Positions 1-64,000 of a stretch of 64,000 bases of DNA are shown piece after piece; the stretch's first letter is position 1; each line of letters opens with the position of its first letter. The notes under the pieces were generated by a model. It searched no databases. It was not told the origin of the DNA and was given only the letters and a program-made list of their open reading frames with translations. The stretch lies in NCBI GenBank assembly GCA_964247055.1, contig OZ176050.1, positions 4,402,001 through 4,466,000 on the forward strand. The letters run 5' to 3'. This DNA comes from Paragordius varius (lineage: Eukaryota; Animalia; Nematomorpha). The position numbers were made by a program, and so were the translations under genes.

Positions 1-1073
1 TCGCATCTAAATTTAATGACTATAAATACCTCATAGATGAGTCAGAACAATCTTTTATATCAGGGGTGTCTAACACAAATGGCTTCGCGTGCCGCATTCT
101 AAACTTAAAAAACTCGGCTAACATATATGGGCATTCAAATATTTTATAAGACAATCTACTGTTTATTTCTCCATATCTTTCTCTAGTCACTGGGAAAAAA
201 TTGTTGAAACCATTTTTATTACAAATATTTTTAAAAACTATTGAATTGTAATAAGTTTTAATTTTTCGCGGGTCGTAAATATTAGCTTGGAGGCCCTTTT
301 CTTGAACACCCATGCTTTATATTGTAAAAGTTTTAATGCGTTAGATCAAAATATTTGGGTAAAAGATAAAGCGCCTATTTTCGGGTCGCGCTTCAAATCA
401 ATGAAATTAAAGGACAACATAGGCATAACTTTGGCACCCGCTGCATGAATCAGTGATGGCACCCCCTCCGTGATTATATATAAAATATATATATAAATAT
501 ATATAATCAAAATAATAACTTTTAAATACCTATTTTTTAATAAAATTTCAAAATTCTGAAACCCCGCACTCCTTCAACTATGGGGTCGGGTGTATTAGCC
601 TTTATTTGCCCTCCCCTAGACACCTCTGAAGGGCTACCCACCCCCCTTTGTGGCTATAATACATTATTATACTTTAAATTTGTTAAAAATATTAAACCTA
701 AAACCATTTATAAACTCACAATTAAAAAAACAACTGTATTTACAATATAGTTTAATTTCGTCAATTTCCTTAGTTGTTTTATTAACTCAAATTAAAGACG
801 TTAATAGTATTTGTTAAAATTAAAGTTAAAATCATTTTTCAAGGTGGAGTATTAAGCTTTTTTGAAAACGATATAAGATTATTCAGAGATTAAGGAGGGT
901 TCTGAGCCCTAAAATTAACTATGGCATGCAAAGTTATTCAAAATTTTAGGACGGTGTAATAAAATACTAATGAGAGGGAAAGTGTTGTTAATTGGGAACC
1001 ACTACTAAGGTTTTTTAATGATAAGCACCATTAATTTTATAAAATACTGATTTATCAAATAATGGGACATTTA

Positions 1074-2280
1074 CACTGTGCGGCAAAAATTGGGATCAAA
1101 AAATAAAGGTATGAATCATATATCATTCGATAGTTAGTTATAAGCAATATTATCGATATATGATATATGGGGCTAGATAAAGTTATTTAAATTTTCCAGT
1201 TATTAGCCAAAATCAAAAAATCGCATTTTTTTCGCATATTAGGTCAAAGAAAATCAAATACAATAGATGAAAACGTGTCAACTAAATTTTATTTGTTTTA
1301 TTATAACATAAGGATAATTCTAAACGCAAAATACAATCAAGAGAGATTTTATATTTTTTCGCAGGATCCCAGAAAGATTTTCAAGAATATCGGCTAAAAA
1401 ATCGCGATTTGGTGTCAAATTTGAATCATAAAAACTTATTATATGCGGTTAATTTTTTTAAAACAATCAATTATTAACTCTATATATAGAGATTACCAAT
1501 ATATTACGTTCAAAAAAAAATTTATGCCCTATATAAAAAAAAAATTTTCCGATAATTTGCACCAAAGCGGAAGCTGCATAAAATACTATAAAACATCCAA
1601 TATATATTATGAATATTTTTTTATACAATAGGAAAAAAATCTCTCACCTCAGATTTTGGATTTAGTTATCCGAAAATCTAGATTATATATTTTGGGCGCC
1701 ATTTTGGCTTTTATAATGGCAACATAAAAATCCCTAATTGAAAAATCGATGATAGATTTTTTTTCTGCATCGAATTGTATGGAAAAAGTATAAATAATAT
1801 ATATAAGGTGTTTTGTAAAAATTATAACAGTATCCGCTTAAATGCAAATTGAAAAAAATTTTTGAAGGCAATATATTGGTTATGTCTGTATATAGAGTTA
1901 ATATATGATTGTTTTTAAAAAAATAAAAATCTTTTACCGCATATTAATGAGATTTATGATTCAAATTTGACACCAAAGGGCGATTTTTTAAATGACATTA
2001 TCTTTCTGGGACCGTCTGAAAAAATTTAATTTGTTGATGATATTTTGCATTTAGAATCATCCTTATGCTATATTAAAACAAATAAAATTTAGTTGACACG
2101 TTTTCATCAATTGTTAATTTTCTTTGACCTAATATGCGATAATGCGACTTCTCGATTTTGGCTAATAACTAAAAAATTTAAATAACTTTTTATCTAACCG
2201 CATATATCACGTCGATATTCATTATCCTGAAGCTTTTAGCTATCGAATGATATATGATTCATTAAAATTTATTTTTTGCA

Positions 2281-2282
<2 letters not shown>
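1074..2282. mobile_element. Fold-back/MITE-like element with ~550-bp imperfect inverted arms (~1095-1645 vs ~1748-2282)
   Basis: ATGAATCATATATCATTCGATAG (1111) vs CTATCGAATGATATATGATTCAT (2240); GGTGTCAAATTTGAATCATAAA vs TTTATGATTCAAATTTGACACC. The left end reads TA|CACTGTGCGGCAAAAA; the right end runs into (TA)n. No ORF. Confidence 0.75.

Positions 2283-2318
<36 letters not shown>
2283..2318. repeat. (TA)n microsatellite
   Basis: Direct reading. Similar tracts at ~5876-5930, 14017-14056, 37735-37776, 43763-43810, 46879-46926 and 55563-55598. Confidence 0.95.
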
Positions 2319-2319
<1 letters not shown>

Positions 2320-2440
2320 TTAGCGTAGACTTTAAATAAAATAAGTTTACTTAAAAAATATACGCAAAATGAATAGAGGGCGACTGGAAGATAACTAAAT
2401 TTGTGGGAAAATTACATAATTATTTTATATGCATATGTAG

Positions 2441-5400
2441 ATGGAAATGCGCTATATGTTCAATGATTACCATTGCAATCTGTCTAATTTTGGTAAATGA
2501 ATTTTTTTAAATAATTTTTATCAAGATTCCCTTTGCAAATCATCCAGCGCATTTAGTCTTACCGCATTTTGGCATTGGATTAGGAATCGGTAATCTAATA
2601 TATACCATTTACAGTTCAATTTCACCTTTAAACAATTCAAATTCACCCTTGAACAATCACCCTTGAACAACTCAAATTCACCCTCGAACAATTCAAATTC
2701 ACCCTCAAATAAAATATATGTTTTTTAAGATTTAAAATTACCTATATTTTATATATTTTTCAAAAATAAAAGTTTTTTTTTAAATTAAAATAATGCTGAA
2801 AAAATAATAAACTATGCGATAAACATATATTAATAATGAATTATACTAGTTCGAAAACACATAATTTATTTTTAGGGTGAATTTGAATTGTTCGAAGGTG
2901 AATTTGAATTGTTTAAGGGTGAACTTGAACTGTAAATGGTATATTATCATATCATTGGTTTTTTATTTAAGAATTTTACATAATTATTTGTAAAATAATA
3001 ATAACCGAAATTTCACACAGCTATTTCATTTGAGACAATAAGTTTTATTTAATTTCACATTTTTTAATTTTTAATTCAGACACAAATATGAATTTATAAT
3101 ATAATTTTCGGTTCTGTTTATAGGTATTGTAGATTCCGCACTTGTGCCTTATCTTAGTTACATTGTAGACATTCGCCATTCAGGTATGTATGGTGCAGTC
3201 TATTCCATTAGTCAAATGGCAGTATGTTTAGCTTATGGACTTGGTATATTCATATAACTCCTAACCCGTTAATAATAATATTAAAGTCATTTAAAATTTA
3301 TAGTTATTTATAAAAAATGGATAAATTTGTCAATCAGTTAAAAAACAATAAAGTAGTATTTTTTAATTATTTACCTCATAAATGTATAACTATTTTCTTG
3401 ACTAAATTAATTACAATTATATAAAAACATTATCGGTTTAGATTTCGTTTTATAGAAAAAGATAATTTATTTAAAGCTGATGTGCCCCCATATAATAATA
3501 ATTAAAATTAAATATACCCAAACGTTAACCAAAAATTATAGGGTACAAATTAAATAATAAAAAATGGAATGATTATTTTATTCACAAAATAATTCATAGT
3601 ATTTAAGTGGGTAAGACTAAATTTTTTAGAGGGCGTTTAGTGTATACCAAAATATTAATACGAAAAATTTAATCATTTTTTTAATTTTTCTCTAGGTCCA
3701 GCTATTGGTGGCGCCATTGTTAAAGCGATTGGTTTTAAATGGTATAATTATTATATATTTTAATTTAAAAAATCACGCAATCTTTTAAATTGTAAATATT
3801 GTTTTGAATAGAGTAATTGAAAAAGTTATTTATTTAAAATATAAAAAGGTTTATAATTATTTTGATTGGTTAAACATACATTCTGCATGTGGTAACGGAA
3901 GGGAAGGTTTTCACAAAAGATTTTTTGATAAAATATCCCGCCTTACAGCACGAGAATTTTATTTGAAATAAAATTTAATTCCACTTCTAAAAAACCGGTT
4001 CTGTAACCGTTTGTAAAAACTTTCTCGACCTAACTAGTTATGATTTCTTAGGTTCGCCTTGAAAATTGTCTTATTAAAAATTTTTCCAGTTGTTTACTTG
4101 ATAAGCTTTATCCCTAAATATAAATTTTATGGAATATTAAAAATTAATTTGCTATTATTGTAATAGTTTTTTTAGCTGTTCGCTTAACATAGTTATCAGT
4201 ATATATTTCAATAAACCATCTTTTTAAGCTCTAAATTAAACTCAAATATTCTTATCTATCTTTCTTTAGGTTGGTGTGGAACATTGCTATACTGAATATT
4301 TTGTATCTCCCAATTCTATGGCTATTGCGAAGAACTCCTCAAAGATCCGAGGATGTAATAATTTTTTGCCTTTATTAATTTACTAAAACGTTGATATAAA
4401 AATGCCCATTTTTGGGGTTCGTTTAGGTATTTTTCTCACTCAAATTGAAGCCTAATAAAATTTTATGGGATTTATTTTACCTAAAAAAAAATTTCATTTT
4501 TTATGGTAATTATTTCAGGCTCTTTATAACGGTTTCATAATATCCACATATTTGTGTTTCGGAAAGGCGTTTTTGGTTATAAACGATTATAACTTAAAAA
4601 TTAGGGCTCTATAATGAAAGTGAATGATGATTAATATTAGCTACTAAAGAATTTATAGACCCTTAATTGAGAAAGCTTAGAGGGGATAATATATGAGATC
4701 CAGTGTTTATATAAAATTTAATGTAGTGCCATCTAAACGAATGCAATCCAAAATTATATATGTAAACGAAAACAACTATTAATTTTAAATATAAAAGAAT
4801 ATAATAATAGGTATAGATGGTCAATAATATTATTTTGGATATAATTTAGCTTGGCAAAAATATTGAAAATGGTTAAACATTTGAAATATAACATTTTTAT
4901 GTTAAAATATATTAAAAGATCTATATAAATTTAGCATTAAAAATTATTATTATTATAAGTTGTGTTCTGCACGCGCCGATGTGACTGAATTAAAAAAGAT
5001 CTTGCAAAGTTAAGTAATAAATATAGTTATACGCATTAAAAATTTGTTTCTATCAAAATACCAATGGTAATGGTATAATAAACTTACCTGGTGATAATAT
5101 AATCAAGCAAACCGAAACATAAAAATGTTTTGCGGATGTTATAAACCGATTTTTATCTACTTAACATTATAAAATTGTGAAATATGTTGGTTTAACAATT
5201 TTCCAGTGGGCCCAATTATATGTAATGAATATTTTTATTTAAAAATGCACATAGTTGGTATTTCTTAGAGTTGCATATGTGTTCCGCCCCCGTTACCCCC
5301 CCCCCTCCCCTTAACAAAATTTTTAAAAAGGTGCAAATATTCAAAAATCGCGTTTTAGGCAATTATCCGAGAAACGAGTAAGATTATTTAAATTCAATAA

Positions 5401-5872
5401 CGGATATTTTTATGAATGCGTCGATCTGACAAATCTTAAAATTGCGCGAAAATATACAGTCTGAGTTCAATATCTTCATAAAGCCATAGCGACGGAGGGC
5501 AAAGCTAGTACATAATAAATATCAATAGCCATTAGTGTGACTCAAGTCCATTTTTTCGTAACGCCGTAAATTTATACATACAACAATGATATACCATTTT
5601 CATACATAATTCACCCTTAAACAATTAAAATTCGCCCTTGAACGATTCGAATTCACCCTAAAAATAAATTTTGTATTTTCGGCAGTGGCGGAACTATAAA
5701 TTGTGGGCGCCCCTCCCCACCCCCCGCAAGTTTTACCGGTTTCCCCTTCCCCCCCAAAAAAATCGTTTGTTATCTTTCACCTGGCACATCACTTACGTAT
5801 AGAAATATTATATTTTAAAATGATAATATTTACATGACTTGGCATCCTGAGCCTAACGGTTTTGCGTTCCAG

Positions 5873-5912
<40 letters not shown>

Positions 5913-8900
5913 ATATATATATATATATATGGTTAGTACCCCGCCCACCCTAACCACTGTCAATTCTTTTGTCTTAACGTTCAATTTTAAAGTTTAAGAT
6001 AATTAAATTACTTATTAAGATATTAATCATTAAATCATGTTTTAAAATTTCGTTTTCTCGATTTTGCATGAGCAAATTTTCTTTTATATCTATTTTATCT
6101 ATTTTATCCATTTGATCCGCCATCTCCGCTTCATTTGCTAGTAAGGATAAATTGCCCAATCATTTTTCAACCATCGTGCTTTAATATAATTATTAATTAT
6201 TTTTAACTTTGAGAATGAACGTTCCGCTGTAGCAACCGTAACTGGTAAAGTCAAAAATGATAATAATGCTGTTATCATCACATGGCTAAAACTGTTGGGT
6301 ACTTAGTAATTTATAGCTATACAAATTGCCTGGAATTGTTGATTTGAGCGATCTCACCCTTAAGCTTATAGAAACTGACACTATTGAATCGGAATATATT
6401 CACTCAAATCGTTTGGATTAATTATTAAATTGTTAGCTTAAAATTTCTACTTCACTCATTTTAGTTAACTTTGATGGAAGCAGAGATGAAAACATCGCTA
6501 CAAAAACTGCCGAATCTATTTTTTAACTGAAAAATACAATATCTAAAATTTTATTCACATTCACTCTTACTTATCATCTAAAATCTAAATTAGAAAATCT
6601 ATGGTCATCGACAATTCATCAATATGTCTTTTATAAATTTTATGTCTCTTATCACTAAAAACAGGTTTAATGCGCCATTTTATTGCCATTTCTATGCCAT
6701 CTTTTTTTGCGGTCATATTGTCACTTTTATATTTTAATATATTTAATTTTCGAGCTCTGTTTGCTTTTATAAGTCTATATCATTTGATTGTAATATTGTA
6801 AAGACTTTAGGTACTATATCTAATCTATATATTTATAAAAATGGAAAATGCTGGCTTTGTGATCTGGTACAGGAAAAACGGTAGACCCATTCAAATCCAG
6901 ACTTCGAAAAAATATAATCATTAATGAATGCCCCGACAATAGCTTCGCCCTTTTTTTGCCCACCCCGTGTGAAAAACGGGTTTTTTTTTGAAAACAGAAG
7001 TCTACAAAAATCGTGTCTTTGAGACAATTTTCTGGAGAACGTGTTGGACCATTCAATTTCAAATATGATTTTTGTTTACTTATTTTCGATTGCGCCGAAC
7101 ATAGTCGAGTCACTTTTTTGATTTAGGCCCTCTTTTTACCCGCTCCCCCCGTAAAATGCCATTTTTTTCAAAAAACAAAGTCCACAAAAATAATTTTTTA
7201 AATCTATTTTTCGCCCTAGGTATGAGACCGTAAAAATTCAATATGGATTCCACGTATTCCCTGTTAAAAGGCAAAAATTTTAGTCAGGCGTTTCTTTGAT
7301 GATAGCTGCTGGGTAAGGAGCTACCCGCTAAAAACTGATTCCTCATGTAACTTTGTGATCTGCTACAGGAAAACCGGTAGACCCATTCAAATCCGAACTT
7401 TGAACCCCCCTTCCCTGAAGTCCGAACTCGGGCTGCGTAGCAGCACGAGATTTACGCTAGTATATGATATAAAAATATGCAAAGAAATATAAATTCAAAT
7501 TTACTTATTTTTTTGATTAACATAGAAGCTTCCTCCTGCTTATTCTTCTTAGTGTTCGTTACTGTTATATTGGTTAAAACCTTAATAATATCAAAATAAC
7601 GATATTTTATTGATAAAAGAGACATATACCTTCCTGCCCAACGAAAGGGATTAAAAATTTTAAAACTTATTCAAATTCCTGAGTATAACTTCTAGAATGG
7701 TCCCATCTTTTTATACAGTAGCCAAAAATGTATATATTGCCTCCAGAGTTGCAAAAAAATCGGATGCTTCTCTCCAAGATTAAATCGAATCATTTATAAC
7801 TAAATTTAGATTATGAGCGGCGCAATGATCATTAACTGCCTGGGGATCCTTTCAAAAAGTAAGTTCCGTGCATAACACTGGCGCAATCATAACCTTGGCC
7901 TATACACTTATCTAATGATAAATTATAGTTTTTTACAAAAGATTTTTTTATTATACCTGGATAACTCATATGCCAGGCAATCATTACTACATATCTGTAT
8001 ATAAAAAAGGTTATAATTTTGCGCCTCCCAGCAAAATAGATAGGGGGCCCAAATTTAATATAATAATAAAAAAGGGCCCCTGTTTTGTCTTGGGCCCCCT
8101 CGCACTGCTCCGTCTAGCTCCCCATAGTTTCGCCACTGATTTTCGGGCTAATGTAAATCATATTAATATGAAATATATCTGAACAATATAAAAAAATATA
8201 AGTAATTTTTGATCTCAAAAAACATTTAATTTATTTTACGGTGAATTTGAATTGTTCGAGGGTAAATTTGAATTGTTCCAGGGTAATTTAAACTGTAATT
8301 GGTTTATTAAATAACATAATTATATAAAAATTTGGGCCATTAACGATCTAAAATCCAAAAACATTAGAATAACCATGATATATTTAAGCTCCGTAGTATT
8401 TTCTTACCTCTATATATTTACTAAATTGCCCATTAAATATGGCTATTTTATGGCATATTACATTGTAATCGGAAGTAAAAAGTGTGGATCAATAAAGGCA
8501 ATAAAAAAGTTCGTATATGAACTTTAAACGGGTATACACGTTTTTCGGAAATTGTTTTAAAGACACGCATAGCTGGGACTGAACCCAGGGACTAATTTAA
8601 AAAAAACATTTACAAATGACCGATGTATTAATCCTTAAAATACGTATGAGAACATAATGTTAATGGGAATATGTATTATACACTATTTTAAATTCAAAGC
8701 CATTAATTGCATTTTTTAACAATTATTTTATATTAAATATACTATATTTGATTGGTATCTATAAACCCGGTAATAAATGCAATAGCCGGACAACCTTAAT
8801 ACTTTGTATTTTTAAGGACTAGTTTTAATAAAGACCGAATATATTCTGTATCTCCAGTAATAAAAAATTATTCTTCACAATAGTAAACAGAATTTGTGAA

Positions 8901-9212
8901 AATTCACTGTGAATTACATAATCAAATGTTTTAATATTTTATATACTAGGTAATAATTTAACGTTTAAAATGGTGGGGGTAAGGGTAAAAATAATAATTT
9001 TTACCCTAACCAAATTCAACTAAAAAAATTAATAATTATTTTTTTATTAATAGAATCAAAATGTTTCAAATCTAAACACCCCTTTAAACTATGAGATGGA
9101 TTTAACCAAGGAACCAATAAGCCCCTACCAAACAAGAGCGGAAACTCAAGATTCTAAAAAGCACCAATTATTATCCATTAGTAGTAGAGAAAACGACAAT
9201 GATTTAATATAA
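2441..9212 (+). CDS. SLC18 vesicular amine transporter, portabella-like, 3' part only; exons 2441-2492, 2526-2589, 3124-3243, 3696-3741, 4270-4354, probable last exon 9054-9212
   Basis: Spliced translation RWKCAICSMITIAICLIL-IPFANHPAHLVLPHFGIGLGIG-IVDSALVPYLSYIVDIRHSGMYGAVYSISQMAVCLAYGLG-PAIGGAIVKAIGFKW-LVWNIAILNILYLPILWLLRRTP aligns with VMAT TM9-TM12. All junctions are GT-AG with consistent phase. The last exon is assigned only by phase and an open frame. The 5' exons were not found and probably lie upstream of the window. Confidence 0.88.
2601..2943. mobile_element. Non-autonomous TIR element (MITE family A) with 21-22-bp subterminal tandem repeats
   Basis: Ends TATACCATTTACAGTTCAA ... 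TTGAACTGTAAATGGTATA. The unit AATTCAAATTCACCC(T/C)(T/C)GAAC is repeated inside both ends. Lies in an SLC18 intron. Confidence 0.85.
5683..8138 (-). mobile_element. Internally deleted hAT transposon with a transposase pseudogene
   Basis: TIRs CAGTGGCGGAACTAT / ATAGTTTCGCCACTG; perfect 8-bp TSD ATTTTCGG (5675-5682, 8139-8146). Minus-strand relics read GQGYDCASVMHG, HCAAHNLNLVIND and LTLPVTVATAERSFSK...LGNLSLLA (hAT catalytic and dimerization motifs), with stops and frameshifts. Confidence 0.93.
6819..7460 (+). mobile_element. Non-autonomous Helitron inserted in the hAT relic
   Basis: 5' A|TC(TAATCTATAT), with the start at 6819 or 6824. The 3' end has a GCTGC-GTA-GCAGC hairpin ~12 nt before CTAG|T. 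No TSD. A ~55-bp motif is repeated at ~6855 and ~7351. Confidence 0.75.
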
Positions 9213-10784
9213 ACCAATAAAAAAAACAAATTTCCGAATTGAAATTCTATACTATGATATTTCAATCATAATAAAAATTTAAGATAATAAATTTGTATGA
9301 AATAAATAAGGATTGCTTTTAAATATATTGATTGATTGATGCTATAAATAAAATAACAATGTGGTTAAACAATATATAAGAAAAAAATTATGTTTATGTA
9401 GCCATACTAGCTAATCAGTTGTTGAAAGATACCAGTACTTCCAAAAATTTGAGATTACACAAATATTTTTACTAAAATTAACATTTGTTATGAGAAGATT
9501 ATTAAATTCACAAATTTAAATATTTATGAACCATATCCTAGTATTGTAATTTACCAGCAAAATCTATGATTAAAATATATAATAACAATACATCGAGGCA
9601 TAGAAGAAAAGCTTGAATTTTGATAAAATTAAAAACATGATAATTAATTTTATAGTGATAACAAGGTAATCCGATATACGTTTTTTAACAAATCACCACT
9701 CATCGGAGTCAACATATATAATTAATTTTAATACAACGCCACCACTTGTTATCAAATTAAAAATTAAAATCGTAAGTGGAGAGAGGGAAGGTATTGATTT
9801 AATTACATATAATAATAATCATGATAATTTAATTATGTTATCTGATAACGACATAATTAATTTATAAATGACCCTATCTGTGGACAATCATGTTACCTAC
9901 CTATATGTTTTTTACAACCAATGTTTGGAGTGGCATGCTTTAACATTGCATGTTAGTGATTTCGTCTGCAAAAAGAGATACATTATGATATTTGTCCTTA
10001 CTTTTTTATTGGTCATAAAATCGATTTGTATCTAATCTAATGCGTCGTGGACAATATATCAATTGTTATATTTTTTGGGAAAAAAGGAAATTGTAGGCTT
10101 AATTTTATATATATAAGTAAGTGGAAGTACAACGTGTATAAACCCTTGAAATAAAATTGAAATGGGTGGGTGGTTTAATGTAAAAAAAAGCTAACTATTA
10201 TTTTAAGGTACTTTGATTTCCCCCTACAAATCTATTTTTGTGTGATTTACCACAAGACGAATTTCGTAATTATATGTATATGTTTTGAAAGAATTTCATA
10301 AAAAGAGTGTGTGTGATTGTTATCGTTGCGAGATGGACGCAATAATTGTATGCTAAAAAAATTTTTTTTAATGTAAAGCGTGTATTTTATTGATACGAAT
10401 GTGAGGAAAGGCGCACACACATAAATATATTTTTTGTTCGAAATAACATGCATAATTAATTTTGTAAATTAATGTTTTTTACGCAATCCCTATTTTTATC
10501 CAAAATTTAAATATTTATTGTTGAATAAGTTAATTATCTCTGTAAATAATTGTCGCCGATATTTTTTATATCATATTGATTATCTCCAACTTCCAACAAA
10601 ATAATTAACTCTAGCCTCCTATGATAAAGGGTGTTGGGCCTTTTGTCCTATACACATTATTTTATACTTTCGACTGCATATATATTAATTATATGAGCGG
10701 TATTTTGTTTAAGGAAATTCGGGATGGATAGAAATGCACGTTAAAAAGTTCAAAATGATTATGATTAAAGTGGATTTTGAAACA

Positions 10785-13700
10785 ATGAGAGTTTTGTATA
10801 TGAATATTTAAATATATTAATGTCAATAGCCTCCTTAAATTAAATTATTTAAAAACTTGTACTGCTGCTCCCATTTTATTGCGCTCTAGTTTTATAAAAT
10901 TTGCTCTACAATGAGATGTCATTTGATTTTCATTTCAAATATTTTGGGGCGGACAATAAAAATATCATCAAACATGAAAACAATTATATTGAAAATCGTC
11001 TGCTATCATTCTTTTTAATCGTTTGTCAGCAAACAAGAATATTTTTTAGATTTTTTATTCCAAATTCATTGCTGAAAACATCCACATTTATCAAGTAATC
11101 ATTTATCCTTATATTTAATAATATTTTTAATTAATATTTTGTTTCATATAGATTTTGGATTACATTTACGTGCTTAATGGTGGCATCACAAAATTACACG
11201 GTAACTTTTAATCATGAATAAATGTAAATCAGTTTCAAAAAGCCCTTCCGGCCTATAAATTTGTTACATAATTTTTTATAACTAATTTGCATATTTCAAT
11301 TATAAAGCATTTTGTAAAAATATTAATTAGGTTAAAGCTATTTCTCCTAACAATACAGTATATGGTCCACTTAGCGAAATTTTTGGGTCATACGAAATGT
11401 ATGATTCAATTTTAGACAGTTGGTTGGATATATATGATAATAAACCAGCCGGAAATACATATAATAAAAATGAACAAGGGCTAACACAAAGTTCCAGAAT
11501 AATTAATCTTAATAAGATTGGTCAATTTTCGTCTTCAGAGGAAGTATTGAACGAAAGATTAAATTTAACCGATCATATACCGTTTAACAATAAAATGATT
11601 GATTTTGCATCGAATGATCTCACGCCACCAAAAAACAAAAATATATTTACGCTATATAATCGGTGTAGCAATAAACATGTACAAATCATTGGCCGTAGGG
11701 TTAATGCCAAAGCTAGCCCGTTTACCAAACAAAAACTAAAATATGGTATGAATATTATCAAATAATTTTTAAATTAGATTATGCGTACACTTGTAATGAT
11801 TTATGATCAAATGATATATTGTTTATTAGCATTACTTTTTTTACATTTCTCAATCTTTTTCCTCAAATAATGTTTGTACTTACTTATCAAGTTTAATTAG
11901 AATTAATTGTGTTCAATTTATGAAATTTTTATATATTAGTACATTTTAAACGTATAATAAAATTTATCGATTTTATTATTATAATTCGGTAATGATAATA
12001 TATCATTACCGAAAGGTTTTTAAGAATATTGACCATTTTAATTCTTTTTAATATTATATTGTTGTAACATTTTTATGCGCATTTTTTATTTGTAAGACAA
12101 ACAATGATGCTCCCTTTGTATTTAAATAAATTTTGATTTAAATACTAGAAAACGGTTAGTTTATTATTTTTGGTTTATAGAGAGTCCTAAGCTTACCTGC
12201 ACCGATAAATAAATCAAAAATATTTTATAGATTTTGGTTTAAAGTTGATTATTTGAGTTTTCTCATCTTATACATTTGTATATGTAAAATAATCTTTGAG
12301 GTTTTTATTTTCATTTTTTTTCCGCACCTATAAGTTTTTTCAATTAAAATGTTTTGTTGAAAGAAAGTTGTGACAAAGACGTCTTTGATGATTATAATTG
12401 GAATAAAAAAAGAGTAAGTAAGCGACCCTTTGTCGCTAAAAAATTGTTGAAAAAAGCTATTTTTGTAATTTAATTTGTCAATTGAATATTTAATTAGGAT
12501 AATTGTATACATAATTTTGGGACTATTAAAGACATTTGGGCCTAAATACTTGTATGTATACATCGCCTAATGTTACCTCTTAAGTCAAATAATTAAATAA
12601 TAAGATAATTTGAATTAATCTTTGATGTGCCGACACACCGTTATAAAACTCTTTTTACATAATTTAAATTATTTTATATTGTTACACAACATTAAACGTC
12701 GAGCCGTCATCCATTTATGGTAAATGCGTACTTGAGAGCAACAAACTTTTTAATTTATAAAATTATGCCGAGTATATCATTTTAAGATTGTATTTATTAA
12801 AATATTCACATGCAAAGAAGCCCAAAGAAATCTTATATTGTTGTGATTTAATTGTTTTGCAGTATAAACGATCTCTGCCTTTTAGCAATGAAATTTAAAG
12901 TTAGGTAAAACACAATGAATTACCTGTATAAAGACACGAATTAAATAAGGCACTTTTTATACTTGAAAACAATTAAACTTTGTTTTAATTACAAGGTTGT
13001 TATTGTTTTATGTACAATATGGCTATGGGTCCGACGCGTGTGCGAGTCGGCGGCATATTGTCAATATATATATATAAGAGAAGAATTTAAAGGTGTAAAA
13101 ATGTTTAAAGGAAACGAGATGTTTTAAAATCTTATTTATTTTTTAAGAATATGTGAAACGCCACCAGCTTATTTAAGTAATTTATGGTATAATAAATATT
13201 AAATTGAGCAGAACCATATCTAAATTTCATTTTCGTCATTATTCACAAATAAAAGACTTTATAACCAATAATAATATATTTTTTAACTGTATAAATTTTG
13301 TGTTATTTTATATAATATAGTTTTAAGAAAAGTTAACAAATAAAAAAAGTCAATTATCCTAGCTTTATCGGCGCAAAATTATTTATATATTTTAATGGAA
13401 ACTTACATTGTTTGTTTACTGTTATTTATTTCATTTATAAAAAAACTATTGGAAATTTTAAAATTTTTATGGCATTTAATTTTTAAGGGGAAACCTAATT
13501 AAATTATAAAATACAATTTATATTTTTATTAGCTTACCTTTACGCCGAGCCGACAAACAGTACAGCCATTAGAATACGGAGCCAAAATACAGGATTTTAT
13601 ATTTGTTTTAATCGCAGAGGAAAACTACTTGCAAGGGTTAGTTTAATTATAAATTATGGTTACTCTCATTAAATTACCATTATCAATAAAAATTGATGAA

Positions 13701-14014
13701 ACCACAATAAGGTTTTTATTTAAGTAGGTGTTAAATTTTTAGAACATTTTGGCAATTTTCACCTTAACAAATCGGATACATATTAATAAACCGGCTAAAC
13801 AAGAGGAACTAACATATTGCATAAAAATCTATATCAAATTCCAAATTAAAATAAGGCTTTGTTCATCTATTCGTTATATATATCAATTTTCCCGATTTAT
13901 ATGTCATCTAAAATTGTGGTTTGTTAAAAACTATTATCATAAATATGAATCTTATACTCTCCATTTATTAATAAAAAAGACAACCAGTACATAGCTTTAG
14001 ATATCTTTCAACCC

Positions 14015-14048
<34 letters not shown>

Positions 14049-15421
14049 ATATATATAATTAAAAACTCTATTTTTCTAAAATATATTTTCCTAGGTTAGA
14101 TTGGTCAAAAATCTATGCCTGTTCTCAGAACATTATGACAATCACAACATAAAATATCGATCCATTTATAACATATCATGGTACATGGGGTTTGACAAAA
14201 ATGGACATCCCCTACCAGGTTTTTTATTATGTTTGGAAATTATATAACGACATATATATCTTTTTATTTAGTTTAATTCTTTAGGGAAAATGGATAAAAC
14301 GAACTAGAATGATGAGATTAACCAAATAATGGGAAAATAAATGCTCTTTTTGAGCAATTTGTTATATATAATTTAAAATCCATAATTTAATTAGTTGTTT
14401 GAACGGAGTATGAAAAAATGGTTAATCCCAAAAATCAATTTATAGGATAAACGAATCTTTTACTTATCTTAATCAAAAAAATCTCCTTTCGGTCTCTGCG
14501 ACCAATGTGTTGGTAATTTAATTTTTTTAAGGATAATATCTAAAATTGATTTAGTTTTGTCTAAATGAATTCACTTTTTAAGTATTATCATGCAACATGA
14601 ATATGAATTTTATGATAAATTGATTAAACATCAGGCTCAAACACCATGATTATACATTATCAAAATTTTAGGACAAAAATCCGACCCTATTGAATATTTT
14701 ATAATACAAATTAATAGGCGTGTGTTCCCACCCAATAAATACTATAGCGACAGAAACTGTTTCACGCGAATGTTATAGCTTTAAAAAGCGAATCCATCAA
14801 AACCAAAAAAATGTGCATATATACGACTCACACAAGATCCAAGAGGCCAATGAACAACCTGAACTAAGATATTCCATATTTTCTTCCTTGTTCGGTGTGC
14901 CAAATCGATTAAAAACATCATTAAAAACTGATAATACTCTATTGAGTAACCAAAATCTCTCATCATTACATTACAAGGAAAGCCATAATAACAGTAAAAA
15001 CACTATTAATCATATGCCAAGCAAAAACTTGGGTAAAAAAATAAAACCTACCAAGATTGCTGTCCTCCATCTTCCAGTGCCATCTAAATCCACAACATTA
15101 ACACACAAATATGTTCTTACTACATATGCCCCACCTACACCCATTATCACTGAATTACACAGCCGTAACGATCAAAAAGTCCAATCAGATAATAATAATC
15201 TTATTTTCAACAAATACTTCACTAATTTCAATATACGGCGGTTTCTTCAGTACACCAACAATGATTCTTTATTAGAAGCTAATGGAGAAACTGAAATCAT
15301 ATCACATTCGCCACACATTGATCCAGAATATATAGATGATTACACAGATTCAGATACCTATGATTCATTCAATGAGGGAAAAAGTATGGAGAAGAATGGT
15401 AAATTGGACTATTTCTATTGA
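10785..15421 (+). CDS. FGF8/17/18-like fibroblast growth factor with a long C-terminal tail; exons ~10785-10795 (ATG may be 10755), 11152-11200, 11331-11745, 13533-13636, 14095-14218, 14718-15421; ~470 aa
   Basis: Core motifs FTLYNRCSNKHVQIIGRRVNA / IRIRSQNTGFYICFNRRGKLLAR / CLFSE...WYMGFDKNGHP / RECYSFKKR, with the 104-nt middle core exon typical of FGFs. Putative signal peptide MRVLFWITFTCLMVASQ; the first two exons are less certain. Confidence 0.88.
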
Positions 15422-18400
15422 TTATCGACGGCATGGATTCAAATCTGTGGTAGAGATACTAGAATTTTTGAAAATCAGCGTATTACAGAATTTCGTACAC
15501 ATTCAAGGAGCAGGCTGTGGAAAAATTAAAGTGTTTAACACAAATCCCTTAATATTTTAAATTATACCCAAACAACTTTAATGATTTTATACAGACTTTC
15601 CAATTTATTAATCTAAACAATTACACTATCAGCCCAAAATACATTAATCACATAAATATAGTATTATAGTTTCAAGAGACAATTTGACATGTCAAAAACT
15701 CATCATAATAAAAGGTGCATCAATAATAAATTAAGGTTGTCGTAACTAAGGCATAAAAAATCAAACAAATATTTGACATATTTAATATACTCCCCACCAT
15801 TCCAATTATATACCTTTTCTTTTTTTGTAAATAATATTTCCCTTATCACATAACTACTGCAATAAACTCTATAAAACAAAAAAAAGATTGACGAAAATAT
15901 GAAGTTATTTGTTTAATTATTTATAATTAAACAATGGTGTGTTAGCTGCTAAAATATGCATATTTTAGTTATTAAAATAAAATCATCCTTTATGCCAAAT
16001 ACTAGCTAGCATATAAAGCTTATGCTAATGAGTTTGTTTGTATTATCAAATAACTAAGCAATTATAATTTTTTTATAACTTACCTGTAATAATAATAATA
16101 ATACAAAGTCTTTTTGTATAAATGGAAAACATTCGAAAAAAAGTCGTAAAGTTGCATTGTCCACTATTTATATTTTTTATAAAATATTTATCACATTCTT
16201 CACACATGTAAATTAAATACCTTATAAATACATCTAATGTTTGAAACATTTTTTTATACATTTTTATATAATATAAATTTTTTGTATTATAATAGCTCAC
16301 CTGTTTTTTGTATTCTTTTATTTGTAACAATGTTAATAAAAAAATGATATAAATATATGCTGCAATATAATTAACATACAATGCGATAAAATGCGTCTGA
16401 GATTCATTTTTACATTTTACAGTTAAAATCAACAAAAAATTACAAGATAAATTGTGAAACATCTTATACAAACTAATAATATTTTGCTAGCAATTTTTTT
16501 GTCAAAAAATACTATTTTTAGTGCCATAATTTCTGAATGTATTCGGACGTTTTTTAATAAAAAAATATATACATTAATCACTATTGCCTCAAGGTGTGAG
16601 AAATACAATTTAATAATCTTTTATCCGAATCGATTAACAAAACTAATTCATTTATGGAGTTAAATAATTTCATCTGTATCCATAATTTGCACAAACACGA
16701 GAACAGAATCTTAGCGAAATCAAAACTTATGAATTATATCTTAATTAGTTCATTCATTGTGCAACAAACTAGAAAAAACTGTTATAGTTTGTTTTATCTT
16801 AATTTAATAAAATATTAAAAACAAGTCATCTATAAAATCCGGCTCACCACAAAATTTTGATTAAAACATTCCGTCTTAAAAAAGTTAAATCTAAATTCTT
16901 TTTTAAATAAAATAACCCGAATTCAAAATACAAATGAACCTTTAAATTACAATACTGAGATGAAAAAAGTTCATTATGGAATTATATAGAAAAATGCTTT
17001 TAAATTATGTTAAAGCGTTTTTATACCGTTTTCACCATGCTTAAAAACACAGTAAAACTCGCTTCATCAAAATTTCGTTATAAATTAAAATTTTAAGTAA
17101 AACCATTTTTTCGGGAGTTCAAAATTGAGCATATATTTAAACTTTTATCTTGCAATCTCGGGAACGCTTATTTTGAGAGAACTAGTCCATTCTACTGGAG
17201 CCTAAATCTAAAAATTAAAGTTTTATAAAAATATAATTTTGTTTTGAGTGTAGTTTATAATAAATTCAAGTGATATTTTTTGGAAAACATCAAAAAATTT
17301 GTTTAACAAAATGTGCGTAAATTTTGCCATTTTTTGATATGGAGCTGTTACTACAAAAGTGAAAAATAATTTGTTATATCACTAGTAGGGGCTAAAACAA
17401 ATATATATTTCATCAGGATATTTTTTCATGCCTCCGGTTTTGTACACATTGTAATATCAATAGGTCAGCATAAATGTGCATACTGTATTTAAATGTATAC
17501 TACTGGCTTTGAAACCCTTCCCCAAAACTAGAGAGCCCTTTAATATATGAATCCGCCGATGACTGAGGCTTTTTTGAATTTGCCCAACTTATGGAATATA
17601 TGTTTTTAAATAAATACAAGGCCGCAAAATTTTTAATTACTTTTCTAAAAAATGTGGGATCAATTAGTAATAATTTTTAATTTTAATGCGCCATGGGCAA
17701 TTGAGGCGTTTTAAATTTAATTCAGTTATGCCAACGCAGTGTGAAAAGAGTTAAATATAAATGGACTTTGATACAATTATCCGAAAAACATGTATGTCCG
17801 TTCAGTTTAAACAATTGATTTTTTAATCTTTTCGCAATGCTCCGATGATGACTGAGCCTTTTTATATTTAGCAGTTCAATTCGGCTCCACCCGTGGGAGA
17901 ATCGGGTTTTTTAACACATATTTGGTTTGAAGGATTTTCTGGAAAACGTTTGGACTCATTTCTGAGCCATGGATGAAAGAACCTTTTTAAATTAGTTATT
18001 GAGTTCTTCCCCCTCCTCCTAACAATGGTTTTTTGAACTAATCGATTTTAAGAAATTTTGAAAACACGCAAGATTCGAAAAAATAATGTTTTTTATTGTG
18101 TAAAATATACCTAAAGTGACAGAACCATTTTTTCTCACCCAGTATAACCCCATCCGGGTAAAAATGGGTTCTATTGCAAAAATATGGAGATTAAGGCAAC
18201 CTTGTAGACCGACCAAATTCAATAATAGATCTTTAGATATTTTATAAATGCGTCAGGCGTAGCACGTACCCCTGTAAATGGGGTTTTCAATAAATATTAT
18301 TTTAATCGATTATCCGAAAAAAGCGTAGTCCGATTTGAATTCAATAATAAATTTTTGTTTAGCGAATGCGCGAAGTTGATAGAGCTATGTTTTATCAATT

Positions 18401-18661
18401 CCCTCTTCCATACCTTTTTAAATGGGGCTATAACAAACATTCTTATGGTTCAATTATATAAGAACGTGTAAGCACCGATTCGTATTTTTCGTGAAAATGT
18501 CGAGGAAACTAAGCTTTTTGCATTTGTTTTTGGTTAATGACATGTGCGCAAGTAAGGCTTAGAACCACCTTCCGGAAAAATAAGTTTTTGATCAAATATA
18601 TGTTTCTAAAAAATTTGCGGAAGATGTGTGGATTTTAATGTAATAATGGGTTTTCTCTTAA

Positions 18662-20551
18662 CACTCAAATACAACACATTCATTCCAGTCCTTTGAATTG
18701 GGGTAATTGGAGACCGGCCTGTTTAATATTAAATACTTTAAAAAATATGGAACGGATCAAATTCCGTGGCAAAAGTTTGCACTTATATAATATTGAACCG
18801 AAATATATAAAAAAATGTATTTAAAAATACTTGATATTACTTATTTTAAGGTAAAACCCAAAGGTAGTCAACATTACACCGTGTGCATTAGCTAAATTAA
18901 CACTTAAATACAACACTTTCATTTGAGTCCTTCAATCCAAATTGAGGTAGTAAGATACCCCAGTGCTGTTTAAAATTATACTTCTGAAAATATGGAAGAA
19001 ATTAAAGCTATGGCAAAAGTTTGCTCTTAATTAACCGAAATATAAAAAAAAATATACAAAAATATACATGATATTTATGTTTCGAGGTAAAATCCAAAGG
19101 TAGGAATTTAGTCAACATGACATGGTTCATTAGCTAAATTTAAAAATAATACAATAACCATTTACTGTTTTTATCAATGTTAAATGTGATTTAAATAAAA
19201 AATGAACTTTAACACTTCGATTTTTAAAAACTACTGAAGGAAACGGTCCCAATTTTATAATATGCTTCTATTCAATAAAATTATATAAATATGCCAAAAT
19301 ATCTAAAAAAGTTTTGTTTTGAAAAAAAAGTTCCATGTTAAACTACTTCGACGCCATTTTTATTTTATAAAGTTTTTGCAAAATATCGTCTTCATATTAT
19401 TTTAAGGGTAAAATTAAAGCTAATTTTATATTTAAATTACATCTAACCTTGATAGAAATAGAAAAAGCGGTTTTTGTATTATTATTTAATTTTACCATTG
19501 CACACATGTCACGTTGACTAAATTTTTACCTTTCGGTTTTAGGTTAAAATAAGTAATATCAAATATTTTTGAAAAAAATTCTAATTTCGGTTTATTAATG
19601 TTAAATAAGTGCAAAATTTTGCCATAGTTTCGATTCCTTCCATATTTTGCAAAGAATTAATTTAAAAGAAGCCTGGAGTATTTAACTACCCCAATTTGAA
19701 TCGAAGGACTAAAAGAATGTGTTGTATCCAAGTGTTAATTTTCAAAATTAAATAAACACGATAATTAGCAAAAATGTTGTAAAATAAAAAAGCGTCGAAG
19801 TAGTTTGATATAATTTTTTAAAATTAAATTTAATTTAGATTTTTGGCTTATTTATTAGGATTGAAGCATAGATTTAAAACCATTTCTTTCAGTAGTTCTT
19901 TAAAAATATCAACATAAACATAGTATGGGTTATTTAGATACCCCAATTTAAATCGAAGTGTTAATACGCCAATTAAAACTTGGATACAACACATTTATTT
20001 TGGTCCTTCAATTCAAATTGGGGTAGTTAAATACCCCAGGCCTGTTTAAAATTAAATTCACAAAAAAAATGGAAGGAATCGAAACCATGGCAAAATTTAG
20101 CACTTTTATTACATCGATAAACCGAAATATATAAAAAAAAATTTTCAAAAATACTTGATATTACTTATTTCAAGCTAAAACCGAAAGGTAAATTAATCAA
20201 CGTGACATGTGTGCAATGGTAAAATTGAAAAATAATACAAAATAAACCGCTTTTTCTTTTCTTTTAATGTTAGATGTAATTAAAATAAAAATTTAGCTTA
20301 AATTTTACCCTTGAAATTAAATGAACACGATATTTTGCAAAAATTTTGTGAAATAAAAATAGCGTCGAAGTTGTTTGACATGGGACTTTTTTTAAAACAA
20401 AATTTTACTTAGATATTTTGTCATATTTATATAATTTTTATTAGAATAGAAGCATAAATTTAAATTGAGAACGTTTCCTTCAGTAGTTTTTTAAAAATCT
20501 TATCTTAAATTTGGTCTGGGGTATTTAGATACCCCATTTTGAATCGAAGTG
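18662..20551. mobile_element. Cluster of four piggyBac-like (TTAA) MITE family B copies: 18662-18896 partial; 18901-19960 interrupted by an inverted copy 19213-19734; 19977-20551 full
   Basis: Each copy begins or ends at TTAA with CACTT(C/G)GAT-like termini and subterminal GGGGTA..TACCCC inverted motifs. The copies align with 50788-51360. Confidence 0.85.
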
Positions 20552-21167
20552 TTAAAGCTATTTTTCAATTGAGCCGCTTAATTTTTACCATCTACCTATA
20601 AATATGGTGCTTGAAAAATTTTGATTTAAAGCGATTTTCAGGAAAACATGTAAGCCGATTCGAATATTTATTTTTAAAAGCACTGACTGCGCCCTGCTTT
20701 GGTTTCCCTTCAGTATAATCGGACCCGTGTGTTGTTTTGAAGCAATTTTTAGTTTCTTACTACGTTTAGCCCAACATCTTCAACGTTATGGATAATAACT
20801 AAAAATAATTAGGAGGAAAACTACCGCAAAAGGGTAATGTTTAATAAGCAAACTGAAATTTTTTTAAGCTCAGAATTTTTCTAGCATAACGTGCGGTAAC
20901 ATGGAAATATTTGGCAGGAAGCAATATAAACTTTTGCGACTGATGAGACTGAAAACTAATATACCATAATTTCGATATATTTATATTTCAGAATGTATAC
21001 TTAATTATTATAATATGGTTTGCACTGTGTAAGACATTCCATATTTTTATCTATAAAAGTTTACAAAAATGTCCGAATATTCAATTCATAACATTTAACA
21101 TGTTTTAAACTTTACACAACCGAACATATATTATATCATCTGCAATAGTCACATTGAGTTTTAAAAT

Positions 21168-24100
21168 ATGACTACTACGGCTAATTTTCATGTGTCCAAT
21201 TTGATCGACAAAGTTATTAAATTTTTAATTAAAGATGTCCTCTGTTGACAAAGACTTTAGATTTATGGCCGCAAATGATTTGCTCTTTGAATTGAACAAA
21301 GATGCTTTTAAACTTGATGATGAAATGGAAAAAAAGATAGCAAAAATGGTGTTAAAACTTCTTGAAGACAAAAATGGAGAAGTTCAAAATTTAGGGATTA
21401 AATGGTTTGATTTTTTAATAATTTTAGTCTGGTTCCTTTAATAATGAAAGTTAAAAATGCTCAAGGAGAATTTATTCTTGAAACCCTTTGTTACAACATG
21501 TTATCTGAAAATGAAGAACTTAGGGATATATCTAGCATTGGTAAAATTACTTATTAATTAAAGGATTAAAATCTACCCTAAGAACCTTCACAAATCAGTC
21601 TTTGAGTCATTATAATTCTTCTTTCCAAAAACTATTGCCTCATTTATTAAAAAATTTACAAAAGGTAAAAAATGTTTATATCATAGGAAACCGATGCATC
21701 CATTCAATTAGAAGTTTTGGACATAGTAAACGAACTTATAAATCTATTAGCAAGTATAATTTTTTGTTGTAACCCAAGATTATATTTTAATAATTGAATT
21801 TAACTTTTATAATTTACATTCTGTATTTTATGGTTTTTTTGTAAAATATCTTTCCACCCTTTTTTTCCGAATTAAATAACCTTACCTTTTATATGTTTAC
21901 GCAACTAGCAATGAATTATTTTTAATTATTTCAGTGGGTTTAGCCCGCTTAGTAAGGAAATTATTTTTCTCAAAAAACACTTAAATATATTTCATTAACA
22001 AATTCAAGATTGTATTTTTTTACAGATAAGGAAGGCACACGCCTGTGCGACGTTGTGATTAATAGAATATCACTATCATAAAAAACAAATAACCATATAA
22101 AAATTAGTTTTTTTAAAACCTCCTAGCATTATGTATTTATTTATACATTATGTGATTCAAAACTTTATTATTAATAATATTTATTAGTTACTGCAACCAT
22201 GACAGAATCATAATATAATTTTATATAAATTTATTTTGCCAATATATCTTTGTATTTAAAGTCAATTTATGAAATAATTCGTTAAAATCCTTTACAATTT
22301 ATTTTCCCCGATAAATACCCTTTTTTCAATGTTATTCTACGAAAATACCTGCCATTGTGGAACCAACAATATATATTTGTTAGTATTTATAATTAAAGGA
22401 TCAATAAAGATTTTTTTATTTTTTAGCTAACATCCAACATCAACAAAATTTGGTTGAAGAAGCGCTTATACCTCTCTTATCGGTTCCAAGAATGGCCATA
22501 CGAAAGCGCAGCATAGTTGCATTGAGTAAGTTTTATTAATATTTTGAGTGATAATTAAACAAAATATAGGGACATTTTTTAATTGATTTTGGCTCTTAGA
22601 AAATATTTAATATAATATAAAAATAAATCTCCAATTTCATATTATTAATTTTTATGTTTTTGGATATTTATTCATTAAGAATTGAATTGGTATTTTAAAT
22701 CATTATAGAGATAAAAATTCTCTAATGTATAGTATGAATTAAATTGCTTCATATTAATTTATGATCACAATATGTTTTTTTTGCTAATTTTATATAATAT
22801 TTTGGCAAAAATTGGTTTAGTTATGGACCACATGACAAATTTATTATTTATTATTATTTATATTAATACATTTTACAGATTATTATAATTTATGTTGAGG
22901 TTTAAGTATTTGAAAATTACAAAACAAATAAGATATTCCCAATAAAAATTTTACCATTTTTTAAGATTAATTTCATTTTATAAACATTATTATTCCTCTA
23001 TTAATAATTTTAATCGACATTTTTTTATCCATATACGTGCCTTATATGACCATCATGTGTTTCAATTTTAAATGATGTTTTTTATTTTACTACCAAACGT
23101 TTTTCTATAATATTAACAATAAATATTTTATTACGATAGAGTGCAAGAACGGTTTTAACGGTTAAAATGATTTGGAGATTAGAGCATTAGTCTCATTTTT
23201 TTGTAGTTAAAAATTATTATCATAGTTATCTTAAGTAATCTTTGATAGAATTAACTCCATACGGCTATTTGTAATATCATATGCATATTTGTCCCATAAT
23301 TTGCTAATAATGATTTGATCCAAATGATAATAAACCGGGCGTTTTTAAAATCACTCGTTCTTGCAACAAATGCTGCCATATATTAGATTTAGGCAGGACC
23401 ATTTATATTAAGATTCAAATCATAAATTTAACTCAGGCTAAGCATAACTTATAAATAGGTACAACAAGATAATTAACGCTTGTATAATGCAAATATCAAA
23501 CATTTGTAAAATATGGATAAACTTAAAACTATTGAAATCTATTTGAAACAAACTTTTAGTCGAGAAATTTAACACGCTTATTGGTATGTTGATTTCTTAC
23601 CTTAACCATAAATTAATCTCTCTTTTTCTCGTGTTTAACAGGTTCTCTTATGCAATGGTGTACTCATCCAATGTATGATGGCATTATACAAGAATTGCAT
23701 AATCGTTTAGGGCAAGCGGGAAAAATGAAAAATATTTCCCTACTTTACACTTACATTCAATGTTTAGGTGCTATCAGGTACATTTTCCTTTAGTTAAATT
23801 ATAATTTTGAAGAATTCAGTTTTATATGAAAACATACAGTTAAACAAAATCATATTTCAGTTTTTATGCAATTTTTATGATGTTCTCTGCTTTATATTCC
23901 TCAAATATTTCATTTGCTTTTTATATACCTGTTGCAATTTATTATATAATTTTTAGTATTATTTAAATAGCGAGGGCGACAACAAAATGTTTTATATTAT
24001 TACCTGTACTAAAAGGTAAAAAATCGTTAATTTAAACTTTTATTTTTATATATCCATAAGCTCATGTGTTAAATACGAAATGTAGTAACCATTTAGGTTT

Positions 24101-27100
24101 AACCCCATATAAAATAATCTTAATTATTTCTAGGCTTCATAAAGTAAATTTTTTTAAAAAAAATAGCATTATTTTCATTACGAGATTTTAAGATTTATTA
24201 TAAAATTTTTACTTTGGATTAATTTAATTTAATTTTACATTAATAGTCGAAGTACAGGTTCAAAACTAACAAATTATTTGCCCATGTTCATGCCATACCT
24301 TTTACAGTTATGTGAATCTCATTCCCTTAATCATCTTTCCACGGCTGAAGTCTACCATGATGCTCTTTCAAAGTATCAATTTTTATTTTCATAAATGCTA
24401 AAATCTTGCATCATTGCTAACATAATTTAATCTATACCATTTACACTTCATATTCACCCTTGAACATTTCAAATTCACTCTTGAACAATTCAAAATCACC
24501 CTAAAATAAATTATGTGTTTTTAAAATTTAAAATTACCTATATTTTTTATAATATTCAAAAAATGAAATTTTATTTAAAATTAAAACAATACTGAAAAAA
24601 TAAACTATGCCATAAAGATATACTTCATATTAATATGAGGTATATTAGCCCGAAATACTTTTTATTTTTGAATTTGAATTGTTCAAGGGTAAATGGTATA
24701 AAATGGGTTAATTTTGTTAACAACATTTAATTCATTAATAATTAAAAAATATTAATTCATTTTTCTAGAGTTCCAGTTAATCAAGTAGACAGCATTTTTC
24801 CACCTAACGCCAATACTGAAGAGTTGGATGAATTAATTGACACAACTTTACAAACATTGGATTCCCTTATAAAATCTTCCGGTCTAATCATAACACCTGC
24901 CACTAATGGTTTAACGATTAAAGCACCATTGAATAATATTCAGAACCCTAATCCAATCTCACCTCTGCACCCTTATTTACCACAAGTTATAATATTTTAA
25001 AATTTAAAATTTGCTATATTGTCATTGCGTTAACTACACTATCCAAATATTATGCCAATTGTTCGCGATTTATTTTTGATTACATGGTATTAATTTTATA
25101 ACGTCTTATAAACTCTATTTTATGTTAAAATATTATTAATGTAAATAAAACCAAAAAAGGCGGCAAATTAACTGCAATAATACCAATATATCGATTCCAA
25201 ATGTTTATATATTTTATGTTATGATAATTAGATAATACATATTGCCCTAATATATTTGAGTTATGACCCAAATTACAATTATGGTGATCAAGATGATGAT
25301 CAAAGTAATGAAAACCAAAATTTCAGCAGCAACGGAGATAAAACCGCAATAGGTTCTGATATTATTTTATATTTTGACTAAAGGTTAAATAATTTAAGGT
25401 AAAAAACATATAGAGGTTTTATTTTTTGAAAATTTAAGTACTTTTACATTTAACTATTGTTTATGTATAATCCCCATGCTTAAATCTTTATTACTTTTTC
25501 AAATTATATGTGGTTTATACCGTTGTGTTGTGTTATTTTATTTTTATAATAATAGCAAATGGAACTGACATCGAATATATGGATGAAGGCGATGACAATG
25601 GTAATTATGTTATTTGCTTTTGTAGCTTATCTTTAAAAAAACAAAAAAAATTTTATTTTTCCTTTTCCCCTGTTCAACATAGTTAAAAATAGACCTAACT
25701 TTTATAATTTCTTGATATTAATGGTTTTATTTTACGAATGATTTTGGTTAACAACTAATAAGATTGGAAGAATGTTAAATTTCTTTATTATTTTTAAATC
25801 CCGATTTTCGTAGATGACTTTGTTTACGTTTCGTTAGCATTATTATTAAGGGGTAACAACAGTATTAATGTTTTAATTCCAGGAATATTAAGATTATATA
25901 AATATTTTTCCGTTGTAATTATAATATTTATTGATAAATTAGCTAAATTATTTCAAACTCTCTAGCTTTCATTCCTGCGACTTTAAGAACAATTTTGTGT
26001 TTTAATGGGTTTTGCGATATACATTTAATATAATTGTTTCAATTTACTCACATCTATTGATTGGTTCGTTTGCAAATTTGCATTATAATTTGTTGCAACT
26101 TATTAGATGGGGATCAATTTTCCCCACCTTACGAGGAATCTGACCTTTCTGAAAATGATGATGAGGATGATCTTAGTTGGAAGGTTCGACGTTCAGCTTG
26201 TAAATGCCTTAAATCACTCTTGGAAACGAATGGTTTAATATCTGACATAGATCTTAACAATCAGTTTTATCGGATTTTGGCAAAATCAATTATGTCAAGA
26301 TTTAAAGGTATATATATAAATATATATATATAATATATAATTTTTTATTTATAGGATAAACTGCTAATTATTTGTATGGTTTTTTTTATAAAAAGTTAAA
26401 TGTATATAAGTAAGTAATTTTCGTATTTTATTACTCATGTTTAACACAATGTAATGCGGTTAATTACAAACGAAAAAAAGTCATATTTATGTAATTTTTT
26501 CCCTACAATAACCTAACAGGCCCATATAACCCGTATTATTGCTCTGTTACTTATTATGTAGCTTTAAAAAATCATTTATAAATAAGTTTTTCACCTATCT
26601 ATTTATGTTTTGTGATCGTAATAAATAATAGTAAAATATCTCTATAAAAAATATGAAATGTTCTTTTATTTATAGAACGTGAAGAAAATGTCAAATTGGA
26701 TGTTATAAATCTTTTTTCTTGCCTACTTGCGCGAGTTTATTCAATGTTACAATTACCACTCTCAGCGGTTGAAAGAGAAAACCACTTATTGTTAAAGGAA
26801 TGCACTCATTTAAACAATAAGTAATAATTTTTAAACCAATATTTCTCGGCGTCTACTTGAAAATATGAACAAATTGAATAGTTTTTGTTTTGCTATTGAT
26901 AAAATGATTCTTAATTGTTTAAAATCATTACAATACCCGTATTATTTAATTTTATATATATATATATATTTGTAATTCATTGGAACTATTTTTATATATT
27001 CTTTTTCTATTCGTTTTTCGATTTTAGCAATAATTTCAAAGAAGCTCTTAAACGCATGGAAATAAATGTTTGTAACTATGAGGATATATGTAACATATTG

Positions 27101-30100
27101 AATCAAGCCCACAAACTGCTGTACAAAAAGAATTTTAAAATACCACAAGCTACATATCACTTGATATCGAAACTTACTGACATTATAGAAATTATTTTCA
27201 AATATTATAATGCAAACATTCTAAGGAATGACACTGCGTTTCGGGATAAAATGAATGCGATAATTAAAGCAACTCTCTATACAATTAGGTAGGATTTTAT
27301 ATATTTTGGATTCATATTTTATTTGGTTATGATTTATTGGTGCATGTTAAATGGTTTTATGTTACTAATTGATATAAAATTTGGCAAGTTTACAGTAAAT
27401 TGAGTAGTTGTCTATATTTTTTATATTGCCTTAGTTTTCGGTACTCATAATTGTCAGATATATATTTAATATAAATTCCTTTTATTGAGATGTTTGATTT
27501 ATTCCAAATATACTGGTAAATGCGCTAAAAACTATCTATGTCCGAAAACAATTACTTGACCCTATCGATCGAAATAAATTAGAAAGGGAACAAATTTTAC
27601 AGTTTTTTTACATGATTGTAATCAAGAAATTTCCAACTATTAAGCCTGCGGTTGAAATATAAAATATTTCATGATGGTATATAAAATAATATTTTAATCA
27701 TCCAAACATTTTAAATAATTAAACCGTATTATCTATATAAGAAAATGATATTAGCTATCAAATAGATCCAACTTAAATGTCTCACAACAAAAATCATAGG
27801 ATTTAATTTTTTAAACAAACATTATTTTAATATTTTATCTATATGTTCACAATATTTACGTAAATTCTTAATATAAAACATTTTAAAGACTTCTTTTATA
27901 TTTCTATCCATATTTAAATCTTTTTTATTTAGGGGGCGTAATTTGTGTTTAATTTCATGGAAAATACACTCAATAGGGTATAATTGAGGTGAATATGGTG
28001 GCAAAAATATTAAATTTTTAAATTCCTTATTTCGAGACGATGAATAAGAGCATTATCTAAAATTATATAGGATGATGAAGGTATTATTTAAAAAATTCCT
28101 GTAAAAAATGATATATATCATCCCCGTTGTATGGGTCAGATTTATATTCATATTTTATCATTCCGTTTTTTCCAATCATAACCAATATTTTTACCTCTTG
28201 GCTTGCTTTTAATTGTGAAAAATTCTCCCTTTTTACACCAACAATATAGATTAAGACTGTAATCATGGATTCCAGTCTCATTCATATAATATATGTCACT
28301 GTGCAAAAACTGTAAAACTTCCTATGCATCGTTTTATTGCGATTTATAGGCTCAATCTGCGCTTGTTTACGAACAAAAGAATATTTCTTAAGACATTTAT
28401 ACAATGTGGATTTTGAGATTTTTAATGAATAAGGAATATTATCTAAAATATCATCAATTGTTATATTATTATTTTCTTTTAAAATATTTTTGATGGCTTC
28501 CTTTAATTTACAATTATCTAATTTTGGCTTGCGGTCGCTTTTTTGAGGAGGTGTAACGTATAAACGCCTGCGATATTTATATATTGTGGATCTAGACATT
28601 TTTAAAATATTTATATTGTCCGTCATGGTATTATTTGAAGTGGACGGATTACTGAAAAGGCTCTTGGCAATTTCATTCTCTTCATTTGTCCAACTTCCTC
28701 TGCCTTAATCAAACATTCACAAAGTTATTATTTGTGATAGTTGAATAAACATTATATTTAACAAAAGGAAGCCATCTAAATATTTTAAATGAAAATAATA
28801 ATATAACGATTGAAGATATTTTACATAATATTCCCTATTCAAAGTGTCAAAATCTACTTTAAATGTCTTAAGAAATCTCTTTTGTTCTTTAGCAGGCGCA
28901 GATTGAGCTTATAAATCGCAATTAAATATTGCATGGGAAGTTTTACAGTTTTTGCACAGTGAATATTATATGGATGAGACTGGAATCAATGATTACAGTT
29001 TTAATTTATATTGTTGGCGTAAAAAGGGAGAATTTCCCACAATTAAACGTAAGCCATGAGGTAAAATAGCTATGATTGGAAAAAACGGAATAATAAATTA
29101 TGAATAATCTGACCCATACAATGGGGATGATATATATCATTTTTTACAGAAATGTTTAATAATAACTTCATTCCTATATAATTTTAGATAATGCCCCTAT
29201 TCATCGTTATCTCGAAAAAAGGAATTTAAAAATTTAATTTTTTCGCCACCATATTCACCTCAATTAAACCTTGAGTGTATTTTCCATGAACGCGCCCTAA
29301 ATAAGAAAGATTTAAGTATGGATAAAAATATAAAAGAAGTCTTTAAAATGTTTTATAATAAGGATTTACGTAAATATTATGAACATTTTGATAAAATATT
29401 AAATAATGTTTGTTTAAAAAAATTAAATTTATTGCCTGAAAATTCCTATGATTTTTGTTGTGAGACATTTAAGTTATATGTATTTTTTGATGTTAATATC
29501 ATTTTCCTATTTAGATAATACGGTTTATAGAAATTATTTAAAATGTTTGGATGATTAAAATATTATTTTATATACCATCATGAAATATTTTATATTTTAA
29601 CTGCAGGCTTATATGTAATAGTTGGATATCTCTTGATTACAATCATGTAAAAAAACTGTAAAATTTGTTCCCGTTCTAATTTATTGCGATCGATAGGGTC
29701 AATCAGTAATTGTTTTCGGACAAAAATATTTTTTAGGGCATTTGCCAGTATTTTAATCTATTTTCTCGATTATTTATTGTTTACAATTGTTTATCATTAT
29801 ATTGATGTTTTTTTCATATAAATATTTAATTAAAAATAATCATTGCTTCTCTTTTACATTAATTTTTAATTGATATTGTAGTTGTATTTGATAGGCAGAC
29901 GAATAGTAGTTAATCGTCTGCTTAATGAGCTTATACGGTAAAATGGTTAAAAGCAGAGTTCCATCTTCTTGTTAATTGAAAGTTGTCACACGTAACAATA
30001 TATTTAAGAGAGTTGATGATATGTAAATTAATTTAAAAATACAGTCAGTGTAGAAGCCCATTGGATTGTTGATATTTTTGATTTAACCTTATTATAAGAT

Positions 30101-33100
30101 TATTACGCATATGTAAGAAACATTGTATAAAATAGAATTTATATGATAAAAATTTGAAATATTATTATTTTTTAATTTACATTCAATTATATGACAGGGT
30201 GATTGGAGTTAATGATGTATAAGGGAAGTTTTGCCTTATTAATTAAATAAAATGCGAGATTTATTTAATTCTATTCATATATCTTAATTAGTGTTTAATC
30301 AAAAATGGTTTATTTCAAAGTCGGTGAATATCAAATGCTATGTTATAGTTTTAAAGCCTCTTAAATACATAGTGAACATTTAGCCGACTAGTATATAGAG
30401 GGTTATTATTTATCAATATTATAGATGAGGGCCTCTTCATATCCTATTATTTTTCGGTTTTATGTCCGTATAAAAAAATTTGTACGCATATTAAAAATTT
30501 AAATCTTTTGATATTTACAATATGTTTGTTATAAAAAAAATTTGTCTGTTAGTTAAAAATTCCATCGGATAATTACAACTACTTAGATTTCAACAACACA
30601 CTCTATGGTTATATGAGATTTACTTAATCATTCCTAAAACATTATATAAAATTTTTGTAGAAATTCACAGTGTCCTTCAGGCGTTCGCATTGAAGCAATA
30701 CAGTTTTTGCACAAATTAGCCCTATTTGAAATGCATTTGAAACAAATGGATTATAAAATTGTACATATGTTTCGTCGCATTGAATTTCAACAAGTATTTT
30801 TTAAAATTCAAGATATATCATACGATATAGCTCAAAAATCTAAAACTTATTTTTGACTGTTTGTAAATTAGAGTATATGTAATAAAAATATCTTCAGTTA
30901 AAACAAAAAGTTTTTTATAATTACAAATCACTTTTTAAATTTTTTATAGATTTTTCAACATATTGAATTTTTAAATTTTTTGATAACAGTTTATTTCCGA
31001 TTGCCTTAACGAGAAATCGCCCAAATTCTTGGCAGATTTTTTCGCCCTTTTGAAAGACCTAATCAAATCTTTATCGCTTTATCAGGATGTGGAAATTGGT
31101 ATTTTAATAGTTTTATTTTATTTTTCACCTTTCTAGGTATAATTATTCTTTATGATTTTTGTTTTGCGAATGCTTTTACACAGCATTTAAAATTTGTTTT
31201 TTTTTTCATTCTTTCAATAATTAATGTTTAATAGACGAAAAAATATGAATTAACCTATTTTTTTTAATGGTTTTGAATTTGCTACTAAGTTAATTTTTTA
31301 CTGACGCAGTCTTTAGCTCTTTAAGAATATTATTATCATGAAAGAACTGCATGGTACTTAACCGATACGACCGTTTAAATGGTTTAATACTTTCAAAATA
31401 TATCAAAATAATTAATGAAGAAGGGATTATAACTTTAAAATTTCACAATATTTTTATTTAATTTTATGCCATCATTTAATGTAATAAACATTTTTTTGAA
31501 AAGACTTTAAACCCTATTTGCTACATACATTTGATGTAGCTAAATAACTATTTTGTATTTATACTATTTCCTATAATTCCTATTGAGAAAAATTAATTGT
31601 GCAAAAAGATTTTTTTAATTCCTGTAATTAACAATTTTACTTTCATGTTAGGACGTGATATTCCCCTTTATCTTAACTGGGTTCATCAATGTTATAATCG
31701 ATCCTCTGATACCGAAGTCAAAGAAAAGGCTATAGCTTTCATGTAATGATACAGCTTTTATACTTTACAAGACTTATTAAAAATTATATCACATATTTTG
31801 ATTTAATTTTATGTTTTGATAGTTGGAAAATTGGTTACCTAGGAAAATAAATATAATAACAGCTGAAAATAAATGGCTTTTTATTTCAACTCTGGAAGCT
31901 ACAATTCATTTTTTCATTCCTAAAAGGCACATTTTTTAAGAATTAATTTATCAATAATTTTTATATAAATTGTATTTTACAAATTTATACAGGGTAACCG
32001 TACTACATTACTATTCCCCCAAAATAAAGCCGGACATGATAGAGCTTGTGTTAAAAGCATTACGAGATCGCATAGTTAATGAAAGTACACGAATATCGGC
32101 CCTTCGATTCTTAATATTTTATTTGAAATCTCCTAACACAAAAATTGTATTCCCTGGATTAGATGTATACTATATTTAAATTGTAATATTTGTAAAGAAA
32201 ATGCCAAGTTTAATGTACAATGTAAGTGAATATATATTCCTAGTTTTCCGAAATATTGCCAGATATGATTAACAGACATAAAAACATTATTATTAACTAA
32301 AATCAAGAACAAGCAAAAAATACATTTTTTATATGCACTATTGTTAAGTTAATAATTTTGCTCTTGCTGTAAATGCTATTTAGCATAATTATATAGTTTT
32401 TACCTATTTATATTTTCAATTATTTACCAAAAACGCTTCTTTAAATCAAATTGTATCAAAATATATTAATATTAAATATTTTTTATTTATTTCATTAGTT
32501 AGAGCTATTACAAATCCTAGCTCAATACCTTCAAAAAAATGATGCTACTCTTAAAACGCTTTCTTTGACTGCAATGTCACATATCTTGAAAAACCATCAA
32601 CCAATCCTCTCCAAAACTAATACTGAAGAATATAAACCTTTAGCAACGTTTATAGGAGATAGCCTTGTTAATAACCAATTACCTCGATTACTGCTGGATA
32701 GTGATACACGAATCCTACAGGTTATTTTTTATTCTTTGGATAAATGTTAGAATATTCAAGATACTCTCCATAATCTTATTTTTATATAAAATTTATTGCA
32801 TTATTATAACAATTGAATTTTTATGTAACATTGTCCGTCAAACAGGAAGGTTAATTGAAAATTTAATATTTTACTATATCATTTAATTATTGAAGATTAT
32901 AGAATAAGTTAAAATCGAGCGTCTTTGTGCATATAAATTTTTTTGCTTTTGGTGAAATATGTTTTATATATACATATATATATATATATATTTCAAACGT
33001 TTTAAGAACTAAATATTTGTTGTAGTGTTGAAAAAACTTTTCGCGTAAGCTTTTAAATAAAAACAGATCTACCTTGATTCAGATTTTTAATCAAATATAC

Positions 33101-36100
33101 TCGTTTTTGTCTAATTATGCCTTGGCTTTCTGACTAATATAAAATATCTTAAGCATCCTTTCCAAAACTCAATCAAAATAAAATCTATTATATATGGTAT
33201 AAAAATTGTGATATAATATATATGGATTTTTTTCCAAAATAATGGTAATTTTAGTAAAGGCTTCTTATGACCAAATCACTAAATTTCAACCTTTGATCCC
33301 TCTAAAAATTAAAGATTTTGAAAATAGCATTTGGAAAGATTCTTTTTTGACTAAATATGGAAAAAGGCAGGAATTTATAATTCTAAGCTATCTTGATGTA
33401 GTTGGAAACCTAAGACAAAAATTGTTTTAACGGGCCTCTCTATATTCATATCTCGTCTCGGTTTACAAATCAACCCTGTCTTTACGTGTACAAAATTTAT
33501 TTTTTAAATCTTCGCAATTTTATAAAATTCCGAATTTATTTTAGCCATATAGATTGGAATTGAAACTTATAAATATTTATACTTTATTAATTGAGTACAA
33601 TATATTAATGAATACGTTTTTATTACATTTGCAACAATTTTATGTATAATTTACTGATATAGTTGACAATATATTTGCTTACTGTGATATTGGATCGATA
33701 CCCGTCCACTATATCACAAGCTTGGAAACTTTTTGAGCATAATGATTATTCCAAATCGTCAAATATGGAACATAAAGCAAATCTCAATATATTTTCGGGA
33801 CTACATCATATTATATATTCAATACCATTGCAAAGTAAAATAACATACGCATTAATAGTTTCGAACAAGAAAAAAGTTATACATATTAATTTTTCTGGTT
33901 TTCGATTTCATTTTTTATGAAAGATACAAACAAGTATATTGAATATTTTACGAATTTTATTTTAAAAAATTATGAGGACATGTGCTTTTTTAACACACTT
34001 TTTAATTTGACCCGTATATAAATAATACCCGGTTTGACCGCTGATAAAAACAGCCACTTATGTTTATAAGCAGCCATCTAATGTGAATATGATTTATTGA
34101 GATTGGTTTTAAAATTTTGATTATGTAGAAACATATCTTATAAAATATGGTAATTAAAATTTTTAAATTTTTATTTTGTAAGTTTACGTGATTATATATA
34201 AAAACCATAAAATGTATTCAAACCGTTTGTCATCCCTAAATACATATATTTCTGCTTTAAATTATTTTTCTCATCTCTTAGGTGATATACTTAAATGGAC
34301 TCTGGTGTTCTTTCAAAATTTTGCTGCGAAATTCGAATCTCCTATGTTTGAAGATATTGTCAAGGTATAATTTTTTTCTTTTACACTATAGCAGTATTTA
34401 ACTCAACCATTGGATACAACTAACTTTGATGGAAAAAAATTATCCTCGCCTATTCCTTCCTTTGTAATTATTTGATTTTAATATATATATTCTTTTTTTG
34501 TGTTGTAAATAGATATCTAATTAATTTTGAAACCAAATCTATAAATATTTTCTCATTTTTAGAAAAATAAAGGGTATAAAAGAAATACTTTATCAAACAA
34601 TCATAAACGCAATTTTATATTTTGGGGCTATTTTTAGTTACTAACTGTTTTTTTTGCTTAAAGGTGTTTCAAAATATGGCTAAAATAACCGTAGCTATGA
34701 TATCTAATCACCATGATTCAAAATGTTTACCCTTTCTCCACCAATGTTTGAGCAATTTTTCCCAACTCACACCTCTTTTAATACAACACTATCATCATGC
34801 AGAAAATAATGATTATTCAGATAAAATTGATCAATTGTTATACACGTTATACAGTTTGGGTGAATTAATGGCCCAACGAATTTGTACCCTAAGTAATGTA
34901 ATTCAAGTTTTTCACAACAAAGAAAATTCCAAAACAAATTTATTACAACAAGACCCAATGTCAGTTTATACAGAACATATTCAAAAACGACTGGCAGAAT
35001 TGTACATAGCTACTCTCTCCTCAAACAATATTGCGGCCAAAAACAATGGTGAAACACAAAACTCAAATAATATGAATGTTGATGGTATTGAGACCAATTT
35101 GGGAAAACAAAATCCTTTAAATGTTTACACAAATAGTAGAAATGGAGATTTACGCAATGCCATTGCTTTTACTATGGGTGAGGACACATATTTTTGATTT
35201 GATGGTTAATTTGTTTTTATATTGATTGGGAAATTTATCTTTAATATTAATTTATGTTCCTAATTATCCTTCTATTTTCGAAGATATGGTACTTTTTACT
35301 TTTATTTATAATGGTGTTTAAATAATATATATTTGATATAATAGGGAGTTTTATTACGGATGATTCAATCGGTATTATTCCAACTTTAACTGAAGAAATG
35401 TCGAGTATGCAGGCTAATCAAGCAATATATCAATTGTTTTATCTTTCGGCTTTTAATGAGGTATAATTATTGGATTACACTAGACAATTATTTCTGCCAT
35501 TCAAGTTTTTTGCATTTTATGATATTTACTAATATTTTAACAGTAAATTTGAAATAAAAATTTTAATTCGACCTAAGACTTTTGTATAATTTGATTTTTT
35601 GAGTATGCGCCAATGTTTTTCTTTGAAAATATATACAATAAATGCCCATGTGTAATATATCATTCGAAAGAGTAATGAAAATTTTATAATATGCATACTA
35701 TTATGTTTTACATCGATTGTTAGTATTGGACAAGGAAGCGACAAACGCGCGAAGCGAGAGCGTTTTGTAAATTAATATATTTTTAAAACTAATGTATGAA
35801 AATAGCTCTCAAACTTCGTCTAGATGGCAATGAAAGTCGAAAAATAAAACAAGAAGTTTTTTTGATCTAAACACTTATTTATTGTTTTTCAAAACAGCTA
35901 TTTTTGAGTTTTTTGTTTTTTAAAACAAAATATCATCTCATCAATATTAATTTATTTTTTTTTAGGAAGCTTATAATTTCATAATTTCAAAAACTAAAAA
36001 CAAGTTTAAATTTTTTTTATTTTTTTACGGTTGAGTAATAATGAGTTATTTTAAATTATATTAAAATCGAAGTATAATTATTGCCATCCTTGCAACATTT

Positions 36101-37731
36101 TACCCTTCTTCTCTTTAAATTAAACTAGTATTTGATCAATTGTGACCCAATTCAAAATCAACCTTCAACTGATAACAAGAATACTCGCTTGGAACTTATT
36201 TTAGATGCTCTTTTGAACCAATATTTCCCTGGTAAAATTATCAAATTATTTTCTAAAAAAAATTTTTACTTCCATATAATTTTTCGTAAAAAATGCTAAA
36301 ATGAGATGCGAATGTAAAATTTATTTTTATATTATTAGCTTCTGAAATCCAAAACATTTCTACCGAACCTGTATTTATGTCAAGTGAAAATATTTCATCA
36401 GATTATTCTCGATTATTTTGCGCAAAACTTTGTTCTTGCCTTAGTCTTTTATGTTACTTGATACCAAATCCGACCATCTCTCAAATAACTGCCAAAATAC
36501 ATAAATTATCGATGCAATTAACTCCTACGAATTCAGAAGTCAAAACAAATAATACAAACTATAAATTAAATATCTTGATACAATCTATCATACAAAGTCT
36601 CACCCATGAAACTAATCAAGAAGTTTGTATTGATTATCTATTGTTTTAAACTATACTTTTTACTTATTGTTAATTAGTTTTCTCGTTAATTACAGTCATG
36701 TATATGTAGAATTGACAGAAATTCGTTTTTAAATGATTATAATTTGTTTTTAAATGTTTTAATGTTTGATATGTCAACTTTCAACATGCGCATTTTAAGC
36801 ATTAAAATAATAATAGCTTATTTATTATAAACAATTAAAAACAAAGTTAAATCAATTAAAAACGTATATCTGACAATTCTAGACATACATGACTATAAAT
36901 TGTGCAACAAATTTTACCCTTGAAAATATCTTGCAATTTTTAATGATTATACAGATTTTTTTCAAATTTGATCATATTTTATGTCACACCCATTCAAAGA
37001 TTCCTAATCTATTGTATAAAGTCTTCAAATAGTAAAATTTTAGAAAAATTTTATATAATCGTGCAAAATTATGATCGATGATCTAGATTGGGTATCGACC
37101 TTCATATAATTTTTAAATATAGATAAATTTATTATTACAGTAAAAATTGAAAATGTACGGACAAAACGTAAAAATATAAAGACAAATATTTTTTTTAAAA
37201 GACAACCCTACTTAGATCTAGATTTAATTGAATTATAACTCATATTTAATATTGCGTGTATAATGATATATATTATTAAGACAATGATTTTTATATTTTA
37301 CAATTGTAATTATATAGCTTATAGAGGAAAAATTAAGGTTTTTAAAAGTATGATTGTCTTTTGAATAAAAAAAATTAGTCTTCATATTTTTACGTTTTTC
37401 CCGTATAATTTCAAGTTTTACTTTATATATTATAGAAATGTTTCGCTGTTTGCTTTTATAAAAATGGAGATGCCGTTGGCTTAGATGAGGATATGGAACG
37501 TTCAGAAAATGGCCACAAATTTGCTAATTTTCTTCAACATCAAAGTATGGAAAACAAAAATTTTTTTATAATTAAATCATATCGATTTATATATATATAT
37601 ATAATTAAAATTTCCTACTGTACGATGATTTTGGAAATTTATCTTACTCTAGTTAAATATTTTATTAGTTATTAAAATATCTAATTCTTCATTCAGTTTA
37701 TTTTAATTAACAAGTTGTATTGGCATCTAGT

Positions 37732-37780
<49 letters not shown>

Positions 37781-39865
37781 TAATGATAACGAAATAAAAT
37801 TTTTTGTTCTGGATTCTTTTATAAATGTAAAAATAAAAATGTTTTATAAATAGATGAATATAATCAAGAGTTGCGTAGATGCCTGCCTTTAATTACTTCA
37901 TACTTTATGAACTCATCCAAAGACACAAATAATAATGATGGGAAAAAAGGCACGGAAAAATCACCGGCTAATCGTCGTTTCTCTGTGGAAGTTTTAAAAT
38001 TAGTCCTTAATCTCATTAATCATTGCATATACAATAAATCTACATTTTTTTATGAACAAAATCATCAAAAATCCGTAAATATTAATGCTAATTCCGATTT
38101 AATGATTGAAGAACCAAACTTGCCGGTAACAACAAACGTTTTATCATTCGTATTTGAACAAACATCAATAAAGGTATAAAATTTACCTTATTTTTTAGAA
38201 TTATTGCTTAAATTGGTTAAATGTTTTATACATTTCACATATATAAATTTATAGAAAGAATTGATTAGGGAAGTCGAAATGGGCCCTTTCAAGCATTCAG
38301 TAGATGATGGTTTGGAATTAAGAAAGGTTTTTTTACATAATTGTTTGTTTATATATACTTGCAATTTCATAGTTAAAATCAATATTTAATAAAAAATTAT
38401 TTTAAATTGTTAAGTTAATCCATATAATTTTTGAATAAAATAGGCAGCATATGAGTGTTTATTTGCCTGGATAGAAAACCCCAATTTATTTGTGCTGGTT
38501 GACCCAACTTCATTCATTGATTATTTGGTTCAAGCCATAAACGATCATTATGACATAAAAATGTTGACTTACATTGCATTGTCATCCCGCTTACATCCTT
38601 TATACACGTCTAACGTGCTTATTAAATGTAAAATTTTATGCTATTTAAATTTAGTTTATATTAATATAGGCTATTTATCCCTTACATTCACCGTTGAACA
38701 CTTAAAATTTTTCCTAAAAATAAAATGTTTTTTGGTTAACACTTATTCTTTTCACATTTATTATTTTTAAACGTTTTATAATTTAGTATTAATAAATATA
38801 GTAATATTTCACATACATAATTTATTTTTAAGGTAAAAGTGTAAGAACTTGAAGCGTCAAAGGTGAATTTGAAGTTTTGAGGGGTGGGTTAGGTTTAATG
38901 TGTAAATGCTGTATCTACTGCAACATCAAAATCCAATTAAGATTTTCATGGTGCTATTGTTATTGGGCCTACGAGTAAAAGTTATATCAAATATGGCACA
39001 TGTGATTTGTTGCAAAATAAAAACTAAATGTTATTTCTTATAAATTATTCGCCTAATTACCAAATGTTAGCCCAATATTTTAGAGATAATAATAGTTTAG
39101 GCTAATAATGAGCAGACGAATAGGGCAACTTTATGAATTTTCGCCAATCAAAAATCTTTAATAAGATTGCGTAGTTTAATTTAGATAAAAATAGATATTA
39201 AAAGTATCAACTCAAAAAAATGTCGCACCAAAAAGATTTATCTTAAGTCTAAATTAGATTACAGTATTATAAAGACCTGCAAACTAATTTTAAAAACCTT
39301 TTACGGCTTAAGTGTGTTCGTAAAAAACATGTAATTAGAAAAAGGTCCATTATATATACGATTTTAGACGACGCAATCTAAAAGTTGTTGTGTTACCATA
39401 GTTGGGCAATTCGCAACACGATATGTTGAATAATTTTTTCCTTTCTTTTTTGATACACTACTGTATTGCAAATTGCTCTACTATAGTGTGAAATAAGAAA
39501 CATTAAAATACATACTGTATTTATACATAATGTATTTTTTTATTTCGTAGGTTTGGACAGATTATTGAATCCTATCAAAATGGTGTTGAGCGCTACCGTT
39601 AAACAAAATGCCGTAAAGCAAGAATTCGAGAAACAAGATGATTTGAAGCGATGTGCATTGCGAACTGCATTCAAATTGTTACATTTACCTGGCGCAGGTA
39701 TCATTAATTACGATATTTTTTGGAAATTTATATGATAATCATTTTTGAAATTCGCTTTTAGATCAATACCCGTATGTTCAAGACTTTCTAAAATGGATCA
39801 ATGCGAAATCAGATCTGAACGTAATTAAAGAAGGAATTTTAAAAGAACACAATATTAATTTATAA
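21168..39865 (+). CDS. CAND1: Cullin-associated NEDD8-dissociated protein 1, 32 exons, ~1,600 aa; exons 21168-21212, 21235-21404, 21428-21540, 21564-21664, 21687-21753, 22427-22525, 23642-23777, 24247-24372, 24769-24985, 25232-25352, 25556-25600, 26107-26307, 26676-26820, 27028-27288, 30661-30793, 30990-31098, 31652-31742, 31993-32164, 32499-32720, 33663-33834, 34282-34364, 34392-34463, 34664-35177, 35345-35460, 36129-36231, 36339-36622, 37436-37544, 37854-38173, 38255-38326, 38444-38627, 39551-39697, 39762-39865
   Basis: Hallmark peptides [78 protein letters not shown] and [12 protein letters not shown]. Every junction is GT-AG and phase-consistent, giving one open frame. The middle exons are divergent and less certain. 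Confidence 0.95.
24433..24700. mobile_element. MITE family A copy in a CAND1 intron
   Basis: TATACCATTTACACTTCA ... GGGTAAATGGTATA; the interior matches 2601-2943. Confidence 0.85.
27513..29748. mobile_element. Tc1/mariner-IS630-like transposase pseudogene arranged as a ~2.2-kb fold-back in CAND1 intron 14
   Basis: TA|CTGGTAAATGCGCTAAAAA ... TTTTTAGGGCATTTGCCAG|TA. The minus arm (~28626 to 27822) encodes an HTH-like N-terminus, [12 protein letters not shown] and [11 protein letters not shown]. The plus arm (~28768-29400) encodes [14 protein letters not shown] and PPYSPQLN. Both arms are disrupted. Confidence 0.92.
35485..36030. repeat. Dispersed TE-derived repeat (family C); an inverted copy lies at ~62020-62575
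   Basis: GCGACAAACGCGCGAAGCGAGAGC (~35738) vs GCTCTCGCTTCGCGCGTTTGTCGC (~62275), with colinear flanks over ~550 bp. One terminus reads CACT(A/G)GACA. Confidence 0.8.
36693..36895. mobile_element. TA-flanked MITE
   Basis: TA|CAGTCATGTATATGTAGAATTGACAGA ... TCTGACAATTCTAGACATACATGACTA|TA. Confidence 0.8.
37138..37423. mobile_element. TA-flanked MITE
   Basis: TA|CAGTAAAAATTGAAAATGTACGGACAAAACGTAAAAATAT ... ATATTTTTACGTTTTTCCCGTATAATTTCAAGTTTTACTT|TA. Confidence 0.7.
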
Positions 39866-39906
39866 TATATACATACATAAGTTGTGAACATGATTGTCAA
39901 AATATT

Positions 39907-39918
39907 AATAAATTTAAT
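39907..39918. terminator. Back-to-back candidate polyadenylation signals: AATAAA on + for CAND1, ATTAAA on - for TMEM230
   Basis: AATAAATTTAAT lies in the 68-nt gap between the two stop codons. Motif only; such motifs are frequent in AT-rich DNA. Confidence 0.45.
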
Positions 39919-39933
39919 TATGCGATGATTCAT

Positions 39934-40311
39934 TTAATTGAAATCTGGTATATCGCGGTACGAATATCCACGTTTTTGCATGAATGCGTTATAGGCTACA
40001 AAAACATAATATCCTCCTGGAAGTAATAAAATTACTCCTATAATTATTAATGGCCATGTTCTATCATGATACTAATTTTAAAATTATATAAACTTTGAAA
40101 TCAAAATAGCCAACCATAAAAAGTATCCCAAGAGCAGAAAATAATATACCAAATACAAATAAAACTAATGCCAAAGCTATCGGTTTCCATGGAATATTAT
40201 GTCTTTCATCTCTCCACTTAAAGATTATTTTGAAAAAAAGACCTGAGTATCGGCATATTCATCATCGGAAAAGCTCTGTTTTTTCCGAATCAATATTTTT
40301 GAGGTTTTCAT
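39934..40311 (-). CDS. TMEM230: Transmembrane protein 230; exons 40311-40243, 40216-40094, 40071-39934; 109 aa
   Basis: Spliced translation ...FSDDEYADTQ-WRDERHNIPWKPIALALVLFVFG...-YHDRTWPLIIIGVILLLPGGYYVFVAYNAFMQKRGYSYRDIPDFN matches TMEM230 motifs (IPYKAIALA, LPG.Y, RGYSYDDIPDF). It is missing from the ORF track because of two micro-introns. Confidence 0.93.
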
Positions 40312-41614
40312 AAAGAGTCATATGGAATTGTTCATAAATTGCATCATATGTTATAACCCAGGATTGAAAAAAGAAATAAATGGTATCCAAAAAATTAATA
40401 TATAAATTGCATGTTGTAAAAAAATAAATAAAATCGGATTTAAAACTGAGTCCAAAATCGGAGAGTATAAAAAAACCTGATGTTTAATCTCTTAATAAAA
40501 TGTATCAACCTTATCATGGTACTTTAGGTTTTGACTCTTACCAGTGATATAAAAATGCTATTTAGACTTTTGTGGACTGATTACAAATGGCGAAAATTGA
40601 GCATGTTTATTGTAAATTTTTTGGTAATAGCTAAACATTAAAAATATTAAAATATCAATTTAAAAATAATTTAATTTTTAGATTTGGGCTCCGAATTCGC
40701 AAATTTTTTTGCTCTTCTAAAATAGGTCAATTTCAAAAATGCTGTGGTTGAGCAATAAAATTTTTAAATATATACTAAATTTTTTTTATTAAATTACATT
40801 TTTTAAAAATGCATACTTTTTTAGAAAATAATTTTCACCAAATTGTTGAAACATACTTGACTCTATTTTCAGGCATGATCGAAACGGTATACTATTGGTA
40901 TATCAAAAATACTTTTTCTATATAATTTAATGATATTAAACACTTATATCGCTTCAGAATTTAAATTTAAAGATTGGTATACTCTCAATTTATGGTAAAT
41001 ATTTATAAAAAAACGAATTCTATTTGAGAGATATTTGAAGACGAACGAATAATTTAATCCGAATTTCGATGTGATAGATATCAGCATCATCAGATTATAA
41101 AAAAGTTTTAACGTAATATCTAAAAGTGTTATATCGTTTCCATCATGCCTAAAGATAAGATGTAGGCATTTTTTCAAAAATATTTTTTCACCTCATTTTT
41201 AAAATTTTATCGCGCAATCCCGGAGTATTTCTTTAGCCCCTTTTAAAGAGCGAATAAATTTGGATCTTTCGAAACCCACATCTAAAAATTTAAATTTTAT
41301 AAATATATTGTTTAGGTATGTTCTACTTTAATATTTTATGGAAAGATTTAGCTTTCATCAAAAAACTTTATTACAAAAAATGTGCTCAAATTTTGCCAAT
41401 TTCCTATATGGACTAATTACCACAAAAGTGTAAGTATTCATATCACTTTTAAGGACCAAAATAAAAAGCACCATGATAATCCTGATATATTTACCTATTA
41501 GAATATATATATATATATATATATATTAGCGGGTTATTTGATTTGTGAACAGTGCAATGAAAAATTTTTTGATGGCAAATTTATATAAATTGATTATGCG
41601 CTTAAAACGTTTAA

Positions 41615-42043
41615 CACTCATGAACTTTTGGGGTAGTTTCATATCCCAGTGCGATTCAATTTGAATATCTTATTAAGTATTTAGGTATTAGTCCAAATTT
41701 AAAAATATCTTTCATTAGCTTTTTAGGCGTCAAAATATTTATATAGTAAATTTAAAAAAATACTTTTTTGCCCCCAATTTTTCTTTAAAATTTTTTAATT
41801 GAGGATAAAATAGTTAATTAATTGTATATTATCAAAAAATGTAAATAATTAACGATAGTATTTTTTAAATTGGATTTTACCAAAGAATTAATATTTATTA
41901 TTTTTAATATCAGCTCTTTACTGAATAAAATTAAATTTTGACTGATGTAACTTTCAAAACAGTAGTTTCTTTATAAAATGCTCTGGGATATAAAAATACC
42001 CCAATGTTCCTCGCGGACACAAAAGGGCAAAGGACACGAAATG
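41615..42043. mobile_element. Possible second TTAA-flanked MITE
   Basis: TTAA|CAC...TTGGGGTAGTTTCATATCCCAG is inverted against CTGGGATATAAAAATACCCCAA ... G|TTAA. The right boundary is uncertain. Confidence 0.45.
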
Positions 42044-42571
42044 TTAAGCATCGCATATTATATTTGCTCCATATTTATCCTTTTTATAATGTTTAAATTT
42101 TTAATTGCCCTGGTAAAAATACTCAAATAGTATAAAGGTAATTATATATATATATTTGTTTGAAGTTATAAGTCGTTAGGCCCAAAAATAAAATCATTCC
42201 TTTTTTGAGACAGTATTTTATCTGATCATGTTTTTTAAAAAGATGCTTTTACACTCTTGGTTGAGAGCATACGGTTATTCATCTTGTGGAAATAAAAGAT
42301 AAGAAACTATTCGTTACTTATTATATAAAATACAATAAACACTAGGAAAAACCTCCCTTTTTCCATTTGCCTTATAAATTAGGGTTTTCTGTGTATTTTG
42401 AAAACTAATTTATATGTAATATTTTGTTTTTCTTTAAAAACTCGGACGTTTGTATTTCATGTACGGGATTAAATTTTGTTTCAGTAAGAATTCCTAATTA
42501 AATATATTTCTATGACAATACCGTACCTTTGGAACATATGCGAATGTAACATTCAAACAGTTGCATGATAA

Positions 42572-43758
42572 ATGAGCGTGGGTTTTAAATTTTTATTACC
42601 CAATGCTTTAAAGGCTATTTTCTTTATACTTCTGCCAATAAATACCCCAGAATATAATTTGGTAGCATATAAGGTACTCACTGATTGGAACAATGGTAAC
42701 GAAATTTTCTATATATAGTTATGGAGGGAATATATTTGTTACGAAATAACATTGATCCGTATTTATCTATTTTTTCTGAGGTACATCATATATAATTTTG
42801 AGAATCCATTAGATCTTAATTTATTTAAAATCTTGGGAACAAAAATATTGCCGTATTTATTTTTGGTATCCGAATTTAAAACATTAGATTATACAATTAA
42901 TAACCTCATATATTTGGTTTACCATTGGAAGTCGATTGCATCATAATTATATGTCTTTACTGTATTTAAAAAACTTACAATTTTAGATATATTTTTAACC
43001 CTTTTGTATTGCTCGATTTGTACATGTTAAACACTTCGGTATTTGTTCAATTCTTATATACCGCGCTACTATTTCTGTCATTATATGGTAATATTAATTT
43101 ATAAATATATAAAACATTAAATCCATAGTTAAATATATAATTTATATATTATAAACTTTATATTTGTAAAAGTTTTAAAAATAAAATTACTGTGACTTTA
43201 AAAATTGACAACATAGTCACTTAACCCAAATTACTTCGTTTTTGGAACTTATGAAATTTTATATATTTATTTAAAAAATATTTTCTCTGAGTTAAAATTA
43301 CTTTTAATTAAGAATTTAATACAAATTTTATTAATAGACTTTCAATTTTTGTCTTTTTCATATAAAAATTTATCTCATTGATAAAAAAATATAAATAGGC
43401 TATTTACTTCCGGCCTGCCTCATCATTTCAGTTTTAATGCTTCATTCAATTAATTGCCTTATCCTCATTCTACCGGTCGGATTATTGATTTACGCATTTT
43501 ATCAAGCGTCTACTAAGAGCAAAGGTTTTCAATGATAATGTTTTATATTAAAAATAGTTAAATCCGTGAATAAGAATATTAACAGAAAAAATATATTTTT
43601 TTTATAATAATTTATATTTATGTCCATATTTTAAATTATTTTATTATCCATTGGTATAAATCTAAAATAATCCTTATTTTTTGTAAATTTTCTCAGGTCC
43701 AATTCATATACTTTTCTCAGTAATTTTTAACAATGTTTAGAGATTTATACTTGTTTTT

Positions 43759-43814
<56 letters not shown>

Positions 43815-46800
43815 TCATTAAATTTTCCATACTGCCCCCTTTTAGTCGATGATAAAAGTGAACAAACTGTACTTCAAACAATAGTAATTACACTGATTTT
43901 GACTCTAACATTTTTCATCATGTTATTAGTAGCTTGCTTTTATTCCACACCAAATCGGAATTGGAATTTCTTGCACAATCTCTTTTTGGATAAGTTAGTT
44001 ATTATTTTCATTAGAAAAAATTATGGATTATAACCAAAACAGTTAGACACCGTTTTAAAACTAGACATGGAACGAAAACTAATGCATTTCTTTATAATTT
44101 ATTTTAACCAATTTTGGATAAATGTAACCTTATGTTTTAATATTGTTCTCTATCTTGTGTATCTCAAATTATATTTTATTTTTATGAATTGTAAAAAAAT
44201 ATGAAACGATGAGAATTGTTTCATGATATTCCTAAATATTTAAAAAACCAAAATTAGGACAAAACAATACATATTAAGATATCATTACATTTTAAAGTTT
44301 AATAAGAATATATTTTTTATAGGTTTTTCAACTCAGACCTGACACCGAATCTCAGTATATATTGGTACACTTTTGCTGAATCTTTTCCACATTTTTACGA
44401 ATTTTTCGTTTGGATGTTTAGATTGCCATGCTTTGTATTTTGTTTGCCTTTATCAATGAAATATGGGTAATATATGTTTTATGATTTTTTATTTTTGTTT
44501 AATTAAATTAAGTTAAACATTTTTTTTGATTATTATTTGATATATTCTTATGACAATTCTTGGTTATAAAACTCATATAATGGTTTTAATAACCAAAGCA
44601 ATAATATAAGAAAAATTATGCTATTAATATAATTTTTGGATTTAAAAAATAAAAATATTTATGAGAATATTATTATTTTTTGAGTTTGAATTAATTTTAA
44701 TATTTAATTTGGCCCGCAATACATTAATAAACCATCCAAAAACATTTTACAATATCCAATATTTTTATTTTTAGCAATGATCCATTATTCCTATACTACA
44801 TATTCTTGCACCTAATTACGCTCTTTAATCCATATAGCTCGGTGGGTGACTTGGGATTTTTGTTAACATTTTTCCCTTTTTGGATATCAAAACTATTTCC
44901 ATGTAATTTGCATATATATTATATTTTTTGATAAAATAATTTTTGCATATGTTTTAATAAAAATTTTAAACAATAAATAAAGGTTAAAAATTTTATTCAA
45001 ATTATATATTTATCCGGACGGTACTAACAATCAATTTTATGTAGTTTACCGTAAATTCTTTGTATATAGATATGCGAAATCCGTTGGTTTATCTTGGATT
45101 ATTTTTTACGGCCATTTGTCTTTCACCCATACTGTGGCACATGTGGATTTATATGGATTCGGCAAATTCCAATTTCTATTATAGCATGTCAATATTATAT
45201 ACATTAGCACATGTAAGTTTATTTTTATGAAAGATATGACCGTTCAAAATAAGTTTAGATGATTAGGTTGAATTATATAACCATTTTTTGGCAAATTGAT
45301 ATTATGCCACTTGATTAGTTGCTGTTAAACTAAATAAATATCAAAAAGGCTCTTCAAAAATCAGCAGCAATGGTTTATATCAAAATACAAATCAAAAAGA
45401 TATGTAAATTTTATGACAAATATATCAAATTATAGTTAAAAAGTTAATCGGTAAAAAATTGAAAATAGTGTAAAATGAAATAAAAGATATAAAGTTTCGA
45501 AAGCTGCATTGTAAGGGTAACCTATGGCAGGCCTACCTTTTCAGAAGAGCTAGTAAATAAAATAGGTTGTATTATTTTTCTATGTTGAATTTAGCATTAT
45601 TTACGGTTAAAATTTCGCTAAAATTCAGTCTGACATGACATACCGCTTAAAATAATTAAAATAGTGTTTGGTGTATTAATTTTTTGAAAATTTTTAATTG
45701 AGTATTTACACTATGAAAGGATAGTTAATAAGTACATATTTTTTTATCCCTACTTGTTAAATATGATTAGTATGAGAGATGTATACTTGAACATTTTTGC
45801 TATATGTGTTTTTAAGGGCTCAATACTAACATTGTTCTGATATCAAAATATAATGTAATTAATTAAATGTTTTAGTTTTACTAACTACCGTTAAAAAAAG
45901 TATTTGACAGAAGTGTTGTAGTTATAACTAAGATCGGGGTCGATTTGTCGCTCTGTAGTTATGCCAGTTGATGGATAGTTGCATTCAAAGCTTGGTTTCT
46001 TTAATCTTATCAATCCAACGCATGTTTCATCTACCACGTTTTCTTGAACTCTCACTTTTTCCGACATGAGCTGATAATGCAAGTCTAGTTATGTGTCCGA
46101 AATAAGAAAGCTTCATTTTAAGGAATAAGCAATAAGGATATTTTAGGTTTGATTTTATTGAGGTATTCAGTGTTTTCTCGACAGAAGGTGACCGTTTTTA
46201 ATTTCTGCTTTTAAGTTTGATATGATCTCTAACAAACTAAAAGCATAAGTGTCATAATAATATTGGTATACCATTTGCACTTTAAGAGTGACCTTAAACA
46301 CTTGAAGTGTCCTTGAATATAAGTTGGTCCTTGTTGGTTGTTTAACTTTATATTTTTAACTTTTATCATTCAAATCGTGTATCATTTATCTCTTATATCA
46401 TTTATAACCTATTTTTATTATTTAACATAAACTTTTAAATCAATATCAAGTTTTAATCATTCATAAACCGTATATCTTTATTACCTTCTCAAACAATATT
46501 TTTATATTTTAGATTTTGACACGTTATTTAAAAATGTATAGTATTTGTTAGAAAAATTCAAAAGGTATTAATTTTGATAAATTGGAAGAAATTGTTAGAA
46601 AAATTCATAAGGTAATAATTTTGTTAAATTGGAAGAAAATTAGTTTCGAACAAAAAAGTGGTTTTTGAATAAAAAAATTTATTTTTAAAGGAATAAATGA
46701 AGAAAATTAGGTTAAAAACAATAAAATATAAAATACATCTAAAAATTATGGTTAAATTCAAATTTAAAAATTTTAAGGATACTCTTCATGTGCTAATAGT

Positions 46801-46877
46801 ATATGTTAGCCATCCTAACATTCGTGAGACGTAGTAAGTTATTTATGATCAAAAAAATTAATATTTTGATAAAATCC

Positions 46878-46928
<51 letters not shown>

Positions 46929-47117
46929 ATCTAGATACTTTTTATATCCGATCTCTTGTATTCCTACAATTACCGTGAATTCGTGTTAGCAAATCAATCA
47001 AAATTCATGCAATTATATTCCTTGGAAACCAAACAAAATGGTGACTCTTGTTTAAACGCTGGAAAAACTATTTTACCTGACAGAAAACATGTAAAATTGT
47101 GCAACGTGTTTGATTGA
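42572..47117 (+). CDS. PIGU: GPI transamidase subunit PIG-U; exons 42572-42695, 42719-42780, 42803-42865, 42888-42961, 42987-43087, 43399-43524, 43846-43993, 44323-44466, 44775-44902, 45070-45212, 46935-47117; 431 aa
   Basis: Motifs MEGIYLL...IDPY, YIFNPF, DLTPNLSIYWYTFAESFPHF, PYSSVGD, LWHMWIYMDSANSNFYY and ILFISD. The length is close to vertebrate PIGU (~435 aa). All junctions are GT-AG and phase-consistent. Confidence 0.95.
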
Positions 47118-48766
47118 AAATGCAAGATTATATCTTAATATTTTTTTGTTTCAAATTAAATTTGACCTATTTATAAATTAATTATTATTCGTCTTTTTCG
47201 GTTCTAAAATGATGATTGTTATTAAAAAAACTAGAAATATGTGTTAAAAGTATTGAAAATTTTTTTATCTGCAACTTATTTTCGAATCCCGGTCATCGAC
47301 TGTTTTTTATAATGAGCTCTTGTATGTGAAAGATTGAATGTGAATGATAGGGTGGTGCTGGTTGGTAACAAATATTCTACTGCATTTAGAAAATTGTAAA
47401 TTTATCGGGATCCGAAACTAAAAAACTAAGAGCTATTTACCGTTTTATTCAAAATTGTTTTGACCAATGATGCTAAGAATTTTAGCACATCGGAGTTAGT
47501 TATCAATTTTTTAGTGATTGATACTCAAAAATTGCCATAGTCCTTGATAAACAAATTAAAGTAAAGTGACAATCCATATTTGATGTCGCTACGGTTTTTA
47601 GCAGCCGCGGAGCATGGAATACAGCCCCCTTAAAAAGTTTTCAAATTAGTACCTTATTAATCACGAAATCTATTTTTTGTGAATTTGAATAATCCTTAAT
47701 ACCTTCGAATATAATTTGTGACCGTTCTTTTATACCTACCATGATACAGTATTGGCGCTTTATGAAACATTATTGACTTGAAATCACCATGATTTTTTTT
47801 TCATTTTAATATGTAAATAGTTGTCTTTAGGAATAATTTTTTAATGAGCTTATTAAGAGTGACCGAATTCTTTATCATATTCTTTGATGTAAGTGGGCCA
47901 AACTAATCGTTGTTTTTTCTCCACCGATTGATGACATAAAACTTGATCAATATTTACTATGATTCAGATATAACTAATTTATTTTACAGAGTTATTAAAC
48001 TGTCATATCAAAAATGGGAACGCTATTAAACAATTTAAATTTCAGAATCGGTATCCGATTCAAGAAATTGTTCACAATATTGTATTAATTTTTGTTTAAG
48101 TGTATTTCCATCTGTTTTGGTCGTGCCGTTCAAACAAATTATGTAAAAACAAGACAAACAATTTAATTTATCTCAAAAATTATGAATAAATGTACCGAAT
48201 GACCTGCTTCAATATCTGAAAATAATAAATTATTATCAATTGTTTTTCATACGATTGGCAAATTAAAACTCGTTTCTAACTTAACCCAAAGAGTAAATTA
48301 TGGACAAAAAATGCAAAAATGTCATTTATATCATAAAATTAATTATAATTTGGTTCTAAAATACAAATTGTGATATATTCGATAATGTATACATATGTAC
48401 AAGCGCCGTTATACAAAACGTATTGAAAAAATCAAATTTCATTATGGATATTTTCAAAAAATGACATGAAAATATCAAATAAAATGCCATAAAATACAAT
48501 GTAATAAATATGTTTGTGTGTGTGCCTAAACAATAGATTTTTGTAACTTTCAATAATATATGAAAATAAATCATCAAAAAATTTACGAAATATTGGATAA
48601 AAATTATAAAAAAATGTGATATAATATGCGTTTTTATTTGAGCAAATTTTGTGGTTTGATAATGTTAGGTGCTTAACACAGAAGATAGGGTTCAAACAAT
48701 TACAATTCCAAAATATAAATAACGAATATATTTGGTTTTTGTTTGAACATTTATCCTATTTTATAA

Positions 48767-53004
<4,238 letters not shown>

Positions 53005-55558
53005 TCTTTAAATTGGACTCTTGATTAAATTTCTCAGTTTAGTGGGAAATGGAAAGTTCATAACTAAGAAATATACAATAAATAAATTAGGAAATATTGA
53101 TGATGATATATACAATAATGAAAATTAATATTAAATCCACGTGAGAATAGATAAAGGAAAAAAGTGATCGGGTAATGTAAATATACTTTTCGAAACACTA
53201 ATTAAAGTTAATCACAAATTTATATTTGAGTTCAAGTAGATGAAATATTATATTCATACAATATTTATTGTCTATATACTTTGATTAGAATGGGATTATT
53301 TGTGGATATATAAAAAATAAATAAATATGGATAAGGATTAATGTGACTCATTTGAAAAAAAATAATTTGAGTAAATTTTAATATTTAAAAAAAATTAATT
53401 CCATTGAATCATAATTGGTTCTATTAAATTTTGTGGAAATGCTTGAATTTATATAATTTTGTCAAATAGTAAATAACCACGACGACGATGTTTGCTACAT
53501 GAGATATAAAATTAGTGTTTTACATTTATAAATTACCTTACAAAATAGTAAAATGTAAAAAACAACTGTTTTATATAAAAGGAAAAAATGTTACAATGTA
53601 TGCTAGAGTAACATTAACATAAATGTTTAAATTTAAAGTAAAAAATGAGTTTTTTATTTGCCATATAGCATACAGAAAGCCATGAGAGACATCGATCAAT
53701 TTTTGCTAAAACTACCTTTTATCATAGCATTAAATGTAAGGGTATTTGTTGTCCTAATGTGTAATGTGAATTTTATTTTCTTGTTTTTTAGGTTATTTTG
53801 TTGTTGTTTTAGGCTAAGATGACATGTCAGTATAAGAAAACCCCTATTTCTTTTGTACAATACATGTACACACAGTAGTGTATGGCAACAAACAACAAAT
53901 GGTTAAAATTAAATAATTTTTTTCCTATCTTTTATCATCAATTTTGTTAATTTAATTATGGACAATATTTATTAATATCATATATGCTAGTGTAAAAGGG
54001 GGTAAAAAAATTTAATGCTTTTTTTCTCATGATGATGAAAAAATGCATGGTGCCAAAAAGCAGACACGAATGGAAGAAAAAGGCTAAATTGGGGATTAAA
54101 AATTATAATCGATCCAAACTAAAAATAACTTCAGCTATTTATATTTCCAAAGGGAATTTAATAAAAGACTCGTTTAAGATGATTGATATTAAAGATAAAA
54201 ATTTTTTTTACTATTTTGAGTTAAGGTCAAGATAAAGATCTAATTCCAAATGAAGCGTAAAAGGTATATAATGAGGGGTTTAAAATGTTTAATTTTATGT
54301 GGTCAATTATGTATGGTAATTCATAATTAAAAATTCTAGTATAGTTAAATTTTCACATGAGTAAACTGTAAAATATTTGTTGAGTATAATTTTGAAATTA
54401 TGATTTTAGTTGACTAAGAAAAAACCTAAAAATAAAATCCTTATCACATGATAAAAATATAAAACACGTGTATTGGATAACCCCTTAAATTTTCAGTAAT
54501 AAAGTAATGATAAACATTTTTAAAAAATTTTAGATTATTATGTATTAATCTTATAATCCTCTATCAAAAATTATATATCAAAAATAGATATATAATCGCA
54601 AACATAACAAAAATTCCTTATGTGAGGTTTTATTTTGCGAAAGTTGGGTCGATATTTTCATATTTGGATGACAAAAATTTAAGTACACTAGACATCTGAG
54701 TGTAGAAACTCTAGCTTACATGCGAATCTGATACAATGATGTCAATATTACAAAAAAAATAAAATTTACATAAAAAATGCCTGCACGATCTAATAAAACA
54801 GTTCTATTTGCCTTACAGATTTAATATATAATTTTATTCTGAAAATTGTAAAGTTTATGAGTATAAGCAAATATTGATATAAAATTATATATGAGATTTG
54901 CCTGGGTTTAATTATTAAAGTAACTGTATATATTTACCTGTTTGCAGGATAATTTTTTGGGGATATATCTCAAAAAAAATATTTCAAAAATAAATTCATA
55001 AATATACGATATCAATAAAAAAAATTTGAAAAAAAATGCTAAATGTTAATATATAAAATGTTTAGCATACGTTTTTTTTATATTTTTATCTTTTGCTATT
55101 TTTTCCTTTTATACTTTGTTTGTTGCGAACAGCGCACATTTCTATGAATATGTATAAGGGAAATTTTTTGTTTGTATCAAACTAAACCAACTTTTTTATA
55201 TTGTAACATTAAATTTTATGCAAATGTTTTAATGCACATAAACAATTTTTGTTCTCTCCCACATTTGTGGAACAAGATTTTTTCCATTTTTATGCATAAA
55301 ATTATAAATTATATAAATGAATATTCATAAATTTTTTGATATTAAATAAATATTAAGCGCTAAGCAATTTTATATTAACTTTTTAAACTTGAAATCTTGG
55401 GTGTAAAAATGAATCTTCAAACATTCCCATATTCAAGTTAAAATAACCAAACTCAATTAAATTTAACTTCACAACACTGCCTTTGTTCATATTGATATGT
55501 ATGGACGAGTCTTTATTTAAATATCTTATGTATGGTACACTCCTATAAATACGTTTGT

Positions 55559-55601
<43 letters not shown>

Positions 55602-55811
55602 CTATAAGTTATACAAAAAATTCCATTTAATATAGCTTTAGGGTTGGGTTTTTTAGCTCAAAAAATACCATCAGTCCACAGTCATAATTATTATTAAATT
55701 AATATACAAACGCAATACGAACAAACTAAAAAGGGCTAACCAAAAGATGTTTATAGTGAGATATACTTATTTTATAATAATTAATTTTCTAGTATATATG
55801 GCAATCTTTTA

Positions 55812-55973
55812 CAGTAGCGTATGCAGTAAAAGATTGTTAGTGCAAAATAATCTTAATAGGGGGATATTATGGATATGTTTATAAATAGGACTTTAATATA
55901 TGAAAATTGTCCCCCTGTTTTGTGTTCATTAAGATTATTTTGCACTAACAATCTTTTACTGCATACGCCACTG
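55812..55973. mobile_element. Young 162-bp TA-flanked MITE
   Basis: 46-bp TIRs with one mismatch: TA|CAGTAGCGTATGCAGTAAAAGATTGTTAGTGCAAAATAATCTTAAT ... ATTAAGATTATTTTGCACTAACAATCTTTTACTGCATACGCCACTG|TA. Confidence 0.9.
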
Positions 55974-56212
55974 TATTTTGAATAGCATCTGACTGCCACT
56001 AAATCATCTTGTTTGCAAAGAAATATCATTCATCATCAGTGGCAAAAAAACTAAAAGTTTCCCGTTGTTAATATTTAAATAAATCCTCCTAACAAATTCG
56101 AAAGGCCCTATTCCTCTGACTCATCAAAAATTGAAAAGTGGGCTTTTTTAAAAATGATGGACGCATTTAATACAATAATGGATATTTTTTATTTTCTATC
56201 GACCGTTATCAA

Positions 56213-59200
56213 TAAGGTGACCAGATTTTTTGAAGGAAAAAGCGGGACAAATCTGTGAGGGGGGTCATTGGGGGGGGGGGGGTACAACCAAAAATTTTTA
56301 TACAAAAAATTTATTGTAATATTTATTTATTTTTAACACAAATACATTATAAATATAAAAAAATTTGTACCTTACAGGTTATTTGTACCTTATTTAATAT
56401 ATTTAGTGCACGAACAAAGGGTGAAGTGATTGTAATATTCTAGAAAAAAATAATAAAGACGAAATCATCACAAAGTGCGCTGGGTGACGCAAGAAGCGGC
56501 ACAAAAAATATTTTTAACAATTTAGCGAATAATCTTAATCAAAACATTATTGGCAGATACACAACGCTATTCAAACAGCTACTGATTTGTTACCCCTGGA
56601 TGTGGAAAATATAGATGTTAAAATGCTTGGATATTGTAGAACTGTTGGTTAGCTCTTTTGCCAGTGATTGAAATATTTATAAAAATGTGATCTCCTAGAA
56701 TCCTATTTTTTATCACAGGACAAAGGTCAAAATTCCAAGTCAAAAAAGGTTAGAGAATAATTTTATACCATTACCTAATCGCAATATTATAAAGCATCCA
56801 GAAAAACAAGGCTCAATAGATAGCCAGAATATAAAAATGTTTTATACAAAGAAACGATTATTTGGAAGACAAGACGGTGCACAATGACACTTTTTTATGA
56901 ACATTATTAAATAAATATATTGAATGAAAACTTATATTATGGACAATAGAAAAAAATACGTAGGATAGAAATGGTTAAAATAATCATTTTTAAACAAATT
57001 ATGTTCCATACAATAATATTTTAATTGTAGAATTTGTATCTTTACCTGAACCACTGCTATTGAACGCGTTTTTCCACAGTAAATTAAGTAAGGAAAATCA
57101 AGTTTAAATGTTGAATAAGTGCCATTTTATGTGTTCAAATATAATTTGACAAATTATGTAGACTTATACAATATTTTAAGTAATTTTGTTTATTTTTTTA
57201 CATAAAAACTTTATAAATATAAGAAATATATTTTATTCTTTGGTATATTTTTTGTTTGAGTGAATGCGTTTTAGCAGATTGTCATCATTTTTTAAAATAT
57301 TGTAGAAGTATTCACATCAAATTATATTTGACAGATAAAACGGCCTTTAAAGGTTCAACATTTAAATTTGATTTTTCCGATGTCCACACCTGATTTACTG
57401 AGGAAAAAACGCGCTCAGTAGCAGCGTTGGTTCCAGGTAAAGATATGAATCCAAAATTTTTTAAATATTATTTGTAAATAGAGTTGGCTTCAAAATGATG
57501 AAATATTTCCAACCATTTCTTTTCTACTGTATATTTTTTTGTCCATAATTTAAGTGTTTCATTATTTGTATATCTTTTAACTAAGAATTTTTGGGAACAG
57601 ATATAATCAAATGATTTTTGAACATCGCACCAATTAAATTATGGTTTTAATGTTATCCAATGAAAATGATCAATTTCATTGAATTTCGTCGTCCAGTCTT
57701 CCAAATATCTTTACAGTTTGTATAAAACATTTTTATATGGTACAGGATATCTTGGCGATTTATTAAGCCTTGTTTTTCTAAATTATTTATATTGCGGATG
57801 GTTAATGGTATAAAATTATTTTCTAACCTTTCTTGACATTGGAATTAGGTTCTAACTTAATTGACTAATTCAATTGCCGAAATTTTGTCACCTTCTATCA
57901 ATTTAATAACATTTTGAAAGAGAGAAGCTTGATTATGTAGGGACTCTAACCATATTTTTGAAGAATCACTTTCAAAAAACTTTTCCAAAGTTGTAGGACA
58001 TTTGTCCTATGATAAAAAATAGGATTTAAAAGGATCATACATTTTTAAAATCGATAGCTGGCAGAAGAGCTAACCAATGAGTTTTACAATATCCAAGCAT
58101 TTTTTGATATTGAACTTCTGCATTTTCACAGAATTCCTTAAGCGTTTCAACGCGTACCGTGTATATATAAAAAAGATATATATTTTAATAACTAAATTTT
58201 CCACATCTAGGTGTAACAAATCAGTAGCTGTTTGAATAGCGTTGTGTAAATGCGCTGCACACCCAACGCCAATAATGTTTTGATTAAGATGATCTGTAAT
58301 TTATGAAAAGTATTTTTTGTACCCCTCCTTATTTTTCCACCGAAGTTCGTAATGGTATCAGCGCAATATGCGATGATTTTGTCTTTTAAATTATTATTTT
58401 CTAAAATATTCATTATTGAAGTAAAACGTATGTCGGAATTTACACCGGGTAGCGAAATAAAATCTAAAATTTTAATTACTCCAGTTTCTGGATCAAAATA
58501 TCTTATTAAAGTGGGAAATAATTTTGTTTCCTTGTGAGATGCATCAAAGTATAGCGATATGAAATTAATTTTTAGTAAATCTTTTTGTATTTCAGAAAAT
58601 GCATGTGGCGAAAGGACATTGCATTCAATGGCTTCAGCCCTTGTACGGGTACATGTAAATTTTTTATTGAATTAGGTGCGAATAACCTGTGAGGTACAGT
58701 CCATAGATCTAAAGGAATGATTGTGATTAACGGCGTGAAAAGATAACACGCCCTCAGCTAGTGCCAAATTCTTTTCTTCCTCCCCAAAAGCGGTTTTTCG
58801 AAAAAAATCGCTCATTTTGTAAGATGATGCCGCCATATCTAAACATTTTTTATGTTTCTGTGTTTCCATATGCTTTGTAATATCATGCTTGCCGCCATGT
58901 GCTAGGGTGAATTCCCCCTCGCATATAAGACATTTAACAGATGATTTATTCTTCGTTTTTTTGATAAAAGGAAAATCTTTCATTAATTCATCGTTGAATT
59001 TACAACCTCTTTTTGTGCTCATATTTATAAAATACTATTAGCATAATAAATATTATATTACCTTAATTTTCTCGAATAAACGTGTAAGGTACCGATTTGT
59101 GGTATCAATTTGTCTTTTAAGCGACCGATTTGTGGTATTAATTTGGCTTTTTGATATGTTAGCAAGTAATAAAACTAAAATATTAGCATAGTAAATATTA

Positions 59201-59543
59201 TATTACCTTAATTTTCTGAAATAGACGTGTAAGCTACCGATTTGTGGTATTAATTATTTTAATCTAGAGATTTGTGGTATTAACTTGGCTTTTTAATAAT
59301 GATGACAGTAGTAGTAGGAAGCAAAGTGTATAATCATATGATATAAATTCGAAAAAAATAAATATTTTAATTTAAAAATAAAAAATTTTAATTTAAAATT
59401 GAATAGATTTTAAAGATATTTAATGATAAAAAATATAAACGGATAAAAAAATTTATTTGTATTAAAAAATTTTTTTTTTATATAATCGTGAAAAAGCGGG
59501 ACGCGGGACAAAGTGTGAAAAAGCGGGACGTCTGGTCACCTTA
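56213..59543 (-). mobile_element. hAT transposon (Blackjack-like) with a degenerate transposase and an internal inverted duplication
   Basis: TIR TAAGGTGACCAGA / TCTGGTCACCTTA; perfect 8-bp TSD GTTATCAA. The minus-strand transposase runs 59022 to ~57240: Zn finger CLIC...HGGKHDITKH, DASH, CADTITNFGG, GVGCAAH, LPGTNAATERVF. It has an in-frame TAA at 58672 and frameshifts. A plus-strand degenerate copy of its 3' half lies at ~56458-57180. Confidence 0.93.
59036..59295. repeat. ~145-bp tandem duplication in the hAT 5' subterminal region, with four GATTTGTGGTAT motifs
   Basis: TATTAGCATA..AAATATTATATTACCTTAATTTTCT occurs at 59036 and 59181. Confidence 0.8.
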
Positions 59544-61006
59544 GTTATCAAGCCACTTCATGAATCACATCTTCGGTTCAGCTTTAAACTCCTTATAATT
59601 CATGATCTGAAAATAATTTTACCAAAACATGTATGCAATAATGCTGGTTCTTCCAATTATTTATATTATATTTATGAGAAAATTTGAGTTGATTTTTCCA
59701 AAAATAACCTTAAAATCCAATTTATAATAAGAGTTGCTTAAAGGCTAAATTGAACAAAATATATGTAACATGGAACCGTTTTAGTTCCAGAAACTGATGT
59801 TATCGCTTAAAAATTAAAAGGCACACACAAATCAATACGGTGGTTAGAAACAGTCTAGTTAATGCATATATTTATTCATATTATTGCAGAAAAATTATAA
59901 CGCCTTTTACAAAATCAATGATCGAACACATCACAGCTGCGGGTTACAACCTAAATTGACACTTTTTATAAAACTTCAACAATGTTTAAACCAAATTCAA
60001 CACTTATAATCTCAACATTTTTTTATTCAAACCCTACAGCTATTGTTAATTAACCAAATTATATTTAAATTAAGCATATATTAAAAGTTTAATAAGAATT
60101 TAGATTAATTAAAATTCTGAAGTTGTTATCTAAATATTCAATTTATTAAAATGCATGGTTGTTAAAGTTTCGAGTCTAAAAGCGTGGGTTATAGTTTAAA
60201 AATTATAACCTTAAAGCTAATTAAAAATATATATGTTGACTAAGAAATAAGGTAACAACATTATTGATAAGGGACTAAAATTACTTAATAAATTTTTAAA
60301 ATGCTAAAAAATAATTTTATGATGATTTGAGTTTGAAATAAAAAGTTTGAGTTTGACTGGAAAAGTGTGTAAGGTGGAGAAGTGTTGGATTTGGTTGAGA
60401 AAATGAGTTTACTTGAAAAAATATTGAGGAAATTGGAAAAGTGTTGAGTTTAAATGAAAAAGGGGTATATTAATACCAAAAATTCGATAAAATATAAATT
60501 GTAATTATTTGTTAATTTTGACTGGTTATTTTAAATGGTAACAGTCATGATCGTATTTGAATTGGTTGAAGCATATTAGGTTACTAGCGGGGGGGGGGGG
60601 GGGTGGGAGCATTTTTGATTTTATAAGCAATTTTGTTATGCGGCACGAAGTTTTAAAATGATTCACATAGTCTCATATTCTGAAATTTGGCTCCAAAGGC
60701 ATGCTGTATCGATATGATGGCGCAGTTGTAGGCGGGTAGCCCCCTATGCAGATCAATATAAAAATGTAGGTAGATAAAAAAATTTGCCTTTATACCTGGA
60801 ATAATCGTTTATTCCTAGTAGTTTATGGAAGAATAGCTTCAAAACTAAATAATAGTTCAATGATAGCGCATTTTTTAGGGACTTAAGGGCCTATTTAACG
60901 GCTAATTCAAAAAACCCGCTCGAGTTTTTGACTTTTTACGGGTAATACTTTGAGCAGCTATTAAACTCAGCACGCTATTTCGATATGACGGGTCAATTTT
61001 TCGCTA

Positions 61007-61622
61007 TTAGCTCCTTACCCAGCAGCTACCATCAAAAAAACGCTTGACTAAAATTTTTGCCATTCAACAGGGAATTCGTAGAATCCTTATTGAATTTTAA
61101 CGGTCTCATACCTTTGGCGAAAAATAGATTCAAAAAATTATTTTTGTGGACTTAATTTTTTTGAAAAAAATGGCATTTTATGGGGGGAGCGGGTAAAAAG
61201 AGGGCCTAAATTAAAAAAGCAGGCCGACTTTGTTCGGTGCAATCGAAAATGGGTAAAAAAAATCATATTTGACATCGAATGGTTTAACACTTTCTCCGGA
61301 AAATTGTCTCAAAGACACCCGATTTTTACACGGGGTGGACCCGAACGCGGGGCATATTTCAAAATTAGGGCGAAGCTATTGTCGGGGCATTCACTAATGA
61401 TTATATTTTTTCGATATTTGGATTTGAATGGGTCTACCGGTTTTCCGGTACCAGATCACAAAGCCTTATGGCGGATTAGTTTTTAGAGGGTAGCTCCTTA
61501 CCCAGCAGCTATCATCAAAGAAACGCATGACTAAAATCCTTTTAACAGGGAATACGTAGAATTCTTATTGAATTTTTACGGTTTCATACCTTTGGCGAAA
61601 AAAAGATTCAAAAAATTATTTT
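61007..61622 (-). repeat. Reverse-oriented copy of the Helitron internal ~490-bp unit (about 1.3 tandem units)
   Basis: Reverse complement of 6850-7350; AGCTCCTTACCCAGCAGCTA occurs at ~61010 and ~61493. No Helitron termini were recognised. Confidence 0.85.
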
Positions 61623-62800
61623 TTAACATTAAACTCGTAATTTTGAGAATTAAAGGTTTTAGATATGAAGCCATGTATTTTATATCATTCGAAAGAGCGC
61701 AAAAAACTGTATCTTTTAAATGGTAGTAGGTCATTTAAATCAATCGGATGTAAAAGTTATTTGGGTTTAAATGGTCAAAATTTTTAATCCTTAAATAAGT
61801 CAAAAATTTTCACAGACAAACTAATTTTAAAATCATATAAATTATTTTAATATAATTATTCGGGTTATATTAGTATTTAATTTAAAAAAAATGTTGAAAA
61901 AGCTTTTGGTTTACTTTTACTAAAAATTATTATTTTTATAAATATTTTACCTAGTGGATACTAGAAATGTAAACTTATAACTGTAAATTTATTACATAAT
62001 GGCTAGAAAAGATTAAAAATATCTTAAACTTTGTTTTTATCTTTAAATTTTCGAAATTATCAGCCTCGTAAAGAAAATAAATTAATATTGAGATGGTAAT
62101 TTTTAAAAAAAACAAAAAACTCAAAATGACTGTTTTGAGCGACATAAAAGCAATAAAAAAATGTTTTAATCAAAAAAACTTTCTGTTACCTTTTTTGGAC
62201 ATTCATCACCATCTAGACAAAGTTTGAGCTATTTTCATCCATTAGTTTCAAAAATATATTAATTAAAAAAAATAGCTCTCGCTTCGCGCGTTTGTCGCTT
62301 TCTGTGTCCAAACTGTCGATTTAATTCATATTAGTATACATTTTATAGAGTTTTATTACTCTTTCAAATGATATATTACAAATAGGCATTGCTTGTATAT
62401 TTTCAAAGAAAAACATTTTTTAGTAAAATTTTGATAAAGAGGGCGCATAATCAAAAAAATCAAATTATACAAATACGTGGAGTTTAATTTTATTTCAGAT
62501 TTACTGTTAAAATGATACTAAATATCAGAAAATGCAAAAAACTCGAGTGGCAGAAAAATTTGTTGTCCAGTGTTATATTCCGCCCTTGTACTAGGCATTT
62601 CTGTCAAAATCTGATATATTTTTTGTTTATTAAGTTCGGCGCTTGCACTGGGAAGTTCCTGAATTCTGTGAAGATCTGGTCTGGTTCTTTATACATATAT
62701 GATATTTTGTTTTTTCTATACATTAAAAATCAAAGGATATTTATATTTAATATCATACATATTGTTTCAGAATTATTAATAGAAAATATCACACTTATTA

Positions 62801-63855
62801 CAGTCATGTAGACTTAATTTTATCAAAAATTTACTTTTTTTCGTTAAATGGGTATTAATATTTGGTAAAAAAATATAAAAACAAGAGCTATCTGGTATAT
62901 ATCATATTTTTTAAAAAAGTAAAAGAAGTGTGAGGGAAGGGCGTCGGAAATCTTTGGTAAAAAATGAAAATACACTAACTATTAACCCTTCATTTAAAAT
63001 TATTGTACAAAAGGGTTAAGAAAATCGTAATTTTTATCTCAATTATAATTTTTTTGTTTTGATATGGGAACGATTTTAAAAGATGCAATATTAAATAATC
63101 ATAAAATTAAAATCTTTAAAAAATATATCAAAACCATTGTAAAATTTTGCACTATATAACAGTAATAAACTGAAATTTATAAAAAAAATATATTCAATAC
63201 TTGAATACTTATTTTAAGCTAACGAAAGGTAAAAATTTAGTCAACGTGACATGTGTTTAATGGTAAAATTGAAAAAATAATACTTATAAACCGCTTTATC
63301 TATTTCCATCAATGTTAGATGTAATTTAAAAAAAGCTACAATTTTACCCTTAACACTAAATGAATACGACATTTTGCAAATATCTTGTAAGATAAAAATG
63401 GCGTCGAAGTTGTTTGACATGTAACTTTTTTTTTAAAACAAATTTTTTTTAGATATTTTGGCATATTTATATAATTTTTATTAGGAATCATAAATTTAAA
63501 TTGGGACCGTTTCTTTCACTAATTTATTAAAAATACTAAATCAAATTTAATCTGGGGTATATTTGGATACCTCAATTTGAATCTAGGTGTTAAATAAAAA
63601 TTTTATCAAAAAAAATAATATATAAAATTTTGCTAAAAAATTAACAAAAATATTACCATTCCCCTTTAACAATATTTTAAGATTTTCATTTTTTACCAAA
63701 GATTTCTGACGCCCTTCCCCCACACTTCTTTTACTTTTTTAAAGAATATGATATGGTAATACCATATAGCTCTTGTTTTTATATTCTTTACCAAATATTA
63801 ATACCCATTTAACATAAAAAAGTAAATTTTTGATAAAATAAAGTCTACATGACCG
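62801..63855. mobile_element. TA-flanked TIR element with ~170-bp TIRs, containing a truncated family B MITE (~63175-63589)
   Basis: TA|CAGTCATGTAGAC ... GTCTACATGACCG|TA; GAAGGGCGTCGGAAATCTTTGG vs CCAAAGATTTCTGACGCCCTTC. The internal segment ends GGTG|TTAA like family B. Confidence 0.85.
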
Positions 63856-64000
63856 TATATTGCTTGTACTGGGCATTTCTGTCATCTGATATATTCTTTG
63901 TTTTTAAAAGACAATGGATATTTATATAAAGTTTCCATATGTTTTAATAAATATATTACTATTATTTTAGAGTAGCACTATTGAAGGAAAGGGACCCATT

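Follow-up and report, generated by a model that had tools for sequence, protein, structure and literature searches.

Four micro-introns at the 5' end of CAND1

The 5' end of a CAND1 orthologue in the window, by which we mean the whole 64,000-nt stretch of DNA that was analysed, contains four consecutive GT..AG segments of only 22–23 nt. The evidence strongly supports their being real spliceosomal introns, predicted to be removed from the mRNA. The most convincing reading of the sequence, and one that we consider highly probable, is that they are ordinary U2-type GT-AG introns, shrunk to a minimal 22–23 nt, that would be spliced from the transcript of a functional nematomorph CAND1. The exons and micro-introns are listed below with the lengths of their homologues in Gordionus montsenyensis (XP_065316406, GCA_954871325.2).

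21168..21212, + strand: exon 1, 45 nt; Gordionus exon 1 has 42 nt
21213..21234, + strand: micro-intron 1, 22 nt, phase 0, GTTATT..TAAAG; Gordionus homologue 41 nt
21235..21404, + strand: exon 2, 170 nt, the length of Gordionus exon 2; matches human CAND1 (E=1.5e-19)
21405..21427, + strand: micro-intron 2, 23 nt, phase 2, GTTTGA..TTTAG; homologues of 37 nt in Gordionus and 794 nt in a bird
21428..21540, + strand: exon 3, 113 nt, the length of Gordionus exon 3
21541..21563, + strand: micro-intron 3, 23 nt, phase 1, GTAAAA..TAAAG; Gordionus homologue 44 nt
21564..21664, + strand: exon 4, 101 nt, the length of Gordionus exon 4
21665..21686, + strand: micro-intron 4, 22 nt, phase 0, GTAAAA..CATAG; Gordionus homologue 43 nt
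21687..21753, + strand: exon 5, 67 nt; Gordionus exon 5 has 64 nt

The coordinates, sequences and lengths of the four segments agree in full with a preliminary description of this DNA, which had also claimed that their excision restores a CAND1-like protein. This proved correct: removal of the segments leaves a frame that is open from the ATG at 21168 to 21753, and the joined exons read NLIDK/MSS, GIKC/LVPL, ISSIG/LKS and LQK/ETDAS across the junctions. As also claimed there, retention of any one of them shifts the frame, none of the four lengths being a multiple of 3, and the unspliced region 21168–21753 contains stop codons in every frame. When all splice patterns of this region with introns of 15–60 nt were enumerated, 871 stop-free solutions were obtained, and the one that best matched Gordionus CAND1 consisted of these same four introns; it scored 478, with 62% of 156 columns identical and a single gap column. 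A dynamic-programming spliced alignment that was blind to the claimed coordinates returned an identical result.

Structure of the gene and comparison with Gordionus

The gene as a whole was modelled by tblastn and dynamic-programming spliced alignment to the Gordionus protein P0152.

21168..39865, + strand: CAND1 orthologue, approximately 32 exons; ATG at 21168, stop codon TAA at 39863–39865
21754..22426, + strand: intron 5, 673 nt, the first long intron; Gordionus homologue 39 nt

Its assignment to the CAND1/TIP120 family rests on alignments that cover residues 6 to 1515 of Gordionus CAND1 and on exon 2, which by itself matches human CAND1 (PDB 1u6g) over all 56 residues; Pfam gave no match on single short CAND1 exons. 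The model is approximate, and its poorly conserved middle exons (10, 17, 21 and 23–25) are unreliable. It contains 31 introns, of which four are shorter than 30 nt and the other 27 measure 64–3423 nt, figures that describe an approximate model of one gene. No intron in the model has a length of 24–63 nt, so that the micro-introns stand apart as a class of their own at the 5' end of the gene and do not represent its general state. The preliminary description had associated introns of this size with genomes that are intron-compact overall, a generalization that does not extend to this gene, given the lengths of its other 27 introns.

In Gordionus the first four CAND1 introns (37–44 nt) occupy codon positions and phases identical to those of the four micro-introns. 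Exon and intron lengths alternate as 42/41/170/37/113/44/101/43/64 in Gordionus P0152 and as 45/22/170/23/113/23/101/22/67 in the window, and the equal lengths of exons 2–4 make chance pairs of GT and AG an implausible explanation of the segments. Over the whole gene, the window has 16 intron positions of identical phase in common with Gordionus, one with a bird and none with a rotifer, which makes it very probable that the DNA is that of a nematomorph, or horsehair worm. The two sequences were grouped in the CAND1 tree with support of 100/100, and GC content is 26% in both the window and Gordionus. Gordionus CAND1 has no other called gene within 10 kb. Membership of the Myxobolidae or Dicyemida was considered and rejected, as sequence, tree and shared intron positions all put the window closest to Gordionus in a comparison set that contained no cnidarian or dicyemid CAND1.

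In both animals the minimal introns are clustered at the 5' end of CAND1 and are followed by long introns. The minimal size differs, being 22–23 nt in the window versus 37–44 nt in Gordionus, or roughly half. Gordionus also has six consecutive minimal introns versus four in the window, where introns 5 and 6 have expanded to 673 and 1116 nt.

Other micro-introns in the window and their splice signals

Six further micro-introns were located outside CAND1, in two genes.

39934–40311, − strand: TMEM230, spliced open reading frame of 109 aa; exon 3 matches Pfam PF05915 (E=4e-7)
40072..40093, − strand: TMEM230 micro-intron, 22 nt
40217..40242, − strand: TMEM230 micro-intron, 26 nt
42696–42718 (23 nt), 42781–42802 or 42759–42780 (22 nt), 42866–42887 (22 nt) and 42962–42986 (25 nt), + strand: four micro-introns at the start of a PIGU-like gene

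The frame of the PIGU-like gene is open for 146 codons in spliced paths only; its identification as PIGU comes from the preliminary description, and its single short exons had no match in Pfam. The ten micro-introns of the window are thus 22, 23, 23, 22, 26, 22, 23, 22, 22 and 25 nt long, and all ten have GT..AG ends. Donors had been described as degenerate, with almost no room for a separate pyrimidine tract. The larger set leaves no space for such a tract, and position 3 is A in six and T in three of the ten. At acceptor position −3 there is T in six and A in three. An A is found at −8 in eight of the ten and at −7 in seven, with T-rich flanks, in what is a small sample from a genome that is 74% A+T. 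Of the traits of an ultra-short-intron regime, a narrow mode below 30 nt and reduced motifs are present in the window, while the median intron length, taken from CAND1 only, is not below 30 nt.

A census that did not depend on homology, in which GT..AG segments of 15–70 nt were counted if they joined a pair of open frames, each 28 codons or longer, gave 504 candidates versus 439 in the reversed sequence and no peak at 22–23 nt, and is uninformative in DNA this rich in AT. Scanning the window for Rfam families and tRNAs gave no matches.

None of the ten lengths is divisible by 3 (chance about 0.017), as would be expected if retained copies are detected by nonsense-mediated decay. This is one argument for supposing that the segments, although real introns, are not neutral minimal introns but act as a throttle on expression, being spliced poorly or conditionally so that retention shifts the frame and leads to decay of the transcript. 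The clustering of micro-introns at the 5' ends of CAND1 and the PIGU-like gene is in keeping with such a role, as is the inefficient splicing of ultra-short microsporidian introns, for which a median of about 25% is cited in PMC13644364. Ten introns are a small sample on which to build this case, and we consider a throttle improbable.

Selection, transcripts and genomic reads

We found eight variants in downstream CAND1 exons, all of them at third codon positions and seven of them synonymous. The CAND1 locus is under purifying selection, and the pattern of these variants argues that it is not a pseudogene. In a decaying pseudogene the segments would be frame-breaking insertions whose GT..AG ends arose by chance, at a locus not expressed as CAND1. 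The window protein is indeed very divergent, with 34% identity to Gordionus over its full length and a branch length of 2.24, and the model has in-frame stops in exons 10, 17 and 25. These three stops lie outside the conserved exons, in exons that the aligner placed poorly, and were judged spurious; the reading frame is otherwise kept through approximately 4.4 kb of coding sequence up to the terminal stop. Chance insertions would also have had to fall at the exact positions and phases of the Gordionus introns and leave exons of equal length.

The remaining point in favour of a pseudogene is that RNA run X7, when aligned to the stretch, gave no contig on CAND1. The RNA-labelled runs X7–X11, which carry the same species label, contained none of the words sampled from the region. 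X14 was tried as RNA support and rejected, as it represents a foreign CAND1 mRNA that matches at only 51 conserved bases. Among proteins, a search with exon 2 in a collection of 5.8 billion sequences gave no match above 75% identity, and the CAND1 of this organism was absent among the top matches of a 50%-cluster library. The 448-aa open reading frame at 51661–53004 had no exact counterpart on record. Taking both sides together, we regard a pseudogene as very improbable.

The preliminary description had raised the possibility that raw genomic reads lack the segments. The DNA runs contain them: the share of 31-mers of 21168–21760 that is present in contigs is 0.93 for run X1, 0.84 for X2 and 0.72 for X4, compared with an estimated ceiling of ~0.63 if words overlapping the introns were missing. 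Runs X1 and X2 derive from sample S1, X4 from S3, and X3 from another study. Depth is even across the micro-intron region, and a 172-nt contig from X3 bridges micro-intron 1 with zero differences.

Excision could in principle take place at the level of DNA, the segments being germline-limited internal eliminated sequences of the ciliate type, which are cut out of the somatic genome. Their size is like that of the shortest eliminated sequences of Paramecium, and certain nematodes, which are relatives of this lineage, eliminate DNA. However, the boundaries are GT..AG (AAA/GTT..AAG/ATG and similar with their flanks) rather than TA..TA, the positions are homologous to conventional 37–44-nt introns in the annotated Gordionus gene model and, for intron 2, to the bird intron, and no joint that skips a segment appeared among the DNA-run matches listed. 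Elimination from DNA is, in our judgement, exceedingly improbable. An assembly or long-read artefact, in which the segments are not part of the real genome, has nothing specific to recommend it beyond a generic worry about AT-rich long-read assemblies and can safely be dismissed, given the 31-mer shares in independent runs and samples, the X3 contig from another study, and the fact that errors would not yield units bounded by GT and AG at the sites of four homologous introns.

Proposed origin and recognition of the micro-introns

The claim that an animal has spliceosomal introns of ~22 nt is thus supported by homologous positions and phases, purifying selection, the DNA of two samples, and two further genes. 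Under the reading that we prefer, minimal U2-type introns in a functional gene, the four micro-introns would descend from ancestral introns that are 37–44 nt in Gordionus, and deletion may have trimmed them to the apparent minimum that the spliceosome of this animal tolerates. We propose that their narrow range of lengths arises because they sit at this limit. Of the splice signals, only GT(A/T) is left at the donor and (A/T)AG at the acceptor. A likely branch adenosine would be located 7–8 nt upstream of the acceptor and ~14–15 nt from the donor, in a pattern of T-rich, AA and T-rich sequence. The micro-introns would probably be recognised by intron definition. As the CAND1 pre-mRNA also has introns of hundreds to thousands of nucleotides, one spliceosome would have to handle both classes. 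The preliminary description had gone further and proposed a spliceosome specially adapted to micro-introns; such an adaptation may exist, though in other lineages with introns of this kind the machinery is canonical U2-type.

Significance

A broader possibility is that within Nematomorpha one lineage has roughly halved its shortest introns, from ~40 nt as in Gordionus to 22–23 nt, in a third independent animal origin of introns below 30 nt. Unlike those of myxobolids and dicyemids, its micro-introns would be a separate class, concentrated at the 5' ends of genes and sharing transcripts with kilobase introns. We consider the case for and against this to be evenly balanced. If it is true, this would be the third animal lineage with introns below 30 nt, after the myxobolids and dicyemids, and CAND1 provides a clean, homology-anchored case, apparently from a third phylum. 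Gordionus, a close outgroup with homologues of 37–44 nt, would make a paired system for the study of what limits intron length, and the pair is suited to the question of how one spliceosome handles introns of 22 nt and 3 kb.

The minimum intron length that many aligners and gene finders set by default is as large as these introns or larger, so that both gene sets and completeness scores of such genomes may be systematic underestimates. Should gene finders and tools of the BUSCO type be unable to model 22-nt introns, part of the massive loss of universal genes that has been reported for horsehair worms could be an annotation artefact. Our literature search found no report of short introns in Nematomorpha, the 2023 Acutogordius/Nectonema genome paper being outside its coverage.

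Comparison with known systems

Among the ciliates and the nucleomorph of Bigelowiella, introns are similar to those of the window in having a narrow mode near the physical minimum, GT-AG ends and an AT-rich composition. Introns are about 25 nt long in Paramecium and 18–21 nt in the Bigelowiella nucleomorph. That no length in the small window sample is divisible by 3 is reminiscent of Paramecium. The ciliates and the nucleomorph are protists, or in one case a remnant resembling an organelle, whose introns are tiny throughout, whereas the window animal mixes tiny and kilobase introns in one transcript. Introns of 15–16 nt are given for Stentor in PMC13644364.

A survey of 51 animal genomes recorded introns below 30 nt in no animals other than myxobolid cnidarians and Dicyema, and predicted further lineages of this kind (MBE, September 2026, PMC13644364). 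The preliminary description had listed ciliates, nucleomorphs, microsporidia and dicyemids as the main known cases; the list omits the myxobolid myxozoans, which were published in 2026 (PMC13644364). Dicyema japonicum resembles the window in having introns of 20–30 nt in a parasitic bilaterian, as cited in PMC13644364 and PMC6736024. Dicyemids are placed among the spiralians in the abstracts that our search found, whereas the intron positions of the window match those of a nematomorph and not those of a rotifer, with a single match in a bird. Unlike Dicyema, the window has a CAND1 dominated by long introns.

The myxobolids offer a close parallel in intron structure. Median intron lengths are 27 bp in Henneguya salminicola and 22 bp in Thelohanellus kitauei and Myxobolus rasmusseni (Hadjez et al., MBE 2026, PMC13644364). 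As in the window, these are animal GT-AG introns of 22–27 nt with GTa as the 5' signal and AG as the 3' signal, a weakly conserved A lies a few nucleotides before the AG, short introns adjoin short ones, and positions are conserved with longer introns of relatives. The myxobolid introns are backed by Iso-Seq, while those of the window are predicted from DNA sequence. The myxobolids are also Cnidaria, in contrast to the Gordionus-like ecdysozoan described here, and their median intron is below 30 bp, whereas micro-introns account for only 4 of the 31 introns of the window CAND1 and are confined to its 5' end.

Micro-introns at the start of CAND1

The preliminary description proposed four spliceosomal introns of 22-23 nt at the beginning of CAND1. 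Their coordinates, lengths and quoted sequences are all as it gave them, and all four segments have a 5' GT and a 3' AG:

21213-21234, plus strand, CAND1 micro-intron 1, 22 nt
21405-21427, plus strand, CAND1 micro-intron 2, 23 nt
21541-21563, plus strand, CAND1 micro-intron 3, 23 nt
21665-21686, plus strand, CAND1 micro-intron 4, 22 nt

Unspliced, 21168-21753 contains stop codons in all frames within a few dozen codons. Removal of the four segments restores the frame, as had been claimed: the ATG at 21168 then begins a reading frame with no stop as far as 21753, with NLIDK/MSS, GIKC/LVPL, ISSIG/LKS and LQK/ETDAS at the junctions. The gene was correctly named, since the 56 aa of exon 2 by themselves match the PDB entry for human CAND1 over the full exon length (E=1.5e-19). 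The same structure was obtained by two procedures in which the proposed coordinates were not used. With as many as six GT..AG introns allowed, each 15-60 nt long, 21168-21753 has 871 stop-free splicings in all, and the one proposed was best against an orthologue (score 478, 62% identity, 156 columns, one gap column). A dynamic-programming spliced aligner, given the full CAND1 protein of Gordionus montsenyensis and 21100-40000 with any GT..AG intron of at least 15 nt allowed, returned exactly the same four introns, with exon 5 at 21687-21753. The CAND1 segments are a real, well-anchored case of a known feature type, ultra-short animal introns.

The rest of the gene is built differently:

21168 to the stop codon at 39863-39865, plus strand, CAND1, about 32 exons

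Intron lengths in the CAND1 model (nt)
Introns 1-13: 22, 23, 23, 22, 673, 1116, 469, 474, 78, 240, 203, 527, 368
Introns 14-22: 207, 3423, 746, 250, 334, 942, 156, 581, 338
Introns 23-31: 143, 246, 302, 867, 309, 81, 117, 923, 64

The model is approximate at the weakly conserved middle exons, with in-frame stops in model exons 10, 17 and 25, and in this approximate form it maintains frame through to the terminal stop. It has no intron of 24-63 nt, and the micro-introns are a distinct class at the 5' end. Given these long introns, and the transposase remnants inside the one of 3.4 kb, the genome is not compact overall.

The remnants, at 27513-29748, are Tc1/mariner or IS630-like and lie on both strands. 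An ORF at 28282-28626 (minus strand) matches HTH_Tnp_IS630, and like peptide fragments at 27822-28004 (minus) and 29240-29518 (plus) suggest an inverted duplication. Another CAND1 intron holds a MITE-like element (24443-24694) whose inverted ends are 26 nt long and whose internal sub-repeats measure 21 nt; in the 24349-24545 bin the contigs of DNA run X1 add up to a depth of about 2,000,000, versus about 800 in adjacent bins, so the family must be present at thousands of copies.

Comparison with other CAND1 genes

The best full-length relative of the window CAND1 in a library of 1.84 billion proteins is from the nematomorph Gordionus sp. m RMFG-2023, which is taken to be G. montsenyensis. Its annotated protein was mapped exactly onto the locus DNA (GCA_954871325.2); the gene structure is the RefSeq model, and RNA-seq was generated for the published annotation of that genome.

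Exon and intron lengths at the CAND1 start (Gordionus; window)
Exon 1: 42 nt; 45 nt
Intron 1: 41 nt; 22 nt
Exon 2: 170 nt; 170 nt
Intron 2: 37 nt; 23 nt
Exon 3: 113 nt; 113 nt
Intron 3: 44 nt; 23 nt
Exon 4: 101 nt; 101 nt
Intron 4: 43 nt; 22 nt
Exon 5: 64 nt; 67 nt

All four micro-introns match 37-44-nt introns of the annotated model in codon position and phase, and exons 2-4, which lie between them, are equal in length. The two maps therefore put the micro-introns at the same positions and phases as the Gordionus introns, and show positional homology. Gordionus introns 5 and 6 are also short (39 and 42 nt), whereas their window counterparts are 673 and 1116 nt; in both genes long introns follow the minimal ones. 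In both species the group of minimal introns lies at the start of CAND1, with six in Gordionus (1001-1962 of the locus sequence L001) and four in the window (21168-23777). Lengths elsewhere differ, with 81, 923 and 64 nt near the 3' end in the window versus 7668, 612 and 2858 nt in Gordionus.

In a four-way protein alignment of window, Gordionus, bird and rotifer CAND1, window and Gordionus have 16 intron positions in common (same column, same phase). With the bird the window shares only intron 2 (K/C-LGPL, phase 2), and with the rotifer none. Only 1 of 14 bird positions falls on any of the 28 in Gordionus, which implies that CAND1 introns were almost wholly turned over on the lineage leading to nematomorphs.

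A maximum-likelihood tree groups window and Gordionus CAND1 with 100/100 support. Because the window branch is long (2.24), full-length identity to Gordionus is 34% and composition is skewed in both sequences, affinity was judged from the introns more than from the tree. GC content is 26% in both. Shared introns, tree, GC content and the minimal-then-long layout point to placement of the window CAND1 with the nematomorph, and make a nematomorph origin very probable. In this comparison of window, Gordionus, bird and rotifer genes, a cnidarian source is not credible, since it would have to have 16 derived positions in common with Gordionus when a bird has one.

Presence in DNA and selection

The share of sampled 31-mers of 21168-21760 that were present was 0.93 in X1 and 0.84 in X2 (DNA runs of sample S1) and 0.72 in X4 (DNA, sample S3). 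An estimated 37% or so of the 31-mers touch one of the four segments, so that a genome without them could score at most about 0.63. X1 contigs span 21197-21787 at a depth equal to that over the adjoining long introns, which identifies X1 as DNA, and an X3 contig from a separate study crosses intron 1 with zero differences. Among the listed contigs placed on the window, none has an indel or joint in the four-intron region. The 31-mer shares, the X1 coverage and the mismatch-free X3 contig rule out an assembly artefact.

That the CAND1 locus is a pseudogene is unlikely. X1 and X3 contain a second haplotype or strain, for which eight differences from the window are listed within downstream CAND1 exons, all at third codon positions and seven synonymous, whereas in the same contigs changes and indels are denser in introns. 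CAND1 is thus a functional gene under purifying selection. Across 21000-26900, intron substitutions are dense, with small indels, and changes in checked exons are nearly all synonymous. At 23559-23729, partly model exon 7, 13 differences are listed. The window base differs from every X1 contig at several sites, and the assembly is not a plain copy of X1.

The RNA-labelled runs X7-X11, which carry the same species label, contain none of the sampled words of the region, and no X7 contig placed on the window falls on CAND1. A further run, X14, holds another organism's CAND1 mRNA, matching over 51 conserved bases only. As these runs gave no transcript of the locus, we infer the removal of the micro-introns from mRNA.

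Other micro-introns and a probable mechanism

Six more micro-introns are required by two other genes:

39934-40311, minus strand, TMEM230, 109-aa protein requiring introns of 26 and 22 nt
42572 (start), putative PIGU-like gene requiring introns of 23, 22, 22 and 25 nt

The last exon of TMEM230 matches Pfam TMEM_230_134 (E=4e-7); for the gene from 42572, no database match supports the PIGU identity. CAND1 and TMEM230 lie tail to tail (39863-39936), their stop codons about 70 nt apart, in contrast with the long introns and long intergenic stretches otherwise found in the genome. Elsewhere, 48944-53004 (minus strand) holds three consecutive long ORFs of 211, 255 and 448 aa, which may be exons of a single large gene; the first has a RING-H2 finger, and the others are N/S-rich, low-complexity and without a Pfam match.

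In the small pooled set of ten micro-introns, position 3 is A in six, T in three and C in one, and position -3 is T in six, A in three and G in one. An A stands at -8 in 8/10 and at -7 in 7/10, with T-rich runs on either side. GC content is 9-27%, and no length is a multiple of three (chance about 0.017).

Micro-introns are most probably removed by canonical U2-type splicing, through intron definition, at the shortest length that still allows it. Their donor would be GT(A/T), with no pyrimidine tract, and the branch A would probably lie about 14-15 nt 3' of the donor and 7-8 nt 5' of an (A/T)AG acceptor. Deletion may have shrunk ancestral introns of about 40 nt to a hard lower bound, which the narrow length mode of 22-23 nt suggests. 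We likewise infer, rather than observe, where the branch point lies, how efficient splicing is and any spliceosome change.

Relation to known ultra-short introns

Introns below 30 bp are established in myxobolid myxozoans, with Iso-Seq backing, and in Dicyema japonicum (PMC13644364, MBE, September 2026); these were the sole cases among 51 animal genomes, and further lineages were predicted (PMC13644364). The main text of that paper does not mention Nematomorpha, introns are not a topic of the preprint on the Gordionus genome, and our literature search, which did not cover a 2023 Acutogordius/Nectonema paper where an earlier mention is possible, found no report of introns below 30 nt in horsehair worms. 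The lineage appears to be a new one for ultra-short animal introns. The ten micro-introns of the window fit the myxobolid and Dicyema pattern, GTa ... AG with a few A residues 5' of the acceptor, and the distinguishing trait of the CAND1 case is a discrete 5'-end class alongside long introns.

Follow-up and report, generated by a model that had tools for sequence, protein, structure and literature searches.

Four putative introns of 22-25 nt at the start of a horsehair worm PIGU gene

Introns shorter than about 30 bp were for a long time regarded as absent from animals, even as impossible. Documented cases are limited to two parasitic lineages, the myxobolid myxozoans (medians 22-27 bp) and Dicyema japonicum, and more are predicted (PMC13644364, Mol Biol Evol, Sept 2026). 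A gene of the horsehair worm Paragordius varius raises the question of whether such introns occur in an ecdysozoan as well. It lies in a 64,000-nt stretch of DNA, here called the window (C1:4402001-4466000, with a G+C content of 24-32% along its length), from an assembly of 110.6 Mb in 44 contigs; the sizes reported for the nematomorph assemblies studied are 200-300 Mb. A preliminary description of the window had proposed that this gene, named there as PIGU with a product of 431 aa, begins with four micro-introns of 23, 22, 22 and 25 nt. Are these segments introns, how old are they, and by what signals might they be recognized?

The identity of the gene was addressed with database searches run exon by exon or with an orthologous protein against the DNA, and the joined exon coordinates were used only to count length, phase and stop codons. 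In a six-frame search of the whole assembly, the Pfam profile PIG-U (PF06728; curated cut-off 24.5) matched exon 8 (window 44309-44500, 33.4 bits) and exon 10 (window 44991-45200, 36.3 bits). When exon 10 (query, window 45072-45212) was compared with 1.84 billion representative proteins, the top match was a protein of 458 residues (61% identity) from the horsehair worm Gordionus sp. m RMFG-2023, whose RefSeq twin, XP_065318778.1, is named PIGU-like. Exon by exon, the aligned parts are identical to Gordionus PIGU at 169 of 319 positions (53%). Exons 2-11 are collinear with that protein and in order, and from exon 3 onward its scores exceed those of the other species compared (sponge, nematode, ostracod, rotifer and mite). 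The base composition of Gordionus (26.9% G+C) is similar to that of the present genome. Single searches of exons 1-5 against Pfam and PDB sequences yielded no match to PIG-U, as these exons are too short for it; orthologous proteins were therefore aligned to the DNA. No protein of P. varius, annotated or transcript-derived, was found in the collections searched, which included a word search with the Gordionus protein. The concatenated exons amount to 1296 nt, or 431 codons and a stop, with no internal stop codon; the ATG at 42572 has an in-frame TAA directly upstream, and the stop codon lies at 47115-47117. The two profile matches, the 53% identity and the collinearity support the proposed identification of the gene as PIGU, a subunit of the GPI transamidase.

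PIGU is single-copy in P. varius, because a search of the 110.6-Mb assembly with the Gordionus protein XP_065318778.1 returned this locus only. The preliminary description had allowed for a separate intact PIGU elsewhere, and the assembly holds none. A second PIG-U match, at C1:8.168 Mb, was considered as an intact, intronless PIGU and rejected; it is PIG-M (PF05007, E 9e-49), whose family is related to PIG-U, hence the match to that profile. PIG-M (GPI mannosyltransferase I), a partner in the GPI pathway, is intact and intronless, with 410 codons at C1:8167998-8169230 on the reverse strand.

The proposed model is given in Table 1. Letter for letter, the strings and coordinates of the four segments proved as first described, as did the spacing of 62-74 nt between them. 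The exon translations likewise agree with the junctions said to be restored upon excision, namely DWNN/(V)MEGIYLL, IFSE/NPL, LFL/IIQLIT and SL(L)/YIFNP. All four segments begin with GT and end with AG; the opening triplet is GTA in every one, and the closing triplet is TAG in three and GAG in one. None of the four lengths is divisible by three, and retention of any one segment leads to a stop codon 12-78 nt downstream: 20 nt past the donor for the first, after 12 nt for the second and, by a frame shift, after 78 nt for the third. The G+C content of the exons (22-38%) and of the micro-introns (16-27%) is nearly equal, so that a contrast in composition cannot define the latter. CAND1, in the same window, contains four segments built alike (22-23 nt, GT[AT]..AAG/TAG).

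Table 1. Proposed structure of PIGU in the window, with the corresponding intron sites of Gordionus and the sponge Dysidea avara.
Feature	Window position	Strand	Length (nt)	P. varius	Gordionus	Dysidea
PIGU gene	42572-47117	+		11 exons		
Exon 1	42572-42695	+	124	only the last 3-6 codons (LTDWNN) align to orthologues		
Micro-intron 1	42696-42718	+	23	phase 1; GTAACG..ATATAG; GTAACGAAATTTTCTATATATAG; DWNN-V-MEG	42 nt, codon 46, SWRN-F-KEG	48 nt, codon 44, SWNN-V-LEG
Exon 2	42719-42780	+	62	(V)MEGIYLLRNNIDPYLSIFSE	aligned with KEGIILHEYGIDPYDGDMFHE	
Micro-intron 2	42781-42802	+	22	phase 0; GTACAT..TTTGAG; GTACATCATATATAATTTTGAG; FSE/NPL	40 nt, after residue 67, FHE/NPI	55 nt, after residue 65, CHE/PPL
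Exon 3	42803-42865	+	63	NPLDLNLFKILGTKILPYLFL; placed independently	residues 68-91	residues 66-89
Micro-intron 3	42866-42887	+	22	phase 0; GTATCC..CATTAG; GTATCCGAATTTAAAACATTAG	43 nt, after residue 91	48 nt, after residue 89
Exon 4	42888-42961	+	74	hairworm/sponge exons 4+5 minus one ancestral intron and loop residues		
Ancestral phase-0 intron				absent	41 nt, after residue 112	50 nt, after residue 110
Micro-intron 4	42962-42986	+	25	phase 2; GTATTT..TTTTAG; GTATTTAAAAAACTTACAATTTTAG	38 nt, codon 132	237 nt, codon 145
Exon 5	42987-43087	+	101			
Intron 5	43088-43398	+	311	phase 1	40 nt, codon 166	50 nt, codon 179
Exon 6	43399-43524	+		spliced alignment		
Intron 6	43525-43845	+	321			
Exon 7	43846-43993	+		spliced alignment		
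Intron 7	43994-44322	+	329			
Exon 8	44323-44466	+		spliced alignment		
Intron 8	44467-44774	+	308			
Exon 9	44775-44902	+		spliced alignment		
Intron 9	44903-45069	+	167			
Exon 10	45070-45212	+		spliced alignment		
Intron 10	45213-46934	+	1722			
Exon 11	46935-47117	+		ends with the stop codon		

The four segments were evaluated with our own spliced dynamic programme, which aligns a protein to DNA using BLOSUM62, affine gaps and a flat penalty for any GT..AG intron of at least 10 nt, with no scoring of splice sites. The PIGU proteins of Gordionus (XP_065318778.1) and of Dysidea avara served as queries, and both picked exactly the four micro-introns and the fifth intron of Table 1. Over the micro-intron span the alignment scored 126, compared with 40.7 +/- 7.7 (maximum 62) for 60 shuffled proteins and 35.4 +/- 5.2 (maximum 49) for 60 shuffled DNAs. 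The choice of the four micro-introns thus exceeds chance. Exons 6-11 were defined by the alignment to Gordionus PIGU over 43380-47600 (score 697). A final "intron" proposed at 47099-47432 was rejected as an over-fit, since the frame simply continues to the stop codon. Exon peptides were also added to a family alignment with mafft --addfragments, which misplaces exons 1 and 4 and splits exon 2, and this result was used for exons 3 and 5-11 only. Exon 4 has weak similarity alone and is misplaced as a free fragment, and the part of exon 1 upstream of LTDWNN is unconserved. Introns 1 and 4 are therefore placed by conserved junction residues and collinearity, as exons 1 and 4 have no significant similarity of their own.

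The gene might nonetheless be mis-modelled, its true introns being at least 30 nt long and delimited by other GT..AG pairs, in an mRNA that lacks some of the residues assumed here. Every junction does offer alternatives that preserve the frame and are free of stops, at 42674-42726 (53 nt) or 42662-42726 (65 nt), 42738-42780 (43 nt), 42853-42931 (79 nt) and 42953-42986 (34 nt). The last of these uses the alternative donor at 42953 that had been noted beforehand; it is present as described, and the alignment mildly favours the 25-nt version. Alternatives of 30 nt or more delete the best-conserved residues (W..EG, IDPY and E/NP), they lower the best score from 126 to 81 with exons 1-2 abandoned, and they shift the introns off sites common to hairworm and sponge. 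We consider such a mis-modelled gene very unlikely.

The sites themselves were compared after mapping the Gordionus and Dysidea proteins exactly back onto their own genomic loci. In the spliced alignment, introns 1-5 match Gordionus exactly in position and phase (5/5), and introns 1, 2, 4 and 5 match the sponge exactly. Intron 3 falls at sponge residue 93 in this alignment, four residues off the site after residue 89; this mismatch is an offset of gap placement. In the exon-fragment alignment exon 3 covers sponge residues 66-89, and intron 3 coincides with the sponge site. The stretches onto which exon 3 was placed in Gordionus and in the sponge are precisely exon 3 in each species. The split codon of intron 4 also corresponds to codon 175 of the nematode Mesorhabditis belari, which has a 59-nt intron there, and exon 5 is bounded at both ends by introns in that species (59 and 43 nt). 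Across the whole gene, nine of the ten introns lie at Gordionus positions. Only two or three frame-preserving, stop-free GT..AG choices are available per junction, and by a rough estimate, as distinct from a formal test, four exact coincidences would arise by chance with a probability of about 1e-6 or less.

In the ostracod Darwinula stevensoni PIGU is intronless, with a single frame of 434 codons (contig CAJPEV010002232.1), and in M. belari it has 12 introns of 37-78 nt. Relative to hairworm and sponge, an ancestral phase-0 intron has disappeared from the region of exon 4 in P. varius, together with about 16-18 codons of the variable loop that it interrupted.

Interruptions of 22-25 nt that are AT-rich are typical of ciliates, and a reading was considered in which the segments are removed as DNA, by a ciliate-like elimination, or in which the gene is a decaying or unexpressed copy. 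We found no supporting points for it. The gene has 11 exons and an open frame of 431 codons that is 53% identical to the hairworm protein, and the assembly contains no other copy. The segments have GT..AG ends in four of four cases and sit at spliceosomal intron sites common to other animals. The genome is that of an animal, and the nearest PIGU comes from Nematomorpha and has the same gene structure. The tiny introns (~25 nt) of Paramecium and other ciliates resemble those of PIGU in length, in their GTA..TAG ends, in being AT-rich and in disrupting the frame if retained. In ciliates, however, all introns are tiny and the genetic code differs, whereas the P. varius gene reads through in the standard code, contains long introns as well and is built like an animal gene. 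Both the ciliate reading and the DNA-elimination reading were rejected on gene structure and nearest relatives, and decay or elimination strikes us as scarcely credible.

The splice signals of the four segments are minimal. Their donors are GTAACG, GTACAT, GTATCC and GTATTT, of which only GTA is kept, and the match of these 5′ splice sites to the 5′ end of U1 is limited to GTA. The six long introns have the donors GTAATA (twice), GTAATT, GTAAGT, GTTTTC and GTTAGT; four of the six begin with GTAA and are closer to the U1 complement than are the donors of the micro-introns. The U1 and U2 snRNA genes of this genome are canonical. U1 scored 124.3 bits and has the 5′ end ACTTACCTG (ACUUACCUG in the U1 genes), and U2, present in many genes with an intact GUAGUA branch-site box, scored 177.7 bits. 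Genome-wide, 35 or more matches to U2 exceed the Rfam cut-off. Large clusters with many diverged or partial copies are located at C3:0.26-0.53 Mb for U2 and at C6:0.56-0.63 Mb for U1. A search for U12 snRNA was silent, and the tool's own controls were equally silent. As judged by the best TACTAAC-like 7-mers, a candidate branch A precedes the 3′ end by 6-9 nt in the majority of the eight micro-introns of PIGU and CAND1, and by 13 nt in PIGU intron 3. The branch-point scores are low, at the level of the background in sequence of ~80% A+T.

The introns might also be genuine but spliced inefficiently or in a regulated manner, with a sizeable share of transcripts retaining micro-introns and being destroyed or truncated, so that the cluster acts as a throttle on expression. 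Such a role would be consistent with the premature stop that each retention brings within 12-78 nt, with the limitation of the U1 match to GTA, and with the two in-frame donors that compete at intron 4. Nothing specifically indicates regulation, however; the same features occur in constitutive tiny introns of other lineages (PMC13644364), and PIGU is a single-copy housekeeping gene. We therefore regard a throttle as unlikely.

Our preferred reading, to which we assign a probability of roughly 0.88, is that the four segments are genuine U2-type GT-AG introns, ancient and shrunk to 22-25 nt, in a functional single-copy PIGU. The four intron sites would predate the split between sponges and bilaterians, and the introns would have been whittled from a minimum of roughly 40 nt, as in Gordionus, to their present size, while the exons between them were left unchanged. 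Recognition would proceed by intron definition from a minimal signal, consisting of a 5′ GTA, an A/T-rich body in which a candidate branch A precedes the 3′ end by about 6-9 nt, and a terminal (T/G)AG. Splicing would take out the micro-introns in succession while the transcript is being made, and copies that retain one would be harmless because a stop codon is met within 12-78 nt. The tiny introns of the gene all fall within its first ~400 nt.

The preliminary description had also pointed to the dense spacing of the micro-introns as a problem for spliceosomes on adjacent sites. The exons are indeed small, but this is not peculiar to P. varius. Exons 2-5 measure 62, 63, 74 and 101 nt here, 65, 72, 63+59 and 101 nt in the hairworm, and 65, 72, 63+104 and 101 nt in the sponge, where they stand among introns of 48-55 nt; exon 5 is thus 101 nt long in all three genomes. 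With hairworm and sponge exons at 59-104 nt, only the introns have shrunk, and comparison of the three genes indicates that the small exons of 5′ PIGU are inherited and of ordinary size. In vertebrate splicing, internal exons below roughly 50 nt fail, and the exons of P. varius PIGU exceed that size. The steric puzzle lies inside each intron of 22-25 nt, which U1 and the U2-associated branch-site factors have to share, and not between introns. The same within-intron question has been raised for myxozoans and Dicyema (PMC13644364).

The tiny introns occupy only one end of the gene. Micro-introns 1-4 are adjacent to one another, none of them more than 415 nt from the ATG; long introns start at +516, and from there on all are 167-1722 nt long. 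Short introns do not dominate the gene, as six of the ten are at least 167 nt. Introns 5-10 lie at Gordionus intron positions in five of six cases. In Gordionus PIGU the first eight introns are likewise short (38-57 nt), followed by two long ones of 2592 and 1824 nt. The gradient from short to long is therefore common to both hairworms, and the novelty of P. varius lies in how small its short introns are.

Introns 5-8 (43088-44774) are nearly equal in length, have no common sequence and are unique in the genome; their near-equal lengths may be due to chance or to a second preferred intron size. The idea that they are micro-introns each carrying the same MITE was rejected, as they have no mutual similarity and no copies elsewhere except (TA)n. 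No element common to introns 5-9 was found, and these introns consist of unique sequence. Intron 10 is inflated by a dispersed repeat of ~510 nt (~46267-46779), of which at least 40 copies with 72-75% identity are present on many contigs. The ~67-nt ends of this repeat also match in inverted orientation beside many copies, and it therefore looks like a MITE family, possibly an old one. Long (TA)n microsatellites lie at 43757-43811 and 46880-46926, just upstream of the acceptors of introns 6 and 10. Short open frames on the reverse strand of intron 10 (45891-46116), ending ...FGHITR..., are reminiscent of the C-terminal end of insect-type LINE reverse transcriptases and may be the remnant of a retroelement.

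The introns of myxobolids and Dicyema (PMC13644364) are the closest in size. They are likewise GT-AG introns of less than 30 nt at conserved positions between conserved exons, with splice signals of which only GTa on the 5′ side and AG on the 3′ side are left, a canonical U2, and weak A residues upstream of the AG as the presumed branch site. In those animals short introns are the genome-wide norm, whereas in P. varius PIGU only four of ten are tiny, all at the gene start, and the rest measure 167-1722 nt; the present host is, moreover, an ecdysozoan. The microintrons of flatworms (Opisthorchis felineus and others; PMC6530080) are similar in their two classes of length, their adjacent clusters, their preference for the 5′ end of genes, and the lack of a motif unique to them. 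They differ in a length peak of ~37 nt, compared with 22-25 nt here, and in splice sites that are closer to the consensus, where P. varius has kept only GTA. Gordionus PIGU shares nine of ten intron positions and phases, the 101-nt exon 5, and the order of short introns first and long ones last; it differs in a short class of 38-57 nt, one more ancestral intron and about 16-18 more loop residues. The micro-introns of P. varius PIGU thus combine the size seen in myxobolids and Dicyema with the arrangement seen in flatworms, in an ecdysozoan.

This class of introns appears to be unpublished for nematomorphs. The group goes unmentioned in the main text of PMC13644364, and the literature searched yielded no animal group with introns of less than 30 nt besides myxobolids and Dicyema, and no paper on intron length in Nematomorpha. 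The word "intron" is absent from the Gordionus genome paper and from a comparative nematomorph preprint.

PIGU presents a clean case of introns of less than 30 nt in a third, unrelated animal lineage, with excision that we infer from the sequence. As four tiny introns and introns of 167-1722 nt belong to one transcript, a single pre-mRNA holds both extremes. The gene allows the engagement of U1 and U2 on a 22-nt intron to be tested directly, and it allows the question of why the tiny class stops some 400-500 nt into the gene to be examined. For annotation, gene finders whose minimum intron length is set to 30 nt or higher would cut such 5′ ends short or splice them wrongly. We tentatively suggest, as a possibility that we hold to be somewhat doubtful, that P. 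varius represents a third animal lineage whose spliceosome removes introns of less than 30 nt, but only near the start of a transcript, within its first few hundred bases. If this is true, the minimal workable size of an intron would depend on its position in the transcript. The cap or the promoter-proximal polymerase might then aid the recognition of sites reduced to GTA, or a 5′ zone protected from insertions might let deletions drive introns to a physical floor. The series of 22-25 nt here, 38-43 nt in Gordionus and 48-55 nt in the sponge (237 nt at the fourth site) would in that case offer a natural experiment, ready-made, on how small an intron can be and still be spliced in animals.
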